This document shows, piece after piece, positions 1 through 64,000 of a DNA stretch of 64,000 nt. How positions within the stretch are numbered: the first letter of the stretch is position 1; each line of letters opens with the position of its first letter. Under the pieces are notes generated by a model that made no database searches, was not told where the DNA came from, and was given only the letters and a program-made list of their open reading frames with translations. Made by a program: the position numbers and the translations under genes. Source of the stretch: Bdellovibrionales bacterium (GTDB lineage Bacteria; Bdellovibrionota; Bdellovibrionia; Bdellovibrionales; UBA1609); NCBI GenBank assembly GCA_027317865.1, contig DAHVQG010000001.1, positions 224,001 to 288,000 of the forward strand. Reading direction: 5' to 3'.

Positions 1-1
1 A

Positions 2-394
2 CTAAGTTTAGCGCAAGAACAACGCGCGGCGATCGATCTCGACGTCCGGGGCTTTGGAGCATTCCCTGAACCGACGCATGCCCGTGTTTTTTGGGCTGGT
101 GTGAGTCGAACACGTGAACTGGTCGAACTTTACGACCGGGGAGTGGCAAAATTTAGTTCGTCAGTGAATGACATGACACCGGCAAACCGCGATGAAGATT
201 CAGGTTTATTTGCGCCTCATCTCACGTTGGCGCGGTTTCGAAATTTGCAGTCGGCCTCGCCCTTGATTGAACCGTTCGCGCGTAAGCGGTTATTCTCATT
301 TCGAATAGATGAAATCATACTCTTTGAATCCGTGCTTGAAGGACATTATCCAAAGTACACGCCACTTACCAGGTTTGCTTTTGCACCAAAGTGA
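2..394 (+). CDS. thpR: RNA 2',3'-cyclic phosphodiesterase (2H family), 5'-truncated by the window edge
   Basis: Frame is open from base 2: GFGAFP..ARVFWAGV followed by the second 2H motif PHLTLAR and the LFESVL...Y tail. Confidence 0.85.
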   Translation, partial: LSLAQEQRAAIDLDVRGFGAFPEPTHARVFWAGVSRTRELVELYDRGVAKFSSSVNDMTPANRDEDSGLFAPHLTLARFRNLQSASPLIEPFARKRLFSFRIDEIILFESVLEGHYPKYTPLTRFAFAPK

Positions 395-465
395 CAATTT
401 GAGGCGTAGTAGTGAAAATTCTTACCGTCGCGCTGGGACGTCTTGTGTGGTAAGTTAGCGCCACG

Positions 466-1206
466 ATGAGAAGAATCGTAACCTCCTTATTTTTGTGGTT
501 GGGCGCCGTTTTCTTGCTGAATTCTTTAACTTCAACTGCATTTGCTCGCGGCCAATACGCGGGCCGAAGGGGCATAACGTCGTCCAATAGAATTTGGCTG
601 GATGGCGGGTTAGACTTCGGAGTTTGGATGAAAAACCCGGGCGTGGTTCATACGCTCGAAAATATCCCGGGTCTTGTGCATCACCATCGAGTGCGACTCA
701 TCGAGGGGTGGAAAATGGGTATGGAGCTGGCGAAGCTACACCCCAATCTTGAGGCGATGTATGCTAAAAGATTTGGTACTGTCGAAAAAAAACTCGAGGA
801 CGATACAGCAACGGCCTACGATCATTTATTACCGAAAAATGAAGTTGCCAAAGGGCTTGAGAAAAATCATGTGCAGGTGAATGAAAATTATGTCGGCTAT
901 TTGCCTCGCACCACTTACCTTTTAAAGGACCCGTACATTTATGACGGCGTTTTGACGTTCACGGTTTCGAGCGTTTGCGTGAAAGGTTCGCAATTTGTGC
1001 CGACTAACCCTTATCTCGCGCCAAACGTTCTCGGCATCCCACCATGCCAGGGCGGCAAAGTTTACTCAGTATATAAAATTGCGCACGTTCATTACGACCC
1101 GTATTGCGTTGATGCTTACGGTTATCGAACTTATTGTACATCACCGGATGAACTAAAAAAGCCAATCTGGATCGATACTATTTATACAGGCGCCGAATCC
1201 GACTGA
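466..1206 (+). CDS. Secreted hypothetical protein
   Basis: 246 aa ORF; signal peptide ending AFA; four C-terminal Cys; no recognised family. Confidence 0.6.
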   Translation: MRRIVTSLFLWLGAVFLLNSLTSTAFARGQYAGRRGITSSNRIWLDGGLDFGVWMKNPGVVHTLENIPGLVHHHRVRLIEGWKMGMELAKLHPNLEAMYAKRFGTVEKKLEDDTATAYDHLLPKNEVAKGLEKNHVQVNENYVGYLPRTTYLLKDPYIYDGVLTFTVSSVCVKGSQFVPTNPYLAPNVLGIPPCQGGKVYSVYKIAHVHYDPYCVDAYGYRTYCTSPDELKKPIWIDTIYTGAESD

Positions 1207-1239
1207 ATTCGACCCACCACAACTGACCGCCAACTTGCG

Positions 1240-1548
1240 CTACTTTACCATCTCTTTAAGTTCGCCGGACTGGTACATCTCCATCATGATATCGCTGCCG
1301 CCTACCAATTCTTTATTTACGTACAGTTGCGGAATGGTCGGCCAGTTACCGAATTCTTTTATCCCCTGACGAATTTCTTCGTCGTCGAGCACGTTAACGC
1401 TTTGAAATTGTGCGCCGAGTTCTTGCAGTATGGCGACCGCTCGAGCTGAAAATCCGCACTGCGGAAAGGCCGGCGTACCTTTCATAAATAATACAATGTG
1501 GTTTGCGGATAAGATCGACTCAATTTTTGATTTTGTGCTGACTTCCAT
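1240..1548 (-). CDS. grxD: Grx4-family monothiol glutaredoxin
   Basis: FMKGTP..PQCGFS, WPTIPQLYV and GGSDI motifs; GGGAGA RBS upstream. Confidence 0.95.
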   Translation of the reverse strand: MEVSTKSKIESILSANHIVLFMKGTPAFPQCGFSARAVAILQELGAQFQSVNVLDDEEIRQGIKEFGNWPTIPQLYVNKELVGGSDIMMEMYQSGELKEMVK

Positions 1549-1604
1549 TTTTAAATTCTCCCATGTAAAGTCTTGAGTTTTCGACTCAAGGTAAATTGTT
1601 AAAA

Positions 1605-1760
1605 AATAACAGATGACTATTAACCTCCCATTCGAGGTCTTCGTCTTTCGACTGAAGCCCCACCATTCCGGTTCAATAACAAGCGGCCCAATCTCCTTAA
1701 GCGGTCATAGTGACCAGATTTTAATTGCGGGCTTACCTGCTAAACTTGACCATCTGTGTG
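1605..1760 (-). ncRNA. Predicted bridge/seek RNA of the IS
   Basis: Closing stem ACAGATG/CATCTGT (1609-1615, 1751-1757) encloses two stem-internal loop-hairpin modules whose loop strands match the target and donor flanks. Confidence 0.75.
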
Positions 1761-1800
1761 AACTTCAATCTTTTTCTGTTCTTCATTCCTTTCAAAAAAA

Positions 1801-2829
1801 CTATGCTGCTTTTAATAGCGAGGGCTTATATACGCTCTCGCTCTTCCAAACAGCATAAACTACAGTCAGAAGTTTACGGCTAAGCGCGATTAACGCTCGC
1901 TTTTTGCCGCGTCTTCGTTCAATTCGATTAAAAAATTCTTGCAGCGGCCGCGCCGACGCTGTCTTCATTCGCACCACAGCATGGGCGCATTGTATGAGTG
2001 CTCGCCGCATCTCTTTGCGGCCGGCCCTGGTTACTGAGCCCATTCGACATTCGTCGCCACTTTGGTAAATCGTTGGCGTCAATGCACCGTAATTTGCAAC
2101 GGCTTTGCTATTTTCAAAACGATCCGCGTCAGCAATGGCACCAAAAAGTATTCGTGACGTCAGCTTGCCAATTCCTGGGATGGTCTCTATCCGCTCAATC
2201 ACCACGTCTTCAATCGTCATGATTTCGTTGGCAATTGATTTTTCGCTCTCAACCAGACATTCAATTGCGTGCATAAAGCCGGCAACAATGGCTTCAGTTG
2301 AAGACGATAATTTCATTTCGCAAAGTTGTACCTGCCAATCGTTGGCTTTAAAAAATGCCAACGGCAATTTTTGACCTTCTTGGCGCAAAAATCCACGAAG
2401 CGAGTTCATAAGCGATACACGCTTTCGAAGTAACGTCTCTCGCGCATTTGTAAGTTCGCGTAAAGTTCTCGTTTTACCTTCAGCCATGTGAACTTTGCGC
2501 GGCAACATATCGGCACGCGCGAGCTCTGCCAGTTTCTTGGCGTCAACTTGATCCGTCTTTTTACCACCGCTTTCGGCAATCCATTTCACTTCGTTAGGGT
2601 GAACGATATGAATGTCTTCACCAAGCTTTTTGAAATAATCGGCAATCCACTTCATTTGATTCCCAGCCTCGAATACAAAAAGCTTCGATTCGATGCCAAA
2701 AATGGCGATTAGGTCGCGAATGCCCTTCTTCGTCGGACTAACTGAACCTTTAAATAAAACTTTTTTCTTGTCGTTAAGCGCGTGAACGACAAAATCCTTG
2801 CCTGAGATATCCATTCCTACGTAAATCAT
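1801..2829 (-). CDS. IS110-family DEDD recombinase/transposase
   Basis: YVGMDIS, VFEAG, KKTDQVDA (DEDD intact), IPGIG, GALTP..YQSG (catalytic Ser); ATG at 2829 with AGGGG RBS; frame stays open upstream to GTG 2967. Confidence 0.95.
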   Translation of the reverse strand: MIYVGMDISGKDFVVHALNDKKKVLFKGSVSPTKKGIRDLIAIFGIESKLFVFEAGNQMKWIADYFKKLGEDIHIVHPNEVKWIAESGGKKTDQVDAKKLAELARADMLPRKVHMAEGKTRTLRELTNARETLLRKRVSLMNSLRGFLRQEGQKLPLAFFKANDWQVQLCEMKLSSSTEAIVAGFMHAIECLVESEKSIANEIMTIEDVVIERIETIPGIGKLTSRILFGAIADADRFENSKAVANYGALTPTIYQSGDECRMGSVTRAGRKEMRRALIQCAHAVVRMKTASARPLQEFFNRIERRRGKKRALIALSRKLLTVVYAVWKSESVYKPSLLKAA

Positions 2830-3032
2830 TTTTGACCCCTTTGGTTTGTTGTTGGTAAACAACCAAGAGTCGAAAACGCGACTTAACGTCAACTTTAGAC
2901 TCACGGGGTCTTTTCTTTTTTCAGAGCTGGCCGATCGAAAATCGGCAGCAAAAAGACTTTGCGTCACTTTGCACCACCTTTCTTCGTCTCATAGCTCATG
3001 GAATCTCCTTTAGAATCGTTAATTCGATTTAT

Positions 3033-3263
3033 TTATTTTTTCAACAGGGTTTTAATTTGTAGCGCATGAACTTCGCCGGATTTGAATTCTGAAGAAAATA
3101 AATCCATTATCATCTTGTGCTGTTCGATTCGCGTTTTGTTTAGAAATGAACGCGATGAAACACGCACGTCAAAATGATCATTCGTCCCGGTTGTGTCGAT
3201 CACGGCCACGTCGCAATCGGCCAATGCGGTTTTGATTCGTTTTTCAATTTGTTCAGCCGTCAT
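3033..3263 (-). CDS. bolA: BolA family protein
   Basis: DHFDVRVSS..F..KTRIEQHKMI..EVHALQIKT; start MTAEQI; classic partner of grxD. Confidence 0.9.
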   Translation of the reverse strand: MTAEQIEKRIKTALADCDVAVIDTTGTNDHFDVRVSSRSFLNKTRIEQHKMIMDLFSSEFKSGEVHALQIKTLLKK

Positions 3264-3331
3264 GACTGACCCATATAGCATGCGGGTGAGGTCTATACAG
3301 TTTTGACAAATTGTGTTATGTTGATAAATCC

Positions 3332-3664
3332 ATGCACGAACCGTTAACTGATCCCCAAATTTTGTACTTTTCACCCGCTGACGAAACGCACGTCAGGCGA
3401 GAAAAGGCGCGCGCGCGTGAACTGCGGCAGTCGCAGTGGTGGCGTAACCAAATCGGCCGGGGAGTTTGCCACTACTGTGGAAATAAGTTCGAAAAGGCGC
3501 AATTGACGATGGATCACGTCGTGCCGATTGTTCGCGGCGGCCGTTCGACAAAAGCAAATGTCGTGGTGGCTTGCAAAGAATGTAATTCGCATAAAAAATA
3601 TTGGACTCCAGTGGAACTGGAGCTCATGTCGCGGAACTCCGTCTTGGAGACGGAGAAAAATTAA
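3332..3664 (+). CDS. HNH endonuclease
   Basis: CHYCG, LTMDHVVP..RGG..N.VVACKECN. Confidence 0.9.
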   Translation: MHEPLTDPQILYFSPADETHVRREKARARELRQSQWWRNQIGRGVCHYCGNKFEKAQLTMDHVVPIVRGGRSTKANVVVACKECNSHKKYWTPVELELMSRNSVLETEKN

Positions 3665-3720
3665 TTGCGTTTTCAGCCACCATAGTCGTACCGTAATGAT
3701 CACAGTCTCAAGGAACAGCA

Positions 3721-5430
3721 ATGACAACAAAGCTAACTCAACATAGTACGGCGGAGTATTTCGCAAAAAATCTTCAACAGGTGGGTTTTTCGTCACCGGT
3801 CAAGGCGGTTTTAACGACGCTGAAAGAAGCCGTCGATAATTCGCTTGATGCTTGCGAAGACGCGGCTATCTTGCCCGAGCTTGAAGTAATTATTCGCAAA
3901 ATCGGTCAAGGCTCGGCTCGGAATACCGAGCTTGTTGAAGTCATTGTTGATGATAACGGTCCCGGCATTGATGCGGACGATCTGCCTAGCGTATTCGGCG
4001 AATATTTGTCGTCTTCAAAATTCGGCCGAGGGCGTTGTTCGCGCGGTCAGCAAGGTATTGGGATTTCAGCCGCTACAACCTGGGCCCAGCTCACTAATGC
4101 CGCAGGCGTTCGCGTGATCAGCAAAACAAAAAACATGCGAAAGGCGATAAAAGAGCAAATCGACGTCGATATTAAAGCCAACAAAGGGCTTGTGAAAAAT
4201 AAAGAGACCATTGATTGGGATCGTCCGCATGGGACACGTGTAGAGTTTCGAATCGATGGTCGCGTACAACTTAACGGCGATGGCGGGCTTTTGACTTATC
4301 TCGAAGGCACAACCCTTGTGAACCCGCATATGACGTTAAAATATAAACTTCTTGATAATGATCCTGTTGAAGTGATTCGTGTGAGTAATGCGGTGCCTGA
4401 AGTTCCGCCGCCCACGCTCCCGCATCCGCACACGATGAAACTCGGTGAGTTTATGACTCACGCCCACCTTTACGGTAAAGTGACGCTCGATAATTTTTTA
4501 CGCAAGGGCTTTTCGCGAGTTGCCGATGAAGCGATCAAGGGTTTCGTCAAAAACGGTTTGCCGAAATCATTTTTAAGTAAACCTGTAACGGGTTTGTCAG
4601 AAGCCGATTATAAAACCGCGTTTCAGGCTATTCAGGCAAGCGAGTTGCAGAATCCGTCGACTCGATCGGTAATGATTGTCGGTGAAGAAGCGCTGTCTAA
4701 GAGTATTCAACGTTTGGGCGAAATTGATTTCTTTTCAGTGGTGACCCGCAAACCGCGAATTTGTGACTACAAGCCCGTCGCAGTCGAAGTGGCGATTGCG
4801 CGATTTGTAAAGAAAGTAAATTTGGGGGACGAAACCGATCCTATTCAGCTTTTGCGATTTGCCAATCGTGTGCCTTTGCAGTTCGACAAAGCCGCCTGCG
4901 CCATAACCCAAGCAGTTGAATCGGTGAATTGGCGCGCTTACGGTCTTCAACAGTCAAAGAGTAATTTGCCTTTGGGGCCATACGTTTTTGCGATCAGCGT
5001 TGTCTCACCCTTTATAAAATTCAAAAACGCTTCAAAAGAAACCATCGACGCAAGCGATGAGTTGGTTGAAGAAATTCGCCGCGCGCTCATGCAGGCGGGG
5101 CAAAAATTATCGCGTCACATTAAACGCGAGGTGCGCGCCGCCGACCTGGAACGCAAGCTTCAGCACATTGAAAAATTCGGTCCCATTTTGGTGGAGGCAC
5201 TCGGTAAAATCGTGAACGCACCCAAAGCGAGAATCAAGCGGGCCGAAGAGGGCCTTGCGAAGCTCTTGGGACGCGACGGACGTGAAGCCGAAAAAGAATT
5301 GGCCGAAGCCGAAACCCAATTAGAAAAAGTGAAAGCCAAGCAAGAAGCAGTCGTCAGAGAAGGGGCCAGCGGATCTACTGACGAGACCAAAGAACCACTT
5401 AAAGCGAATCAATCCGAAACGAAAGAGTGA
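3721..5430 (+). CDS. top6B: DNA topoisomerase VI subunit B
   Basis: GHKL motifs KEAVDNSLDA, DDNGPGI, SRGQQGIGISAA; transducer motifs RFANRVPL and FKNASKETI. Confidence 0.95.
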   Translation: MTTKLTQHSTAEYFAKNLQQVGFSSPVKAVLTTLKEAVDNSLDACEDAAILPELEVIIRKIGQGSARNTELVEVIVDDNGPGIDADDLPSVFGEYLSSSKFGRGRCSRGQQGIGISAATTWAQLTNAAGVRVISKTKNMRKAIKEQIDVDIKANKGLVKNKETIDWDRPHGTRVEFRIDGRVQLNGDGGLLTYLEGTTLVNPHMTLKYKLLDNDPVEVIRVSNAVPEVPPPTLPHPHTMKLGEFMTHAHLYGKVTLDNFLRKGFSRVADEAIKGFVKNGLPKSFLSKPVTGLSEADYKTAFQAIQASELQNPSTRSVMIVGEEALSKSIQRLGEIDFFSVVTRKPRICDYKPVAVEVAIARFVKKVNLGDETDPIQLLRFANRVPLQFDKAACAITQAVESVNWRAYGLQQSKSNLPLGPYVFAISVVSPFIKFKNASKETIDASDELVEEIRRALMQAGQKLSRHIKREVRAADLERKLQHIEKFGPILVEALGKIVNAPKARIKRAEEGLAKLLGRDGREAEKELAEAETQLEKVKAKQEAVVREGASGSTDETKEPLKANQSETKE

Positions 5431-6599
5431 TATTTATGGCGGCACCAGAAACTCTGCGAAAATCCAGTAAAGATATTCCGAAGATCGCAAACAAAATTTG
5501 CGACGATATGCTGAAGGATCTTGAGCATGCCAAACGCCCGCTGCTCGAAGCCGTCAAGTGCTCGCTGGATAACAGCTTTTACGATCCCAAAGTTGGCTAT
5601 CTCACGCCAGGTAAAAAGAAAGTTGCGACTGAACTCAACGTTTCGTCCGTACAAAAAATGGCTCGCACCGTATTTTTTCTCGATATTTTACTCAACAATA
5701 TCAGAACCGGGGGCGTGAACACCAAGCGCGAACTTTATTATATGGCAAAGGGCTTAATTAAATCCGACTCGCACCTCAAGCCGCTTGATTTCGACGATCA
5801 ACCCGAAAGTGACGCGATAATCGAATTCATTTGCGATATGCTCATGGTCTATCGCGAAGAGATGAACTGTTTTGCTAACGATCGCGGCGGTCAAACTTAC
5901 TCGAAACAACTTGTCGTGACGGAACACTTGCCAGACGGCACACGGGCTGAAGTTGATTTGGGTTCTTTGGGTACAACGCCCTTTCAGCCTAAAAACAAAC
6001 CGCAAGTGTTTAAGCTTAAAACTAAAGGCAAAATTGATTTTTGTTTGATTATTGAATCTGAAGGTACGGCGAATACGCTTGTATCGAACGGATTTACAAA
6101 ACGATATAAATCAATTTTAGTTGGTGCCCAGGGCGTGCCCAGTAACGGCGTGCGCGGTTGGGTGAGGACGATTCAAGATCAGCTTAAAATCCCGTGCTTT
6201 TTTTACGGCGATCTCGACGCGTATACGCTGCAAAATATTTTTAGAACACTCAAGGCGGGCTCGGCCGCGTCACTAATTCGTAACAGTGAGTTCAGTGCGC
6301 CTGACGTGCGGTTTTTAGGTGTGCTCCCAGAGGATGTCAAAAAATACGACCTTCACTGTTACCCTGTTTCTGAGAAAAATCCGGCTGAAGCACGTTCGCT
6401 TAAAAAAGCGCGCGACGTTTTGCAAAATGATCCGTTTTTTCAAGATAGGCGTAATAAAAAATTGGCCGACATTTTGAACTGGCTCCTTAAAAATAAAGTG
6501 CGTTGCGAGCAACAGGCGATTTTTTCGGTTAACCCGAAAGATCCCACGATGCCCGAGAAAATCATCGTAGAAAAAATTAAACGCGGCTCGTTTGTCTAA
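5427..6599 (+). CDS. top6A: DNA topoisomerase VI subunit A (Spo11-like)
   Basis: KRELYY (catalytic Tyr), IIESE, QGVPS and GDLD Toprim motifs; overlaps top6B stop (alternative ATG 5436). Confidence 0.92.
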   Translation: MIFMAAPETLRKSSKDIPKIANKICDDMLKDLEHAKRPLLEAVKCSLDNSFYDPKVGYLTPGKKKVATELNVSSVQKMARTVFFLDILLNNIRTGGVNTKRELYYMAKGLIKSDSHLKPLDFDDQPESDAIIEFICDMLMVYREEMNCFANDRGGQTYSKQLVVTEHLPDGTRAEVDLGSLGTTPFQPKNKPQVFKLKTKGKIDFCLIIESEGTANTLVSNGFTKRYKSILVGAQGVPSNGVRGWVRTIQDQLKIPCFFYGDLDAYTLQNIFRTLKAGSAASLIRNSEFSAPDVRFLGVLPEDVKKYDLHCYPVSEKNPAEARSLKKARDVLQNDPFFQDRRNKKLADILNWLLKNKVRCEQQAIFSVNPKDPTMPEKIIVEKIKRGSFV

Positions 6600-6626
6600 C
6601 GGTTATTTTTGTTTGCTGTTTGAATT

Positions 6627-7139
6627 TTAATTCCAAGGCGAAAAAACAGCTCTTAAACCAGACGGCGTATTAAGTGTAATAGAACCGCCGGCATCGGGCG
6701 GGGTGTAGAGCATCTCCGGCTGAAAAGTGAAATATTTATTGAGCTGGCCGCTACACTCGGTCGGCTGTATACCGATGTTCGTGATCGATACGGCGTTGTC
6801 CGTACCCCATTGGACTTGGGCTCCGTAATTGGCGGTCAAAATGCTGCCGTTGTAAGTGCATATGAAAGTTCCCGAAATTTCTGATTCACTCGTAAGCGTC
6901 AAGGTCTGATCACCCGCAGTAACCGAGCCGTCCCATTGAGGTGCATTATTAACATAAGTGAGTGTATAGGTTCGACCGATGTATAACTTCATAAGTGAGG
7001 ATTGGCCCTTAACAATGAGTTGCCCGGCGGTGTTTTTACCGCAGCTCGTAAGCGAAATGGCGAGCGTAACTAAAAAAAACGGCAAAAATAGTTTGAGTGC
7101 TGTGGATTTTTTTGTGAGCGTGGTGGCAGGGACTTTCAT
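6627..7139 (-). CDS. Hypothetical lipoprotein
   Basis: Hydrophobic leader with lipobox LTSC. Confidence 0.65.
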   Translation of the reverse strand: MKVPATTLTKKSTALKLFLPFFLVTLAISLTSCGKNTAGQLIVKGQSSLMKLYIGRTYTLTYVNNAPQWDGSVTAGDQTLTLTSESEISGTFICTYNGSILTANYGAQVQWGTDNAVSITNIGIQPTECSGQLNKYFTFQPEMLYTPPDAGGSITLNTPSGLRAVFSPWN

Positions 7140-7248
7140 AAATTTGAACCTCCGTGTTCAATTTAACTGTAAAGATGAGTCTGACCGGTCGTCAACAGGG
7201 TAAATCTTGACGTCAATTTACTTGCTAAGCTTTGCGTAAATTGATTAT

Positions 7249-8196
7249 TTGCCTTCAATTATGTCAACTGTGTCAGGCCAAAAATGCGCCGTTGTGAATT
7301 TAATCGTTATAGGCGCGGCCATTTACGTGTCGATATTTTTCAGTTTTTCCGCTACGGCAATACCCATCACGAACCCCGTCACGACCAGTTTGAGCAATCA
7401 AGGTGAACAAGTCTTGTTGGCGCGCATTCAGCTACAAGCCTATCGAAATGAGTTAGAGAAAAATGGCATCAGTCAAAAAATGGGATTGGGTCGCGTTCTC
7501 GGGTCCGAAGAGCTAAGCCATTACAACGGCTATATTACTTATTTTGAACTGTCGTTACGAGAAATGGCGGTGAACACTTTAAATTTTGGCCGACTTCTTT
7601 TCACCAACAAAGAGACTAGACTTCTGCGTGAGTGGCGAGAGCAAATTGCGGAACTCGATCATACCCTTGCCGCATTGAATGTTGTTTATCGCCTCATGGC
7701 CGATCGTGGAGTCTCCGTTCAGGGCGCATTCGCAATTGTGAATTCCGAACCGCGTTTTCAACCTATCCGCTCGTGGTGCGATCAACTTGCACAGAGCGCA
7801 TGGGCGCTGGCGGTTATGAATCGTGAAAAGCTGCCAATGCGCCCTCTGCAACCCGGTGATTTTGGGTTAAATTTTACTACAAATTTTGTAAATGAAGATT
7901 GGCGAGCCCTATTGGCCGGGCAAGTCAGCATTGCCAACGTTTATATCTTTTGGCGTGGGGCTGAAATGGTCTCAATTTTTGGAAAATCTGGTTTAGGAAT
8001 TAAAATCGCGGAACACTTACGGCTCAGCAAGCTCATTGAGGGCATAAATTTGCTCCCCCCGGTTATGCAAAAACCAGCCCTTTGGATTCTTTACGAAACC
8101 GCTGACGGTTGTACAATCCGGTACTTTCAAACGGCTTATATTGGATTTCATGAAGCCAATTGGCAGAGCCTGAAACGGGTAACGACCCAATCGTAA
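7249..8196 (+). CDS. Hypothetical exported protein (start uncertain)
   Basis: 315 aa ORF with N-terminal hydrophobic segment ending ATA. Confidence 0.55.
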   Translation: MPSIMSTVSGQKCAVVNLIVIGAAIYVSIFFSFSATAIPITNPVTTSLSNQGEQVLLARIQLQAYRNELEKNGISQKMGLGRVLGSEELSHYNGYITYFELSLREMAVNTLNFGRLLFTNKETRLLREWREQIAELDHTLAALNVVYRLMADRGVSVQGAFAIVNSEPRFQPIRSWCDQLAQSAWALAVMNREKLPMRPLQPGDFGLNFTTNFVNEDWRALLAGQVSIANVYIFWRGAEMVSIFGKSGLGIKIAEHLRLSKLIEGINLLPPVMQKPALWILYETADGCTIRYFQTAYIGFHEANWQSLKRVTTQS

Positions 8197-8302
8197 AAAA
8201 ATTATAAAAAATCGAAACGTACTGCGAAGCGATTGACCGCCGCTTTGGTAACTGGTGAGTTGTGCGTCAAGCGGGACATCCACATCCGTTCAGGGAGCTA
8301 CC

Positions 8303-9217
8303 ATGCGACGACCGACACACTCAATCGCTATTGGCGCAATCTTTTTTGAGACGATCTTTTGCGGGTTTTTAATTACCGGTCGAAACGGGTATGCGGCGAA
8401 TTCCGTGGTTGCACCCAGGGCCGCGAAACCAATTGCTGTTTTTACCGAGAAAATAGCGGACAAGCCGGTTTTTGACACGCTCACATATCCGGCGCAGATA
8501 GAATCGCGAGTGAACGCGATGATTCTCGCCGAATCGGACGGGGTCATAACAAAGATCCCGCATCCTTTGGGGGCAAAAATTCGTCGCGGTGAAATCGTCG
8601 CGATAATTCGTCACACGGATCCAATTTATCAGTATCAGCCGTTTATTGTGCGCGCGCCCGTTACCGGTGTTATTAACGAAGTTTATTTAACTAGAGGCGC
8701 GCTAGTGAAAAAAGGCGATAAACTTCTTTCAATCACAGCTCCCAACAAACTTCGTATTATGATCGACGTCGCGGCACAAGATGTTCCATTCATTCACTCC
8801 GGTCTTGTCGGTCAGTTGACAGTTTCCGATCAAAGTCAGTCACTTCCAGTAACGGTTGAAGGGATTAGCCCGTCGATAAATCCCATGCTGGGCACAGCCT
8901 CTTGCGAGCTTACTGCAAGCAAAGCGGTCGAGAAAAATTTGGAACCCGGGTTAGTTGGAGTCGTAACGTTCAAAGTGAATAAACGGAATGCATTTGTTGT
9001 TCCTCAAGACGCGGTGGTTTATGAAGGTAATCGTCCGTATATTCAACTAGTTTTAGCGAATGATATTGCGAAACGGATACCGGTGAAGCTCGGCGAGCTC
9101 AACGATGGTAAAATTGAAATTTTAAGCGGTCTCAAATCGGGTGAGCAAATTATCGATCGGTCGGCAGGTTTTGTGGCCGATGGCGCCCGCGTCAAAATCA
9201 TGAAGTCGACGGAGTAA
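8303..9217 (+). CDS. RND efflux periplasmic adaptor (MFP)
   Basis: Lipoyl-like halves AESDGVI/VRAPVTGVI; VVPQDAV; EILSGLKSGEQII; GGGAG RBS. Confidence 0.9.
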   Translation: MRRPTHSIAIGAIFFETIFCGFLITGRNGYAANSVVAPRAAKPIAVFTEKIADKPVFDTLTYPAQIESRVNAMILAESDGVITKIPHPLGAKIRRGEIVAIIRHTDPIYQYQPFIVRAPVTGVINEVYLTRGALVKKGDKLLSITAPNKLRIMIDVAAQDVPFIHSGLVGQLTVSDQSQSLPVTVEGISPSINPMLGTASCELTASKAVEKNLEPGLVGVVTFKVNKRNAFVVPQDAVVYEGNRPYIQLVLANDIAKRIPVKLGELNDGKIEILSGLKSGEQIIDRSAGFVADGARVKIMKSTE

Positions 9218-9250
9218 CCGGTGCCGCCACGCGAAGACGGAAATTCTTTT

Positions 9251-12200
9251 ATGTCGAAGCTGTATGCATCTCCGCTTCGGGTCTATCTGGCACTCGCGGC
9301 ACTTGCGGTTTGGGGCATTATCGCCGGTTTCACACTGCCGATTTCGCTTTTTCCCAATAGTTCGAAACCAAATATTGGCGTCGAGATCCCCTACGGGAGC
9401 ATGACTCCGAGCGAGTTCATGAATACCTACGGTGATAATCTAGAAAACTATCTGCGCCGAATTACGGTGGATGGACATAGGGTTCAAAAGCTTAAGGCGA
9501 CCTATGCCGGCAGCCGCGCTGAGTACCGGTTACTTTTTGACTGGGGTACGAACACTCAGAAGGCGCTTCGCGAGACTCGAACGACGGTCAATAGTCTGGC
9601 GAGCCGATATCCGCGTGAAGTGCGCGATGGGCTATGGGTTTGGAACGAAAACGGGCAAAAAACCGGATTTTTGGGAGTCACGTTTTATAGCCAAACCCGT
9701 TCTCTCAACGAGCTTTACAAATATCTGAAACCGCAACTTTTGCCGGTTGTACATTCCGTTCCCGGTGTCGCAAATTCGTTTCTGTGGAATCCCGATCAGC
9801 GCGAAATTATGATTGATATTAACCCTGAGCGCGCGGCCTCATTGCAAGTGCTCCCGAGTGACATTGCACAGGCGCTTATCCCGCAAATGGAATCTTCGAG
9901 CGGCGGGAGTATGACGGTTGGAACTCAGCAAATGCACATTTCGCTCAAAGCGCCTGTTCATAGCGCAGCGGGATTGGCGCAGGCGATTATCCCGACGCGA
10001 TCAGGCCAAATAATTCACTTAGGCGATATTGCGCACATTCATTTTGGTGTACCTGAAAACAGCCAACAATCGGTTACGACTAGCGGCGCGCCGAGTTTGA
10101 TTCTTATTGCGCGGCCAAAGCCGGGCGGCAATGTTGCACAAATGTCTGAGACCATTCTTGCCGCGATAAAAAATATGTCGCAACATTGGCCGAAAGACAT
10201 TCAGTACAAGGTGCTTGTCGACCCATCGCAGTTCATTCGTTCGGCGGTTGGTAACGTTTTGCGCGAAGTGATTCTTGCCGCCGCGCTTGCGGTGCTGGTG
10301 TTATTTTTATTTATCGGCAATCTTCGTAACGTCGTGACGGCCGCAATTGAAATTCCGATTAGCATCGTGATGGCTTTTATTTTAATGAAAATCGCGCATA
10401 TTGATCTCAATCTGATTTCGCTTGGCGGTCTGGCACTTTCGGCAGGGATGAACGTCGACGGCTCCGTCGTCGTGATGGAAAATATTTTTCGCCATTTCGA
10501 TGAAGAGCGGCGCAAGGGCAATACCTCGTTTCAGTTTGCAGACCGTTTGCGTATCGTTACTCGCGCTGTGAATGAGGTGCGTTTTCCGATTATTGCGTCG
10601 ACTATTGCGGCACTCGTTGTGTTTTTGCCGCTTGCCTTTACCAGTGCACTGACTAACGCGCTTCTCGGGGATTTGGCTTTGGCCGTCGTTTTTTCTCATG
10701 GGTTTTCGGCTCTTGTGGCGCTGGTGCTTGTGCCGACAGTCCGATTGCAACTCATGGACAAATTTTCTGACGAAATGTCACCGTCGCCGATTGAAGGTTT
10801 TTTTCGTAAAACAGAAAATATTTACGCTTGGGCTTTGCGCGGATTCTTAAATCGCCGGCGGCTAAAGCTTGCGGTTTACGGTGCGCTCTGTGCGGTTCTT
10901 GCGGCGCTATTAATTTGGGTCGTGCCCCGGCTGCCGCGAAAACTAATCGGTGAACCGGATTCGAATTGGGTGACGATCGATATTTCGGCCCGCGGCAATT
11001 CGCTCGCGCGCCAAATGCAGTCGCAGAGCAATTCGGTTGAAGCCAAAGTCATGAAAAGGTATGCAAGCAAAATTCTTTATAGCTTTACGCAAACCTGGGG
11101 AACAAATAACTCATTTATTATGCTTCGGTTGAAAAACAAGAGCGACATGCAGGCAATTAAGAAGGAGATTCAGCATGAATTTCCAAACACTCCCGACGAA
11201 AATTTCTTCGTTGGCAACTGGAATCCTTCGCAATTGCCGATTCCGCACCCGCCAGACTTTAAAGTTGCAATTACCGGCTCGAATAACAAGGATCGCTTTG
11301 AAGTTGGGCGCGACATTTGGCATTTGTTGCAGGCTCACTCGGGGTTTGTAAATATTGTGACAAAACCCGGGCTTAACCGGCGCGACCAAATAGAGCTTAA
11401 AATTAACCCAGAACAGTGGGCATTACTCAGTCACGCGCAGGTGCCCCTTACACCGGGCGATTTATCGGATTTGGTCCGAGTGGCAACGGTGGGCCGTCCG
11501 ATTTGGCAAATTCCGATTGACGGTGAATTGACGCCGGTAAATTTAGGTTTCTCGCAGGACCGCGTGGCAACGATGCAAGATCTAGAATCTTTACCAGTCG
11601 GTATCGAGGGTCATCTCGTTCCGCTGAAAGCATTGGCACAGGTTGCCGAAGTGCCGGTTGCACCTCCACGCTTTCGTGAAAACGGTATCAGTAAAATTCT
11701 GATTAAAGGTTACGGATTGAGGAGTAAGACCGGGCAGGCCGCGGTTATAGCGCAAAAAGCGCGACGCCTCGTAGAGAATTGGGTGAAGACGTCAGGCGCC
11801 ATGCACAGTTCAATTGTCACAATTGAAGATCCTCATAAGGATTTAACTCAGGCTCTCCACGAGCTGACGTATGCCGTGATTTTGTCGATCTTTCTTATCT
11901 TTTTGACCATGGTGTTTCAGTTCGGTGATATCGCGAACTCGTTACTCGTGCTTGTCGCCGTCCCGCTCGGCATTATTGGTGTCTTGGCCGCGCTTTATAT
12001 TTTTAATAGTTCGCTTTCACTCAATTCAGTCTTGGGGATGATATTGCTCAATGGCATTGCCGTGGCCAACAGTATTTTGCTTGTTGATTTTCTCAAGCGA
12101 CGGGTCGATGCGGGGATGCCTCCGAAATTCGCGGCAGTTGAAGCGTCGTGCACGCGATTGCGTCCGATTTTAATGACATCGACAACGACCGCTCTTGGAA

Positions 12201-12442
12201 TGTTGCCGATCGCCCTTGGCCTCGGGGAGGGGGGACGGATTTTGCAACCGCTCGGTATTGCCGTCCTCGGCGGGTTGAGTTTCTCTATGCTTACAACTCT
12301 CTTTATTGTTCCCGCTCTTCAAGTCAGTTATCTCGAATGGCGAGGCGGGCGACGCACGAAAATTAGGCCGCGAATACCGACGTTCGGCGCGCGTGAGGTT
12401 GAATTTGAAAATCCACGGTTTGATTGGAGTCCCGAGCTTTGA
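9251..12442 (+). CDS. RND efflux permease (AcrB/CusA family)
   Basis: GMNVDGSVVVMENI, NSILLVDF, RLRPILMTS; about 1060 aa. Confidence 0.95.
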   Translation: MSKLYASPLRVYLALAALAVWGIIAGFTLPISLFPNSSKPNIGVEIPYGSMTPSEFMNTYGDNLENYLRRITVDGHRVQKLKATYAGSRAEYRLLFDWGTNTQKALRETRTTVNSLASRYPREVRDGLWVWNENGQKTGFLGVTFYSQTRSLNELYKYLKPQLLPVVHSVPGVANSFLWNPDQREIMIDINPERAASLQVLPSDIAQALIPQMESSSGGSMTVGTQQMHISLKAPVHSAAGLAQAIIPTRSGQIIHLGDIAHIHFGVPENSQQSVTTSGAPSLILIARPKPGGNVAQMSETILAAIKNMSQHWPKDIQYKVLVDPSQFIRSAVGNVLREVILAAALAVLVLFLFIGNLRNVVTAAIEIPISIVMAFILMKIAHIDLNLISLGGLALSAGMNVDGSVVVMENIFRHFDEERRKGNTSFQFADRLRIVTRAVNEVRFPIIASTIAALVVFLPLAFTSALTNALLGDLALAVVFSHGFSALVALVLVPTVRLQLMDKFSDEMSPSPIEGFFRKTENIYAWALRGFLNRRRLKLAVYGALCAVLAALLIWVVPRLPRKLIGEPDSNWVTIDISARGNSLARQMQSQSNSVEAKVMKRYASKILYSFTQTWGTNNSFIMLRLKNKSDMQAIKKEIQHEFPNTPDENFFVGNWNPSQLPIPHPPDFKVAITGSNNKDRFEVGRDIWHLLQAHSGFVNIVTKPGLNRRDQIELKINPEQWALLSHAQVPLTPGDLSDLVRVATVGRPIWQIPIDGELTPVNLGFSQDRVATMQDLESLPVGIEGHLVPLKALAQVAEVPVAPPRFRENGISKILIKGYGLRSKTGQAAVIAQKARRLVENWVKTSGAMHSSIVTIEDPHKDLTQALHELTYAVILSIFLIFLTMVFQFGDIANSLLVLVAVPLGIIGVLAALYIFNSSLSLNSVLGMILLNGIAVANSILLVDFLKRRVDAGMPPKFAAVEASCTRLRPILMTSTTTALGMLPIALGLGEGGRILQPLGIAVLGGLSFSMLTTLFIVPALQVSYLEWRGGRRTKIRPRIPTFGAREVEFENPRFDWSPEL

Positions 12443-13722
12443 AAAGGCTGGCATTTGAATTATTTAAATACATGCTGCTTTTAACGGGCACTACTGCATT
12501 GCTTACGAGTGCTTTTGTACGAGCTGCGCCCTTGCGCGCGTCGGTGACGTTTCAACAAGCGTTGCGGTTGATGGTAAAAAATGATCTCGCAGTGAAAATA
12601 CAGAAGACGAAACTCAACATTGCGCATGAAAAATTGGTCGGTAGTGTCGGCGCGTTTTTGCCCATGGTTTCGACCAGCTATTCGAAGCAAAATTGGCTCG
12701 GCACCCCTGAAGATTCATATTCGATAGGGGCAAATATTAACGTTTTTCATTGGGGGGCCGACGTCGCCAAATACAGGTCAGCGCGTTTTGACCTCAGAGC
12801 GCGTAAAGCGACTTTTACAGATTCGAAATTGAATGCGGAAGCTGCCGCGTGCAAAGCGCTATTTCAATGGATGCAAGAATCACAAATTTTGGCGGCCTAC
12901 GACCGAAGCGAAAAGAGCGCGCAATTGAATCACAGCATTGCAATTGAGCGCTACAAAAGAGGTTATTTATCGGCAGAAGAACTTGATAAAGTGACACTGG
13001 ATCTCGCAAACGTTCGAGCCCTTCGTGCGCAAACACAATCGAATTTAGCGCAAGCCCGAGAAACTGTGAGATCGCTTTTGGGTTCTGATCGAATTACCGA
13101 CAAGTGGCCATGGCGGCGGCAGATTCTTAGTTTAAATTTAAATCAATTCGATCGCCTTCGCGGAATCAGAGCTTTAAAAGTCAGGCCCGATTATTTGGCG
13201 GCCAAGGCTCAGTTGAATGAAGAAAATTGGCTCGTGCGAAGTTCGCGGCGAAAAGTTTTGCCAAGCATCGACTTAAATTATTCCCAAAGTAAATATAATT
13301 ATAACAATCAGGGGTTCGGCGGTTGGTCAACGGGCGTTACCGTTAGCATTCCGCTTTTTAATGGATTGCAAGATGAAACATCTTATAAAAGTGCGGTGCA
13401 ATCAAGGGCGGCCGCTGAATTTCAACTTCAACAATTAGAACGTGATATTCGAAGCGAACAATCCGAGGCAAAAACCAATTTTAAAATTGCAGTTGATCAG
13501 TACAAAAACAGTTTGATCGATCTTGGGCTAGCCAAGCGGCTTCTCGCCGCCGACACATCCCGTTTTCGTTTGGGCCGCGCCACTGCTGATGATCTGAATC
13601 TTGATCTAACTCGCGTGACCGATTCGAAGCGACTGGCGATTCAAAGCATCGAGCGGGCCCATATGGCCTATGTAGACCTTCTTCACGCATTTGGTGAGAG
13701 CGTTTTTAATAGAATTCGATGA
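12424..13722 (+). CDS. TolC-family outer membrane factor
   Basis: Two OEP repeats (FLPMVS; LPSIDL..GVTVSIPLFNG); follows RND gene. Confidence 0.9.
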   Translation: MESRALKRLAFELFKYMLLLTGTTALLTSAFVRAAPLRASVTFQQALRLMVKNDLAVKIQKTKLNIAHEKLVGSVGAFLPMVSTSYSKQNWLGTPEDSYSIGANINVFHWGADVAKYRSARFDLRARKATFTDSKLNAEAAACKALFQWMQESQILAAYDRSEKSAQLNHSIAIERYKRGYLSAEELDKVTLDLANVRALRAQTQSNLAQARETVRSLLGSDRITDKWPWRRQILSLNLNQFDRLRGIRALKVRPDYLAAKAQLNEENWLVRSSRRKVLPSIDLNYSQSKYNYNNQGFGGWSTGVTVSIPLFNGLQDETSYKSAVQSRAAAEFQLQQLERDIRSEQSEAKTNFKIAVDQYKNSLIDLGLAKRLLAADTSRFRLGRATADDLNLDLTRVTDSKRLAIQSIERAHMAYVDLLHAFGESVFNRIR

Positions 13723-13812
13723 GAATTGATTCTGATTGTTGAATTTGTGTAAGCTATGGTTGCAACTTTCATTTATCGCTTGAATTTGGCGCATCTTAAG
13801 ATTGGGGGCATC

Positions 13813-15177
13813 ATGAAACGCGCGCGCTTTTGTTCTTTGTCAGTTCATTTATCTATTGCGGCAGTGCTCACGCTATTTACGACTGGTAGTTTTGCAAAAG
13901 GCTTCAATTATAACGGCGTTAACGTGCAACTTGGCGGGTTTCTCGCATCCGAAACTGTATATCGCGATAATAACATGGCATCTGATGTCGCAACAAATTT
14001 CAGCAAAATTCCATTCAAAAATAGCGCGCAATACGGCGAGCCCGAATTTCGCGGCAGCGAACGTCAGTCACGATTCTCGCTGTTGGCGCAGGGGCTTTAC
14101 AATCATCGCGTTCGGGTCACCGGCTACTACGAACTTGATTTTTTGGGTGCGGCCACGACGGCTAACTCAAACGAGAGCAATTCGTACAACCCGCGTACGC
14201 GCGTAGTTTATCTTGACATCGATTGGTTGAACTCGGGTTGGCACTTACTCGCTGGCCAAGATTGGTCGCTTGTGACATTGAATTCTGACGGGATCACTCC
14301 ACGTCACGAAGTGTTACCGCCGACGATCGACGCCCAGTACGCCGTCGGATTTAATTGGGCTCGGCAATGGCAAACCCGCATCGTGAAAAATTGGGGTAAA
14401 AAATATTGGGCTGCTCTTTCTCTTGAGAACCCGCAAACAACAGCCGGTGGGAGCGCTCCAACGGGATATGGCGCCGTATATCAGTTCGGTCCTGGCTCGC
14501 TTTTTTCGAACAAAACGTCGATCAATAGCATGCCTGACATCATCGTGAAATTTGCGTGGCAGCCCTCGTTTGCACATTTTGAGGTTTACAATCTGACACG
14601 GAATTTTGAAAGCGAATACGGTTTGATAGGCTCCGAGACTCGCAAGCAAAGCACGTGGACCGACGCGGCCGGTGCCGGTGTGATCGTGCCATTTCTGCAC
14701 AAAAAGGTAAAAATAAAGCTAAGCGGTTTAGTCGGGGACGGAATCGGCCGCTATGGCACGGCTCAATTGCCCGATGTGACATACGCAAGCGACGGAAGAC
14801 TTGAGCCATTGTCCGGTGAGCAGTATCTCGCACAACTTTCGTGGCATGCGCGAGCTGATTTAACCTCCTATATCACGTATGGGTTAGAAAGCGTTAACAG
14901 TTCGGCCGGCAGCGGTTACGGTTACGGCAATTCCGCAGTGACGACAAATGCGGGTTGTTCAAATTTGGGTGGTACATGCAGCGCTGAGGCAAAAAGTGTG
15001 AATCAAATCAACCTTGGGTTTTGGTGGCAGATTTATAAAATGCAAAAGTTTGGAGTGCTGAATTTCGGCGCACAATACTCGCATACATCACTTGATACTT
15101 TCGCCGATGCGACGGGAATCTCCCCAAGCACCTCTGAGAACATGGTATTTACGAGTTTGCGATATTACCCGTTTTGA
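13813..15177 (+). CDS. Outer membrane porin-like beta-barrel
   Basis: Signal peptide; RQSRFSL, YYELDFLG and LLAGQDWSL motifs; C-terminal LRYYPF. Confidence 0.8.
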   Translation: MKRARFCSLSVHLSIAAVLTLFTTGSFAKGFNYNGVNVQLGGFLASETVYRDNNMASDVATNFSKIPFKNSAQYGEPEFRGSERQSRFSLLAQGLYNHRVRVTGYYELDFLGAATTANSNESNSYNPRTRVVYLDIDWLNSGWHLLAGQDWSLVTLNSDGITPRHEVLPPTIDAQYAVGFNWARQWQTRIVKNWGKKYWAALSLENPQTTAGGSAPTGYGAVYQFGPGSLFSNKTSINSMPDIIVKFAWQPSFAHFEVYNLTRNFESEYGLIGSETRKQSTWTDAAGAGVIVPFLHKKVKIKLSGLVGDGIGRYGTAQLPDVTYASDGRLEPLSGEQYLAQLSWHARADLTSYITYGLESVNSSAGSGYGYGNSAVTTNAGCSNLGGTCSAEAKSVNQINLGFWWQIYKMQKFGVLNFGAQYSHTSLDTFADATGISPSTSENMVFTSLRYYPF

Positions 15178-15602
15178 AGCGTGCAGTAGCTATAGGTAGC
15201 CGCCGCCGCAGTTTTACTGTTGTCGGCGTTAGTAACAGTCGACGTCACAATGATTTTAGTGAGTTCGCCGTTTTTGTCGAAAGTGGCTGTGGCGCTTGTA
15301 AAGTTCATCGTTGTGTCGTCTTGTGCGCCGTACGGACTAAGTTCATATGATTTTATGATTTTCGTCAAATTAGAGGGCGGAACAGCCGAGCTGACGGATT
15401 GGTCACCGTTTGAAAATGCAAGAATCAGCGATTCGGTCGGATAAACGGTTACATTCACATTTTCGGGCAATAACGACTGACTGCTTGTGCTGACGCAATC
15501 GAACGTTCCCGTGACAAGCGCACTCGCGTTGAATCCAATTAATGATGACGCGATTAGTGCCAAACTGAAAATAGTCGCCGCAGACCCGAATAGTCGATTC
15601 AT
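15165..15602 (-). CDS. Secreted Ser/Thr-rich hypothetical protein
   Basis: Signal peptide ending ASA, two Cys, AGGAG RBS. Confidence 0.65.
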   Translation of the reverse strand: MNRLFGSAATIFSLALIASSLIGFNASALVTGTFDCVSTSSQSLLPENVNVTVYPTESLILAFSNGDQSVSSAVPPSNLTKIIKSYELSPYGAQDDTTMNFTSATATFDKNGELTKIIVTSTVTNADNSKTAAAATYSYCTLQNG

Positions 15603-15707
15603 AAACTTAGCTCCTTGCCTCGTGACTTGCGCCCGTTCTTATAGCACACGTCTTGCATTGGACCTAGCAACATTCGAGGTCCCGCCCGAAAACCAACATA
15701 GAAAGGT

Positions 15708-16868
15708 TTGAGCTTGAAAATTTCACCATCGTTCAAGCGCTCCCTGTCGATCTTTTTGACAGTGGCGACACTTTTAGGCTCTGGCCCTCTTGCGGGCGCG
15801 GCAGGGTTATTTTCTGCTTCATTTTCGACTCGACCATATAAATTTGTATCGTGCGAAGCGATGCTCGAAATGAAGTCGTATTCGACCGATCAAAATATTT
15901 TACCGGCGGTACAGAGGGCGATCCAACAAATTCGCATGTCCGTAAAAGACACCGGAGACAGCGGGAGTTCACTGTGGCCAGTATCTTACGCAGGCAACAT
16001 CAAAAGAATGTCGAAGAGTGATGCACAAAAAATTATAGAACGGCTCAACGGCATCGTCGATAATCTTAAAAGAACAAATCTTGACGAACAGTATCTCGCG
16101 TTTGAAGTTCGCGGCGATGACATCGCAAAAGCATTGTCACTCGTTGAAACAAGACAAAGAGAACTCACTCGGATTTATAATAAAATGTATCCGCCGCTTA
16201 AAGCTACTATCGGTAGTCGGCTCCCGAATCTTGCGGCATCCGGTTTAAGCTTTCTATCGGTAACGTCGCTCGTCTTTGGAATTATGGCCCATGTGCCGGC
16301 CCACAAGCTTGTTTCGCTTTCAGTACTAGCTCTACTTTCAATTGTAACGGCGAAATTTTTCTCATTTTTGAATAAATACCGGCGCGATCAAAATTACGGC
16401 GGTTTGGCTCGATTTTTAAATCGCGCAGTATCTCAGCCGGACCCGGATCAATTTTATATCGATAGTTCAAACATGGATATCATACCCGTACCCGCTGAAT
16501 TTCACAAAATGCTCATGGGTAATTCAGCTGAAAAGGATGCCGTTCAATATGCACGTCATTTGATACTAAAGGCTTGGGCTATTGACGGTTATAATGCTCC
16601 CGCCGAAATGAAGCGGCTCGATGCATTACTCAATCGTGCTGTGCAAAATGCCGGGGATCTCAATCGCTACGCGTATGTTGATCAAATCGTTTACTTTAAT
16701 AAATCACTCAGCAAGCCCGGTGAACCTCCCGTACCGGTGTGGCTGTTCGTTTATCGTGCGTTTCGCTCAAGAAAAGGCGGCAAAAGGCCGTCGAAAAAAG
16801 AACACAATGCCGCGCGAGATAAGCAATGGGATCCAGGCCTGAAGCCGGTCCCCGTTGAAACGAGATGA
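15708..16868 (+). CDS. Hypothetical exported/membrane protein
   Basis: Signal-like leader, central two-helix hydrophobic hairpin; paralog of next gene. Confidence 0.65.
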   Translation: MSLKISPSFKRSLSIFLTVATLLGSGPLAGAAGLFSASFSTRPYKFVSCEAMLEMKSYSTDQNILPAVQRAIQQIRMSVKDTGDSGSSLWPVSYAGNIKRMSKSDAQKIIERLNGIVDNLKRTNLDEQYLAFEVRGDDIAKALSLVETRQRELTRIYNKMYPPLKATIGSRLPNLAASGLSFLSVTSLVFGIMAHVPAHKLVSLSVLALLSIVTAKFFSFLNKYRRDQNYGGLARFLNRAVSQPDPDQFYIDSSNMDIIPVPAEFHKMLMGNSAEKDAVQYARHLILKAWAIDGYNAPAEMKRLDALLNRAVQNAGDLNRYAYVDQIVYFNKSLSKPGEPPVPVWLFVYRAFRSRKGGKRPSKKEHNAARDKQWDPGLKPVPVETR

Positions 16869-16891
16869 AAAAAATGAAGGAGCTGTGATCG

Positions 16892-17596
16892 ATGAAAATG
16901 TCAGAGCGTGCAAGAAATTGCGTAGCAGCAATATTGTTTGTACCGGGCCTGGCGTTCGTCAGGCACAAAATTGAGACTTGTGATCAAATTGTTAAAAATA
17001 TAAAAGTTCAATCCGCGGCCAATGAGGACAACATACAAATAGCATTAGCGACTCTGAAACGCGCCCAAAAGCGAATTCAATTTGCAATTGGTAACGTCGA
17101 CGCGAACGGCAAAATCATAGACCGCGTTTCACCGTCATTTTCTGATGTCTATTATTCTGGATATGCCCGAAAGATGTCCCCCAAATTGGCTGACGTGGTA
17201 ATTGGGCGGCTCAATGGTCTCGCTGAAAACCTTCAATCCAAGAACAATGAAATGAACCAAGTTGACCCGGTTGAAGCGCGGGGTATAGGCGCAATCGACG
17301 AAGCCCTCGATAGCATCGAGAATGCGGGGCAAATACCTCGCCGTTTGGTTTTGAGTTTAAGAAAATTTTTGCGTAAAACAGTGGCTACAAAAGACACAAG
17401 TCGAATCTTTATTGCCGGACTAAAGACAAAACTCAAATTACAAAATGACGCCGCAAATACAAAGCAGAAGGTCTACATCGACGTTGTCACATTTTTTGAC
17501 AAAACCGCGGCGGCGGATAAGTCGGTGGAACCTAGCGGTAAGCTATTAGCGGGCTATGAACCGGTCTTGCTGATCGTGTACCGCGCGCTACAATAG
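16892..17596 (+). CDS. Hypothetical protein, paralog of 15708-16868
   Basis: Shared blocks RLNG..NL, Y(V/I)D...F.K and PV.L.VYRA. Confidence 0.65.
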   Translation: MKMSERARNCVAAILFVPGLAFVRHKIETCDQIVKNIKVQSAANEDNIQIALATLKRAQKRIQFAIGNVDANGKIIDRVSPSFSDVYYSGYARKMSPKLADVVIGRLNGLAENLQSKNNEMNQVDPVEARGIGAIDEALDSIENAGQIPRRLVLSLRKFLRKTVATKDTSRIFIAGLKTKLKLQNDAANTKQKVYIDVVTFFDKTAAADKSVEPSGKLLAGYEPVLLIVYRALQ

Positions 17597-17668
17597 CTAA
17601 ACGGGTATTTGCTATATAATATAAAAGTGCAGCCCAGGTAATATTATACATCGTCGAGGTTTATCATC

Positions 17669-19249
17669 GTGAATTCAAAAAATGTATTATGGGCTCTTTG
17701 CGGGCTAATTATCGCATGCTCTTTGCTTCAAGGCGCGAGAGTTTACGCGAGCAACCACGCCTTTTCGAACCAAAGCGCTGAGTTTGGTTCGGCACTTCAG
17801 CTTTTCACGAGCAAAAACTACGAGCAAAGCCGACGCGCCTTTTTTGAGCTCGTGAAGAGACATCCAAAGAACAATGTCTATTGGTTTAATCTAGCAAACT
17901 CATATTTTATGCTCGGCCAGTACCGGAATGCCGTCGTCTGTTATAACCATGTGATCAGATCTAAAGATGGATTAAAAATCGCGTCGCAATGGTATCGTGC
18001 GCGGGCTTTCTATAAGCTCGGAGATCGAAAAAAGGCTCTTTCAGAATTGCGATATATTTTGCGGCACGAAGCGCCCCCGCCGGCAGTACGATTGGGTGTC
18101 GAAGAAGATTTGCGAACGCAGTTCGGTGGAGGGGTGATTGAGCGCGCTCATAGCGCGGGCGAAACGCGGTTAGAATTCGAGGCTCTTAAGCTTTATCAGC
18201 GGCATGAATTTCGTCAGGCTCTGGCGGCAGTTGATCGAATTAAATATCCGTCAAAGCACGACTTGATTTTAAAAAGTTTGATTTTGAAGAAAATGAATCG
18301 CCTTAGCGAGAGTCGGCGAATATTGAAATCCATCAATTCGCAAGAAGCTAAAAATCTGCTCGACGAAGTGGAAATGGCGCAAACATCAAGGCGAAAATTT
18401 TGGGGCTATATCAATGCTTCTCTCGGTCAAGAGTCAAACGTTTATCAGGTGCCGGCGTTTCAATCGCCGACAAGCCGGACAATTTCTGATGATTTTTGGG
18501 GATTGGGTGGCGAACTTAAAAGTTGGGGTAAAAGATATCTGCTGCTCAATTATTACGGTAATCTTTACGATGTTTTTTCGATTTCAGCGTTGCAAATCAT
18601 TTCGCATCGATTGTGGTTAAGTTACGGTTTTAAGAAATCCGGTTGGAACATGCAAATCGGTCCCTATTATGAGTTGGATGATTGGGGCGGTCAAAGCGCC
18701 TACGACGTATTCGGTATTAAATATAAAACGTTTAGATATAAAAATCATTTTCAATGGGGGGCAACTGCTGATTTTGGCAGTCAATCGGCGAGTCAAGCCC
18801 GGTATTCGTATATGTCGGGCGCGGTGACGTCCTTGCGGTTCTACGCGGGGTACATTAAAAATTCGATTTTTGCCCAAGTTTATTTGTTGGGCGAGCACGA
18901 CGGCATTGGCGATATTAAATTTACGAATGGCGACGTTTTACCTGAAGGGCAGAACAATTACGGGATCGGTGGATGGGGCATAATCAGGATCAATAATAAA
19001 TGGATGGCAATTGGGCGCATACAAGTCATCAACCGCAATTTTATAGACCATGCGGTACCGAATAAAGTTCGAGCCGATAGCGAAGCAAAGTACGAGGTGC
19101 GGGCAATTCGGACGTTTACCAACCGGTTTTCCGGCTATCTTTCGCTGTCTGAAACGGATAACAGTTCAACGTTGGGGAGCAACGACGTCGTGGATCTTAA
19201 TTATACCGACCAAATTTTTCTGCTCGGTGTATCATGGAGCAACCTGTAA
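17669..19249 (+). CDS. TPR + outer membrane beta-barrel protein (SLAM-like)
   Basis: Signal peptide; TPRs (YWFNLANSYFMLGQYRNA); aromatic-rich amphipathic C-terminal strands ending LGVSW. Confidence 0.7.
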   Translation: MNSKNVLWALCGLIIACSLLQGARVYASNHAFSNQSAEFGSALQLFTSKNYEQSRRAFFELVKRHPKNNVYWFNLANSYFMLGQYRNAVVCYNHVIRSKDGLKIASQWYRARAFYKLGDRKKALSELRYILRHEAPPPAVRLGVEEDLRTQFGGGVIERAHSAGETRLEFEALKLYQRHEFRQALAAVDRIKYPSKHDLILKSLILKKMNRLSESRRILKSINSQEAKNLLDEVEMAQTSRRKFWGYINASLGQESNVYQVPAFQSPTSRTISDDFWGLGGELKSWGKRYLLLNYYGNLYDVFSISALQIISHRLWLSYGFKKSGWNMQIGPYYELDDWGGQSAYDVFGIKYKTFRYKNHFQWGATADFGSQSASQARYSYMSGAVTSLRFYAGYIKNSIFAQVYLLGEHDGIGDIKFTNGDVLPEGQNNYGIGGWGIIRINNKWMAIGRIQVINRNFIDHAVPNKVRADSEAKYEVRAIRTFTNRFSGYLSLSETDNSSTLGSNDVVDLNYTDQIFLLGVSWSNL

Positions 19250-19788
19250 TGGCTGCCAATATTGATGATTCGGCCGCTTTGGCAAATTGGATCGCCCTTG
19301 CGCAAAACGGCGATCGATCGGCGTTTGAGTTTCTTATCGAGAATACCCAGTCTAAATTATTTAAATTTTGTTTTGTTTTGTCAGCAAACCGCGCGCAAGC
19401 CGACGACTTGTTGCAAGAAACCTATCTTCGCGCTTTGGTGAAAATTCATAAGCTCCGCGAACCGAACCAGTTTATGGCCTGGCTTTTTAGGATCGCAAAG
19501 AACGTGTATCTTGATCAATGGCGATCGCGAAAACTTCAAGGCCAGGCGATGAATAAAATTGCGGATTTGGCAGATAGTTCGCGTGACGAAGAGGCGACCC
19601 ATACAGTTGCGGTTCGCCAAGCGCTGTCTCAATTTGATCCAAAAGACCGCTATTTGCTGTCTCTAATTGATCTGGCGGAGTTCACCTATGCCGAGGCCGC
19701 CGACATTTTTGGCGAGTCCGAAGCGGCTGTAAAATCTAGGGTTTTTCGGCTTCGCAAAAGTTTTTTAAAAAAGTTAACGGGCGAATGA
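19249..19788 (+). CDS. ECF RNA polymerase sigma factor
   Basis: ADDLLQETYLRA, FMAWLFRIAKN, TYAEAA..VKSRVFR; TAATG coupling to upstream gene. Confidence 0.93.
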   Translation: MAANIDDSAALANWIALAQNGDRSAFEFLIENTQSKLFKFCFVLSANRAQADDLLQETYLRALVKIHKLREPNQFMAWLFRIAKNVYLDQWRSRKLQGQAMNKIADLADSSRDEEATHTVAVRQALSQFDPKDRYLLSLIDLAEFTYAEAADIFGESEAAVKSRVFRLRKSFLKKLTGE

Positions 19789-19844
19789 AACGATTCACAG
19801 CCCTCGCACGTCTTTAAAATAAACCGCACTTAACGGGAAAGTAT

Positions 19845-20426
19845 ATGAGCCAGGATAATCGAAATCAAATTGAGCAAATGCCCCAGCAAGAAATCGAAAG
19901 CTTGTCGAAAGCGGCTTTCGGGGCGGCGGCACAAAGGATTGAGCCGTCGTCATTTTTAAAGAGTCGAATTGTTCATCGTCTCGTTTTGAAGCAAAAGAGA
20001 AAGAATTTTTGGCAGGTTTTTGCCCCCGTAGCGTTTGGCGCTTTGGCGGTAGCATTTATTTTTAAATTCAACATGGGTGTGAGGCAAAAACCAATGGCGA
20101 TAGCGGCGGCGCTTGTAAATCGTAACTATGCTATTAATTTTATGTTTACGGCGCGGCAATTAGCGTCGGTAGGTTCTGTGGAGCTGCAATTGCCAAAGGG
20201 CGTGCAATTTAGGTCTAACAATCCGTTGGTGAATCGGTCGCATTTTTTACGTTTGGCGATTCATGCGCTCCATAAGAAAACCACGCTGCCGTTTGTGATT
20301 CGCGCATTAAGAAATGAGCAGGCCGTTTTAAAACTGAAAATGTTCGATCGCTCGGGCCGCGAAGTTGGCGATCGTGAAATGGCAGTCAATTTTGTTTCGA
20401 ACAATAAAAGTAATTCGGCTCTTTAG
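19845..20426 (+). CDS. Putative single-pass anti-sigma factor
   Basis: Directly after ECF; one TM helix; periplasmic beta-rich domain. Confidence 0.65.
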   Translation: MSQDNRNQIEQMPQQEIESLSKAAFGAAAQRIEPSSFLKSRIVHRLVLKQKRKNFWQVFAPVAFGALAVAFIFKFNMGVRQKPMAIAAALVNRNYAINFMFTARQLASVGSVELQLPKGVQFRSNNPLVNRSHFLRLAIHALHKKTTLPFVIRALRNEQAVLKLKMFDRSGREVGDREMAVNFVSNNKSNSAL

Positions 20427-20446
20427 AGCTGACAAGGAGGCAGGTT

Positions 20447-20851
20447 ATGAAAAAACTCGTTTTTGCAGCGGCAGTATGCTTCTGCTTTTCGCCCTTTGCA
20501 TACGGACAAATGTCGCTGGTTCCGGCGACCAGCTCAGACAGCCAAGCGTTTAATGATGCGGTTCAAGAGTCGCACGAAGCGGCACAGGCCGAAACACATG
20601 AGCAAGATGACAACGAGTTTAACCATGCCGTCGGCTTAGAAGTGGAAAAAGCGGCGTCGGTCGAGGGCCAAAAAGAGCGCGACGAACACTCCGATCGGTG
20701 GTCGGGTGAACTTAAAGAAAATGAAGAGCACGGCGAGCAAGAAAGTTCAACAATAGATGATTCGAACGTCCATGACGGTGCCGGCGTAGTTGGAACGGTA
20801 CGCGGCGGCGACGATGGTGGCGGCGACGGCTCTGCTCACCACGATAATTAA
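20447..20851 (+). CDS. Secreted acidic His-rich low-complexity protein
   Basis: AAGGAGG RBS, signal peptide, D/E/H-rich, ends GDGSAHHDN. Confidence 0.75.
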   Translation: MKKLVFAAAVCFCFSPFAYGQMSLVPATSSDSQAFNDAVQESHEAAQAETHEQDDNEFNHAVGLEVEKAASVEGQKERDEHSDRWSGELKENEEHGEQESSTIDDSNVHDGAGVVGTVRGGDDGGGDGSAHHDN

Positions 20852-20880
20852 TTTCTAATTTCTGAAGCTTTTGAAGGCGT

Positions 20881-20923
20881 CTCGCTCGTCGGTCACCCCA
20901 CAGATCGGCGGGCGAGTTTTTTT
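20881..20923 (+). terminator. Rho-independent terminator
   Basis: 14-bp stem with GU pairs (CTCGCTCGTCGGTC/GATCGGCGGGCGAG) followed by T7. Confidence 0.8.
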
Positions 20924-20967
20924 GTTATCGTGACTTCTTCAGCCGCGCAGTTTAGTATTGTTGAGCT

Positions 20968-22308
20968 ATGATTTTACAAAATTGGTGGTTTACAAGCCTA
21001 CTCCCACAAAATTTTCCGCCTATTCAGCCCCTAAGACACGACATCAAAGTCGACGTGCTCATTGTTGGCGGGGGCATGACCGGAATGAGCGCGGCGGCCG
21101 CGTTTTTAGAAAAGGGCTTCAAAGTGGCCGTGATCGAGCGCAACGTTTTCGGCGGCAGTAGCACCGGTCGAAGCGCAGGTTTTTTGACTCCCGATAGCGA
21201 ATTGGAACTCAGCCAGCTCGAACGGCGTTTTGGTAATGAAGGGGCGAAAAAAATTTGGCAAGTTCCCGTGTCGGGAATCAATTTGATCGTTGAGCGTGTT
21301 AAAAAATACGATTTGCAGTGCGACTTAATTAAACAAGACAGTCTGTTTGTCGGTATTGGCAAAGACGGGGTCTCCGCGATCAAAGAAGAAAAAGAAGCGC
21401 GCTCGCGCGTCGGGTTTGATTCGATAGTTTACGATAAGTCGCAACTCGAAAATGTGTTGGGCAGCAAGAACTATGAGGCCGCCGTTCGTTACGGTAATAC
21501 GTACGGAATTTCAGCCCTCCAATATGTGCAAAACATGAAGCGCATTTTAATCGACGGTGGGATACAAGTTTATGAAGCGACAGAAGCGCAGCGAATAAAA
21601 GACCATACGGTTTATACGCACGCCGGTAGCGTTACCGCAGACAAAATCATTGTTGCCATCGATAAAATAAAACCGTCATTAACTCGATACAGCCGCGAAG
21701 TGTTTCACGCGCAAACGTTTCTTTCGATTAGCGAACCTTTGAGCGATGAAGATTATAAAAATCTGTTCCCGTCGGGCGAACAGTTTCAATGCTGGGATAG
21801 CACGCTTGTTTACTCGTATTGGCGGCTGACCGGGACAAGGCGGCTATTGTTAGGCGGCGGCAGCGCCATGACGACATTCATGGCTCAATGGGACAACAAA
21901 GAGAAAGTGATCGATGCTGTTATAAAAGGGTTTAAGGCGCGCTTTCCAGCTCTGAAGAAACTCGAATTTATTCAATACTGGCCGGGGCAAATCGATACAA
22001 CGCGCGACCTGCTGCCCACGGTTGTTCGTGATGCAGAGGCTCCGCATATTCACTATGCGTTTGGAATTGTCGGATTGCCATGGGCGAGTTTTTGCGGCGA
22101 CTTTTTAGCGCGGGTTATTTTGGGCACGGCTGAAAAAGATGAAATGGAATACTTTTCGTATTTTTCGGACCGGCGCTATTTTGCGCTACCGACTTCGGTG
22201 CAACGGCTCGTCGGCAAGCCCTTTTTATTTTCAATGAATAATTTCTGGGCGAAATACTATCAAGTCGATGTTAAGCGCCAGCTTAAATTCAATCCAAACG
22301 ATTTTTAA
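20968..22308 (+). CDS. FAD-dependent oxidoreductase (DadA/PuuB-like)
   Basis: VLIVGGGMTG, GGSSTGRSAG, RLLLGGG, YWPG. Confidence 0.88.
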   Translation: MILQNWWFTSLLPQNFPPIQPLRHDIKVDVLIVGGGMTGMSAAAAFLEKGFKVAVIERNVFGGSSTGRSAGFLTPDSELELSQLERRFGNEGAKKIWQVPVSGINLIVERVKKYDLQCDLIKQDSLFVGIGKDGVSAIKEEKEARSRVGFDSIVYDKSQLENVLGSKNYEAAVRYGNTYGISALQYVQNMKRILIDGGIQVYEATEAQRIKDHTVYTHAGSVTADKIIVAIDKIKPSLTRYSREVFHAQTFLSISEPLSDEDYKNLFPSGEQFQCWDSTLVYSYWRLTGTRRLLLGGGSAMTTFMAQWDNKEKVIDAVIKGFKARFPALKKLEFIQYWPGQIDTTRDLLPTVVRDAEAPHIHYAFGIVGLPWASFCGDFLARVILGTAEKDEMEYFSYFSDRRYFALPTSVQRLVGKPFLFSMNNFWAKYYQVDVKRQLKFNPNDF

Positions 22309-22320
22309 AGTCTTTGCGAA

Positions 22321-22824
22321 TTAATAGCGCGAGCACGTCAAAACTGCATCCGGCGCTGTGGTCGGATGGGGATTGGGTTCGGCAAGCCACATTTGCAATT
22401 GAAGGCCTGCCGTGGTCGGGCTCATGATCGTGTTTTCGTAAAATGTCTGCCCCTGTTGAACCGTTGTAACGTTCGTTACAAGTTGACCTTTTTCACAAAG
22501 TGTTTGCGAAGTAGTTATGATTTTGCCGACTTGCGGGTCATTGTACGTTTCTGAAACTGGAGGTGCGCCAGGGATAACTTGCGAATTCGACCCCGTACCG
22601 TCACTAAAAGTTTCGGCGACCTGATAATCGTTGCCGTTTTGCCCGATTTGTATTGTTGACGGAAATATTGCGGCCATTGCGGTCGCATGACAGTTCACAT
22701 ATGTTCCGGCGAGATTAGGACAAACGTTCGAAACTGCAACCGTAATGGCGTTTGCTTGAATGCCAAGTGCGGCCAAAGCAAAAGCCGAAAAAACAACCAA
22801 AATGGCAAGTCGCAAGGATTTCAT
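22321..22824 (-). CDS. Secreted hypothetical protein
   Basis: Signal peptide; CPNLAGTY.C; four Cys. Confidence 0.7.
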   Translation of the reverse strand: MKSLRLAILVVFSAFALAALGIQANAITVAVSNVCPNLAGTYVNCHATAMAAIFPSTIQIGQNGNDYQVAETFSDGTGSNSQVIPGAPPVSETYNDPQVGKIITTSQTLCEKGQLVTNVTTVQQGQTFYENTIMSPTTAGLQLQMWLAEPNPHPTTAPDAVLTCSRY

Positions 22825-22915
22825 AATGATTTACCCCCTAAGATTGCCGCGACCTATAGCATGGGTTGGTAAACGAGTCTACTCGTGCATTGCCGAGCGT
22901 CTACTGATGCCCGCT

Positions 22916-23815
22916 TTATTTAGAGGCGATTAGCGTGGCTCGTGCTGATTGAGCACGTTTTTTGAGCTCTTTGTCTACTGTTGGGTACCCGAGCTTCAGC
23001 GCGGCAATTGAGTGCGTCACGACTTCGGCAACTAGAGTTCGCGCGGCCCATTTATAATCGGCGGGAATGACAAACCACGGTGCCCAAGCCGTGTTTGTTT
23101 CTGAAATTGCTTCTTCGTAAGCCCCTTTATAATCGTCCCAATAACCGCGTTCGCTAAGATCCGATGGCGAAAACTTCCAAAGTTTTTCTTTGTCGTCGAG
23201 GCGGGCAAGAAGTCTACGCTTCTGTTCGTCTTTCGAAATATGTAAGAAAAATTTTAAAATCACCGTACCGTTTCGTGAGAGGTGGCGTTCGAAGGCATTG
23301 ATGTCGTCGTAGCGCGACCTCCAAAAATCGTTGCGATTTTTCAATCGAAGATGCTCTTTTGTCAACCACTCCGGGTGCACTTTGACTGCAACGACGTCTT
23401 CGTAATAAGAGCGATTAAAAATCGCGATACGTCCGCGCTCCGGAACGACTAACCCATGTCGCCAAAGAAAGGAGTGCTCCAGTTCATGGGACGTGGGTTG
23501 TTTGAAACTGTGCACGGAGCAGCCCTGAGGGTTGACTCCCGACATGACGTGTTTAATGGTTCCGTCTTTTCCGGCTGTATCCATGCCTTGCAAAATGATT
23601 AAAATGGCATGAGCGTCGCTCGCATAAAGTAGCTCTTGCGCCTCAGCGAGTTCTTGCACATTTTTCTTAAGAATCTTTTTTGCTTCGTCTTTCAGTTTTG
23701 TCAGATCTTGGGTTTTAAGTTCTTTAGCGTGTACCCAGTCGGTCGCGATATGCTTGAGGCGCACATTCGTGCCCACTTTAACTTTGAGTCTTTTGATGTC
23801 TTGATTATCTAGCAT
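22916..23815 (-). CDS. ppk2: Polyphosphate kinase 2 family protein
   Basis: QGMDTAGKDG, FNRSYYEDV, APWFVIPAD.KW. Confidence 0.93.
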   Translation of the reverse strand: MLDNQDIKRLKVKVGTNVRLKHIATDWVHAKELKTQDLTKLKDEAKKILKKNVQELAEAQELLYASDAHAILIILQGMDTAGKDGTIKHVMSGVNPQGCSVHSFKQPTSHELEHSFLWRHGLVVPERGRIAIFNRSYYEDVVAVKVHPEWLTKEHLRLKNRNDFWRSRYDDINAFERHLSRNGTVILKFFLHISKDEQKRRLLARLDDKEKLWKFSPSDLSERGYWDDYKGAYEEAISETNTAWAPWFVIPADYKWAARTLVAEVVTHSIAALKLGYPTVDKELKKRAQSARATLIASK

Positions 23816-23829
23816 TTGAAATAACCCAG

Positions 23830-24534
23830 TTATGAACCGGCCGGAACGTCAAGACCGCGTTGTACTGCCGGGCGAGCTAAAAATTTCTCCATCGCTTTTT
23901 GCACATTTGAATATTCATTTATTCCGATCAGGTCACCGGCACCGTAAAAAGCGGTTATTGTGCGCACCCACGGGAAAATGGCCATATCAGCAATTGTGTA
24001 TTCGTCACCGGCCATCCACTGATGTGTACCCAAATGACCGTCGAGTACGCCCAGTATCCGCTTGGATTCGGCCAAATAGCGATCGCGCGGACGTTTATCT
24101 TCTATTTCTTTGCCTGCAAATTTCACGAAAAAACCGAGTTGCCCAAACATCGGGCCGACACTACCCATTTGAAACATCAACCATTGAATCGTTTGATAGC
24201 GTTTGTGAGGGTCTTTAGGTAAAAATTTACCGGTCTTTTCGGCTAAATAAATCAGAATCGCACCCGACTCAAAAAGCGGCAGTGGTTTACCGGCAGGACC
24301 ATTCGGATCTAAAATCGCGGGAATTTTATTGTTTGGATTAAGCGACAAAAACTCAGGCGAAAATTGATCGCGCTGATCAAATCTCACCATATGGGCTTCG
24401 TACGGTACGCCGGCTTCTTCAAGCATGACCGAAACTTTGATCCCGTTCGGAGTCGGTAATGAATACAGTTGCAGGCGATCGGGATATTTCGGCGGCCATT
24501 TTTTAGTTATCTGAAAAGCGGAAAGGTCTGGCAT
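23830..24534 (-). CDS. Glutathione S-transferase (YfcG/YghU-like)
   Basis: YSLPTPNGIKV, LNPNNKIPAI, FESGAIL. Confidence 0.93.
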   Translation of the reverse strand: MPDLSAFQITKKWPPKYPDRLQLYSLPTPNGIKVSVMLEEAGVPYEAHMVRFDQRDQFSPEFLSLNPNNKIPAILDPNGPAGKPLPLFESGAILIYLAEKTGKFLPKDPHKRYQTIQWLMFQMGSVGPMFGQLGFFVKFAGKEIEDKRPRDRYLAESKRILGVLDGHLGTHQWMAGDEYTIADMAIFPWVRTITAFYGAGDLIGINEYSNVQKAMEKFLARPAVQRGLDVPAGS

Positions 24535-24633
24535 TTCAAAATCTCCTTTATTTAACTTTATACTACTGCTCTGGGCTCACATATTGTACTTATTTAAGTG
24601 GCGTTAGATTTTCAGACAGGCGCGGCGTTAAAG

Positions 24634-25074
24634 ATGGATTCAAAACTCGTACGGGTTATAATTATTTTTCTGGCCATTTCGGTGGTTGCATTTGTTTCCA
24701 CAAGGTTTCTAGGAATCCATTTCGGCACAAACGATTTTTGGGATTATCACGGTGTTCTTTTTTTAATAGCCATCACCTTTTTTCCGCGGCTCACGCTTCT
24801 GTTTTCAAGTGTTCCTTTTGGAGGGATATTTTGGTGGTTAGGATGGCTTTTTGCCCCGCGTATTCTTGTGGCGATATTGGCAACGATTACCTATTGGAAT
24901 AGTAATCCTATTCTTGTTACTCTTTCATGGCTGATCGCAATTGGCCTTGAAAGTTCCGAAAAGAGATTCGTCATCTATCGAACGCGCCGGGTGCGAACGG
25001 ATGGGGCCGATCGGCAACGTGATGTTGGGCCGAGCAGCGAGATTATCGATGTTACGCCCACGCATAAGGAGTAA
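24634..25074 (+). CDS. Hypothetical membrane protein
   Basis: Several TM helices with duplicated (F/A)PR(L/I) motif. Confidence 0.7.
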   Translation: MDSKLVRVIIIFLAISVVAFVSTRFLGIHFGTNDFWDYHGVLFLIAITFFPRLTLLFSSVPFGGIFWWLGWLFAPRILVAILATITYWNSNPILVTLSWLIAIGLESSEKRFVIYRTRRVRTDGADRQRDVGPSSEIIDVTPTHKE

Positions 25075-25075
25075 T

Positions 25076-26908
25076 ATGTTTACGTCTCTTGAACTTGGAA
25101 CGGAACCGCCAAATCTACCCCGTCAACCGTTTCGGTTTGTTCTTTATTTTTTGAAATTCTATTGGGTTGCGCTACTGGTGATGCTTCTTATGGAAATCGG
25201 CCAGGCGACGTGTCAGATTTTGATCCCGTACGCCGTAAAAGAAATCATCGATCTCGGCTCGCAACTTCACGGAACATTCGCCGAAGCGCTTGCGCAACTT
25301 AAACCGGCTATTGTTTTGTTTATTGCATTGAGTATTGGGATTCTCGTATTCAGTCGCATTAGCGGCGGATTACTCGTCATGACGGGCCCTTCATTGCGTC
25401 GCCGCGTGCGATACTCGATTTATCATTATCTACAATATCACTCCCAAAAGTTTTTTATCAGCCATTTTGCCGGTTCTCTGGCAAATCGGGTTTCAGAAGT
25501 TTCTATGGGAGTGAACCACGTTCTTTGGACGATTCTTTTTGATTTCGTACCGGTCACGGTGACTTTTAGTGTGTCGTTATTTTTATTGTATAAGGCAAAC
25601 GCGGAGTTGGCGTGGCTGCTCGGCGCATGGGTATTGTTCTACATCGTGACCTCGTTTGTGCTGGCGATTCGTTGCAAAGGCTATGCGAAAAAATGGGCGG
25701 CAACACGCAGCACAGTGACCGGAAAAATCGTCGATAGCGTGACAAACGTACTCAACACGAAATTATTCGCGCGGTTGAATTATGAGCGCAAATATTTGGC
25801 CGACTATTTAAATCTCGAGGTTAAAACGGCGCGTAAGACCTTATGGTACATGGAGGGCATGCGGTGGTTTCAGTTTATCGCCACGATGGCTCTTCAGGTG
25901 GCTATGATCATCATGGCGATGCGCTTTTGGATAACGGGCAAAATGAGCGTGGGTTCATTTGCGATGGTTACGAGTTTAGCGCTTCTCATCATCAACGAAG
26001 CTCGCGGTTTGAGCCGACGTTTTCTCGATTTCTTTGAATACGTCGGCAATGTTGCGGATGGCGTTAGTATTATCGTAAGACCGCACGAAGTCGTCGATTT
26101 GTCTGCGGCCAAACCGATTGTCGTGAAAGAAGGTAAAGTTGAGTACGATCACGTCACATTTAAATATGACGACAAAGCCAAGCCGGTGTTTTCGAATTTG
26201 TCGGTAACGATCGAACCTGGGCAACGGATAGGATTGGTTGGCTTTTCAGGCTCCGGCAAGACGTCTTTTGTGAACCTAATTTTACGAATGTACGATCTTC
26301 AGTCGGGAATGATTCGCATTGACGGTCAGGATATTTCTCAGTGTACGCAAGATAGTTTGCGCGAACAAATCAGTATGATCCCACAAGAACCGATGTTGTT
26401 TCACCGGTCGCTCATGGATAATATCCGTTACGGCTCAATTGGCGCTACTGACGACGACGTAATAGCGGCGGCCAAAGCGGCGCGTGCTCATGAGTTTATC
26501 ATGGACCTCCCAGAAAAATACGAGTCGTTGGTTGGTGAGCGTGGCGTGAAATTATCCGGCGGCCAGCGCCAACGAATTGCCATCGCACGCGCGATACTCA
26601 AAAACGCACCGATACTGATGTTGGATGAAGCCACATCCAGCCTCGATTCCGTGACTGAAAAAGCCATACAGAGTTCGCTTGAAACATTAATGAAAAATCG
26701 CACGGTCATTGTTGTTGCGCATAGACTTTCGACAATTTCTTATCTTGATCGCATTTTAGTTTTTCATCAGGGTGAAGTCATTGAAGATGGAAATCATGAT
26801 GAACTTTTACGTCGAAATGGTCATTACGCGCGACTGTGGCGAATGCAAGTAGGAGGATTCTTGCCCGAAAGGGAAACTCCGTCGGTCGTTACCGAGCGAG
26901 AAGCGTGA
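25076..26908 (+). CDS. ABC transporter fused permease/ATPase
   Basis: GFSGSGKT, LSGGQRQR, LDEATSSLD; N-terminal TM domain; AAGGAG RBS. Confidence 0.95.
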   Translation: MFTSLELGTEPPNLPRQPFRFVLYFLKFYWVALLVMLLMEIGQATCQILIPYAVKEIIDLGSQLHGTFAEALAQLKPAIVLFIALSIGILVFSRISGGLLVMTGPSLRRRVRYSIYHYLQYHSQKFFISHFAGSLANRVSEVSMGVNHVLWTILFDFVPVTVTFSVSLFLLYKANAELAWLLGAWVLFYIVTSFVLAIRCKGYAKKWAATRSTVTGKIVDSVTNVLNTKLFARLNYERKYLADYLNLEVKTARKTLWYMEGMRWFQFIATMALQVAMIIMAMRFWITGKMSVGSFAMVTSLALLIINEARGLSRRFLDFFEYVGNVADGVSIIVRPHEVVDLSAAKPIVVKEGKVEYDHVTFKYDDKAKPVFSNLSVTIEPGQRIGLVGFSGSGKTSFVNLILRMYDLQSGMIRIDGQDISQCTQDSLREQISMIPQEPMLFHRSLMDNIRYGSIGATDDDVIAAAKAARAHEFIMDLPEKYESLVGERGVKLSGGQRQRIAIARAILKNAPILMLDEATSSLDSVTEKAIQSSLETLMKNRTVIVVAHRLSTISYLDRILVFHQGEVIEDGNHDELLRRNGHYARLWRMQVGGFLPERETPSVVTEREA

Positions 26909-26928
26909 CCATTTTATATCGGCGCGGC

Positions 26929-27504
26929 TTATTTATAGCCGATTAGTAAAGCGTTGCATTCTTTTTGTAACAAACCACCGTGAATTTCGATGGTCGAAAA
27001 TGTCGCTCGGGCCGCTATGTCAGCTGCTCGAATATCGATTTGCGAAAAGCCTTGTTGTTGAAGAAATAACATCGAACTGCCAAAATACACTCGCGGGATG
27101 CCGGCCCAGATGATCGCCGATAGGCACATCGGGCACGGTTCGACTGTGGAGTACAAAACCAAATCTTTCCAATAAACGTTTTGTTTTCGTGCGACTTTTT
27201 GAATCGCCACAATTTCAGCATGCAGTGTCGGGTCGAGATGTGCGTCGTTCGCGGCGCCGGTTAAAATTTTGCCAGTCAACGAGTCAACAATTACCGCTCC
27301 CATCGGGTAGTTTCGGGAGAGGCGAGCTTCACGAATCGCGTGCCGCATAAGTTGTTCGTGATCAAGGGTTGAACTGTTCGATGGAGATTGGGCAGGCATT
27401 ACCGTTGGTAACATTGCCATAGTTCGAATCGGAGCCGCAGCGGCATTGTTCAACAGGACAATGAATAGTAAAATCGCGGCAAATATTAAGGTTAAAATGC
27501 CCAT
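26929..27504 (-). CDS. Nucleoside/nucleotide deaminase with N-terminal signal peptide
   Basis: HAE and EPCPMC Zn motifs; hydrophobic leader ending AAAA. Confidence 0.88.
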   Translation of the reverse strand: MGILTLIFAAILLFIVLLNNAAAAPIRTMAMLPTVMPAQSPSNSSTLDHEQLMRHAIREARLSRNYPMGAVIVDSLTGKILTGAANDAHLDPTLHAEIVAIQKVARKQNVYWKDLVLYSTVEPCPMCLSAIIWAGIPRVYFGSSMLFLQQQGFSQIDIRAADIAARATFSTIEIHGGLLQKECNALLIGYK

Positions 27505-27556
27505 ATTAAAGGACCAATTGCCTGCGCGCCACCGTACTGTCATGCCATAGTTCTAC

Positions 27557-27572
27557 TGCAAGAACGCGGCCA
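27557..27572 (-). promoter_or_regulatory. Putative sigma54 promoter of the deaminase gene
   Basis: TGGCCGCGTTCTTGCA (GG-N10-GC). Confidence 0.55.
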
Positions 27573-27666
27573 CAGGTTTACGTGGAGATAGTCATCGTTT
27601 TGATATGCTGATGTGGTATCGAAAACAGAGCTTACTAAAGGCCGTATAATTTAGTAAAAGTCTCTC

Positions 27667-28920
27667 GTGAAAAAAGGTTTAGTGAATTCGAAAGGCTTTC
27701 AAAAGTGGCAAAGCGGCCACCCCTGGCTCTATGCAACCGATATTCTGCATAAAAAGAACTTGCCGCAACGGCCATCCCTAGTTTTTTTTGGCGAGAACTG
27801 GTGGTTTTGTTCGCCTAAGAGTTTTTTGCGGCTGCGGCGTTTTGGTCCTTTGCAACCACAGTGGATGAAGAATTCTCGTCTTGAGGTCATAACGAATGCG
27901 GACCAGTTTCGATCTTATTTTGGAGAATGGCTCGCGCGTCATTTAACCGAGACGCTTGAAAGTAAAATGAGCGCAGTATTAAAGCCCGGTGATGATATCG
28001 TGCTTCGATGGATATTTTCTGAAGCCGATTTGTTACCTGGGCTGACCGTGGATATTTTTGATGACACCGTGATTTGCCAAATTACAACGGCTCCCATTGA
28101 ATTGTTTTGGTTGGCGCTTCGCGAACTTATTTCGGCCGCATTTGCTGCACGTTTTGGTTATGAGCCGAAAATTTTTGAACTCCGAAATTCGCCTGCGCGG
28201 CTGAAGGAGGGTCTTGAAGTGATCGCGCCGGCAGAAAGGCAACACGGCACACCGTTTGATACTTCGAGTAGACCGTTGAGATGGAACGGATACAAGTGGC
28301 AATTTCAACTTGACCGGCCAACGCAGAAAACTGGGGCGTATCTTGATCAACGCGACAATCACTTGCGCGCGGCGGAAATCGCAAAGTCGTTTGGGTTTAA
28401 AACAGCTTGGGACGGCTTTTGTTATCAAGGAGGATTTACCATTCATCTGCTCGGCAAAGGTTTAACGGTTACGGCCGTGGACCAGTCGCAAGAGGCACTT
28501 GAAGTTCTCAAAAAAAATTTAATTTTAAATAACTTGCCACCGAGCCACTGTGACATTGTAAGGGCCGATGCCTTCGAATGGCTACGTGAGCAACAAGCAA
28601 ACGGTCGTACGGCGGATCTTATAATTCTTGATCCACCAAGTTTTGTAAAATCAAGAGAGGTCCTTACCGCTGCACGTAAGGGTTATCTTGAGCTCAACCG
28701 GTTGGCGTTTGAGTGTTTGTCGGCCCATGGTGTATTGGTCTCGTGTGTCTGTTCACATCACATGCGGCCCGACGACTATAAAAAGGTTTTGGAAGCTGCG
28801 GCTGCGCCGAACAAAATTGAAATTTTACAGGTGCACGGTCCAAGCGCGGATCATCCGGTGTTACGGGAATTCCCAGAGGGCGACTATCTGCATGCGTGGT
28901 TTGTGCGTATTGTAACCTAG
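27667..28920 (+). CDS. RlmI-like class I SAM-dependent rRNA methyltransferase
   Basis: GHPWLY, QKTGAYLDQR, FCYQGGF, IILDPPSF, DHPV...PEGDYL. Confidence 0.9.
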   Translation: MKKGLVNSKGFQKWQSGHPWLYATDILHKKNLPQRPSLVFFGENWWFCSPKSFLRLRRFGPLQPQWMKNSRLEVITNADQFRSYFGEWLARHLTETLESKMSAVLKPGDDIVLRWIFSEADLLPGLTVDIFDDTVICQITTAPIELFWLALRELISAAFAARFGYEPKIFELRNSPARLKEGLEVIAPAERQHGTPFDTSSRPLRWNGYKWQFQLDRPTQKTGAYLDQRDNHLRAAEIAKSFGFKTAWDGFCYQGGFTIHLLGKGLTVTAVDQSQEALEVLKKNLILNNLPPSHCDIVRADAFEWLREQQANGRTADLIILDPPSFVKSREVLTAARKGYLELNRLAFECLSAHGVLVSCVCSHHMRPDDYKKVLEAAAAPNKIEILQVHGPSADHPVLREFPEGDYLHAWFVRIVT

Positions 28921-28926
28921 TCGCGA

Positions 28927-29592
28927 TTATGAATAAGACGTTGAGACAACAACGTTGTTTGTAACTTTGTGCACGCCCGACGTGCCGAGCGCGGCCCATT
29001 CCGCTTCGTTTTTTTCGCTCCACGAGTCAACTTTTCCGCTGAGAACGACTTCGCCGCCATTTTTGACTTCGATACGAATGCGACTCGCGTCTTTTTCAGC
29101 ATGACGATGTAGCGCCCGCTTGATTTGTGATTGAATGTCTTTGACGGCCGCCGCCGGTTCAATCGTAATATCATTTGTTACGCCCCTGACACCCGTCAAT
29201 CCTTTTACGGCGCTTTCAGCGGCCTGCCTTTGATAATCGCCTTTAACCTTGCCGGTTAAAGTGATCCAGCCGTTTTCAACACCGATTTTGATCGATTCTT
29301 CGGGAACCCAAACATTCCACTTGATGGCGTTAATTGCCGCTTCAGCAATGTCCCGATCGTCTTTTACAAATCCATCCGTCAACTTCACATCAATTTTATT
29401 TACGACAGCCGACACGCCCTTAACCTTTCTGGCGGCTTCTTCGGCCGCCCACTTTTCTGCGTACGATGGTACTGTACCGCCGAGAGTAATGATGCCATTA
29501 CTTGCGCTCACTCCGATATCACCTTCGTTAATACGCGGATCCCATCGCAGTTCTTCGTAAACGTCTCGCTGTAGATCAGTATTCGACTTCAT
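28927..29592 (-). CDS. Triple BON-domain (OsmY-like) protein
   Basis: Three repeats of G.(I/V).L.G.V....GV..V.N. Confidence 0.92.
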   Translation of the reverse strand: MKSNTDLQRDVYEELRWDPRINEGDIGVSASNGIITLGGTVPSYAEKWAAEEAARKVKGVSAVVNKIDVKLTDGFVKDDRDIAEAAINAIKWNVWVPEESIKIGVENGWITLTGKVKGDYQRQAAESAVKGLTGVRGVTNDITIEPAAAVKDIQSQIKRALHRHAEKDASRIRIEVKNGGEVVLSGKVDSWSEKNEAEWAALGTSGVHKVTNNVVVSTSYS

Positions 29593-29613
29593 TAGTATAA
29601 AAACCCAAAATAA

Positions 29614-30060
29614 TTAATGAATTGCAATTTGTTTAGCTTTAGAAACCTCTGTTTTCGGCATTGTTAGTGTCAAGACGCCGCTTTCATACTTAGCGTCCAC
29701 CTTCTTTTCATCGATTGACGACGGCAGCGTAAAGCTTCTTTGATACGAACCGTAGCTGATTTCCGAATACCGGCTTTTGCCTTCAGCGCTTTTTTTCTCC
29801 TCGTGCCGCTCCGCTGAGACTGTTAAAACATTGCCATCGACATCTACTTTTATGTCGTCCTTTTTGACTCCCGGCAGATCAAACTTCATTATATAGTTCG
29901 ATTTGTCCTCATTTAATTCGCACGATGGGGAAAAGCCCGACGTTGCCCATTGTGGCTGAGCGATGTCCAAATCTTCGAAAAAGCGGTCCAGGTCGCCTTG
30001 TAATCTCGACAACATTCTTACCGGCTCATTTCTACTCTGCCATAGTGACGGTAATCGCAT
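29614..30060 (-). CDS. Hsp20/alpha-crystallin small heat shock protein
   Basis: DLPGVKKDDI, YGSYQRSFTLP, GVLTLTMPK; AAGGAGG RBS. Confidence 0.95.
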   Translation of the reverse strand: MRLPSLWQSRNEPVRMLSRLQGDLDRFFEDLDIAQPQWATSGFSPSCELNEDKSNYIMKFDLPGVKKDDIKVDVDGNVLTVSAERHEEKKSAEGKSRYSEISYGSYQRSFTLPSSIDEKKVDAKYESGVLTLTMPKTEVSKAKQIAIH

Positions 30061-30098
30061 AATTTACCTCCTTGCATAGATTGTTCATATTTATAGAA

Positions 30099-30114
30099 AG
30101 CAAATCTGATACCA
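30099..30114 (-). promoter_or_regulatory. Putative sigma54 promoter of hsp20-BON
   Basis: TGGTATCAGATTTGCT (GG-N10-GC) about 40 bp upstream of the ATG. Confidence 0.6.
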
Positions 30115-30320
30115 ACGCCATGCATATGAAGATGCGTTTTACGGTTATGAAAAGTCTGCCGCGATTTTAAATGTTCCGCCAAGTGTGATTAAATTATTGA
30201 TACAGCTCGTGTTTGCGTTCTAGACAAATTGACGCAATTTTCGAATGTCATCTAAATAATCTAAATAATTTATACGGAACAGTTGTTACACACGACAGTG
30301 GAACAAAGAAGGTAAGTACC

Positions 30321-31091
30321 ATGGCGCAAAAAATAAAAATTAAAGAAAAAACAGCTTTCGTTACGGGTGCTGCATCTGGAATCGGCCGGGCAACGGCATT
30401 GGCATTTGCTCAACGTGGTGAAAATGTTGCGGTCATTGACACTCAAATAAATGAAGGCGAGAAAACGGTCGAGCTTATAAAAAAAGCAGAAGGTTCGGCG
30501 ATTTTTATTAAATGCGATGTTTCAAAACCGGATCAAATTCGAAGCGCTGTCAGTGATACCGTTAAACAGTTCGGTAGAATCGACTACGCGTTCAATAATG
30601 CGGGAGTCGAAGGGGTTGAGGCCAGAACGGCCGAGTGTTCTCTCGAAAATTGGGATTACACTCTTAACATAAATCTGCGCGGCGTGTGGCTTTGTATGAA
30701 ATATGAAATACCGCAAATGTTGAAACAAGAAAGCGGCGGGCTTATTGTTAATTGCTCCTCGATTGCCGGGTTAGTTGGCTTTGAAAAACTTCCGGCTTAT
30801 GTCGCAAGCAAGCACGGCGTAATCGGGTTAACCAAAACGGCGGCATTGGAGTATGCGAAATCGAAATTGCGCATCAACGCTGTTTGCCCGGGTGTCATCG
30901 ACACGCCTATGGTTGAACGTCTTACCCGCGGCGAAGCGCAAGAGGCCTATTCGCTAACTAAAAGTGAGCCGATTGGGAGAATGGGCAAGCCAGAAGAAAT
31001 CGCTTCGGCGGTTTTGTGGTTGTGTTCGGAGAACGCTTCTTTTGTGACCGGTCACTCGCTTATTGTCGATGGCGGCTGGACGGCGCAGTAA
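30321..31091 (+). CDS. SDR family oxidoreductase
   Basis: TGAASGIG, NNAG, YVASK, NAVCPG. Confidence 0.95.
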   Translation: MAQKIKIKEKTAFVTGAASGIGRATALAFAQRGENVAVIDTQINEGEKTVELIKKAEGSAIFIKCDVSKPDQIRSAVSDTVKQFGRIDYAFNNAGVEGVEARTAECSLENWDYTLNINLRGVWLCMKYEIPQMLKQESGGLIVNCSSIAGLVGFEKLPAYVASKHGVIGLTKTAALEYAKSKLRINAVCPGVIDTPMVERLTRGEAQEAYSLTKSEPIGRMGKPEEIASAVLWLCSENASFVTGHSLIVDGGWTAQ

Positions 31092-34000
31092 TTATGTTCG
31101 AATCTGCAAGTTCTTGTTGAAGCTCATGAACTTCGCCGGTCAATTTTGAATCTTTTGCCGCTTCTTGCAGCAGACTGTAGGCTGTCCATGGGTCGCGCCA
31201 TACAATTCGGAGATAAGCGAGAGCTAATGCTTTTTGATGAGGATTGGGCAATTGATCGGCCCAATATTCTGCAGTACCCCACGCTCCGATTTTGGCAAAG
31301 GCCTCAGTTCGTTTCAATACATTAAGTGACTGCGCGGAACTTAATTGCGTATTTATTTCAGGCGGCAATCGGCGATCAATTTGTTGAATTTGGCGAGTCG
31401 TAACCGCGCTGATGGAGGGGCAGATCTTGTGAAAACACGTCGTGACGGAATAGTCGAGCGGCTCATAGGCCGCGATTTCTTTAGTTTTGTTTTTACACGT
31501 GCGAACCTCTCTGGCCTCGACCGTCTCTAGCTGATTCACTTTTTCTTGAAGACGGGTTGCAAATCCGTTCCATTCCGCAATTTTCAGAGGATGCAATTTT
31601 AACGTCGAGAGTTGAACAATTGCCCGTTTAGTAATTGCCGGAGCCTTACAGAGCCCCGCTACTGTAATTTGCGGCGAATCTTTGATAAACAATGCAGTCA
31701 GTTGCGTTTTAGCCTGGGCCATAGATTTTAAAATTTCTGCGACTTTTTTTAACCGATCGGTCAGCTCGGCGAGTGGCTTTACGGCTTCTTTAGTTTTGTT
31801 TTTTTGGGATACATTTTGCGGTGTTCGTTGAATCGAAGTTGTGGTGACGGCTGCGACAAGGTCATTGAGTTTTTGCCACTTTAACCGTGACCAGATCCCT
31901 TCAAGCGATGGTTTTGTTTTGATCCGGTCGAGGTGGCTTTGAATCCACCCAAATACCGGAGCGGATTTTAAATTATTCTCGCGCGCCGCAGTTACATAAA
32001 GATCCCGAACAAAAAGCCACGTGTCGGCGGGAGCTTTTTCGCCATGAAGTTTAGATCGGCTGAGAAGCGGAGATAGAGCCTTCCAACTTTTTTGTTCATT
32101 GCCCAGCCAAAAATAAATTTTAGCGAGCAAGAGCTGTTGTTGCGTTGTTGGGTGGGGGCTGAGTGACTTCCATTTTCTCAACTCAGAAGCAAAGTTTTTT
32201 TGATCGTAATAAGCGCCAAATCCAGTGAGGGCTTGCCAGCGCAGAATTTTTGCCTGATCGGAATCCAGATAACCGGCCGCGTGCGAAAGAGCTTTGAAAC
32301 TTGCGTCCATTTGCAAGCGATTGCGAAAAAAAGCGGCCGCGAATTCGTAAGTTTCAGCGCAAAGAGCCTTTTCGCTATAACTTAATTTTGTGGCATCAAA
32401 ATCTTGCTGAACAAACTTCTTGTAATCGGAAACAAAATTGGTAGCTTTTTTCGCGGCTTTGTATGTCAGAAGCAAATTATGCCAAGATTTTATGATGACA
32501 CTTTGGTGGACACCAACGCGAACAGCCGTACGGTACCATTTGCGCGCCATTTTAATGGATTTTTTATTATCTTGAAATGCGACTTGAAAAGCACTTTCGC
32601 CGCGAAAATCTCTGAGCAGCTTGTCATGAGCTGCATTTTTGTTCGGAAGCTTTAAAAGAGTTTCTGCCAAATCAAACGCCTGTTGCCAGCGGTTCGCATT
32701 GTACAATTCGTCGTTTAAATAAAGATAGTTCTGCCACTCGCGTTGGTCGGCCGGGTTTTGGGTGATAACCGTTTTGATGCGCGCAACCGCGGCGCTATAT
32801 TGTTTCAAATTCAATAGACCCTCTAAATAAAGATGGTCACAACTTGCGATTTCATGACTATGGCCAAAGTGATCAATATACCATTTTGACCATTTCACGA
32901 TTGTTTGCTGAATGCTGGGAGTCGGCGGACCTGTTACGCCGTCGTGAGACTCCATCGTATTGAGGATGCGCAAAATTGTAAGAGCGGCATCGTTTGCATT
33001 TTCGTAATTAGAGATCAAAGCCGCTTTTGCATACCACTTGAGCGCCTCTTTGGTATTGCCCATTTGCTGTTTTCTTTGCGCCCCAAAATACCAGAAATTG
33101 CCCGATTGCAAGTTTGGAAAATGTTGCGACATTGACGAATACAGAGCGTCGGTCGCGGCCCAAATAGTTGGATCCCCGGTTTTATTACCTTCTTGATGAA
33201 TCGTAAGCTGAATGTTCACGGCTATTTTTAAAAAGCCAGACGGTACAGGTAAACTGGGCTTAATGAATTCATTCAGTGATTTTGCAAGAGCCCGACTTTG
33301 ACCGGCCGCCAGTTCGGTTTCTAAAAGTGTTCCCAACCACGTGTAATAATGTTTGTCGCGTGGATAGGTTTTTAATAGCGTCTTGTAGACTAGAATGCTG
33401 TCGTTAAATTTGCCGGCTTTTCGATAATCAGACGCGACGTCGGTTTGAACAGACATCAGCTTTGCATGGTTAAATCTGAAAATCTGCAGTTCGTGAAGTG
33501 AGGCTTGAGCCGGTAGAAGTTCTGTTAACATAAAAATCATATCGTGTAACGATTCCGCCTGCAGACCAGCCACGTCTTTTACCATTGGATTTTTTTGATA
33601 ATAGAGAACAAGGCGCTCAAGTTGGCGAAGCGCTTTAAACTTCTCTTTCAAATTGTAAAACGCCCATGCGGCTTTATATATTCCGTAGCCAGCTTTTTCG
33701 ACGTCGCCGGTTTGGGCCAAAAGACGGTATGCATTGATCGCCTGATGAAATTCTTGATGATTGTAGTAGTAATCGCCGATGAGTTGGTAAATATCAGCTC
33801 GATATTGCGTGCTCGGATAAAAGTGAATGGTAAGCATCAACCGTGGGATTGCGGTTTCGTATTTTTTTTGCTCCCACAGAACGATTGAGGCGAGAAACAT
33901 AGCTTCTTCAGGGAGCAGCGGCCGCTTTAATTGCACTGATTTTTTGAGCCAAGGGGTAAGCCAATGGTTAGCAATGTCGAGTTGCTCGTCGGCCTTTTGA

Positions 34001-34860
34001 GCATAATTAACCGGGTCTTTGATTTGATAGACATTTGCCAAATGCCATTCCACATCAGCCATGAAGTAAGCTAGGTTAGCGTCGCGATCATTGGGCGTGA
34101 TTTGATTGATCATGTTGATGACTTCATTAAGTCTTCGTTTCGATTCGTTGAATTTTAGATTGATTTTGGCGACGTAAATTCGAAACAACGACTCGGCCAA
34201 GACGCGCAGACGGGTATCTTCTAACGTCGAATGTGAAAACGTAATCGATTTGGCTTCGCGGATCGCGGTCGCATATCGATGCATGCGTGTGGCAATTACT
34301 GCGCTTTGCAAAATAAATTCTTTACGCAAACGACGTGTCGATGCCGTGTTGCTGTGGGCCGCGATTTGTAATTCGGATTGAGCTTTTGTCAACTGGCCAA
34401 GTTTAATGAGTGCCCAGATTTTTTGTGCGCGAGCTAATTCGATAAACGGCGAAGTTTTGGGGATTGCGTTCAGATACGACAGCGATACGGAGGGTTGATT
34501 TTTTTCATAATACGCGCGCGCAATGATGAGATAGGCGAGGTCGCGCCAAGTCCCGTAACTTTCAACCAGCCGATGCGAACCTTGAAACTGCATTGGCCCC
34601 TGAAATTGCGATTTTTGAAAAAGCGACTTAAGCGTGGCAATCGTTTGCGAATCATCGCGGTTTTGATCCTCTTGAAATGCTTTTAATATTTGAACAATCG
34701 GGTACCGGGCATCAGTCGCGGATACCTTTGCCATCTTATTGACGGTATCTGAGTTCAAATAAGTTTGTATCTGTTGAAGAAAAGACGCTTGTGCGAGACA
34801 CGGGCGCGCAAATACGAAAGTTGATGCAAAAAATAGAATAAATTGCAAAAGCCTGTTCAT
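31060..34860 (-). CDS. Large exported TPR protein (GltD/AgmU-like)
   Basis: Signal peptide, many TPRs (IGDYYYN..AINAY, YKAAWAFYNL), 1266 aa, next to Glt-like genes. Confidence 0.75.
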   Translation of the reverse strand: MNRLLQFILFFASTFVFARPCLAQASFLQQIQTYLNSDTVNKMAKVSATDARYPIVQILKAFQEDQNRDDSQTIATLKSLFQKSQFQGPMQFQGSHRLVESYGTWRDLAYLIIARAYYEKNQPSVSLSYLNAIPKTSPFIELARAQKIWALIKLGQLTKAQSELQIAAHSNTASTRRLRKEFILQSAVIATRMHRYATAIREAKSITFSHSTLEDTRLRVLAESLFRIYVAKINLKFNESKRRLNEVINMINQITPNDRDANLAYFMADVEWHLANVYQIKDPVNYAQKADEQLDIANHWLTPWLKKSVQLKRPLLPEEAMFLASIVLWEQKKYETAIPRLMLTIHFYPSTQYRADIYQLIGDYYYNHQEFHQAINAYRLLAQTGDVEKAGYGIYKAAWAFYNLKEKFKALRQLERLVLYYQKNPMVKDVAGLQAESLHDMIFMLTELLPAQASLHELQIFRFNHAKLMSVQTDVASDYRKAGKFNDSILVYKTLLKTYPRDKHYYTWLGTLLETELAAGQSRALAKSLNEFIKPSLPVPSGFLKIAVNIQLTIHQEGNKTGDPTIWAATDALYSSMSQHFPNLQSGNFWYFGAQRKQQMGNTKEALKWYAKAALISNYENANDAALTILRILNTMESHDGVTGPPTPSIQQTIVKWSKWYIDHFGHSHEIASCDHLYLEGLLNLKQYSAAVARIKTVITQNPADQREWQNYLYLNDELYNANRWQQAFDLAETLLKLPNKNAAHDKLLRDFRGESAFQVAFQDNKKSIKMARKWYRTAVRVGVHQSVIIKSWHNLLLTYKAAKKATNFVSDYKKFVQQDFDATKLSYSEKALCAETYEFAAAFFRNRLQMDASFKALSHAAGYLDSDQAKILRWQALTGFGAYYDQKNFASELRKWKSLSPHPTTQQQLLLAKIYFWLGNEQKSWKALSPLLSRSKLHGEKAPADTWLFVRDLYVTAARENNLKSAPVFGWIQSHLDRIKTKPSLEGIWSRLKWQKLNDLVAAVTTTSIQRTPQNVSQKNKTKEAVKPLAELTDRLKKVAEILKSMAQAKTQLTALFIKDSPQITVAGLCKAPAITKRAIVQLSTLKLHPLKIAEWNGFATRLQEKVNQLETVEAREVRTCKNKTKEIAAYEPLDYSVTTCFHKICPSISAVTTRQIQQIDRRLPPEINTQLSSAQSLNVLKRTEAFAKIGAWGTAEYWADQLPNPHQKALALAYLRIVWRDPWTAYSLLQEAAKDSKLTGEVHELQQELADSNIITAPSSRHRQ

Positions 34861-35522
34861 AGAACCTTTTTTTCGCTTCCGCTTTTGTCGATGGAGCGCA
34901 ACTCCAGCTGATCAATAACGTAATTGGCGATACGGCGGCGTACGTTCGGGTTAAGGCTTAAAAAGTAAAGACCCATCTGGGCACCGCTCGTATGTTCACG
35001 TTCGAAAATGTGAATGATAACGGCGCGGCAAGTGAACGTTCCGATCTTTTCTTCGGACCGCATCGTAACCGAAACCTCGGCGCCTTTTTGAAAAATAAAC
35101 TTTTCGGATTGAACGGAAATGCCGCGTTCACTGATGTCGACCGTCTGGCAGAAGAGAATATCATTCTCGTCGTGAACAATAGCTTCAACTTCGATCGGCG
35201 CACGCGGAAAGCGCCGGTACATATTTTCAATTCCATAGTGACCGGCGCGGTTTGCGAATATTTCGGTATCGGGTTTTATGACCTTTTGGCCGCGACTTAG
35301 ATTTTGCGGTAAAAATGTAATCGGTTTGGGGCGCATCCGAGTATTGAACACATTGATTTCGTACAAACGGTACCAGCGTTTTTCCGCTAAATCGTGCGAC
35401 CAAATAAAATCTTGAAAATCGAGCGTTTGATCGGCGAGTTTCTGTAAAATTTCGTCCGTGCTAAAGGGACCTTCGGCCCGCAAAGTTTGATCGTTTGGCA
35501 AAAACCATTTGGCATCTGACAT
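34857..35522 (-). CDS. GYF_2 + PilZ domain protein
   Basis: WF...EGPFS.....L...IW (GYF_2); RRFPR and DISERG c-di-GMP motifs. Confidence 0.85.
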   Translation of the reverse strand: MSDAKWFLPNDQTLRAEGPFSTDEILQKLADQTLDFQDFIWSHDLAEKRWYRLYEINVFNTRMRPKPITFLPQNLSRGQKVIKPDTEIFANRAGHYGIENMYRRFPRAPIEVEAIVHDENDILFCQTVDISERGISVQSEKFIFQKGAEVSVTMRSEEKIGTFTCRAVIIHIFEREHTSGAQMGLYFLSLNPNVRRRIANYVIDQLELRSIDKSGSEKKVL

Positions 35523-35691
35523 TATATATAGACCCTCGCCATTGCCGTTTCGGAGTCTTACTGTCGCGAGTTAAGAGGTGAGACGTTGCGCGACAAACCT
35601 TTTCAATATCTTTTGCAATTACCTTTTCTGGACTCGAACTCGGCACGCGTTGACCGATTGGTCTCATTGAAATTTTAGCAAAGAGGGGCGT

Positions 35692-37281
35692 ATGTTATTG
35701 CGAACAGTTATCTGTAGCGTTCTGGTGTTTTCGGTTACGGCTTTTGCGCGCGGCAACAGCGCCAGTCCAACGACGGGTCAAGGATTTTACTACGACGCCG
35801 CAACGAACAAGTACTTCACCAATGGTCAGCCCACGTTTTCAATTCAACCTCTTGGTAATGCGAAATATCTAGAGAGTATCGACGTCAGCGTCGATAACGG
35901 TAGTTTTAAACCTTACACGGGCAAGCTCAGCTTTCAAACGCAAGGGTTACATACGATTCGGTTTCGCGCAGTTGATCCGGTTTTAAATTGGAGCCCGGTT
36001 CAAGTCTTTCGGCTGTATGTCGACCTAACTCCGCCAACAAGTAAGATATCGTGGAAGGGTCCGTCGTACTTGCGTGACCACGAACTCTATGTCACCCCCA
36101 AAACGAAAATGACTATAGCGGCTGAAGACAATTTGTCAGGCGCTAAAGTAACGTATATTCAAATCGGAAACAGCCCTAAGCAAATCTATAATGGACCGAT
36201 TTCATTTACTCACGACGGAACTGTTAATGTTAAAGTTTCGTCCGTCGACCGAGTTGGCAACAAAGAGCCGTGGCGAAAAATTACTTTTGTCGTCGATAGT
36301 CAGCCGCCGGTAACAACCGCTAAAATTGAAGGGGTCCACTATAAGTCGGGCTCAACATACTATGTAAATTACGGCAGCCAAATTGCCTTGGCTTCGCATG
36401 ATGGCGGCGTTGGTCTCGACAAAATTGAATATCAGATAAATAAAGGCGGTGTGTTGACGTACACAGGCCCTATTGCCCTCGATCAGAAGTATGTTCACCT
36501 CAAATATCGTGGGGTCGATTATCTCGGTAACACCGAACAATGGAAGACACTGTCTTTAGTTCAAGATTCGCAACCGCCGGTCTTAAACGTCACCGAAATG
36601 GGTAAATATATTCATGTCGGAGGTAAAACGTTTGCAAAGCCAGGTTACGTGATTCATGTAGTGGCTCAAGATCGTGATAGCGGTGTTCAAAGCGTACAGT
36701 ACTCAACAGATAATGTTCATTTTAAGCCGCTGACCGGAAATGAAATTGTCGTCCCGTCGACGGGTAGGTTTACATACAACATTCGTGCCGTTGATAACGT
36801 CGGGAATGTCGCCGAGGCCAACCCAATTACGGTTGTCATGGATAACACACCACCGACAACGAATGCGCAATTTGCAGAAAAGGTAGTGAAAAAGGGGAGT
36901 TTGATTTTAACTTCGCTCCCGAATGAACTTTCATTAGTGAGTTCAGACAGTGGCTCGGGGGTCGATCATGTCGAATATTCGTACGACGGCACGCACTTTA
37001 AATATTTAAAAGGTTCCATCGATCTTGCAACGTGGCGACATTCGCTTCGCACCGTCTATTACCGTGCGGTCGATCGTTTAGGTAACGTTGAACCCACTCA
37101 AAAATTAAATGTGCAGGTGCTTACGCACGGCCCGCGCGTGGGTTTATTTGTTGAATCCGGTAATTCACCACGCGTCCCGTTGTCGGCGATTATCGCGCGT
37201 CAGAATTCGCAGAAACCGAACCGTTACCATCGTCGTGCTCGACGGCATGTCGCCTCGGTGCCTAAAAAGCATGGAGGTTAA
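35692..37281 (+). CDS. Exported Ig-like (OmpL47-type) repeat protein
   Basis: Five ~90-aa repeats each with VD..(G/L)N, joined by D.(T/Q)PP linkers. Confidence 0.8.
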   Translation: MLLRTVICSVLVFSVTAFARGNSASPTTGQGFYYDAATNKYFTNGQPTFSIQPLGNAKYLESIDVSVDNGSFKPYTGKLSFQTQGLHTIRFRAVDPVLNWSPVQVFRLYVDLTPPTSKISWKGPSYLRDHELYVTPKTKMTIAAEDNLSGAKVTYIQIGNSPKQIYNGPISFTHDGTVNVKVSSVDRVGNKEPWRKITFVVDSQPPVTTAKIEGVHYKSGSTYYVNYGSQIALASHDGGVGLDKIEYQINKGGVLTYTGPIALDQKYVHLKYRGVDYLGNTEQWKTLSLVQDSQPPVLNVTEMGKYIHVGGKTFAKPGYVIHVVAQDRDSGVQSVQYSTDNVHFKPLTGNEIVVPSTGRFTYNIRAVDNVGNVAEANPITVVMDNTPPTTNAQFAEKVVKKGSLILTSLPNELSLVSSDSGSGVDHVEYSYDGTHFKYLKGSIDLATWRHSLRTVYYRAVDRLGNVEPTQKLNVQVLTHGPRVGLFVESGNSPRVPLSAIIARQNSQKPNRYHRRARRHVASVPKKHGG

Positions 37282-37283
37282 TC

Positions 37284-37592
37284 ATGTTCAAATGGCCGTT
37301 AAAGCGGCTTGCGATTTTAGCATTAAGTTCCGGGTGGCTGATTGTAACGGCTGCCATTTTTGCGAGTATTTCGGCGCGTGCTAAAAACGTCACGGTAATT
37401 AAAAAGATCGAATACAAAAAGCACACCGAATTGGATTTCACTGGCTCGTCCGTTGAGGGCAAAGCGCATACCCCCGAAGTTTTTTATATTTTTCAAAGCC
37501 GTTGGTCGCAAGGTCCCAATATCGCGCGCGCGCCGAGCTCCATGAATTATGACCGGCCGATTACGCGAAAAGTGTTAGAAGGTGAATTGTGA
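37284..37592 (+). CDS. GltF/CglF-like small exported protein
   Basis: KKHTELDFTGSSVEGK..PEVFYI resembles the CglF motif; position before GltG-like gene. Confidence 0.7.
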   Translation: MFKWPLKRLAILALSSGWLIVTAAIFASISARAKNVTVIKKIEYKKHTELDFTGSSVEGKAHTPEVFYIFQSRWSQGPNIARAPSSMNYDRPITRKVLEGEL

Positions 37593-39328
37593 GCCGTACC
37601 TTTGGCCTTTTTCGCATTGAAAAAAACAAGCAGGATCTCGTCGGCGTTCTTGATGGCCGCGCAATAATTGGTAAAAACGTAAAATCAAACGTAGTTTTAG
37701 ACGACTCGCGGGTGGATGCGTTTCATGCGCTAATTGAAAAAAATGACGACGGCACCTTTACCGTCATTGATTTGGGTAGTTTCTATGGCATTTATAAAAA
37801 CGGCCGGCGTATTGAACAGTCGCGGATCAAGACAAAAGAGCGTTTGGTCATCGGTTCGCACTCGTACTGTTTGGATTTTGTAGATGCCGACCAAAAAAGA
37901 GCTTCGCTTACGGTCGTACCACCTGAAAAAGACGATAGTGAAAAACTAAATCGAAAGGTACGAAGCGCTCCCGAACTTGTAACAAATTTAAATGTGTTAG
38001 AAGTGACGCTTGTTTGGGGCGAAAGGACGCTCGAGGTCCGAACGTTTCGAGAAGGAGCGGTCATTACAATTGGACCGCAACAAGACGCAACATTTACAAT
38101 TGCGCTTCGTGGTGAAAAACTCCAGCGAACACCCGTGCGTCTTGCCCAATATGAAAAAGGTTTCGTCGCGTTTCATTTGCCGGTTGAAGCAAGTGGATTG
38201 ATTTGGCAAGGTGCTGAAACGATTTCGATAGATAATTTACGGCATCAAGACAAATCCAAAACTGAATTTTCGGATTTAAATTTAAAAATCAGAGTAGGCG
38301 ATCGCGCGCATATCGAGTTTGGCGAGCTAAGCCTCAATTTTCGATTTGTTGCGAAAGTTAGACAGGAGATACGCCCGTTTTGGAAGGACCTCGATGCGAC
38401 ATTCGTGAAAATCGGTGTTGCCACTGTCGCTTTCTTTTTACTCGTTGCCGGTCTTTTGTCGATTCACGAGAAGCCGCCAGCCCCGCCGACCCTAGCGCAA
38501 ATTCCTGCGCAGTTGAAGCGCGTGCTATACAACGCAGGAATCGAAAACGCGCTTAGAAAACAGCAAGCGGCAATCGGTCAATTGGCGCAAAATCTCGAAG
38601 GGGGACGAGCCAAAGGCACAGAAGGCAAGGTGAGTGGTCAGTTTGATCGGCGTAAAGTCGTACAGCACAAAGCCGCCTTACGTCATCGTATGAACGCCGT
38701 CGCTCAGAGTGAATCCGCTGCTATACAAAAAGAGTTGAATACCGCGTTTTCAGCCGGCTCAACTACAGAGACGAATCCGACGGCCAAAGCGGTTGTGATG
38801 GAGGGCTCGCCGCACGCGGGTAATGCCGCAGCCGCAATTATTAACGGCGGTTTTGCGCGTGGCACTCAGGGCCTTGGCCCTGGCGGTGGCGGTCAAAGTG
38901 TCGGCATCGGTTCGCTCGAAGGCTATTCGACGGGCGGTGGCTTAGGTGCCGGTGACTTCGGGCTTTCGCCGTCAAAAGGTCGCGCAATACATATCGGTGA
39001 TTTGCAACAAACGGACATCGAAGTTTTGGGTGGACTTGACCCGAGCGTGATAGCAGCCATTATCCGCCGCTATTTGGCGCAAATTCAAAATTGTTACGAG
39101 CAACAACTCACGCTGCACCCGAATCTAAGAGGGAAGGTAACGGTTGCGTTTATTATTGGCCCGAACGGCGGGGTCGAGAAGGCAAATATTTTCGAAAGTA
39201 CTTTAAACAATTTGCCGACAGAGGAATGTATTGTTCACCACGTCGAGGGCTGGAAATTCCCAAGACCAAGGGGTGGCGGGACAGTCGGCGTTAAATATCC
39301 GTTCTTGTTGATGTCGAACGGAAATTAA
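37589..39328 (+). CDS. GltG/PglI-like FHA-TM-TonB-C (AgmX/PglI C-terminal) protein
   Basis: FHA (HALI...DLGS..G), TM, Gly-rich linker, IQNCYE..L..P.L.GKV...FPRPRGG..V.YPF. Confidence 0.85.
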   Translation: MSRTFGLFRIEKNKQDLVGVLDGRAIIGKNVKSNVVLDDSRVDAFHALIEKNDDGTFTVIDLGSFYGIYKNGRRIEQSRIKTKERLVIGSHSYCLDFVDADQKRASLTVVPPEKDDSEKLNRKVRSAPELVTNLNVLEVTLVWGERTLEVRTFREGAVITIGPQQDATFTIALRGEKLQRTPVRLAQYEKGFVAFHLPVEASGLIWQGAETISIDNLRHQDKSKTEFSDLNLKIRVGDRAHIEFGELSLNFRFVAKVRQEIRPFWKDLDATFVKIGVATVAFFLLVAGLLSIHEKPPAPPTLAQIPAQLKRVLYNAGIENALRKQQAAIGQLAQNLEGGRAKGTEGKVSGQFDRRKVVQHKAALRHRMNAVAQSESAAIQKELNTAFSAGSTTETNPTAKAVVMEGSPHAGNAAAAIINGGFARGTQGLGPGGGGQSVGIGSLEGYSTGGGLGAGDFGLSPSKGRAIHIGDLQQTDIEVLGGLDPSVIAAIIRRYLAQIQNCYEQQLTLHPNLRGKVTVAFIIGPNGGVEKANIFESTLNNLPTEECIVHHVEGWKFPRPRGGGTVGVKYPFLLMSNGN

Positions 39329-39339
39329 GGGGAGCCTAT

Positions 39340-40032
39340 ATGAGTCATCTACTTGAACTATTTAAACAGGGCGGATGGGCAATGTATCCGATTGCATGCT
39401 TGCTCGTCGTCAGTACGACTGTCATGCTCGAACGCATTTACAAAATTATATTTATTTATGACGCCAATGGCGCGGATCTCATGCAAAAAGTGCAGCGGCA
39501 CGTTCTCGAGAACAATGTCGAAGAAGCAATCAAAATCTGCAATCAGAAAAAGGATGCAGCGGTTTATCAAATTTTTAAAGCTGCGCTTATGAATGCCAAT
39601 CGTCCTTTTGATGAAATTCAAGATCAAGTTGAAGTGACAAAGCTTGGAATTGTTCCGAAATTGCAAGTGCGACTCCCATATCTCTTTACGATTGCCAATA
39701 CCGCAACACTGATGGGTCTTCTCGGCACCGTACTCGGGCTCATCCGCACTTTTCACGCGATCGGCGCGGTCGAAGGGTCGCAAAAGCAATTGCTCCTCTC
39801 GGCCGGCATTGCCGAGGCTATGAACTGTACGGCGTTTGCGTTGATGGTCGCCGTGCCCACGATGCTCGTTTATGGATTTCTGTACAACCGCATCACCGTT
39901 TTGACCGACAGTCTCGACCATTATTCGGCTCAACTTTTGGTCTTGCTTCGTACGGGTAGTCAATATTTCGATCGGTTTAAATCGGACACGGCGGTGAGTA
40001 CGCAGCAAACGCCTAAGAAAAAATCAGCTTGA
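39340..40032 (+). CDS. MotA/TolQ/ExbB proton channel (AglR-like)
   Basis: GLLGTVLGLI, GIAEAM..TA..L.VAVP. Confidence 0.92.
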   Translation: MSHLLELFKQGGWAMYPIACLLVVSTTVMLERIYKIIFIYDANGADLMQKVQRHVLENNVEEAIKICNQKKDAAVYQIFKAALMNANRPFDEIQDQVEVTKLGIVPKLQVRLPYLFTIANTATLMGLLGTVLGLIRTFHAIGAVEGSQKQLLLSAGIAEAMNCTAFALMVAVPTMLVYGFLYNRITVLTDSLDHYSAQLLVLLRTGSQYFDRFKSDTAVSTQQTPKKKSA

Positions 40033-40067
40033 AACTGCGCTCGACGGCTGAGCGAGAGTAAAAATAT

Positions 40068-40709
40068 ATGGCGCTCAAATACCAACGGATGCGAAAAAGT
40101 CAGTTGCCTAACGGCGAATTGAACATCACTTCGCTAATGGATATTCTCACGACGCTTATATTTTTTATCGTGCTTTTAGCGGGATTTAACAATTTTTTTG
40201 AAATTCCCGCGAATCCGCTTTCAATGGGCCGCAGTACAACAGCGCAGAAGAAAGCGGCTTTTACTCTTGAGGTGACTGTTGAAAAGCCAACCGTACTGAA
40301 AATTTGGTTAGGACCGATCAATGGTCTCAATATTACCAATGGTAGCCGTCTCAGAAATTTTTTGCGGCGAAATTTCAGAGGTAACGACGCCGTTGGGTTC
40401 ACGCGAATTGTTGAAAATCGCAATCCAAAGGTTGCACTACAATCGATGCAAAAGCTTTTGATTCAAATTAAAAAAGGGTTTCCAAACAAATATCGGGCGG
40501 TTGTCGCTTTTGATGGCGGAATATCATATCAAACAATGATTAACGCAATCTCGGCTGTGCGCAGTTATCGTGATAGATCGGCGACTCCAGAACCGGACTT
40601 AGGCACTTCGCGAATGCCGTCGTCGACAACGGCAAATAACCAAATTGCCGAGCAGGGTATTGCATTATTCCCAGAGGTTGTAATTTCGGAGTGGAGCAAA
40701 GGTAAGTAG
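40068..40709 (+). CDS. ExbD/TolR family protein (AglQ-like)
   Basis: LNITSLMDILTTLIFF with conserved Asp; LFPEVV tail. Confidence 0.85.
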   Translation: MALKYQRMRKSQLPNGELNITSLMDILTTLIFFIVLLAGFNNFFEIPANPLSMGRSTTAQKKAAFTLEVTVEKPTVLKIWLGPINGLNITNGSRLRNFLRRNFRGNDAVGFTRIVENRNPKVALQSMQKLLIQIKKGFPNKYRAVVAFDGGISYQTMINAISAVRSYRDRSATPEPDLGTSRMPSSTTANNQIAEQGIALFPEVVISEWSKGK

Positions 40710-40713
40710 AGAT

Positions 40714-41244
40714 ATGGCATTGGTGAGAAAGAAAAAGCGGCACATGCTCGAAATGGGGCTCAACATTACCTCCCTCATCGACGTGCTCACGGTTATTTTG
40801 TTTTTTCTTGTTAAAAGTATGAGTGTCACAACAGCAGCCGTTAAACCGCCGCCGGATATACGATTGCCGGCTGCCGTAAGTAATTCGAAGGTAGTCGAAG
40901 CGACGTCGGTCGCGCTTTCACTTCGCGATTTGCGAGTAAATGGCCAGGTCATTCTTACGTTAAAAAATGGTAAGTTTGCGGCGGCGCAATTGAGCCGTGA
41001 CGGGCAAGAAATTAAAGTACTCCAGACGGCTCTGACAAAAGAACGGCAGAAAAAGCTTGCGTTGTTTAAGGGCGTGTCGGGCAAAAAATTTTTAGCTCCT
41101 CGAAAAATTCTAATTCAAGCTGACAAGGATTTGCCGTTTGATACGATAAAATATGTTCTGCACACGGCAGCTGTAGCCGGTTATACTGATTATCAATTTG
41201 TAGTGATTCAAAAGTCTGCGCGCGCACCCGCCTCGACGCCGTAG
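40714..41244 (+). CDS. ExbD/TolR family protein (AglS-like)
   Basis: LNITSLIDVLTVILFF; IQADKDLPF..IK.VL.TA..AGY. Confidence 0.88.
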   Translation: MALVRKKKRHMLEMGLNITSLIDVLTVILFFLVKSMSVTTAAVKPPPDIRLPAAVSNSKVVEATSVALSLRDLRVNGQVILTLKNGKFAAAQLSRDGQEIKVLQTALTKERQKKLALFKGVSGKKFLAPRKILIQADKDLPFDTIKYVLHTAAVAGYTDYQFVVIQKSARAPASTP

Positions 41245-41265
41245 CTGTCAATAATCGGAGGACAA

Positions 41266-43389
41266 ATGAAATCACCAGCGAATAACATCTTACGCCTATT
41301 TGTTTATTGCGGCCTCTTTCTTGGCGTCTTCAGCACAATGAGTTGTGCAACTAAAAAAGTAAATCCAAATGCGGTTCAATCGTATCGTTGGCTAGAAAAA
41401 GTTCACAGTAAAAAAGCACTGGCGTGGGTGAAAGGTCAGGACGCGAAGACGTGGGCGGTGCTTGCGCATGACCCGCGCTATCCAAAAATGTTAAAAGAAG
41501 TGACAGCCCTTTTAACCAACAAAAATCGCATACCCTTTATCGACATGTACAACAATACATATCGCAATTTTTGGGAGGGCAAAAAACACGTTTGGGGGAT
41601 TTGGCGTTGGACAACTGACCGTGAATATAGAAAGAAGCACATTGTTTGGCGAACTCTTCTCGATTTAGATGCGTATAACAAAGCGACGCACAAGCACTGG
41701 GTTTTCGAAGGTTCGAACTGTTTGCCGCCGTCTTACAATGATTGTCTTGTGAGTTTGTCAAATGGTGGCAACGACAAATTTGTAGTTCGTGAATTTAATA
41801 TTGCCAAAGCCAGTTTTGTGAAAAATGGTTTTTTTATCCCGGCAGCGAAAACAACGGTCAATTGGGTGAATCAAAATACGCTTTTAGTCAGCACCGATTG
41901 GGGACCGGGTTCGTTAACTACATCGGGTTATCCGCGTGAGGTACGCGTCTGGAAGCGCGGCGAGCCCCTCAATAAAGCTAAAATAATTTTTCAGGGCAAG
42001 ACGTCGGATGTGGATTCATCGGGATGGACGAGTTTTCATCCCAAGTCCAAAATGGAGTTTGTCGAACGTGACATTACTTTTTATAGAGCGATCGATTATG
42101 TCCTGACCCCGAAGGGTAAGCTAGAAAAAATACCCTTCCCCGAGTCTGCAAATTTTGAAGGTGATTTTCACGGCTTTTTGTTGGCGTCGATACGCCACAC
42201 GTGGGATTTGAATCACAAAAAGATCAAGGCGGGCTCGGTTGTTACATTGCCGATAACCGATATGAATCGCCGTGATTCCGCAAAATATATTAAAATTCTG
42301 TATACCCCCGACAACCGTTCGGCATTCGAACATTTGGCTGCGAACAGAAGTTCGCTCTATTTGACAATCTTGCACGACGTACGTGGTCAAGTGTACCAAG
42401 TGCAGCGCATTGGTAGTCGTTGGGTTTGGCATCGGTTGCCTTTTCCAGACAACGGTATGCCGCACATTTACGACACCACGCCGTTTTCTAATCGGGCACT
42501 CGCTTATTACCAAAGTTTCACTGTGCCGACGTCGCTTTATCTCATTCGCGGGCGCAGTTTAACAAAATTGAAATCACGCCCACCGGAGTACAACGCTCGC
42601 GGAGTTGTAGTGCATCAGTATTGGGCGACAAGTCGAGACGGAACAAAAGTCCCTTACTTTGTCATTGAAAAGGCGGATACAAAATACAACGGTAAAAACC
42701 CGACTTTACTGTACGGTTATGGCGGCTTTGGAATTTCAGAAACGCCGTTTTACCTCGGCTCGATCGGTAAGATTTGGATTGATCATGGCGGAGTGTACGT
42801 ACTGGCAAATATTCGGGGCGGTGGTGAATTTGGCCCCGCCTGGCATGACGCCGCAATTAGACAACATCGAATGAAAGCGTTTCAAGATTTTGCGGCAATC
42901 ACGCGTAATTTGTTTCAACGAAAGATTACTTCGCCTCATCATTTAGCCATCGAAGGCGGCAGTAACGGGGGTTTGCTTGTTGGCGTCGCCTTCACCCGGC
43001 ACCCAAGTTATTATAAAGCGGTGGTTTGTGAATCGGCTTTGTTGGATATGATGAGATATACCAAAATGCCGCCCGGTGCGAGTTGGATTGGTGAATACGG
43101 TAACCCCGCAAACCCGAAAATGGCAAAAATTATTATGAGCTATTCGCCCTATCAAAATGTGAGACCGGGAGTTCATTATCCGAAAGTATTTTTTTACACG
43201 TCGACCAATGACGATCGCGTTCAACCCGGTCACTCGCGTAAAATGGTTGCACGGATGGAGCAATATCATGACTCAGTTTTGCTTTACGAAAACACCGAAG
43301 GCGGTCATGGCGCGGCGGCGAACATTAAAGAAGAAGCTAAACAGCTCGCATTGAAGTACACCTTTCTCTATCAAGAACTGATGAACTGA
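41266..43389 (+). CDS. Prolyl oligopeptidase (S9A), probable lipoprotein
   Basis: YGYGGF, NIRGGGEFG, GGSNGG, DDRV, GGHG; leader ending TMSC. Confidence 0.95.
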   Translation: MKSPANNILRLFVYCGLFLGVFSTMSCATKKVNPNAVQSYRWLEKVHSKKALAWVKGQDAKTWAVLAHDPRYPKMLKEVTALLTNKNRIPFIDMYNNTYRNFWEGKKHVWGIWRWTTDREYRKKHIVWRTLLDLDAYNKATHKHWVFEGSNCLPPSYNDCLVSLSNGGNDKFVVREFNIAKASFVKNGFFIPAAKTTVNWVNQNTLLVSTDWGPGSLTTSGYPREVRVWKRGEPLNKAKIIFQGKTSDVDSSGWTSFHPKSKMEFVERDITFYRAIDYVLTPKGKLEKIPFPESANFEGDFHGFLLASIRHTWDLNHKKIKAGSVVTLPITDMNRRDSAKYIKILYTPDNRSAFEHLAANRSSLYLTILHDVRGQVYQVQRIGSRWVWHRLPFPDNGMPHIYDTTPFSNRALAYYQSFTVPTSLYLIRGRSLTKLKSRPPEYNARGVVVHQYWATSRDGTKVPYFVIEKADTKYNGKNPTLLYGYGGFGISETPFYLGSIGKIWIDHGGVYVLANIRGGGEFGPAWHDAAIRQHRMKAFQDFAAITRNLFQRKITSPHHLAIEGGSNGGLLVGVAFTRHPSYYKAVVCESALLDMMRYTKMPPGASWIGEYGNPANPKMAKIIMSYSPYQNVRPGVHYPKVFFYTSTNDDRVQPGHSRKMVARMEQYHDSVLLYENTEGGHGAAANIKEEAKQLALKYTFLYQELMN

Positions 43390-43398
43390 CAGAAAGTC

Positions 43399-43414
43399 CG
43401 GCACTTATATTGCA
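43399..43414 (+). promoter_or_regulatory. Putative sigma54 promoter
   Basis: CGGCACTTATATTGCA (GG-N10-GC); would give a near-leaderless mRNA for 43427. Confidence 0.5.
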
Positions 43415-43426
43415 AAATATTGTAGA

Positions 43427-44335
43427 ATGGCAAAACCCGCGTGTTTACGCCATTTAGGTATTGCCCTAGTGGCAATTATTGTTAGTTTTTTGCCGTTTTT
43501 TGGCTATGCCGATAATTCACAAGCGCAAAATTATTCATTAATTCACTCCCAAGGGATGGCGGCTCTTGCACGCCTGCAATTCTTAAACGGTTTAAGTAAG
43601 ACGGATCCGCTTAATATTTCACCAAAAGAACTCCGCGAAAAAGTATTGCTCGCATTGGCTGCAAATCAACAGGTTATCGAATATACGGAGCATGAGAAAT
43701 TAACACCGAGTGAGTTGGCAAAATTGGTGTCCATTGAAAAGCGAATTGCTGGTTCGCTCAGTGATAAAATGTTTATTGCACTTACCGACTATAACGATAC
43801 GAAAGATCACAAGGCTAAATTGCGAGCTGAGGCGTTCTGGGCGGCATTTGAAAACTATCTTATGGGGCGGGCAAAGCAAGTTGCGACGGCTCATGAGTTC
43901 CAAGATATACAGCCGGGTACGCGTCGTCGAAAGCGAGTCGGCGCGATAATGGCCATTGCAGCTCGAGATCGTGCGTTTTATTTTAATTTAAATATCTTGT
44001 ACAAGTTTTTTATACAGTTTGATCACCGTTCAATCGAGCTTGATAAAACAAACGGATTTTATCATTTTATTTCGGTAGGATGTGCAGCCGGCGTTCTGGC
44101 GTCTGGCTATTTGAGTTGTTATACTCATGACCCGACTGCCGCGGCTGTTCTGGCGCCATTTTTGGGCGTAGTTTACACGGGGTACACTTACAGCCAAAGT
44201 AATGCTCAGCGCCCGGCCTATGGGTTTTTGTATAAAAAGCGGAGTTATTTTTTCAGTCAAATTATACCGGTAAACAAAGTCGCTGAGTTTAAAAGTTTGG
44301 GCGGCAATTGTGCCGCCCTTCTAAATACACAATAG
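43427..44335 (+). CDS. Exported hypothetical protein with C-terminal hydrophobic hairpin
   Basis: Signal peptide; two late hydrophobic helices; terminal CAALL. Confidence 0.65.
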   Translation: MAKPACLRHLGIALVAIIVSFLPFFGYADNSQAQNYSLIHSQGMAALARLQFLNGLSKTDPLNISPKELREKVLLALAANQQVIEYTEHEKLTPSELAKLVSIEKRIAGSLSDKMFIALTDYNDTKDHKAKLRAEAFWAAFENYLMGRAKQVATAHEFQDIQPGTRRRKRVGAIMAIAARDRAFYFNLNILYKFFIQFDHRSIELDKTNGFYHFISVGCAAGVLASGYLSCYTHDPTAAAVLAPFLGVVYTGYTYSQSNAQRPAYGFLYKKRSYFFSQIIPVNKVAEFKSLGGNCAALLNTQ

Positions 44336-44349
44336 TCTACAGTCTGTTG

Positions 44350-44877
44350 CTAAGCTTGTTTTACAAATTGGATGTCGAGAGAAATGTTCACGTCATCGCC
44401 CACAAGAACGCCTCCCGTTTCTAAAGCTGCATTCCAAGTCAGACCAAAGTCTTTGCGTTTAATTTTGGTTGTTCCCGATACGGCCATTTTGATGTTGCCC
44501 CACGGATCTTTGACCTCTTCGCTTGGGCTCTCCATTTCAAGCGTGACTTGTTTCGAAACTCCATGAATCGCAAGATCACCTATCACTTTAAAGCCATCGC
44601 CTGATTTTTCAAGTTTCTGCGATTTAAAGGTGATGAAAGGATATTTTTCGACGTCGAAGAAATCCGCACTCTTTAGATGGGCATCGCGCTTTTCTTCGCG
44701 TGAGTTAATACTGTTGGCTTCAATTTTGACGTCGATGTTGAATTTGCCTGGGTTGGCCGGATCAAAAACCAACGTACCGCTCATTTTTTCAAAACCACCG
44801 TGTACTTTCGCAATCATCATGTGTTTGACGCTAAAAGATGCGCTCGAGTGCGATGGATCAATTTGATATTTGCTCAT
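44350..44877 (-). CDS. YceI family protein
   Basis: IDPSHS, RDAHLKSADFFDV, RKDFGL. Confidence 0.93.
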   Translation of the reverse strand: MSKYQIDPSHSSASFSVKHMMIAKVHGGFEKMSGTLVFDPANPGKFNIDVKIEANSINSREEKRDAHLKSADFFDVEKYPFITFKSQKLEKSGDGFKVIGDLAIHGVSKQVTLEMESPSEEVKDPWGNIKMAVSGTTKIKRKDFGLTWNAALETGGVLVGDDVNISLDIQFVKQA

Positions 44878-44989
44878 GTGGCCTCCTTATTGGCTATCGC
44901 TATGTTTCATATACATTATCGGTGTTTTTGATTTTATATTAGATGGATTAATATAGAAATACTTTTCAATGTAATGCATAATAAAACCG

Positions 44990-45901
44990 GTGGATCTCAA
45001 TGAAATTGTAATATTCATTAAAGTTGTACAGGCGGGCAGTTTCACAGAAGCGGCAAAGCAGTTGGCTATGCCGAATTCAACTGTTAGCAGCAAAATCTCG
45101 TCGCTTGAAAAGAGACTCGGTACAACCCTCATTCGACGGACCACGCGCCGTTTAAGTATTACACCAGCCGGAGACGCCTACTTTAAAAAATGTTTAACCG
45201 GATTTGAAGAAATTAAATCCGGCGAAGACGAAATCGTGGCCATTCAAAGTGAGCCACATGGGCTATTGCGCATAACGGCTCCGGTGGAGCTGGGGTCAAA
45301 CGTATTGCCCTCCGTGGTTGCCGACTATTCCCGGCGTTATCCAAAAGTTTCTGTTGAAGTCATTTTAACCGATCGGCGGGTTGAGTTGCTTGCAGAAAAT
45401 GTCGATTTAGCTGTTCGCGCCGGGCGCATGAAAGACTCCAGTCTTATAGTTAAAAAATTGGGTCAATCCATTTTTGTCCCTTTTGCATCACCCAAGTACC
45501 TCAAACGAGCCGGCAAAATTGAGCACCCACGCGATTTGCGCCAGCATGATTGCTTACACTTTACCCCACTTGGCTCCGAAATGTGGCAGTTAGTCGGATC
45601 GCATGGCACCCTTCATATTTTGGTGCCCGGCCGAGTTGTGATCAATGACCTCAATATGATCAAAAGTTTAGCCGTTTCAGGCGCGGGTATTGCGCTTTTG
45701 CCCCCGTATATTTGCCGCAATGAATTGGCGTCAAATAAACTTGTACCGGTTTTGCCGGGATGGACAACGGTACCATCGCCAGTTCATTTCGTATACCCAG
45801 CGCAAAGATTCGTAAGCGCAAAACTCAGCGCTTTTGTCGCCCTTGCGACTGATCCGATTCGCGAGGCATTGGCAATTAGCGATTCAGTTTGCGGTAGGTG
45901 A
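44990..45901 (+). CDS. LysR family regulator
   Basis: GSFTEAA..L...S.VS..LE..LG..L..RTTR; divergent from yceI. Confidence 0.95.
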   Translation: MDLNEIVIFIKVVQAGSFTEAAKQLAMPNSTVSSKISSLEKRLGTTLIRRTTRRLSITPAGDAYFKKCLTGFEEIKSGEDEIVAIQSEPHGLLRITAPVELGSNVLPSVVADYSRRYPKVSVEVILTDRRVELLAENVDLAVRAGRMKDSSLIVKKLGQSIFVPFASPKYLKRAGKIEHPRDLRQHDCLHFTPLGSEMWQLVGSHGTLHILVPGRVVINDLNMIKSLAVSGAGIALLPPYICRNELASNKLVPVLPGWTTVPSPVHFVYPAQRFVSAKLSAFVALATDPIREALAISDSVCGR

Positions 45902-47420
45902 GCCGGTAAAGCGGAATAAAAACTAACGCGATAATTACCATCATGACGTACATGATTTGCAAGAACGTCAGCATAAATGATTGGTTGAGTACGCGAAATC
46001 GCAGAACTTCAAGCGTGGCGCGGTTAAACGCGGACCAACCAACGAGACGGCTCATACGTGATGCGAGCATTTCCTTTGTTTGAAAATACGCACTTCGTCC
46101 CGCCATGCTCAGCAATGAAACATGCGATGCCAAGTTCGAATAGTTTTGCCGCATGCGCGACGACATGAGCGTGGCAATAAAAGCGATACCCATGCTGCCG
46201 CCGACTTGCCGAAAAAAGTTGAGAAGGCCGGCGACTTCACCCATTTCTGGTGAAACGAATTGGCTAAGAATTGAGGAGTTGATTGGAACAAACAAAAACG
46301 CAAGGGCGAAACCGCGAACAAACAGCATGATGAGCATATCCCATTCGGATGTCATTGGCGAAAATTGCGTGATGAGTAACAGGCAGATCTCGAGCGAAAA
46401 GAATCCGATGAAAATTAAAATTTTAGGATTGACTCGCGCGCGCATCATGCGGCCGACAAAGGGCATTATCGCCATTGTTAACAATGAGCCGGGAATAAAT
46501 AGCACGCCGATTTGAGTGGCATCGTAATGAAAGGCACGAGTGAGAAATACGGGTAAGATAAATACAAGGCCGTAAAGAAAAAATCCAAGAAGCCCCGAAA
46601 GAAAAACCCCATTGTGCACTGTGGAGTGTTTGAATAACCGAATATTGATTATGGGGTGCTTTGCGCGCCACTCCCACCACACAAAAACGGGGATACTGAT
46701 GGCGGAGACGATGGCGCATATCACGATTCTTGTTGACGAAAACCAATCGTCGGCTTGACCGCGCTCAAGTAAAAACTGTAAGCAGCCGATGCCGGCAATC
46801 AATAGAGCCAGGCCAATGGAATCGAGTGCGCCCGGTTCACGTTTTGAGCCTTTTTGTTCGCGGTCAAAAATACAGGTTAGACCGACAAAAAATGCCATAA
46901 TTCCGAGCGGCAAATTAATATTAAAAATCGCGCGCCAGCCAAAGGTATCGGTCAAATACCCGCCAAGTACGGGCCCCAACGCGGGGCCGACCGAAACGCT
47001 CATGCCAAAAATTGCGGCGGCGATGCCGGCGTCTTCGACCGGAAATTGTTCAAAAATCAAAGTCTGCGATGTCGGCAAAAGCGCTCCACCAGCCAAGCCC
47101 TGAAAGATTCGAAAAATGACCAGCAAAATGAGATTTGGTGCGAGCCCGCAAGCAACAGATGCGGCGGTAAAAATCAAAATGCAGCCGAGAAAATAGCGCC
47201 GGCGCCCGAATCGTTCACCAAGCCAAGCTGAAGCCGGTAAAACAATTGCGTTGGCAATGGCATAGCCCGCCACCACCATGCTGATTTCACCAAGCGTAGC
47301 GCCGAGGTTGCCCATCATATCGGGGAGCGCAACGTTGACAATCGAGACGTCGATAATTTCAAGAAGTGACGCCACGATGGCCACAAACACGATGAGTTTC
47401 GATTGGCGGCTTAAACCCAT
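45876..47420 (-). CDS. DHA2 MFS efflux permease (EmrB-like)
   Basis: IVNVALP, RFGRRR, GPALGPVLGG, WRAIFNINLP. Confidence 0.93.
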   Translation of the reverse strand: MGLSRQSKLIVFVAIVASLLEIIDVSIVNVALPDMMGNLGATLGEISMVVAGYAIANAIVLPASAWLGERFGRRRYFLGCILIFTAASVACGLAPNLILLVIFRIFQGLAGGALLPTSQTLIFEQFPVEDAGIAAAIFGMSVSVGPALGPVLGGYLTDTFGWRAIFNINLPLGIMAFFVGLTCIFDREQKGSKREPGALDSIGLALLIAGIGCLQFLLERGQADDWFSSTRIVICAIVSAISIPVFVWWEWRAKHPIINIRLFKHSTVHNGVFLSGLLGFFLYGLVFILPVFLTRAFHYDATQIGVLFIPGSLLTMAIMPFVGRMMRARVNPKILIFIGFFSLEICLLLITQFSPMTSEWDMLIMLFVRGFALAFLFVPINSSILSQFVSPEMGEVAGLLNFFRQVGGSMGIAFIATLMSSRMRQNYSNLASHVSLLSMAGRSAYFQTKEMLASRMSRLVGWSAFNRATLEVLRFRVLNQSFMLTFLQIMYVMMVIIALVFIPLYRLTYRKLNR

Positions 47421-47433
47421 ACGATTTGATCCA

Positions 47434-48282
47434 CTAATGTTTATGTACTTTTACGTCCGCTGAAAGTCCGACACGCAATTCGTCAATTTCGTGGCTTGTG
47501 AGGTTTGGCAATTCGATTCTAACGGGCACTCGTTGCACGACTTTCGTGAAATTTCCGGTTGCATTATCCGGTGGCAAAAGACTAAACGTTGCTCCTGTGG
47601 CGGAACTTATAGATTCGACTCGGCCTTCAAAATTTTGCGACGGAACGGCGTCGACGGAGATGTCGGTTTTGGCTCCAATATGAATCCCCGCCAGATCTGT
47701 CTCTTTAAAATTTGCAATGATCCATCGGTCGGCAGAAGAAACAAAACCGATAAGCGGTACTCCGGGGCTGGCTAACTGGCCGACCTCAACCGAAGTTCTA
47801 GCGATCTCTCCGTTTTCTGGTGCGACTATTTGTGTGTCTTCTAAATTTAATTGCGCTTGCGCGACCCTTGCTGAAATGGTTTGTAATTTCGCTTTCGTAC
47901 TCAGATACATTGTCGAAGCAATATCGTATTGTTGGCGAGATGCGGCCCCATTCTTAAACAATTCAGACAAACGGTCAAAATTTCGCTTCGCCTGTTGTTC
48001 GTTCGCTTGAATACTGCTGAGTTCACCTTGGGCCTGAGCCAATGCGTTTTTATAATCGCGATCGTCGATTTGTACGAGCAATTGCCCCTTCTGCACTTTT
48101 TGCCCTTCGATAACGAAAACAGCCTTTACAAAACCGCCAACTTTAGGGGCGAGTAATACCGCGTGCCCCTCAACTTGCGCGTCGTCGGTTGCGGCGTACA
48201 TTATTTCTTGATAACCGAAATAAATAATAATTATTGATAAAAGCACGCCAAGGGCGATAAATATCCGCTTACGTTTGTTCAT
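47434..48282 (-). CDS. HlyD/EmrA-like adaptor
   Basis: TDDAQV; GATFSLLPPDNATGNFTKVVQRVPV. Confidence 0.93.
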   Translation of the reverse strand: MNKRKRIFIALGVLLSIIIIYFGYQEIMYAATDDAQVEGHAVLLAPKVGGFVKAVFVIEGQKVQKGQLLVQIDDRDYKNALAQAQGELSSIQANEQQAKRNFDRLSELFKNGAASRQQYDIASTMYLSTKAKLQTISARVAQAQLNLEDTQIVAPENGEIARTSVEVGQLASPGVPLIGFVSSADRWIIANFKETDLAGIHIGAKTDISVDAVPSQNFEGRVESISSATGATFSLLPPDNATGNFTKVVQRVPVRIELPNLTSHEIDELRVGLSADVKVHKH

Positions 48283-48939
48283 AGTACAAGCATATATTGT
48301 GAATCGGGTCGGGGACAAATGAATCTGAATTTCGCTTGCAGCGATGTGGAGTTTTTTGGCTCGACATGATAACTCAGGGTACACTCCATTCGGTAAGAGT
48401 GGCGATTTCGTCAACCGCGCTTAACGTTTTTGACCTCCGTTGGCAGTTGATTCTTGACTTTTCTTGGAATTTTTTAGCTTTGCACGCTTGAGTCAGATTG
48501 TGGTACTTCGGTTTAAAATCCCGCCATCCAACCTGCGTTTGGGGCAAAATCGTTAAATCCAAAGTCGCGATAGAGTGATTCCGAATCAACGTTTTTAAAA
48601 GCCACTTCAAGCCGGTTGGTTTTGGCTGATTAAGCAACGGTTCAATTTGACGTCATGGTACTTGCCTAAGCAAAACGAATTACGAATACTCTTTTCGACA
48701 GTTGCAAGGCATATGACACTCTGCCCGAAGTTCCCATAGATAATAACATTTCAATCGTGGCTTCGAGCTTATCGGCGGATTGAATTGCGCAAAAATTTGC
48801 AATTGATTCCAATTTCTGAGATTGGTTCGAGGTACGTAAGCGCATCTCTGCCGCGTAATTCAATATACTTCATGATTGAACCATATTTGACGAGTGGGCC
48901 ATTTGTCAGCCGAAATTTGTGTTTTTGTCTGAGTTAGGC

Positions 48940-50766
48940 TCATTCAATAATAATCGGAATTTGGTTCGCCATGGTCTTCGGAATTATTTTTATTCCCAGT
49001 CGAGCCGACCGATCACGAATCGCAGCTTCTTCATAGTGACTTGTAACCATAAACGACCGGCTAGCGATATTGAGACTCTCGATTAGATCTATTCCGGTTT
49101 CTTTTGCGCCCAAAAATTCATAGTCGATGAGGAACAAGTCGGCTTGTCGAGCGTCTTCTGCGCACCAGATTCGGAATTTATGCGGCGAGGTAAAATTTAT
49201 AATTCGAATACTATTGCCACCATTGGAATTTCGAATTCTGTCCTGCCAAATGTTATGAATGCTTGTATCGTCGTCGACCACAACTATGGTGCCCTCGGAT
49301 TTAATAGCAATCCGATCGACAAACCAGCTTGGTGAATTCGCGCGCGGAAGAGTAATCGTGACGATGGTGCCTTGTCCGATTTTGCTATCGAATCTAATAG
49401 ATCCACCCATCGCTTCAATTGCGCCTTTTGCGTGCAAAACGCCTAACCCTGAGCCGCTTTGCGATTGTTCTTTTCCCCATGTGATACTTTTTTTACCTAA
49501 TACGGATAACACCTCATAAGGCATTCCCTTGCCGTTATCCTGAATGGCAATCACGATTTCATTTTTGTAGATTCTTAGCCGCACGCTTATTTCGCCAACC
49601 TCGTCGATTGCCTCGACGGCATTGTTGATTAGGTTAGACAGAACACGTTTCAACTCAACAGCGTCAATGTTTGCAAACGCATCGTAGGCGTTTTGAAAGT
49701 CGGTGGTGATATTGATTTTGAATTTTTCACGAAACTGCGTGCGCTTTTCAGAAACTAAACCGTCGATGATAGCCGGGATCAGTTCAACCGTAACATGGCC
49801 ACTCAATTTCTTCTGGCTAACAAGTGTATTTGCAATGTCTTGGATTCTATTTACGGAATTTCGGATTAATACACGTTTATCTTCAGAAATGTTTTCTAAG
49901 CCTGTAAGAGCCAAATTCAGGGCCGAAAGTGGCGATCGAATATCATGCGACACTTGCCGAGCGAGCTCCGCCGTTGCAACAGCCCTCTGCTTTTCAACGA
50001 CTGCTTTGTTGGACTGCTCGACACTTTGAATATACGGCACAAGAATGCGGTCAAAGAGAAGACGTATACCAATAAATAGCGCACCAAAAAGAAGAATGGA
50101 AATCGCGGTGATATAATACAATACGGATTTTGACGTCGATTTTTCGGTCCGTAGTTTAATAGAAATTCCTTGAATGTCGTCCGAAGATCTTGGTAATGCC
50201 AGCAGGGTTGTTACGCTTGGCACGCGCGATAAGAACTTTGCTTTATTGATTTCGACAAGTAATAAACCTTGGGGGATTGCCGAGGGACTGCTTTGGGCCT
50301 GGTCGTCAAATAATAATTCTTTAAAGTAGTAGATATATGGCGCGCCAGTTTCATAGGCGAAATGCGTTCCGGCTTCAACGGGAGGCAATGGCGTGCCGTT
50401 GAGGTTGAAAAGAACAGCTCCAGAATTTTTGAGGATGGCGACGTTCGAGATTTCATGAAGCCTTTGTATCATCCCCAACATTTTGCCTATAAGTAGAATC
50501 TGAGTATATTTGCGCAGCTGTACGGGTGAGCGTATATAACTTGAGATTTCCGAGCTTTGCTCTAGAACCTCAGCAAAAGATTCAATTTGATTCATCTGCA
50601 ACGACAACGCGTACTGAGCCTGTTGCTTGGCGTTGGATTGTAATCTTGCAAGTTGCAAATGCTGCTGCTCGACATTTTTTAAGAGCAAAACCAGAGACAC
50701 GGCGGTCGGGATAAGGGCCGTAAAAACCAGTACAACTAAAATGTCCTTTCTGAGTCTACTTTTCAT
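48940..50766 (-). CDS. Hybrid sensor histidine kinase with C-terminal receiver
   Basis: Two TMs; QVSHDIRSPL, NLINNA, DNGKG, GSGLG; receiver VVDDD..LIDY..PK. Confidence 0.92.
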   Translation of the reverse strand: MKSRLRKDILVVLVFTALIPTAVSLVLLLKNVEQQHLQLARLQSNAKQQAQYALSLQMNQIESFAEVLEQSSEISSYIRSPVQLRKYTQILLIGKMLGMIQRLHEISNVAILKNSGAVLFNLNGTPLPPVEAGTHFAYETGAPYIYYFKELLFDDQAQSSPSAIPQGLLLVEINKAKFLSRVPSVTTLLALPRSSDDIQGISIKLRTEKSTSKSVLYYITAISILLFGALFIGIRLLFDRILVPYIQSVEQSNKAVVEKQRAVATAELARQVSHDIRSPLSALNLALTGLENISEDKRVLIRNSVNRIQDIANTLVSQKKLSGHVTVELIPAIIDGLVSEKRTQFREKFKINITTDFQNAYDAFANIDAVELKRVLSNLINNAVEAIDEVGEISVRLRIYKNEIVIAIQDNGKGMPYEVLSVLGKKSITWGKEQSQSGSGLGVLHAKGAIEAMGGSIRFDSKIGQGTIVTITLPRANSPSWFVDRIAIKSEGTIVVVDDDTSIHNIWQDRIRNSNGGNSIRIINFTSPHKFRIWCAEDARQADLFLIDYEFLGAKETGIDLIESLNIASRSFMVTSHYEEAAIRDRSARLGIKIIPKTMANQIPIIIE

Positions 50767-51724
50767 ACCGAACCGTTCGCCACCATGACGAAACCTGCGC
50801 GTCTTTACGGGGCGGCAAAGGTGAAATTACAACTGGTGGCTCTGTTTTATTTCGCTCTAAAAGTCGTGCCCGCAATTTGGCGAACTGCGAATTTAAGCCG
50901 CGAGTATCGTTAACGTAAGGCGAGAAATATTGCGAGTATTTAGCCGACATAGCCGTATTTTTGTGGTCGGTAAATTTTTTGACGAATGCAACAAGACTTT
51001 TCAGTTTCATGCGAGACATTTTATTGTTTACCAAACAAACCGTATCGTAGCCTTCTATAATTCGCCCCTTGGGGAGTTGCATTTCTACATGTAATGATCG
51101 TGTCACTGCCGGCTCAATCGCGCCGTCCCAACCGTAAGCGGCGCTCCCGGGCCGAGTTAGGATTTCTCCAGTGGAAGATGTAAAACTTTGCAGCGGCGGA
51201 TGAAAATCGGTCGTAGGTAAATGGTCTTGAACGAGACGGTCGTATACTTCGAGTTTGTCGTCAATAACGCCAATCTTATATCCATGGGCCGATAATGCTA
51301 GTAATTGGTCAAGACTGTGAACCTTCGGATGGTCGTGGGGTTTCGGAATAACCGAAAATATTGTTGCGCTCCACAAATAAGGTAGGCAATCGTGGGCATA
51401 TTTCGTGGTAAATGATAAATAATTGCGATTTAATCCAATAAATTGATCTTTTATAAGCATGTGCGCGCTCAACAAATCGGGGAGAACTTGGTTAGAGACA
51501 ATCGCGACGTCAAATCCGGCCCTGTTATTGATTAGTTTTGAAACAACGACGTTATTCGACTTATACGTTTCGAGTTCAATATTATAACCAAGCCGTTTCA
51601 TTTTAGCGACAAGCTTTGGCGACGTGTAGTCCCACCAATTGAGTAACCGAATTTGTTGGCGTGACGGTTTGGCAACTGCCGAAATAGCAAATAAGAGTAA
51701 TACAATTATCTGAACTAGACGCAA
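50756..51724 (-). CDS. PotD-like extracellular solute-binding protein
   Basis: Signal peptide; LLNWWDY, YKSN, FDVAI.S, LPYLW. Confidence 0.7.
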   Translation of the reverse strand: MRLVQIIVLLLFAISAVAKPSRQQIRLLNWWDYTSPKLVAKMKRLGYNIELETYKSNNVVVSKLINNRAGFDVAIVSNQVLPDLLSAHMLIKDQFIGLNRNYLSFTTKYAHDCLPYLWSATIFSVIPKPHDHPKVHSLDQLLALSAHGYKIGVIDDKLEVYDRLVQDHLPTTDFHPPLQSFTSSTGEILTRPGSAAYGWDGAIEPAVTRSLHVEMQLPKGRIIEGYDTVCLVNNKMSRMKLKSLVAFVKKFTDHKNTAMSAKYSQYFSPYVNDTRGLNSQFAKLRARLLERNKTEPPVVISPLPPRKDAQVSSWWRTVRYEK

Positions 51725-52260
51725 TGAAACTCCGATGCATGAGAATTAGGCACGACACCCTGTGATTTCCTTTTATTATTCGTCGTGAGGGAAGTGCGGG
51801 CAATCAAATCTTGGTGTATTCACAAAGCGCATTTTTAAAAATAGCCCATAGGTGACAAGGTTTAAGATACAAAGAATTTTTCCCCGCGAGGGGCCTGTAG
51901 GCGGGAGCACAGTCAAAATTTATCAACTACCAGAAGCAGGTGATTAGTTGTTTAATTACGTGGATTTTGGTCCAGGAGTCCCGGCACAATGCTGCTGGAC
52001 AGGTCATGGTGGCAGCAGTCATTGTGTTACGCGTCTGTTTGTTGGGGAGCAGTCGTACACTTTGTGTGAGAATATCCGGTGTGGTGAGTGTTGATTTGGC
52101 AAAAGCGGTGAAAGGCACGATCGAGCGACCGGAATTGTTGACCAGATGGAACCTACAAAATTTAACGGAATGCTGTCTCGCAGGATAAAAATGCAAAGCA
52201 TTGTGGCTGGCGTGATCGTTGAGCGCACATGAAAGATATAATTTAAAAACCGCCTTCTAA

Positions 52261-53619
52261 TTACGGGTGCAAATTCAACACGGCGGTATTTGAAAATTGG
52301 CCCACAGCGGTTTGTCCCGTACTGTTAAGAGGTATCACACGAAAATAGTACGTTCCCCAACCCGGTAAACTTCGTGCTGGCATAAAATAGAATCCACCCT
52401 TGGTAATCGGTAATATGGTGCCGGCAAGATGGCGAGGATCGGGCATGATACCATTTTGCTGTGAAAAATTAATGTTTGGACCAATCACTTCGTAGTAGGT
52501 CGCGGCCGCATTCGGAAAGTTCGACACGTCAAAACTAAACGTAATTGTTTGGTAAGGGTTCGTTACGTTGAGCGTACTTTGGCCATTGAGGCTCGGTGTC
52601 GATGCCACTGAAGGTGCTGGTTGTGGTGGCGGATTCGGTGGCGGATTCGGTGATGGTGAAGGCGGCGGTGGTGGAGGCGGATTTGGTGACGAGGCGACAT
52701 CAAAATATAGGGCATCGGTTGCGACACTGTTGCAACGGTTGCCGTTTTGGTCGGTGGCTTTTGTTGTGATGTAACCATGATCGCCCCATGACGTTCCCCA
52801 AGAGTTGCGAATGATCCAATAGCCAACTCCCGGTGGGAGGTTTCCGTTGGTATCAAACACGCAATTTCCGTTCGAATCGACGCTCGATTCACAGCTATAA
52901 CCTTCAATTGAAACCATATGGTTGATGTCGTTTGGATTTTCATCGTCGCAACCGTTGTACACTCCACCAGAATAGCTTTGCCAAAGGTTAGTAGCTGTGA
53001 CATCGACTGAGACGGGCCGATGCAAAACGCCGACGACGTAGGCGATGTCTTTGAATGAAGGGCTGCCATTTGTGCCCAGCATGTGATACGCGGTCGCCAT
53101 TGCTATGGGACTCGAAGGTGTGCAAGCGGCTTGTTGCCCGGTGTATTGGCCATCTGTTCCGTAAGCAGGTGGTCCGTCGGGGCTAACGAGCATTTGCGCG
53201 GCGGAAAAATTACCGCCGTTGCAACCTTGCATTTGCGTATCGCAGTCGAGTAAATAATTGAACGACAAACGTCCAGGGTCGTGCCCAGCCATCATGAGCG
53301 TGCCCCGTAAAACCGAGGTGAGAGAAAAATCCCAACAGCTGCCACATTGGCCTTGGTTCTCAACTGGACCGGCTTGATTGCGCATGCTGTAGTTGCCGGG
53401 TATAGGCGTGGTTGCCATGAGAAACGATTGCTTTTGCGACTGCGCCATGAATCGCGCATTTTGAACATTACGTAAAAAGCCGAGAGCGAAATGGCCTGAA
53501 TATTTTTTGGTGGTAAACGTTTGCGTCCAAACTTGTTGCGTCTCTGAAGGGCTAGAAATAAAACTTAACGCTAAAACAGCTAACGCCAGCATGCAGATTT
53601 GTTTGAAATAGAATTTCAT
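52261..53619 (-). CDS. Secreted papain-family (C1) cysteine protease with Pro linker and C-terminal domain
   Basis: QGQCGSCW, NHMVSIEGY, WIIRNSWGTSWG. Confidence 0.93.
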   Translation of the reverse strand: MKFYFKQICMLALAVLALSFISSPSETQQVWTQTFTTKKYSGHFALGFLRNVQNARFMAQSQKQSFLMATTPIPGNYSMRNQAGPVENQGQCGSCWDFSLTSVLRGTLMMAGHDPGRLSFNYLLDCDTQMQGCNGGNFSAAQMLVSPDGPPAYGTDGQYTGQQAACTPSSPIAMATAYHMLGTNGSPSFKDIAYVVGVLHRPVSVDVTATNLWQSYSGGVYNGCDDENPNDINHMVSIEGYSCESSVDSNGNCVFDTNGNLPPGVGYWIIRNSWGTSWGDHGYITTKATDQNGNRCNSVATDALYFDVASSPNPPPPPPPSPSPNPPPNPPPQPAPSVASTPSLNGQSTLNVTNPYQTITFSFDVSNFPNAAATYYEVIGPNINFSQQNGIMPDPRHLAGTILPITKGGFYFMPARSLPGWGTYYFRVIPLNSTGQTAVGQFSNTAVLNLHP

Positions 53620-53815
53620 CTGTCATCCTTTTGACGCGACATATGTCGCAGTCATCTAAATGACTTCTCGACGGGATACGGCTTTTCTTTAATCGAATTT
53701 GGTCAGATTGAATTTGGCAGAAAAATCTAGTTGATTGTCTCGCCCGTGCCATTCCAAAGTGTGCCGCCTGATGGAGTCAAAATATCGAAAACTATACGCC
53801 AACACGGTTGAAAGC

Positions 53816-54952
53816 CTAAAACGCAACAAATCCTGGTGAATTTGCGCCGCGGTCGAGGCCGAAGAAGACTCTCTTGCCGTAGAAAAATGGCATACCCATT
53901 AAAAATGGGCTGCCAAGAAGCAAATTCGCCATATCAGGGACGACTTGTACATTACTGTCGTTCAAAATTTCTTCCGGGCTGGTGATTTCAATATTAAAAG
54001 GGTTGATTTTGTCGCCGGTTAAAACGCTCAGATGAATCGTTGTCGGTTGGTCGGGACATAAATAATCGCACATTGGTAGGCCAAATTTCGCCGGAAAGTC
54101 GTAAGTGTCAGCACCCGTATCGAACCGCGATGGGTAAATTTGGCCGTGATACTTCAAATGAAACCATCCGTTCGCGGGTACGGGCAACTCATGAGCGGCA
54201 GCGGGTCCAAGTTCGTTATCCTTTCGCGAGTTTAAACCAAATGCAATTGTTCCAACGATGCTATTTCGCGGGGCCGGCACGGCCGGGAAATCAATTACGT
54301 AACCGTTATTGTCATGAGGCAGACCAAGTACGGGATTGCTCACTGCGAGTGAGGTTGCGTTGTTCAACGGCGAACACCGAGAGCCAATGCATTTATAGTA
54401 GTGAAAGGCAGCGTTTTCTCCGCAATTTTTATCGGTGCCAACGTCGGCGCAATCGTCGTGCGCAAAACTAACGCCAAGTATGCCGTTAATTTGACCGGCT
54501 TCGGGTTGTGCCGCCATGATCGGACATGAAACTCCGTTTGGCACATTTTGCCATGTTTGAATTCTTACGTTGCTGGCGACTTCTTGCCCGAGCTTCACGT
54601 CAGCTCGGCGAATCGGCCCCCAATAAGAATCGCCCCCGCCATAAGAAGTGCACTCAAATATATTTTGGTTCGCGGGTCCTTTTATGGCTGGCAAATTCAG
54701 CTTCTTTGTTAGCGAAGAGAACAGTCGCAAACCGACGCTCCCCGTATCAAGTTCAATGCGATTTACAGTTTGGCAATTATCGGTACCGGGCTGGCAGATT
54801 GTGACTGAAACCAATGGAATATTTGAGTAATTCTCGATCGCGCCACCGCCCACGTCAATTCGCATTTGATTGGGCTTTAAGCGCGAAATGCGCGCGTGCG
54901 CGTTCAAACAAAAACAAAATAACAAGAGTGTGCTACCAAGCCATAACTTCAT
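53816..54952 (-). CDS. DUF3443-like secreted protein (aspartic-peptidase-like)
   Basis: SVTICQPGT.NCQT, LDTGSVGLR, NGILGV, FDTG, GMPFFYGK. Confidence 0.8.
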   Translation of the reverse strand: MKLWLGSTLLLFCFCLNAHARISRLKPNQMRIDVGGGAIENYSNIPLVSVTICQPGTDNCQTVNRIELDTGSVGLRLFSSLTKKLNLPAIKGPANQNIFECTSYGGGDSYWGPIRRADVKLGQEVASNVRIQTWQNVPNGVSCPIMAAQPEAGQINGILGVSFAHDDCADVGTDKNCGENAAFHYYKCIGSRCSPLNNATSLAVSNPVLGLPHDNNGYVIDFPAVPAPRNSIVGTIAFGLNSRKDNELGPAAAHELPVPANGWFHLKYHGQIYPSRFDTGADTYDFPAKFGLPMCDYLCPDQPTTIHLSVLTGDKINPFNIEITSPEEILNDSNVQVVPDMANLLLGSPFLMGMPFFYGKRVFFGLDRGANSPGFVAF

Positions 54953-55130
54953 CAGATCCCGCCTTGTCGCAGCAGTTATACCATAGTGGATCACACGAAA
55001 AAAGCCGGTGTGAAAATATGAAATGGGCCTTGTCGGCGCAGACGTTTTTCGAGGCCACTTTCGGCAAAATAATATGTAAATGACCAAAAAGGGGCAAGGT
55101 GGCGACGGCCGGATTCTAGTTCAACGGCTG

Positions 55131-56045
55131 TTACTTACTTGACTGATAAGGCCCTGTTGAACAGGCATTGGTTCGATCATCAAACAATGTCGTCACGGCA
55201 TAAGAGCGGCCTGACTTTGTGTTCAGTGTCGTAGGGCTGTTGTTTTCGCAAAGATCGGCGATCTCGTAACCATTGCTGGTATTCCAAGCTTGTGGGTAGG
55301 CCGGATTACTTCCGGGTGTGGGGAACGGATCGGTGATGGCTTCTAAAAGTTCGTGAGATGAATCGAAAGTTAGCGCTGAGAAACCGCTCCCGCACCCAAA
55401 CGAACAGCTGCCGGTGAGCGAAGGCATAACGCCATAAAAGATGTTGCCATATTTGGTGCTTTTAAAACCATCGTGGTACGCGCAGAAGTCGACACACGAC
55501 TGGCCTCCGGCAATTGAAATGGAATATCCAGCGGGGAAGTACGTCATATAGATGGTGTTATTGTTGGGCTTTGGCAAATTTCCTGCCGCTATTTGCGCTT
55601 GCAATTCAGTCTGTATGTCAGCATCCGTAAGGTTCGTGTTTTTATTATTCGGAGTAATTGTGTAGGTACCTACGAATTTACCACGTGTTATTGTTTGATT
55701 GGTCCCGGCACGGCCATCGACTGCTTTAATATTTGTGTCATAAATTTTGAGCCAATCGATGTAATTGCTATTTACGAGCGCATTAAAAAATGGACCAATA
55801 TTTTTCTGTGTTTGCGCTGCGACCGCCGAAGTCCAATTCACAACGATCACGTTTGCGGAGTGAACAACCGGTCCGCCATAATATAGAAGTTGTGTGCCGG
55901 CAAAAGTTTGCACGTTGGTTGGGGCCTGCATGCTGCTAAAAAGTTGAAGCGCATCTCTTTTTTGTCGCGTTAAAAACACTCCGTGTGGTTCAGCTAGGGC
56001 AATCTGAGTAAACAACAGAGTCAAAATAACCAAAAAACCTTTCAT
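55131..56045 (-). CDS. Secreted hypothetical protein with HExxE motif (possible metallopeptidase)
   Basis: Signal peptide; YYGGPV, FCAYH, SHELLEAITDP, EIADLC. Confidence 0.7.
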   Translation of the reverse strand: MKGFLVILTLLFTQIALAEPHGVFLTRQKRDALQLFSSMQAPTNVQTFAGTQLLYYGGPVVHSANVIVVNWTSAVAAQTQKNIGPFFNALVNSNYIDWLKIYDTNIKAVDGRAGTNQTITRGKFVGTYTITPNNKNTNLTDADIQTELQAQIAAGNLPKPNNNTIYMTYFPAGYSISIAGGQSCVDFCAYHDGFKSTKYGNIFYGVMPSLTGSCSFGCGSGFSALTFDSSHELLEAITDPFPTPGSNPAYPQAWNTSNGYEIADLCENNSPTTLNTKSGRSYAVTTLFDDRTNACSTGPYQSSK

Positions 56046-57168
56046 GAATCCCCCTTTTACTGCGCGACGTGACTTTTTAACGAGTTGCTAAACGGCGCGG
56101 TAGCCCCCTTGAAACTGTTAAGTAACCGCAAGGCTGAGTCAAACTGTTTTAGCCGGGAGTTCACCAAGTGATACGCAATGAATTGCTGGCCACGATCCGC
56201 ATAAATAGGATAAATTTCAGGCGCAATTCAAAAAATAGCTCCTTGCGCGGGCGGACGCGAAAGAAATAATCGCGATACTAGCTGCACGTGCCAGGCTCAA
56301 CGTCACTGACCATGCAATTCAAAGTGACATCAATTATAGGATCAGCGGTTACGAAAAATATTTTTAAAAAGTTCAAGATTGGTTAAAGTTGAAGAATGAG
56401 TTGAACCAAACCTATACAAATATTTTAGCTACGCTACTGACAGTGATGGCGGGTTTAGATTTAAATCTTTAATCGTATTTGAGGAGTGAGCTTCAAGCGC
56501 TGACTCGTCAATTTTTCTGACTTTTTCTTTTCAATTACTGAGGTGCAAAAAGAATTGTGGTGCCGATTTCTGGATCTGAACTGGGAATCTGCATTACAAA
56601 GAATTCGGGGCCAACAAATTTAACTTATTAATAGCGCTTTGTTTTGTCCCCACTATCCCCATGTGCCACCGGAGTGACGGCAGTAGTACCAGAGGCAAAT
56701 TTGGCACCAAGGTAGTATTAGGTTTTGGACTTTGGTCCGAATTACTGGACAAAATGACTGTTAATGGATCTGAGAGCGAATTGGTTGCCAGCTAGCAGCG
56801 CAAATGCATGCCCATGCGTTGGCTCCGCCATGAAAGTTTTGAGCATAGTTGGGATTGCTATCCGTTTGGTAAAGGCGGTCATACGCACAGGACAATATTT
56901 TTTTTGAAGTATTCACCTAGTGGATTTCATCTTTTTGATAGTTCCCGGTAATCCAGTTTAAATCGAATTGAATTTGAGCAAATTCTATGTTTTGCCACCA
57001 ATACTGCCCCCGGGGGTTTTGATAGCGTAGTCAGTTTCGGAACTAGAATCCCAATTCCAAAATCTATTTTCCAATTCTCAAATTCCCAATTCTTGGTCCG
57101 AAAACTGGGACAGCCAAACCTTAAATCGAAAATAGGGCTACTGGGATGATTTCCTCACGGTATACGAA

Positions 57169-57184
57169 TGGCATAAGGGTTGCT
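57169..57184 (+). promoter_or_regulatory. Putative sigma54 promoter of the secreted-protein operon
   Basis: TGGCATAAGGGTTGCT (GG-N10-GC), then AAGGAGG RBS and ATG 57218. Confidence 0.65.
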
Positions 57185-57217
57185 TTCGTCACATGTCGAA
57201 TCGTAAGGAGGCTTGTA

Positions 57218-58639
57218 ATGAAATCTTGGTTGCAACTGTTTGTTCTAGGAATTGCAACGTGGAGTTTTGCTCAATCTGTACAGGCTTTGCCGTATTATGG
57301 GCCGAGTCTAAAGAAGCCATGTCAGGTCAACCGACCGGATTCAAAAAAATACCGCGACATTGATGCCGGTTATTTAACAAACGAAGACTGCACCACAATT
57401 TATGTAAAGCCACCGCTTGTCGGTTCAATGGTAATGAACGCGCCGAACTTCATGTTTCCTGAGCAACGCGGCGACTGCGAGGCTATGGACGCCGGTCTTA
57501 AATATCTTCAACGGTGGTATGAGCGGGAACTTCGGGATCGTCACCAAAACCCGGCAGCCATTAATCGCGAATACAATAATCAGTTAACCGACATCGTTAA
57601 TTACGGTTCGAATGACGCGTACTCGAGAATAACCGGACAAATCTCGCTGCAATGGTCGAACTTGGTTCAAGCGTACCGAGATGCCAATGTCGGCAGCCAT
57701 AAAACAGTTAAACAATTGCCGATACTCATCGGCGTTTTAACCGGTACCGAAGACGGTGTCGCGGGCTACGGTTCGATGGTTAATATTACAGACCTGGTGG
57801 ACGCGACAAAAACAAGTATCGTAAGTCAAAAATTTTTCGGGCTCCAATTGCCGAATGACCTCATATCGTCAGATCGCTTTCCAATCCCGCCCGAGTTAGA
57901 AAACTACGGTGGGCACGACGATCCGATCATCATGGGGCAGTCATTGGCTTTTGAATTGGAACTCAATCGCTCAGGTACCTGTGCGCTATTAAATGGTGAA
58001 ACAAGATTGGCGCAAGACCCAATGGGCGACTTTGCGGCAACCTATACCTATTTTTATCCGCTTCAAACCGACGCGCTACTCAGTGTAACTTACAACTCAT
58101 CTCATCTGCAAAAAAAGTTGGCTGCTATTCTTAAAGAATATAATGGGCACATCGACGTCGCTGAACTACAAGCCGCTTTCAAGAAATCTGATCCGATCAC
58201 CATCAATTTAAATCCGGGGCTTTTTAAAGCAGACCCTAATTTTGAACATGAATACCTCTCGACAATGGAGCACTATGTTTTGGATGGAATGTTATCTAGC
58301 ATAAGCAATGAGGTTGATCTCGCGGTAGACGGTGCCAAGTACAACACACAACAGACGTTGAACGATCGCACCTGCCATCATTCATTTGGGATCGGGCCGA
58401 TTTTTTGTCACAATCACTATTACACCGTAAACACCCAACATATTGACTGGGCAAAGGTCGATAAATTCTTGGCATCATATGCGCTGTCTAGTTCCGGCGA
58501 GGTCAAACAATTCCATAACCTTGTTTGGTACGACACTACGACCTTCAGGCCGAAAATTCTTCGGGACACATCAATTAAATCTTTTGAAAATTTACGCGGC
58601 TACAAAAGCCTTGCAATCAAACGTGGAGGCCTTAAATGA
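57218..58639 (+). CDS. Secreted hypothetical protein (operon gene 1; paralog of gene 3)
   Basis: AAGGAGG RBS, signal peptide, DCTTIYVKPP motif. Confidence 0.8.
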   Translation: MKSWLQLFVLGIATWSFAQSVQALPYYGPSLKKPCQVNRPDSKKYRDIDAGYLTNEDCTTIYVKPPLVGSMVMNAPNFMFPEQRGDCEAMDAGLKYLQRWYERELRDRHQNPAAINREYNNQLTDIVNYGSNDAYSRITGQISLQWSNLVQAYRDANVGSHKTVKQLPILIGVLTGTEDGVAGYGSMVNITDLVDATKTSIVSQKFFGLQLPNDLISSDRFPIPPELENYGGHDDPIIMGQSLAFELELNRSGTCALLNGETRLAQDPMGDFAATYTYFYPLQTDALLSVTYNSSHLQKKLAAILKEYNGHIDVAELQAAFKKSDPITINLNPGLFKADPNFEHEYLSTMEHYVLDGMLSSISNEVDLAVDGAKYNTQQTLNDRTCHHSFGIGPIFCHNHYYTVNTQHIDWAKVDKFLASYALSSSGEVKQFHNLVWYDTTTFRPKILRDTSIKSFENLRGYKSLAIKRGGLK

Positions 58640-59643
58640 AAATGCAAACCTTAAATTCGATTTTAGCGACAACTATTATCGGCTTGTCTTTAAAAGTAAG
58701 AGCAAATCAAGTTACGGGAGTCGTCAGCATCGACGGCGGTAAGAAGGGGTTGACCTATACAGTTGATACGAGATCGGGTGACTACGAGCTCAAGCTACCA
58801 GCTGTTATTAATCCGCAGTTTGTGATCAGCCAAAGCGAATATAAACAGTGGAATTGTGGAGCGCTCGATAAACTTATAGATGAGTCGGCGCCTCTTCACA
58901 AATTTCAATATATTGTAAATCCGCAGCCCGTTTACTTTCACGTTGCGAATTATAATTTAAGTACCGTCGAAGCTGAAATCAGTCAGCAACTCGCGCAAGA
59001 CGGATATAGCGTCCCGAAGTTAAAGAATAAAACAATAGTGGTAATAAATCCCATAAGTGTGAAATTTGTTTGGGATAATTCTTCGGATACCGTGCGTTCT
59101 GGAGCTGAATCGATGAGCATAGCCGAACAGCACTTAAGAGCACTGTTGAATCAACCCATTGTTGAATATAGCTTAGCTAGTGCAAAAGGGGTGCGCCTCG
59201 ACGTTGAGCACCTGCCACTGCTGTGCGATATAGCACAAAAGAAAGTCCAATTGGATCTCACTCTTCACGGCGGTCAATACGCGGAACTCAGGCAGTGGAC
59301 TTCAATCACTCCGGCACAAATTAGATTAGCTGACAATACGCTACTACAACTTGATTCGAACATGCGGACAGACAAGACTTCTGGCTACGCAACTTCTTAC
59401 AGTAATCGAAGCGTCGTGATTCCGGTTCTTCTTGGGATTTCGATTGCAAAAGCTCACCTCGTCGCGCAGATACGGACTGCCGACGATATACAATCCATTG
59501 CGTCGGCCATGATTAATCAAAACTATAATCCGGTGCAGATGACTCTCGAAAACGTAAATGCGCTTATTAAAAGTTTGTCTCAGCCAGACGGTAACCTGAA
59601 ACAATTCAATGTAACCAAACGCGTAAAAGTTGAGTTAGAGTAA
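58636..59643 (+). CDS. Secreted hypothetical protein (gene 2)
   Basis: ATGA overlap, GGAGG RBS, signal-like leader. Confidence 0.75.
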   Translation: MKMQTLNSILATTIIGLSLKVRANQVTGVVSIDGGKKGLTYTVDTRSGDYELKLPAVINPQFVISQSEYKQWNCGALDKLIDESAPLHKFQYIVNPQPVYFHVANYNLSTVEAEISQQLAQDGYSVPKLKNKTIVVINPISVKFVWDNSSDTVRSGAESMSIAEQHLRALLNQPIVEYSLASAKGVRLDVEHLPLLCDIAQKKVQLDLTLHGGQYAELRQWTSITPAQIRLADNTLLQLDSNMRTDKTSGYATSYSNRSVVIPVLLGISIAKAHLVAQIRTADDIQSIASAMINQNYNPVQMTLENVNALIKSLSQPDGNLKQFNVTKRVKVELE

Positions 59644-59644
59644 G

Positions 59645-61351
59645 ATGCGAACGTTATTTTTATTTGTACTTTTGACACTTATTTCGGGGTTGGCATTCGG
59701 CCAAGCGGTAGAATTCACGCCCAATTGCCGATATATAAAAACTCAAATTCAAGATCCAAATAATTCAAACGGATATTATTTTAGCCGCGATTGTCATACC
59801 GTCTATGTTTTGCCACCCACAATCGGGCAGATAAAAATTCGCGGTGTGCAAGATCAATTCGATGCTGAAACGTGCAGGGCATACACCACGCCTCTCGATA
59901 TTTTGCAACGCCATGAAGATGCCCTCAACCAAGCGTCGCGCGAACTTGCAAGAGCTGCTCGCGAAGTTCAGGCCCGACACGGTGTTATCAATACTTTAAA
60001 GAAAAGCTGCGACCAAATTGACGGAGAAGTTGATCAGCTTCAAAAAACGAGCGATGAACTAACCAGCATGAAGACCGCTTATCAGGACGATAAGCAGGCG
60101 CTAAAATCGCAAATTGCGAGTTGTTTAAAGAAGAACGGTGGAGAGAGTGTTGAATGCGAACGGCTTCAGCAAACACTAACCACGATCAACGATGTGCTAG
60201 ATAAAATGGACAATGCAATTTATCGGGTTGCCCCGGCGCTTGCGCTCGCCAAGGTGGACTCGGCTTCTTGCGCGAATGACCGCGACAAAAGAATACGCAA
60301 AATCGTTAATCAAGATTCACAGTTTCAGGCGGCAAGTAACAAATTCGAAACAGAAAGCCAGAATTTAGAAAAGGCACTTGATAGTGAACTTTCAGGCTTG
60401 ATTCGGTCACCAGGCGGCAATATGTCCGTTACCGTTGAATCTAACCAATATAATATGGTTCAACAATATAAAACTTTAAACAGCAAATTGGCCGCGGCCG
60501 CCGACTTGACGTTTGTACCCATGCCCATAAACAAGGGCGTTATCAGTTTCGATTGGATAACCGACGGGTTGACAGCCAATATTCCTACGATTATTCGTTC
60601 GGACGTTTTCGGTCTCTCTGCAACAAACGGTGAGCGTTCCAGTTTGGGTGCGCAAATGATGACGAAGGGCGATGCCAATATGAATGTCCTGTTTGGCAAT
60701 GCCGCTGGCGCCGAACTGCAGTTCAACCTGTATACGGCGTGCCGACTTTTGCAAGCAACGCCAGGTGAAGATATGAACGACCTTCTTAAGAATATAGCGT
60801 CAGAGCTATCGATGACTATGACATTTAGATACGCTTTGCAGGCTCATGAAACGCTCCACGTTAGGTACAGCGAAAGCGAACTCTACAAACTGATGAAAGA
60901 AAGTTCGACAAGTTCAGGGCTATTTACAAGCTCGACCGCGACCTCGCTGACTGAGTCGTCTAATGCCTCACAGTGGATAATTGTGCATGTAACTTCTGAC
61001 GATCCCAAAGCGGAGTGGCCGCATCCTGAAAAGATGGCGCTTGATATCAGACAACAATATCTGAATCGCGCGCTTATGAAGGTAGCGACATCTTACCTGA
61101 CTTCACAACAAGCCCAACAGCTTGAACCTGGAGCCGACGGAGCCGCAAAGGCATCTCAAGTTTTGCATAAATGTACGTATCTCTACTGCCAATATGCGGC
61201 TTTCGGGCTCGATCTCGGCAACGCATTGTTCGGTGGTTCTGATTCAAGCGCATCAACGACTAGAGCGGCATCGGCAGTGGCTGAGCAAGTCGTAAAAATC
61301 ACACAACCGGTTCAGCACACTGGCACGCAAGCCTATGAAGTGAAACTGTAA
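59645..61351 (+). CDS. Secreted hypothetical protein with long coiled coil (gene 3)
   Basis: Signal peptide, DCHTVYVLPP motif, heptad region with Cys residues. Confidence 0.8.
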   Translation: MRTLFLFVLLTLISGLAFGQAVEFTPNCRYIKTQIQDPNNSNGYYFSRDCHTVYVLPPTIGQIKIRGVQDQFDAETCRAYTTPLDILQRHEDALNQASRELARAAREVQARHGVINTLKKSCDQIDGEVDQLQKTSDELTSMKTAYQDDKQALKSQIASCLKKNGGESVECERLQQTLTTINDVLDKMDNAIYRVAPALALAKVDSASCANDRDKRIRKIVNQDSQFQAASNKFETESQNLEKALDSELSGLIRSPGGNMSVTVESNQYNMVQQYKTLNSKLAAAADLTFVPMPINKGVISFDWITDGLTANIPTIIRSDVFGLSATNGERSSLGAQMMTKGDANMNVLFGNAAGAELQFNLYTACRLLQATPGEDMNDLLKNIASELSMTMTFRYALQAHETLHVRYSESELYKLMKESSTSSGLFTSSTATSLTESSNASQWIIVHVTSDDPKAEWPHPEKMALDIRQQYLNRALMKVATSYLTSQQAQQLEPGADGAAKASQVLHKCTYLYCQYAAFGLDLGNALFGGSDSSASTTRAASAVAEQVVKITQPVQHTGTQAYEVKL

Positions 61352-62085
61352 TGAGAAAACTTTTTACGCTTGCCTCATTCATCATGATTTCAAGTCTGGG
61401 TTTAGCCCAGCCACGCACAAAAATGATGCGCCTTAAAATCGAAGGCGCGCCGGTTCGGCAGCTTGTCGGCTATTCGAATGAAATGTCGTGCGTGCACCTT
61501 AAGAAGAGTTTGGCTAAGCAAAAATCGGCTGTGGCTGCAATCATAGGCATCGAAAAAGCGTGCGCCGACGGTATGTATAGTCGTGACGTCGTTGATGACG
61601 GTGTTACGTACTATTTGCCTGATTACAGTTTCGACAACGCAAAAATGGCGAGTTTAGAAAGTTTAATCGTTAAATGGCAAATTCCAGCGGGAACAGTTAA
61701 ATCTCTGAGGCTCAATTCGTCAGACGCCATTTTCATGGTCGGTCTCGGCCACGACGACTTAAGCGATTTGTCGTATAATTTTGCAAACAAAAGATATCGA
61801 ATCGTTCGAAATTCGGCAGGGTGGTCGATTCGCGCCAGAGTCCGAGCCCTCGACATATGTTTGCCAAGGCAAATCGAAATGGTGTCGCTCACTCATTGTT
61901 CCATCGATAAGACCAAATTTTCAGGCTGCAAGTCATCGCAGTGTATCGAGCCCTTGCCGGTCATCAACCTACAGACCTGTAACAAAACGATAATACCACT
62001 TAGTTTAAGCGCAATCGCTCGCAACTATCCATGGAAGGTTAAACAGTTGCGACGGCCGCATCCGTGGGAGACTTCAAATGACTAA
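61351..62085 (+). CDS. Secreted Cys-rich hypothetical protein (gene 4)
   Basis: TAATG coupling, signal peptide. Confidence 0.75.
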   Translation: MRKLFTLASFIMISSLGLAQPRTKMMRLKIEGAPVRQLVGYSNEMSCVHLKKSLAKQKSAVAAIIGIEKACADGMYSRDVVDDGVTYYLPDYSFDNAKMASLESLIVKWQIPAGTVKSLRLNSSDAIFMVGLGHDDLSDLSYNFANKRYRIVRNSAGWSIRARVRALDICLPRQIEMVSLTHCSIDKTKFSGCKSSQCIEPLPVINLQTCNKTIIPLSLSAIARNYPWKVKQLRRPHPWETSND

Positions 62086-62551
62086 AATCTGGTTGATCAT
62101 AATCATAATTCTAAGCACATCGGCGGCGTTTTCAAAATCGATTTGTAATCCAAACCTAAGCGCACTCGCTGGCGATCTTCAGCGCCTTGTTGATGTGACC
62201 CAGCTCAACGATTGTCAAATTGATTTAGTCGTACAGTTGGTCGGTAACGAGAGACAATACTCACTCTGCGCTCGCGATTTGTTTTTATGTTCGATCAACA
62301 AGGCTTATTGTCAGCCAAGGGCGTTTGTCTTCGACTTACCTAAGTCATGCCCGGTTGCAAGGTCGCTTCAAACGGCACGGTATCAAAGCTCATTCAAACA
62401 TCCGGGTGGAGTGTTAAACAGTTTTATCGAATTTCACGTTAACGCTCGTCACTCGATCATGGCGCTTCGATTTGGAGAGATGCAATTCAAGCCTTTTCAA
62501 TTGCGCCACTACGTCGATTGCACAGCGAACCCGACAGGAGAACCACAATGA
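62078..62551 (+). CDS. Secreted Cys-rich hypothetical protein (gene 5)
   Basis: GGGAG RBS, signal peptide ending AFS. Confidence 0.7.
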   Translation: MTKIWLIIIIILSTSAAFSKSICNPNLSALAGDLQRLVDVTQLNDCQIDLVVQLVGNERQYSLCARDLFLCSINKAYCQPRAFVFDLPKSCPVARSLQTARYQSSFKHPGGVLNSFIEFHVNARHSIMALRFGEMQFKPFQLRHYVDCTANPTGEPQ

Positions 62552-62955
62552 GGAAAATATTTTGCATACTGCTATTACCACTAGCGCTTTCGGCCTGCGG
62601 TCGCTCAAACAATGGCAAAGTCGCTGTTCGAAAACCCTCGCCCACCGCTTGTGCATTTTCGCACGTTAGCCGCGCGACGTTGTCGGCCGCCATAGCGAGC
62701 GTCTATGCCGAAAGTAAAACCCAACTGTGGAGCACGAATGACTGCAATGCCAGAATTGCGGCAGCCTCAATGATATTTTTCAGATCTCTCATCAGTAGCG
62801 GATTATCTGTAGAAGGTACCATAAACGAAAAATCCGCAATGCCGATTACCAATCTTTTTGACTACGAATGCAACTTAGTAAAGCCATCAAATCAACTCGT
62901 AGATGAATTCCTGAAGTGTCAAGTAAACAGCGAATTAACCGGTGAGGGACAATGA
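62548..62955 (+). CDS. Hypothetical lipoprotein (gene 6)
   Basis: AGGAG RBS, ATGA overlap, lipobox LSAC. Confidence 0.75.
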   Translation: MRKIFCILLLPLALSACGRSNNGKVAVRKPSPTACAFSHVSRATLSAAIASVYAESKTQLWSTNDCNARIAAASMIFFRSLISSGLSVEGTINEKSAMPITNLFDYECNLVKPSNQLVDEFLKCQVNSELTGEGQ

Positions 62956-63761
62956 AATACTCAATAATCGTATGCTGCGCCTTTTTGGCGGCACAAGCTC
63001 TTGCTGCGCCGGTAACCAACATGACTCAAATTGCAAGCAACCGGCAATCGGTGGCTTTGCAAGTGACAAACAGTCAGCGAACAGATGAACTTTGTGACGC
63101 TAAAGTCAACGTCGTCGTTTCGCAAGACGCATTTGACGACATCGCCGGAGAGTTTTCTGTAGTAACGCAACCGTTTTATTTAACTGCAGGTTCCAGTACA
63201 ACTATAAGTGGCATCGGGTATGCACAGTTAAAATTATACGGCCCAAAGCCTCCGCCGTGGATTTCGCGGGCAAATGCGCAGGTCGATTGCAAATCGGCAA
63301 GCTTTGCCGACTATTGCGATTACGCTCCGAAAAGCGCAAACGACAATTACACCATTCAGAAGATTCTTGATCGCGCCGGCAAGAACGATTGCGGCCTTGC
63401 CGAAAATGAAATCGGCAAGAATCTCGATCTGAGCGGTCAAAACATCGTGAGTTTGAAACCGGTCGGATTTTTAAAAGATCTTCGCTGGTTAAACTTAAGC
63501 AATAATAAAATTCAAGATCTGGGGCCGCTAAGGGGCCTAATGAATTTGCAGCGACTCAATGTGAGCTCAAATCCGATCGTCGACATTCGGCCTCTGCTTG
63601 AAATGGCGAGCATTCGATCTATCAAGGCAAACCGTACCGACGTTTGTTACGATCCGACATTGACTCGCGCGCCAAATCTCAAACGTGTCGAGTTAATAGA
63701 TACCCCATACGCAAAAAAGATAAAATGCGCGGTCGGAGATTTAGCCGGGAATTTGAAATGA
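62952..63761 (+). CDS. Secreted leucine-rich repeat protein (gene 7)
   Basis: Signal peptide; internalin-like LRRs LDLSGQNI, LNLSNNKIQDLGPL, LNVSSNPI. Confidence 0.85.
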   Translation: MKYSIIVCCAFLAAQALAAPVTNMTQIASNRQSVALQVTNSQRTDELCDAKVNVVVSQDAFDDIAGEFSVVTQPFYLTAGSSTTISGIGYAQLKLYGPKPPPWISRANAQVDCKSASFADYCDYAPKSANDNYTIQKILDRAGKNDCGLAENEIGKNLDLSGQNIVSLKPVGFLKDLRWLNLSNNKIQDLGPLRGLMNLQRLNVSSNPIVDIRPLLEMASIRSIKANRTDVCYDPTLTRAPNLKRVELIDTPYAKKIKCAVGDLAGNLK

Positions 63762-64000
63762 AAGTTCTTCTAGCATTGATTTTAATTACATGTGTGGCTG
63801 CCCCAGCATGGGCCAAACTCAGCGTCTGTTTTTTAGGTGTCACGCCAGCCGCTCAAAATCAATCTTTCAAATCATTTCGCCAAGCCGTCTTTCTGAACGG
63901 CTACGGAGGACAGTTTTATGACACGGACGACTTGTCATGCCAAGAAGTTCATCAGATTGAAGACGGTATCGAAACTGTGGTCTTTTCGTTATCTGTCGGC
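63758..64000 (+). CDS. Secreted hypothetical protein (gene 8), 3'-truncated by the window edge
   Basis: ATGA overlap; MKVLLALILITCVAAPAWA signal peptide; open to the end of the window. Confidence 0.7.
   Translation, partial: MKVLLALILITCVAAPAWAKLSVCFLGVTPAAQNQSFKSFRQAVFLNGYGGQFYDTDDLSCQEVHQIEDGIETVVFSLSVG

Follow-up and report, generated by a model that had tools for sequence, protein, structure and literature searches.

The window analysed here, a 64,000-nt stretch of contig DAHVQG010000001.1 from a Bdellovibrionales bacterium (genome G000), holds an insertion sequence (IS) placed between bolA and grxD, with GGAG on either side (Table 1). Of the 25 other genomes searched, 20 had bolA and grxD side by side, and the relatives of grxD aligned from residue 1. 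Within the IS, we found a transposase gene, a candidate guide RNA on its 3' side and, in the left end, a small leader open reading frame (ORF).

Table 1. Features of the bolA-grxD locus (positions in the window; a slash marks the insertion point)
Feature	Positions	Strand	Basis or remark
grxD-like monothiol glutaredoxin gene, whose Shine-Dalgarno sequence (SD) was targeted	1240..1548	minus	Pfam Glutaredoxin, E 7e-22
Insertion sequence	1558..3004	minus	1447 bp with the shared GGAG core counted once; IS110 family, IS1111-type layout
Right terminal GGGAG	1558..1562	minus	Together with A 1557 of the flank makes GGGAGA, 8 nt ahead of grxD ATG
Predicted seekRNA / bridge RNA, two internal loops, 3' of transposase gene	1614..1743	minus	RNAalifold, covariance model
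Donor loop 3' strand GAATGGGA(GG)	1626..1633	minus	Same sense as right end CATGGGAG
Donor loop 5' strand GGAATGGT	1662..1669	minus	GGAAT complements left end ATTCC
Target loop 3' strand GCTTAAGGAGAT	1691..1702	minus	Same sense as left target CTAAAGGAG
Target loop 5' strand CAATTAAAATCT	1716..1727	minus	Complements target top strand AG/ATTTTAATTG; predicted right target guide
DEDD transposase/recombinase gene, 342 aa	1801..2829	minus	Pfam, NCBIfam and PDB matches
GACCCC box	2905..2910	minus	Complements transposase SD GGGGTC (2839-2834)
Leader mini-ORF, 11 codons	2964..2999	minus	ATG 5 nt after host GGAG; putative function
Original host SD AAAGGAG at left junction	3005..3011	minus	5 nt upstream of ATG within element
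bolA, upstream gene of operon-like pair	3033..3263	minus	Pfam BolA, E 8.2e-14

Boundaries of the element and the RBS of grxD

The pentamer GGAGA (TCTCC on the plus strand) is repeated at 1557-1561 and 3004-3008. On the minus strand, the left junction reads ...CGATTCTAAAGGAG/ATTCCATGAGC..., with GGAG at 3008-3005, and the right junction reads ...CTTTACATGGGAG/AATTTAAAAATG, with GGGAG at 1562-1558 and the grxD ATG at 1548-1546. The boundaries rest on three independent supports, namely conserved ends, a contig from sequencing run X4 and the adjacency of bolA and grxD. Indeed, 20+ relatives showed homology to the ends of the window's element, and in all relatives with ends inside the contig the conserved ends, AT[AT]C[CT]ATGA... 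and ...CAT(G)GGAG, began and finished exactly at GGAG. The X4 contig began exactly at 1558 and agreed with the window through 3011, that is, over the element plus AAAGGAG, with 4 differences. Contigs of runs X4 and X5 both diverged from the window after 3011, pointing to a near-identical copy (4 differences) in another context. An earlier reading, made from the sequence only, had placed the element at 1549..3012 and thereby included a few flank bases; counted with one core, it ends at 1558 and 3004. Neither a contig across an empty bolA-grxD site, that is, a same-strain empty allele, nor a circle junction was seen in the four sequencing runs examined. GGAG flanked the element in the window, as it did in every relative whose ends were present; such a shared core, with neither terminal inverted repeats nor true target duplication, is an IS110 trait.

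Removing the element in silico gave AAAGGAGAATTTAAAAATG, in which an RBS precedes grxD, as the sequence-only reading had it. It had also named the empty site in related genomes as a check, which came out in its favour; the closest species that has both genes (G006, GrxD 83% identical) carries GAAGGAGATCTAAAAAATG, with the same GGAGA-8-ATG spacing as the window; G006 being a different species, its site does not fix the boundary to the base. After insertion, GGGAGA lies at the same 8-nt spacing from the grxD ATG, and grxD keeps a predicted SD at unchanged spacing. The sequence-only reading had the element regenerate the RBS that it hits. The GGAG at unchanged spacing is there, but since donor and target share the GGAG core, such regeneration is automatic. 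A scan of 1200-3450 for promoters and terminators yielded 0 promoter-like sites, and the minus strand of the right end held nothing decisive.

Family placement

The transposase matched DEDD_Tnp_IS110 (PF01548, E 2.3e-20) and Transposase_20 (PF02371, E 2.5e-21), in the IS110 domain order of a DEDD RuvC-like domain followed by a Tnp domain, and NCBIfam NF033542, "IS110 family RNA-guided transposase", with 223 bits (cut-off 140). Its similarity to the IS621 transposase in the PDB (8WT6, E 1e-16) is weak and mostly confined to the C-terminal domain, which contributed 48.8 of 64 bits, and the best protein match among plasmid-borne IS110-family genes was 31%. As in the IS1111 group, the RNA (1743-1614) lies downstream of the transposase stop (1801). 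The longer non-coding region is also on that side, with right 240 nt versus left 175 nt in the window and right 219-296 versus left 88-115 in relatives; the accessible text of PMC11187229 describes this same layout, with a seekRNA 3' of the gene, for ISEc11, ISKpn4 and ISPa11 of the IS1111 family.

According to the accessible parts of two reports, IS1111 elements usually carry subterminal inverted repeats of 11-13 bp (PMC11187229) or 7-17 bp (PMC11208160), whose asymmetric extensions add up to about 10 bp. In the window, the repeat is just CCATG (5 bp), and in the sister element L048 it is 6 bp. The other relatives measured numbered 17, and 15 of them had repeats of 7-15 bp. A 10-bp junction spacer was found in 14 of these 15, a distance in the joined ends that agrees with the 7 + 3 given for IS1111 in the accessible text of PMC11187229. 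With a repeat of just 5 bp, the window copy may be poorly mobile.

Members of the clade occur in records labelled as several distant lineages. The sequence-only reading had envisaged many safe sites for such an element, but these did not translate into abundance: G000 holds 1 copy, and the clade was present in 2 of 401 genomes of the phylum. We left out a shortened copy without ends (L005, genome G014) and the apparent right end of L067, a false pattern match. At locus L002, there was just a 70-nt remnant of a related gene start.

The candidate guide RNA

The RNAalifold consensus of 17 relatives had 22 pairs, and compensatory changes occurred in 10 of these. Our covariance model (R1) scored 78.5 bits at the window RNA, the window sequence having been in the seed alignment. 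Searching 1200-3400 against Rfam, with E up to 1, returned no family. Covariance-model matches of ~24 bits lay upstream of the gene in relatives only 26-28% identical (L080, L082 and L084), so that the clade may sit near a boundary between subgroups.

The target loop comprises CTTAAGGAG and AGATTTTAATTG, and the predicted guide encodes the SD core and the start of the spacer. This is how the sequence-only reading had understood the loop when it proposed an SD-targeting IS. GGAG of the 3' strand was invariant in 17 of 17 aligned RNAs, and the AT that closes this strand agrees with the start of the left end as well. On the donor side, loop and end vary jointly in L049, where the donor loop (ATAGGAG) and the right end (CATAGGAG) bear the same change. 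The segment that complements the top strand is placed 5' of the one that complements the bottom strand, as in IS1111 seekRNAs, and the two guide matches overlap in the target, as in ISEc11, ISKpn4 and ISPa11 (PMC11187229, accessible text for both).

Insertion context of the relatives

We examined the 18 copies with at least 70 nt of right flank among relatives whose transposases are 39-74% identical. In 16 of them, an ATG stood 5-9 nt after the flank-side GGAG and always opened an ORF in the transposase direction (at least 30 codons or reaching the contig end), that is, the insertion lay between SD and start in a single orientation. The sequence-only reading had named this flank check beforehand, expecting an AAGGAG-like sequence before a start, and its expectation was borne out. 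The distance was 5 nt at 5 loci, 6 nt at 8, and 7, 8 and 9 nt at one each, never 4 nt. Downstream ORFs scored above Pfam cut-offs in 6 of the 14 scanned, and in 4 of those (SDR, IS110 transposase, monomeric IDH and RadC) the alignment began at profile position 1. A single MAG carried three copies (L050-L052), each at a different SD. None of the 18 copies was inside a recognisable gene. As a baseline, 12.5% of GGAG and 18.1% of GGAGG sites of G000 were in start context, by a similar though not identical criterion (any ATG/GTG/TTG at a distance of 3-10 nt and an ORF of at least 60 codons). The probability of at least 15 of 17 was 7e-10 at a rate of 18% and 4e-4 at 46%.

Leader ORF in the left end

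An ATG was found 5 nt after GGAG in 23 of 23 left ends, and it opened a leader of 6-11 codons in 21 of them. The GGAG in front of it comes from the host or, in the joined-ends form, from the right end. In the window and in L048, the leader TGA overlaps a GTG (2967-2965 in the window) from which an in-frame extension of the transposase runs, 46 codons long in the window. In most members, the leader crosses a C-rich box complementary to the transposase SD, and box and SD types change together across relatives (GCCCCC/GGGGGC, GGCCCC/GGGGCC and GACCCC/GGGGTC). RNAalifold on 18 left ends, the middle of which aligns poorly, gave no consensus structure; an anti-SD helix search gave cognate pairs a mean of 6.7 bp, barely above the 6.3 bp of non-cognate pairs. 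The recombination core might double as an RBS for the element, translation from the captured SD unmasking the transposase SD or coupling into transposase translation, while the right end would give the host gene its replacement SD. We regard this proposal as unlikely. If true, transposase output would be tied to host gene expression.

Guide-flank matching and the choice of target

The anatomy of the element, the complementarity and covariation between guide and flank, and the SD context of 16 of the 18 copies, all of them shown by the present analysis, make it likely that this is an RNA-guided IS110-family IS with IS1111 layout, whose target loop reads the SD core and the start of the spacer. 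In register, positions r1-r6 gave 47 of 102 matches between guide and right flank versus 31.7 after permutation (P = 0.0003, in a test that handles related elements as independent). At r0, A or G agreed with the guide in all 17 elements (13.5 on average after permutation, P 0.007), and with the register displaced by 1-3 positions in either direction P was at least 0.055. Matches were partial, and L052, L053, L065 and L068 matched little past GGAGG. L066, whose match to its own guide was the best, is one of the 2 copies among the 18 that lack a start close by. The guide base 5' of GGAG (position -1) matched the flank in 5 of 20 loci, by eye. The putative pairing 5' of GGAG is thus without support across the clade, and the A-rich part of the SD is apparently not guide-encoded in most members. 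The earlier claim that the guide specifies the SD therefore stands for the GGAG core and the bases to its right, not for the A-rich bases on the 5' side clade-wide.

An opposite view is that the guide gives just the GGAG(G) core or nothing, gene-start location being mainly due to purifying selection or to a non-RNA cue. Several facts speak for it. No copy lay inside a recognisable gene, yet start context applies to just 12.5-18% of the GGAG/GGAGG sites of G000; the A-rich stretch is unmatched by most guides; and start context was found in only 9 of the 28 best guide matches of G000. However, the variable guide bases covary with the right flank in a single register and r0 follows the guide without exception. 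Moreover, the occupied site scores 10 of 13 against its own guide, a value reached by 6 of 11,900 other GGAG sites of G000, which places it within the top 7. We hold this view to be distinctly improbable as the main explanation. Selection against intragenic insertions nevertheless probably also acts: since only about one-third of the best guide matches are at gene starts, it would sharpen the SD pattern, and since the A-rich bases are unmatched, SD context would in part reflect surviving insertions.

Could the guide read the start codon itself, SD and ATG being recognised as a unit through the conserved CAT/TAT at the target loop's 5' end? The loop strand [CT]ATNNNCCTT of most members would indeed specify AAGG-NNN-ATG, and an ATG is near nearly all targets. 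Yet the register supported by covariation would put the ATG 4 nt after GGAG, a distance absent from the 5-9 nt observed, and displaced registers carried no cognate-specific signal. On register, we rejected this highly implausible reading. A separate question is whether the window copy is a stranded, immobile relic, its complementarity to the surroundings recording a past event. The single copy and the 5-bp inverted repeat would fit, as would the loss of a G in the right end of L048. In contrast, the transposase frame is intact, all RNA helices are retained, and the 4-difference copy in X4 and X5 lies in another context; a relic seems possible but rather unlikely.

If the target loop does read the SD core and the start of the spacer, the DEDD recombinase would use the seekRNA/bridge RNA encoded 3' of its gene. 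The donor loop would recognise the element's own joined ends, CATGGGAG/ATTCC, and the target loop GGAG on one strand of the DNA and, on the other, AG with about 4-7 further bases. Recombination would take place within or directly after the GGAG common to donor and target, and GGAG would thereby be kept at both junctions. The host gene would retain an SD at unchanged spacing, and the original host SD would end 5 nt before the left-end ATG. With GGAG[G/A] of the guide constant in the clade and the next bases varying by element, each element would prefer a particular SD and spacer, often landing on partial matches. Strand pairing, the circular intermediate and the chemistry may proceed as in IS621 and ISEc11, on which they are modelled here.

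Comparison with known systems

Like the window element, IS621 has, in the accessible text of PMC11208160, DEDD plus Tnp domains and an RNA of two loops, in which target and donor each have a left and a right guide that include a shared core. In contrast, the RNA of IS621 is located on the 5' side of the gene, and the order of the strands in each loop is reversed. The targets of ISEc11, ISKpn4 and ISPa11 are element-specific, and none is described as an SD in the accessible text of PMC11187229, whereas the window element targets an SD. The sequence-only reading had seen a strategy different from REP or attC targeting. However, the strategy is not new: the accessible text of PMC2942039 cites IS900 and IS901 (IS110 family, Mycobacterium avium) for insertion between SD and start codon, and the IS900 target motif given in that of PMC8141618, CATGNNNNNNTCTCCTT, is the reverse complement of AAGGAGA-N6-CATG. 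Going by these published descriptions, both insert, like the window element, in a specific orientation and between a start codon and the SD-like sequence before it. The motif of IS900 is presumably written on the IS900 strand, in which case the IS900 transposase would oppose the target gene, whereas the window transposase runs with it; the hed ORF on the other strand of IS900 may borrow the host signals. Insertion at the SD and start is thus already known from IS900. We found no literature tying bridge/seekRNA guides to SD targets, although supplementary target logos may already show the link.

For annotation, such elements split operons yet leave a downstream RBS, and downstream genes are not to be presumed dead. 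More broadly, an SD core written in the guide of an IS1111-type clade would connect the roughly thirty-year-old observation of start-signal insertion by IS900 and IS901 with the RNA-guided target choice of IS110/IS1111 elements. It would offer a natural case of how short, partly matched guides yield useful specificity, and the clade lets guide-encoded preference be separated from the survival of harmless insertions.

The element and its boundaries

The transposase of the inserted element scored 223 bits against the NCBIfam model NF033542 ('IS110 family RNA-guided transposase'), for a cut-off of 140. On the minus strand, the left junction of the element reads ...CGATTCTAAAGGAG|ATTCCATGAGC and the right junction reads ...CTTTACATGGGAG|AATTTAAAAATG, in which the ATG is the start of grxD. 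GGAG is present at both junctions, and the A that follows it is also common to both, by coincidence. Removing the element in silico gave AAAGGAGAATTTAAAAATG, and in the occupied site GGGAGA precedes grxD with the 8-nt distance unchanged. The sequence-only reading had described these junctions well, but the coordinates it gave, 1549-3012, included a few flank bases.

Features of the bolA-grxD region and of the element (window coordinates)
Feature	Position	Strand	Basis or remark
bolA	3263-3033	-	Pfam match
grxD-like glutaredoxin gene	1548-1240	-	Pfam match
Inserted element, 1447 bp, between bolA and the grxD-like gene	1558-3004	-	junctions read in the sequence
Transposase, 342 aa	2829-1801	-	domains DEDD_Tnp_IS110 and Transposase_20
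Leader ORF	2964-2999	-	ATG after host GGAG
C-rich box / transposase SD	2905-2910 / 2834-2839	-	complementary

The boundaries were supported by relatives of the element, whose conserved end sequences start and stop precisely at GGAG. A 3435-nt contig from one sequencing run (X4) begins at 1558 and matches the window through 3011, that is, the element plus AAAGGAG, and a contig from a run of a separate study (X5) stops matching at the same base. The near-identical copy found in these two studies carries four differences from the window (2443 C>T, 2536 C>T, 2596 A>C, and 2737 A>G), and the sequence after AAAGGAG differs from that of the window. bolA and grxD also stand side by side in 20 of 25 further genomes that were searched. 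In the closest species with both genes (G006, GrxD 83% identical), the spacer between them ends in GAAGGAGATCTAAAAAATG, with the same GGAGA-8-ATG geometry as in the window. The proposed empty site thus has a counterpart of equal geometry in a related species, but the strain itself yielded no empty allele, and the site is a reconstruction and not an observation.

The genome of the window (G000; 99% complete, 42 contigs) contains one copy of the element. The sole further trace of such elements in it is a 70-nt remnant of a related transposase gene (L002, G000:C42:5315-5386), which comes from the 5' end of that gene, has 78% DNA identity, and is stop-terminated. On the other side of bolA, a small HNH endonuclease gene (3311-3664, +) adjoins it, and a topoisomerase VI subunit B-like gene (3721-5430, +; Topo-VIb_trans, E 4.4e-45) lies nearby. 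Topo VI is uncommon in bacteria.

Most related elements lie at Shine-Dalgarno sequences

As relatives, we took all loci returned by the scan with a transposase at least 39% identical: L004 (the same locus as L048) and L012 from related genomes, L048-L053 from species genomes, L058-L072 from metagenomes, and L074, added later via the covariance model. L005, a truncated copy without ends, was left out. Relatives are labelled as distant lineages in their records. The clade is rare: among 401 genomes of the phylum, this query detected it in two, one of them G000. In every locus with the left end in the contig, the left flank ends in GGAG, directly followed by AT[AT]C[CT]ATGA; the right ends are all CAT(G)GGAG or a close variant.

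We then considered the 18 loci with at least 70 nt of right flank, the side that is occupied by grxD in the window. In 16 of them, an ATG located 5-9 nt past the flank-side GGAG opens an ORF that has at least 30 codons or reaches the contig end, always in the same direction as the transposase. By eye, A precedes GGAG in 18 of 22 loci, and of 18 loci, 16 have G and 2 have A directly after it. The AAGGAG-like flanks, with a start codon shortly after, that the sequence-only reading had predicted were thus found in other copies. The two exceptions were L053, with a 77-nt flank and a possible GTG start 25 nt off, and L066, with AT-rich non-coding DNA at its right flank. None of the 18 copies was within a recognisable gene. 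Six of the 14 downstream ORFs scanned passed Pfam cut-offs (short-chain dehydrogenase, IS110-family transposase, peroxidase, DUF1329, monomeric isocitrate dehydrogenase, and RadC), four of them aligning from profile position 1. Three copies within one MAG (L050-L052) lie at three different genes. For one of them, the SD that was hit belongs to another IS110-family transposase gene (L051 2808-3146; PF01548, E 3.6e-11).

As a baseline, we counted G000 sites in start context by a similar, though not identical, criterion (start codon within 3-10 nt, ORF of at least 60 codons). The proportion was 12.5% for GGAG, 18.1% for GGAGG, 30.7% for AAGGAG, and 45.8% for AAGGAGG, and 7-10% for unrelated 4- and 6-mers. 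With such baselines, which come from one genome, and with the count made before L074 was added, the probability of at least 15 of 17 loci in start context is 7e-10 at 18% and 4e-4 at 46%. The SD observation is real and well supported, as it is backed by independent copies.

A predicted guide RNA matches the SD end and the first spacer bases

The region 3' of the transposase gene is 240 nt long and holds a 130-nt RNA segment (1743-1614), predicted to form an outer stem with two hairpin-closed internal loops. In an alignment of this RNA from 17 relatives, 10 of the 22 consensus pairs showed two-sided changes preserving pairing; no Rfam family matched the RNA region. The 5' strand of the first loop, CAATTAAAATCT, is complementary to the target top strand AG|ATTTTAATTG, and its 3' strand, GCTTAAGGAGAT, has the same sense as the left target. 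Taken together, both strands specify about CTTAAGGAGATTTTAATTG, that is, an SD plus spacer, as had been claimed from sequence. In the second loop, the complement of the left end ATTCC is present as GGAAT, and GAATGGGAGG reads in the sense of the right end CATGGGAG; L049 has ATAGGAG in both the second loop and the right end, a shared change. The top-strand match lies 5' of the bottom-strand match, in agreement with the strand order of IS1111-family seekRNAs (available text of PMC11187229) and opposite to that of IS621 (available text of PMC11208160).

The 5' loop strand of each element was compared with its own right flank, using AG as an anchor. The first flank base after GGAG (r0) matched the guide in 17 of 17 loci (permuted mean 13.5, P 0.007), and in the two elements with a guide A at r0 the target base is also A. 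Over the six bases after r0, 47 of 102 positions matched, versus 31.7 with targets permuted between elements (P 0.0003); when the register was moved by 1 to 3 positions in either direction, P was at least 0.055. When the 11,900 other GGAG sites of G000 were scored against the window guide over 5 bases on the left and 8 on the right, just 6 reached the 10/13 score of the occupied site. This covariation in register, together with the high-scoring occupied site, indicates that the RNA reads the last part of the SD and the first bases of the spacer. We also considered the conserved CAT/TAT of the loop as a start-codon reader and rejected it: the supported register needs an ATG 4 nt after GGAG, and ATG is seen at 5-9 nt.

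Guides match their flanks in part, and in several copies hardly any of the match extends past GGAGG. The guide base immediately 5' of GGAG equals the flank base in 5 of 20 loci (by eye), so in most members the guide does not specify the A-rich portion of the SD; the window guide matches 4 of 5 bases there. Among the best 28 guide matches in G000, 9 are at gene starts, and L066, which fits its own guide best among the copies, is not at a start. Together with the absence of copies inside genes, these partial and off-start matches suggest that the guide encodes a preference for GGAG[G/A] and a few bases, and that the pattern becomes sharper as harmful insertions are lost.

Retention of the RBS and translation of the transposase

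Exchange would take place within or just after the GGAG common to donor (CATGGGAG|AT...) and target (..AGGAG|G...), and because the two share it, both junctions would keep the core. Indeed, the GGAG core is kept at both junctions in every copy seen, and this retention is a built-in outcome of such recombination. The earlier claim that the element regenerates the RBS it hits thus holds for the motif and its spacing, but regeneration follows automatically from the shared GGAG; retention may be a host-sparing adaptation or a by-product. A consensus scan of the right end gave no clear promoter or terminator. grxD is presumably still expressed with the element in place.

At the other end, an ATG lies 5 nt past GGAG in all 23 left ends (window, L012, L048-L053, and L058-L072). 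This GGAG would come from the host in the integrated form and from the right end in the joined-ends form. The ATG opens a leader ORF, commonly MKKPP... and 6-11 codons long in 21 of 23 cases, which in most members runs across a C-rich box complementary to the transposase SD. In the window and in L048, the leader TGA overlaps a GTG that opens an in-frame transposase extension of 46 and 61 codons, respectively. Box and SD vary jointly across relatives (GCCCCC/GGGGGC, GGCCCC/GGGGCC, and GACCCC/GGGGTC), and by folding back on each other they could hide the transposase RBS; cognate and non-cognate helices, however, differ little in length (6.7 versus 6.3 bp). The captured SD may drive or unmask transposase translation, a reading of low probability. 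The left-end ATG also belongs to the subterminal inverted repeat, and this membership alone could explain its conservation.

Joining the ends of the element (1564-1569 + 2988-2993, -) would create a promoter-like TTTACA-17-TATGAG across the junction, and L050-type ends would give TTGACT-17-GATACT (both by eye). Circle-junction promoters have been reported for ISEc11 and IS621.

Family placement and precedents

RNA position and strand order fit the IS1111 subgroup. Subterminal inverted repeats measure 7-15 bp in 15 of 17 relatives, versus 5 bp in the window element, and in 14 of those 15 they are 10 bp apart in joined ends, as in the 7 + 3 extensions reported for this subgroup (available text of PMC11187229). 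The transposase shares no more than 31% identity with the IS110-family genes of the plasmids searched, and the IS621 transposase matched the window protein weakly (E 1e-16). Three loci gave weak covariance-model matches of 21-24 bits (L080 156-273, L082 762-875, and L084 755-869) with the two-loop RNA upstream of the gene; RNA scaffolds of related kind are thus seen both upstream and downstream of transposase genes. Their transposases are 26-28% identical and their RNA loops differ, without GGAG, so the loop GGAG is not forced by the scaffold.

SD targeting had been put forward as a safe-harbour strategy different from REP or attC targeting. It is not novel for the IS110 family, since insertion between SD and start codon is already in print for IS900 (Doran 1997) and IS901 (Inglis et al. 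2003), both as cited in the available text of PMC2942039. According to the available text of PMC8141618, the IS900 target motif across 58 copies is CATGNNNNNNTCTCCTT, the reverse complement of which is AAGGAGA-N6-CATG, and the IS900 hed ORF lies on the strand opposite the transposase, without its own RBS or start codon. The window element has its transposase co-directional with its target gene. For IS900, opposite orientations of the two would follow from the motif as it is given on the IS900 strand. In the literature text available, we found neither a link between a seekRNA or bridge RNA guide and an SD target nor an IS1111-type clade with an SD-targeting habit; cases of either may already be contained in the ISfinder-wide target logos (PMC11187229) or in supplementary tables (PMC11208160). 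The sequence-only interpretation was thus right in substance, though not new in principle: the element probably inserts at the SD core under the guidance of its RNA.

Follow-up and report, generated by a model that had tools for sequence, protein, structure and literature searches.

The locus and its insertion sequence

The window, by which we mean the whole stretch of 64,000 nucleotides that was analysed, carries an IS110-family element inserted between two host genes. The features of the locus, with LE and RE denoting the left and right ends of the element, are as follows.

1240-1548, minus strand: host monothiol glutaredoxin gene, grx (Pfam Glutaredoxin)
1557-3003, minus strand: IS110-family element, 1447 bp (junctions aligned with homologs and with empty-site contigs)
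1577-1592, no strand: inverted-repeat arm (pair I2 of the repeat search, 16 nt, 88% complementary; other arm at 2862-2877)
1604-1758, minus strand: predicted bridge/seekRNA, a closing stem enclosing a target and a donor module (covariance model R1, covariation in 20 homologs)
1801-2829, minus strand: recombinase/transposase coding sequence, 342 aa, canonical start MIYVGMD, with AAAGGGG upstream
2964-2999, minus strand: LE mini-ORF of 11 codons, starting with an ATG 5 nt downstream of the host GGAG and ending in a TGA that overlaps a GTG at 2967-2965
3033-3374, minus strand: host bolA-like gene, upstream of the insertion (Pfam BolA; synteny in relatives)

On the plus strand, two overlapping genes (3721-5430 and 5427-6599) encode the B and A subunits of topoisomerase VI, with Topo-VIb_trans and HATPase_c domains in the former and TP6A_N and TOP6A-Spo11 Toprim domains in the latter; they are preceded by an HNH endonuclease ORF at 3311-3664.

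An initial annotation of this DNA had assigned the element to the IS110 family, and the protein comparisons bear this out. The product of 1801-2829 contains the Pfam domains DEDD_Tnp_IS110 (PF01548) and Transposase_20 (PF02371) and scores 223 bits (cut-off 140) against NCBIfam NF033542, 'IS110 family RNA-guided transposase'. With phmmer it matches the PDB chains of IS621 and ISCro4 (E 1e-16 and 2e-15; 24-27% sequence identity), the DEDD residues and the serine being aligned, and the top Foldseek matches of its predicted fold are 8wt9, 8wt6 and 9t56 (E 2e-16, TMt 0.69-0.72, with 0.69 for 8wt9). Residues D7, E54, D93, D96 and S257 are invariant in a five-sequence alignment and align with the IS621 catalytic residues, whose roles are described in PMC11208158. 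At 342 aa the protein lies within the 330-350 aa of IS1111-type recombinases, and its motif ALTPTIYQSG has A for G with respect to GL-P----S/T-G. Judged by its sequence and predicted fold, the gene is that of an IS110-family DEDD recombinase with a C-terminal Tnp domain and a catalytic serine.

The five letters TCTCC occur at both 1557-1561 and 3004-3008, so that the element boundary is ambiguous within them; the CT core corresponds to 1558-1559 and 3005-3006. No RNA run is among the sequencing runs listed for the locus; we examined the Logan contigs of four DNA metagenome runs with the locus for joints and flanks. In the runs X1 and X2, one contig each joins 1556 to 3004, skipping the 1447 nt, and at this joint TCTCC (GGAGA on the other strand) fits both sides. 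Insertion was precise, and only the core region is common to the target and the element ends. In X4, a 3435-nt contig contains the element and then continues into unlike sequence, and loose ends of contigs in X1 and X2 give other flanks of the element: one left flank ends AAAGGAG, and another right flank is again AATTTA, followed by ATG. Given that empty-site contigs are present in two runs, the element, 1447 bp long and with exact boundaries, is polymorphic in its community, and it occurs in more than one context.

These contigs bear directly on the view that what this organism carries is a fixed and inactive relic, with an RNA that is intact through recent descent only. In its favour, the element is single-copy in its own assembly, covariance model R1 finds it in the window's own genome only among 151 sampled genomes of the phylum, no junction promoter was seen, a scan of 1400-3200 giving 0 sigma-70-like sites, and no circle junction (RE joined back to LE) was found among the contigs of the four runs. 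A TTGAC box lies in the right end, 17-19 nt from LE, in most relatives; the window's subclade is without it. Against such a view, the same metagenomes contain an empty-site allele alongside further insertion contexts, and all catalytic residues and both element ends are intact. In X1, moreover, the element forms a separate 1454-nt contig with a depth of 39.9, about twice the 16.5-19 of the flanks, which is no more than a weak hint, as the depth of a Logan contig does not measure copy number. We therefore consider it unlikely that the element is such a relic.

Both ends of the window element were aligned with those of seven homologous loci, and the junctions were then listed for all loci. In gene orientation the element starts AT[T/A]C[C/T]ATGA and ends (C)ATGGGAG, the exceptions at the 3' end being L005, with CATAGGAG, and L004, the closest relative of the window element, with CATGGAG. 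The subterminal repeat of the window copy is CCATG/CATGG only (5 bp), and that of relatives of the L006 type is a 10-bp inverted repeat (ATGAAAAAGC/GCTTTTTCAT). Non-coding ends measure 241 nt 3' versus 175 nt 5' of the gene in the window and about 330 nt versus 99 nt in L006. The arms of inverted-repeat pair I2 lie just inside the RE (1577-1592) and 33-48 nt upstream of the recombinase start (2862-2877), and each also folds as a local hairpin.

A scan of genome contigs yielded 10 homologous loci, six of them 51-74% identical over full length, and a scan of metagenomes yielded 61, of which 18 were at 50-64% identity. The lineage had been described as little sampled. This holds for isolates and plasmids, where the best plasmid-borne relatives are ~30% identical and named ones about 25-30%, but not for metagenomes: a protein index contained 584 clusters at E <= 1e-40, of which few come from NCBI and almost all are from contigs 1.2-2.5 kb long. 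Covariance model R1 detected three copies in one metagenome-assembled genome (MAG; L006-L008) and two different elements in another. In the MAG with L004, L089 (G032:C202) is a second, different member of the clade, with its own guide and its own insertion close to a Shine-Dalgarno (SD) sequence. Viral contigs scanned with a pattern from the RNA gave 0 matches. The peptide words VFEAGNQ, HPNEVKW and HPNEIKW are absent from the examined part of the supplement of Durrant 2024, from which absence of the clade there does not follow.

A predicted two-loop RNA behind the recombinase gene

Behind the recombinase gene lie the 155 nt of the predicted RNA. The stems and guides that had been proposed for it were all found in the minus-strand sequence. 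Its predicted parts, in 5' to 3' order along the RNA and all on the minus strand, are the following.

1757-1751 / 1615-1609: closing stem ACAGAUG/CAUCUGU
1732-1729 / 1689-1686: stem GCCC/GGGC of module 1
1716-1724: target guide UUAAAAUCU, 5' strand of the target loop, matching 1551-1559 at 8/9
1703-1715: inner hairpin of the target module, GGUCA-CUA-UGACC, both partners varying at each of its 3 modelled pairs
1691-1698: 3' strand of the target loop, in which AAGGAG (1698-1693) is the sense of left flank and core and is followed by AU
1673-1670 / 1625-1622: stem AACC/GGUU of module 2
1665-1669: donor guide GGAAU on the donor-loop 5' strand, the complement of LE nt 1-5
1634-1660: donor-module hairpin with a GAAA loop, longer in the window and L004 than in other homologs
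1625-1631: donor guide AUGGGAG on the donor-loop 3' strand, with the sense of the RE end and core

The minimum free energy (MFE) of the region is below that of all 200 shuffles (z -4.5). The single-sequence MFE fold contains module 1 only; it does not reproduce the closing stem or module 2, and it sequesters the donor guide AUGGGAG in a different helix. The two-module model is carried by comparative evidence. The 3' regions of homologs consist of conserved blocks with variable stretches between them, and RNAalifold on 20 homologs gave five helices, with compensatory changes at 10 of 21 pairs. Across the 21 modelled pairs in these homologs, 98.6% of pair cells are paired, compared with 85.6% in column shuffles, and 55 cells carry double changes, compared with 15.4 in shuffles, where 0 of 500 reach 55; when the pairing partners are slid by 1-3 columns, at most 50% are paired. 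The helices that covary are the stem below the target loop, the inner hairpin and the donor hairpin, the helix base of the last alternating among GAGC/GCUC, GGGC/GCCC and GGGG/CCCC. Two short loop-adjacent stems are invariant and thus uninformative for or against the fold. The closing stem was misaligned by MAFFT and was scored as a duplex instead; it forms in 20/20 homologs, at -6.3 to -16.3 kcal/mol, with a mean energy of -11.7 for cognate compared with -8.2 for non-cognate pairs. Covariance model R1, in which the window sequence is included, gives the window 100 bits, and Rfam has no family at E <= 1 within 1-6000. The check by covariance model that the initial annotation had called for thus came out in favour of the two-loop fold, and on this comparative evidence the non-coding end encodes what is predicted to be a structured non-coding RNA with two internal loops.

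The same region might instead act as DNA, through subterminal repeats that bind the recombinase, or be a simple 3' UTR or terminator, in which case the loop matches would stem only from GGAG-like sequence common to the ends and the target. The element ends are conserved, so that conservation of the donor loop is uninformative when taken alone, and in the window a U-run directly follows the closing stem. However, compensatory changes occur in three helices, three G-U pairs that are invariant or near-invariant are compatible with the gene-sense strand only, covariation links the variable target guide to flanks outside the element, and the architecture equals that of seekRNAs and bridge RNAs shown experimentally (PMC11187229, PMC11208160). 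We regard a role as DNA or untranslated region alone as very improbable.

Guides, element ends and target site

In the donor loop, GGAAU has its partner in GGAAT at 3000-3004 (LE being 3004-3000 when read on the minus strand). The combinations of LE position 5 and the first RNA base are T/G in 10 cases, T/A in 10 and C/G in 2, and C/A never occurs. The partner of AUGGGAG is CTCCCAT at 1558-1564. In 20/21 homologs the RNA equals the RE end, namely in the 19 with AUGGGAG and in L005, where RNA and end share a G-to-A change (AGGAG); the RE of L004 is one G short. The change in the donor loop of L005, mirrored by its own right end, lends weight to the donor guides as they had been proposed.

Further along the same loop, the variable base in GGAAUG-N-UG (1661-1663, minus strand) correlates with LE position 3 (3002) across homologs, the combinations being A/U in 11, T/A in 6, T/G in 2 and T/U in 3, of which 19/22 are compatible. 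We rejected an alternative register in which these two positions would pair, as no register gave more than two adjacent pairs.

In the target loop, UUAAAAUCU would pair with the gene-sense strand of the core AG and the right flank, where its partner is TTAAATTCT at 1551-1559 (8/9). On the 3' strand, AAGGAGA (1698-1692) matches TCTCCTT at 3004-3010. The two loop strands have AG in common, or CT when read on the opposite strand. The initial annotation had all four guides converge on this core; the two target strands and AUGGGAG do reach it, but GGAAU ends short of it. As read from the sequence, then, the loop strands complement opposite DNA strands in both target and donor and overlap a common core, with the exception of GGAAU.

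The motif GGAGAU within nnnGGAGAU of the target-loop 3' strand is invariant or nearly so in the 20 homologs. The left flank ends GGAG at 23/23 junctions that include 4 nt or more of flank, and LE begins AT in 24/24. Of the stretch AAGGAGA that had been read as a flank guide, GGAG is matched to the flank across the clade, whereas the AU that follows GGAG fits the donor LE. By analogy with the position of the handshake guide in IS621 (PMC11208158), AU at 1692-1691 is a candidate handshake guide for the first two LE bases. A match between the RNA and the three bases 5' of GGAG was also considered and rejected: none is consistent, and only the window, L022, L027 and L025 have one.

In relatives of the host, bolA adjoins grx, and the short spacer between them contains a single AAGGAG ~9-10 nt before the ATG. 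Since this spacer is intact there, the window element splits the stretch between the SD and the start codon of grx, and GGGAG of the RE end is now in the SD position for grx. Across the clade, 17/20 right flanks have a start codon at flank nt 6-10 (a 5-9 nt spacer), counting only start codons whose ORF is 60 aa or longer or runs off the contig; the exceptions are L009, L026 and L031. Every insertion is co-oriented with the host gene, for which the RE GGGAG takes the place of the SD at the original spacing. As judged from these junctions, the clade inserts at GGAG between the SD and the start codon of a host gene, the constant part of its target is the SD sequence, and targeting of ribosome-binding sites is its distinctive trait. 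Our literature search, whose coverage lay outside subscription journals, found no paper on bridge RNAs that target SD sequences.

The right flank of L007 contains an ORF that begins like another transposase (…YYCGIDLH…). As this copy precedes a transposase-like ORF, the insertion sites of the element also include the SDs of other mobile genes.

The proposal that the loops covary with the insertion flanks was borne out for the variable half of the target guide. The anchor base agrees with the first flank base in 20/20 homologs, UCU occurring with A in 3 elements and CCU with G in 17. Over guide positions 2-6, 53/100 bases match the element's own right flank. When flanks were permuted among elements, 30.2 +/- 4.3 matched and 0/20,000 permutations reached 53; when bases were shuffled within each flank, which preserves composition, 37.0 +/- 4.0 matched and 2/20,000 reached 53; shifted guide registers gave 22-39. 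By position, the matches number 14, 10, 8, 12 and 9 of 20, then 5 and 0, and this fall past the fifth variable position suggests a guide of ~8-9 nt including the core.

These figures have to be weighed against a different account, in which the RNA is genuine and the target is chosen mainly by the protein, or by selection for ribosome-binding sites after insertion, so that the variable loop bases would matter little and the RNA would serve chiefly for donor recognition or assembly. Several observations are in keeping with it. About half of the variable positions match, and individual elements match poorly (0 of 5 in L008 and L025, 1 of 5 in L009 and L017). L006-L008, with one guide in one genome, occupy three different spacers. 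In the window's own genome there are 25 matches to GGAGANTTTA versus 21 for the reversed control, and 14 sites in the assembly match the guide perfectly over ten bases (GGAGATTTTA) yet are empty, the occupied site having one mismatch. Furthermore, GGAG is common to target and donor, so that reading of GGAG by the RNA and by the protein are inseparable here. On the other side, the matching is specific to one register and exceeds both the permuted and the composition-matched controls, the anchor base follows the first flank base without exception, L026 has a good guide match and no downstream gene, which points to the guide and not to gene context, and the second site of the window's element repeats AGAATTTA. 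Taking both sides together, we think it quite improbable that the protein or later selection is the main source of target choice, and prefer choice of the target by the RNA guides.

Translation signals, significance and comparison with known systems

Drawing on directly observed sequence matches, covariation within the fold, covariation of guide and flank, SD context and filled/empty polymorphism, we give a probability of roughly 0.87 to the reading of 1557-3003 as an intact IS110-family insertion sequence of IS1111-type layout, with a predicted bridge/seekRNA that carries guides for the element's ends and for an SD target. Under this reading, the 3' non-coding end would be transcribed on the minus strand into a bridge (seek) RNA of ~150 nt. 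In its target loop, UUAAAAUCU would pair with one DNA strand over the core and right flank and AAGGAG with the other over the left flank and core, the two pairings overlapping on the CT core; in its donor loop, GGAAU would read the first LE bases and AUGGGAG the last RE bases and the core. We infer that the RNA is made and is bound by the recombinase, a tetramer of which, with its DEDD residues and catalytic serine, would exchange strands at the core by the chemistry solved for IS621. A constant GGAG half combined with a variable guide that reads the spacer before the start codon would lead to insertion between host SD and ATG in the orientation of the host gene, and the right end (…GGGAG) would supply that gene with a new SD.

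The left end itself has translation signals. Element nt 6-8 form an ATG 5 nt downstream of the flank GGAG; in 23/24 LEs a mini-ORF of 6-11 codons begins there. In the window, the GTG at 2967-2965 opens an extended recombinase frame of 388 aa (extension 2830-2967, minus strand), and L004 has the same arrangement (L004:1286-1500), in which the TGA of an 11-codon leader overlaps the GTG that begins a 402-aa frame. Upstream of MIY, the frame is open for 46 codons from the GTG in the window and 60 in L004, or 53 and 62 from the last stop, and the indels between the two extensions sum to multiples of three. Of the best 120 homolog proteins, 28 continue for 25 aa or more upstream of MIYVGMD, and 16/28 of these start at the LE ATG. 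AlphaFold predicts the N-terminal extension to be disordered; with pLDDT 31-34 and no secondary structure over residues 1-41, we rejected it as a folded domain.

This arrangement suggests that the SD for translating the recombinase may come from the target or from the RE. We tentatively propose, as a possibility that we hold to be doubtful, that the clade parasitises translation signals, with a bridge RNA hard-wired to the SD and a recombinase start that has a 'split ribosome-binding site'. The recombination core would then coincide with the SD. In the window's subclade, the recombinase frame would open at element nt 6 with no SD of its own and would take one from elsewhere, that is, from the host GGAG when integrated and from the right end's GGGAG in the circle. 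Such a split ribosome-binding site would be analogous to a split junction promoter, and the host gene would receive the SD of the right end. In the window and L004, the link would be the conserved 11-codon leader, its TGA overlapping the GTG of the extended frame.

Bridge/seekRNA recombinases are under development as programmable tools for DNA insertion, and the element described here adds to those known, in the IS1111 style. The clade offers a compact system, at low identity to IS621 and ISCro4, with a simple predicted two-loop RNA and readable guides. It would also illustrate a natural logic of targeting, in which the SD, a generic genomic signal, is recognised by a fixed half of the guide and the choice among genes falls to a short variable half, and it shows how an insertion sequence can enter operons and yet restore the ribosome-binding site of the downstream gene.

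An IS110-family element has been linked with translation signals before. IS900 of Mycobacterium avium subsp. paratuberculosis was reportedly found by Doran et al. in 1997 to target translation initiation signals. The RNA proposed here is a candidate explanation, at the RNA level, for that old observation, and one worth testing; the literature examined yielded no RNA basis for IS900 targeting. IS900 differs in being an actinobacterial element of IS110 type, and its hed ORF, which is without its own ribosome-binding site and start codon and depends on the host for them, lies on the strand opposite the transposase (PMC8141618).

The window element resembles the IS1111 family members ISEc11, ISKpn4 and ISPa11, in which a non-coding RNA, a 3' seekRNA, likewise lies downstream of a recombinase of ~340 aa (PMC11187229). 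IS1111-type elements encode the RNA on the 3' side of the gene, and within the RNA the top-strand match precedes the bottom-strand match (Siddiquee 2024, PMC11187229). The initial annotation had claimed this order for the window, and we agree: by its sequence organisation the element has the IS1111-type layout, with the longer non-coding end and the RNA 3' of the gene and the top-strand match first. Also shared with these seekRNAs are the overlap of the two matches in the target and a structured region of ~150 nt with a shorter module that reads the target (PMC11187229). The IS1111 subgroup has subterminal inverted repeats of 7-17 bp (Durrant 2024, PMC11208160), and most members of the window's clade have subterminal inverted repeats; the window copy differs in having the 5-bp repeat only and in having its donor guides in a simple internal loop. 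The targets differ as well: those of the IS1111 family are REP sequences, attC sites or transposon ends (PMC11187229), whereas the clade of the window uses the spacer between SD and start codon.

With IS621 and ISCro4 (PDB 8wt6, 8wt9, 9t56), the element shares the protein fold, the catalytic residues, a two-loop RNA (here predicted) and the CT core. If the CT core is taken to set the orientation of the site, UUAAAAUCU is the counterpart of the LTG of IS621: the 5' loop strand carries a long left target guide (PMC11208160), and the 3' strand has a right target guide of 4-6 nt and then two possible handshake bases (PMC11208160, PMC11208158). In contrast to IS621 and ISCro4, the RNA of the window element would be encoded at the other end of the element, with transcription running toward the left target, and its left donor guide, GGAAU, leaves uncovered the core that the left donor guide of IS621 covers.
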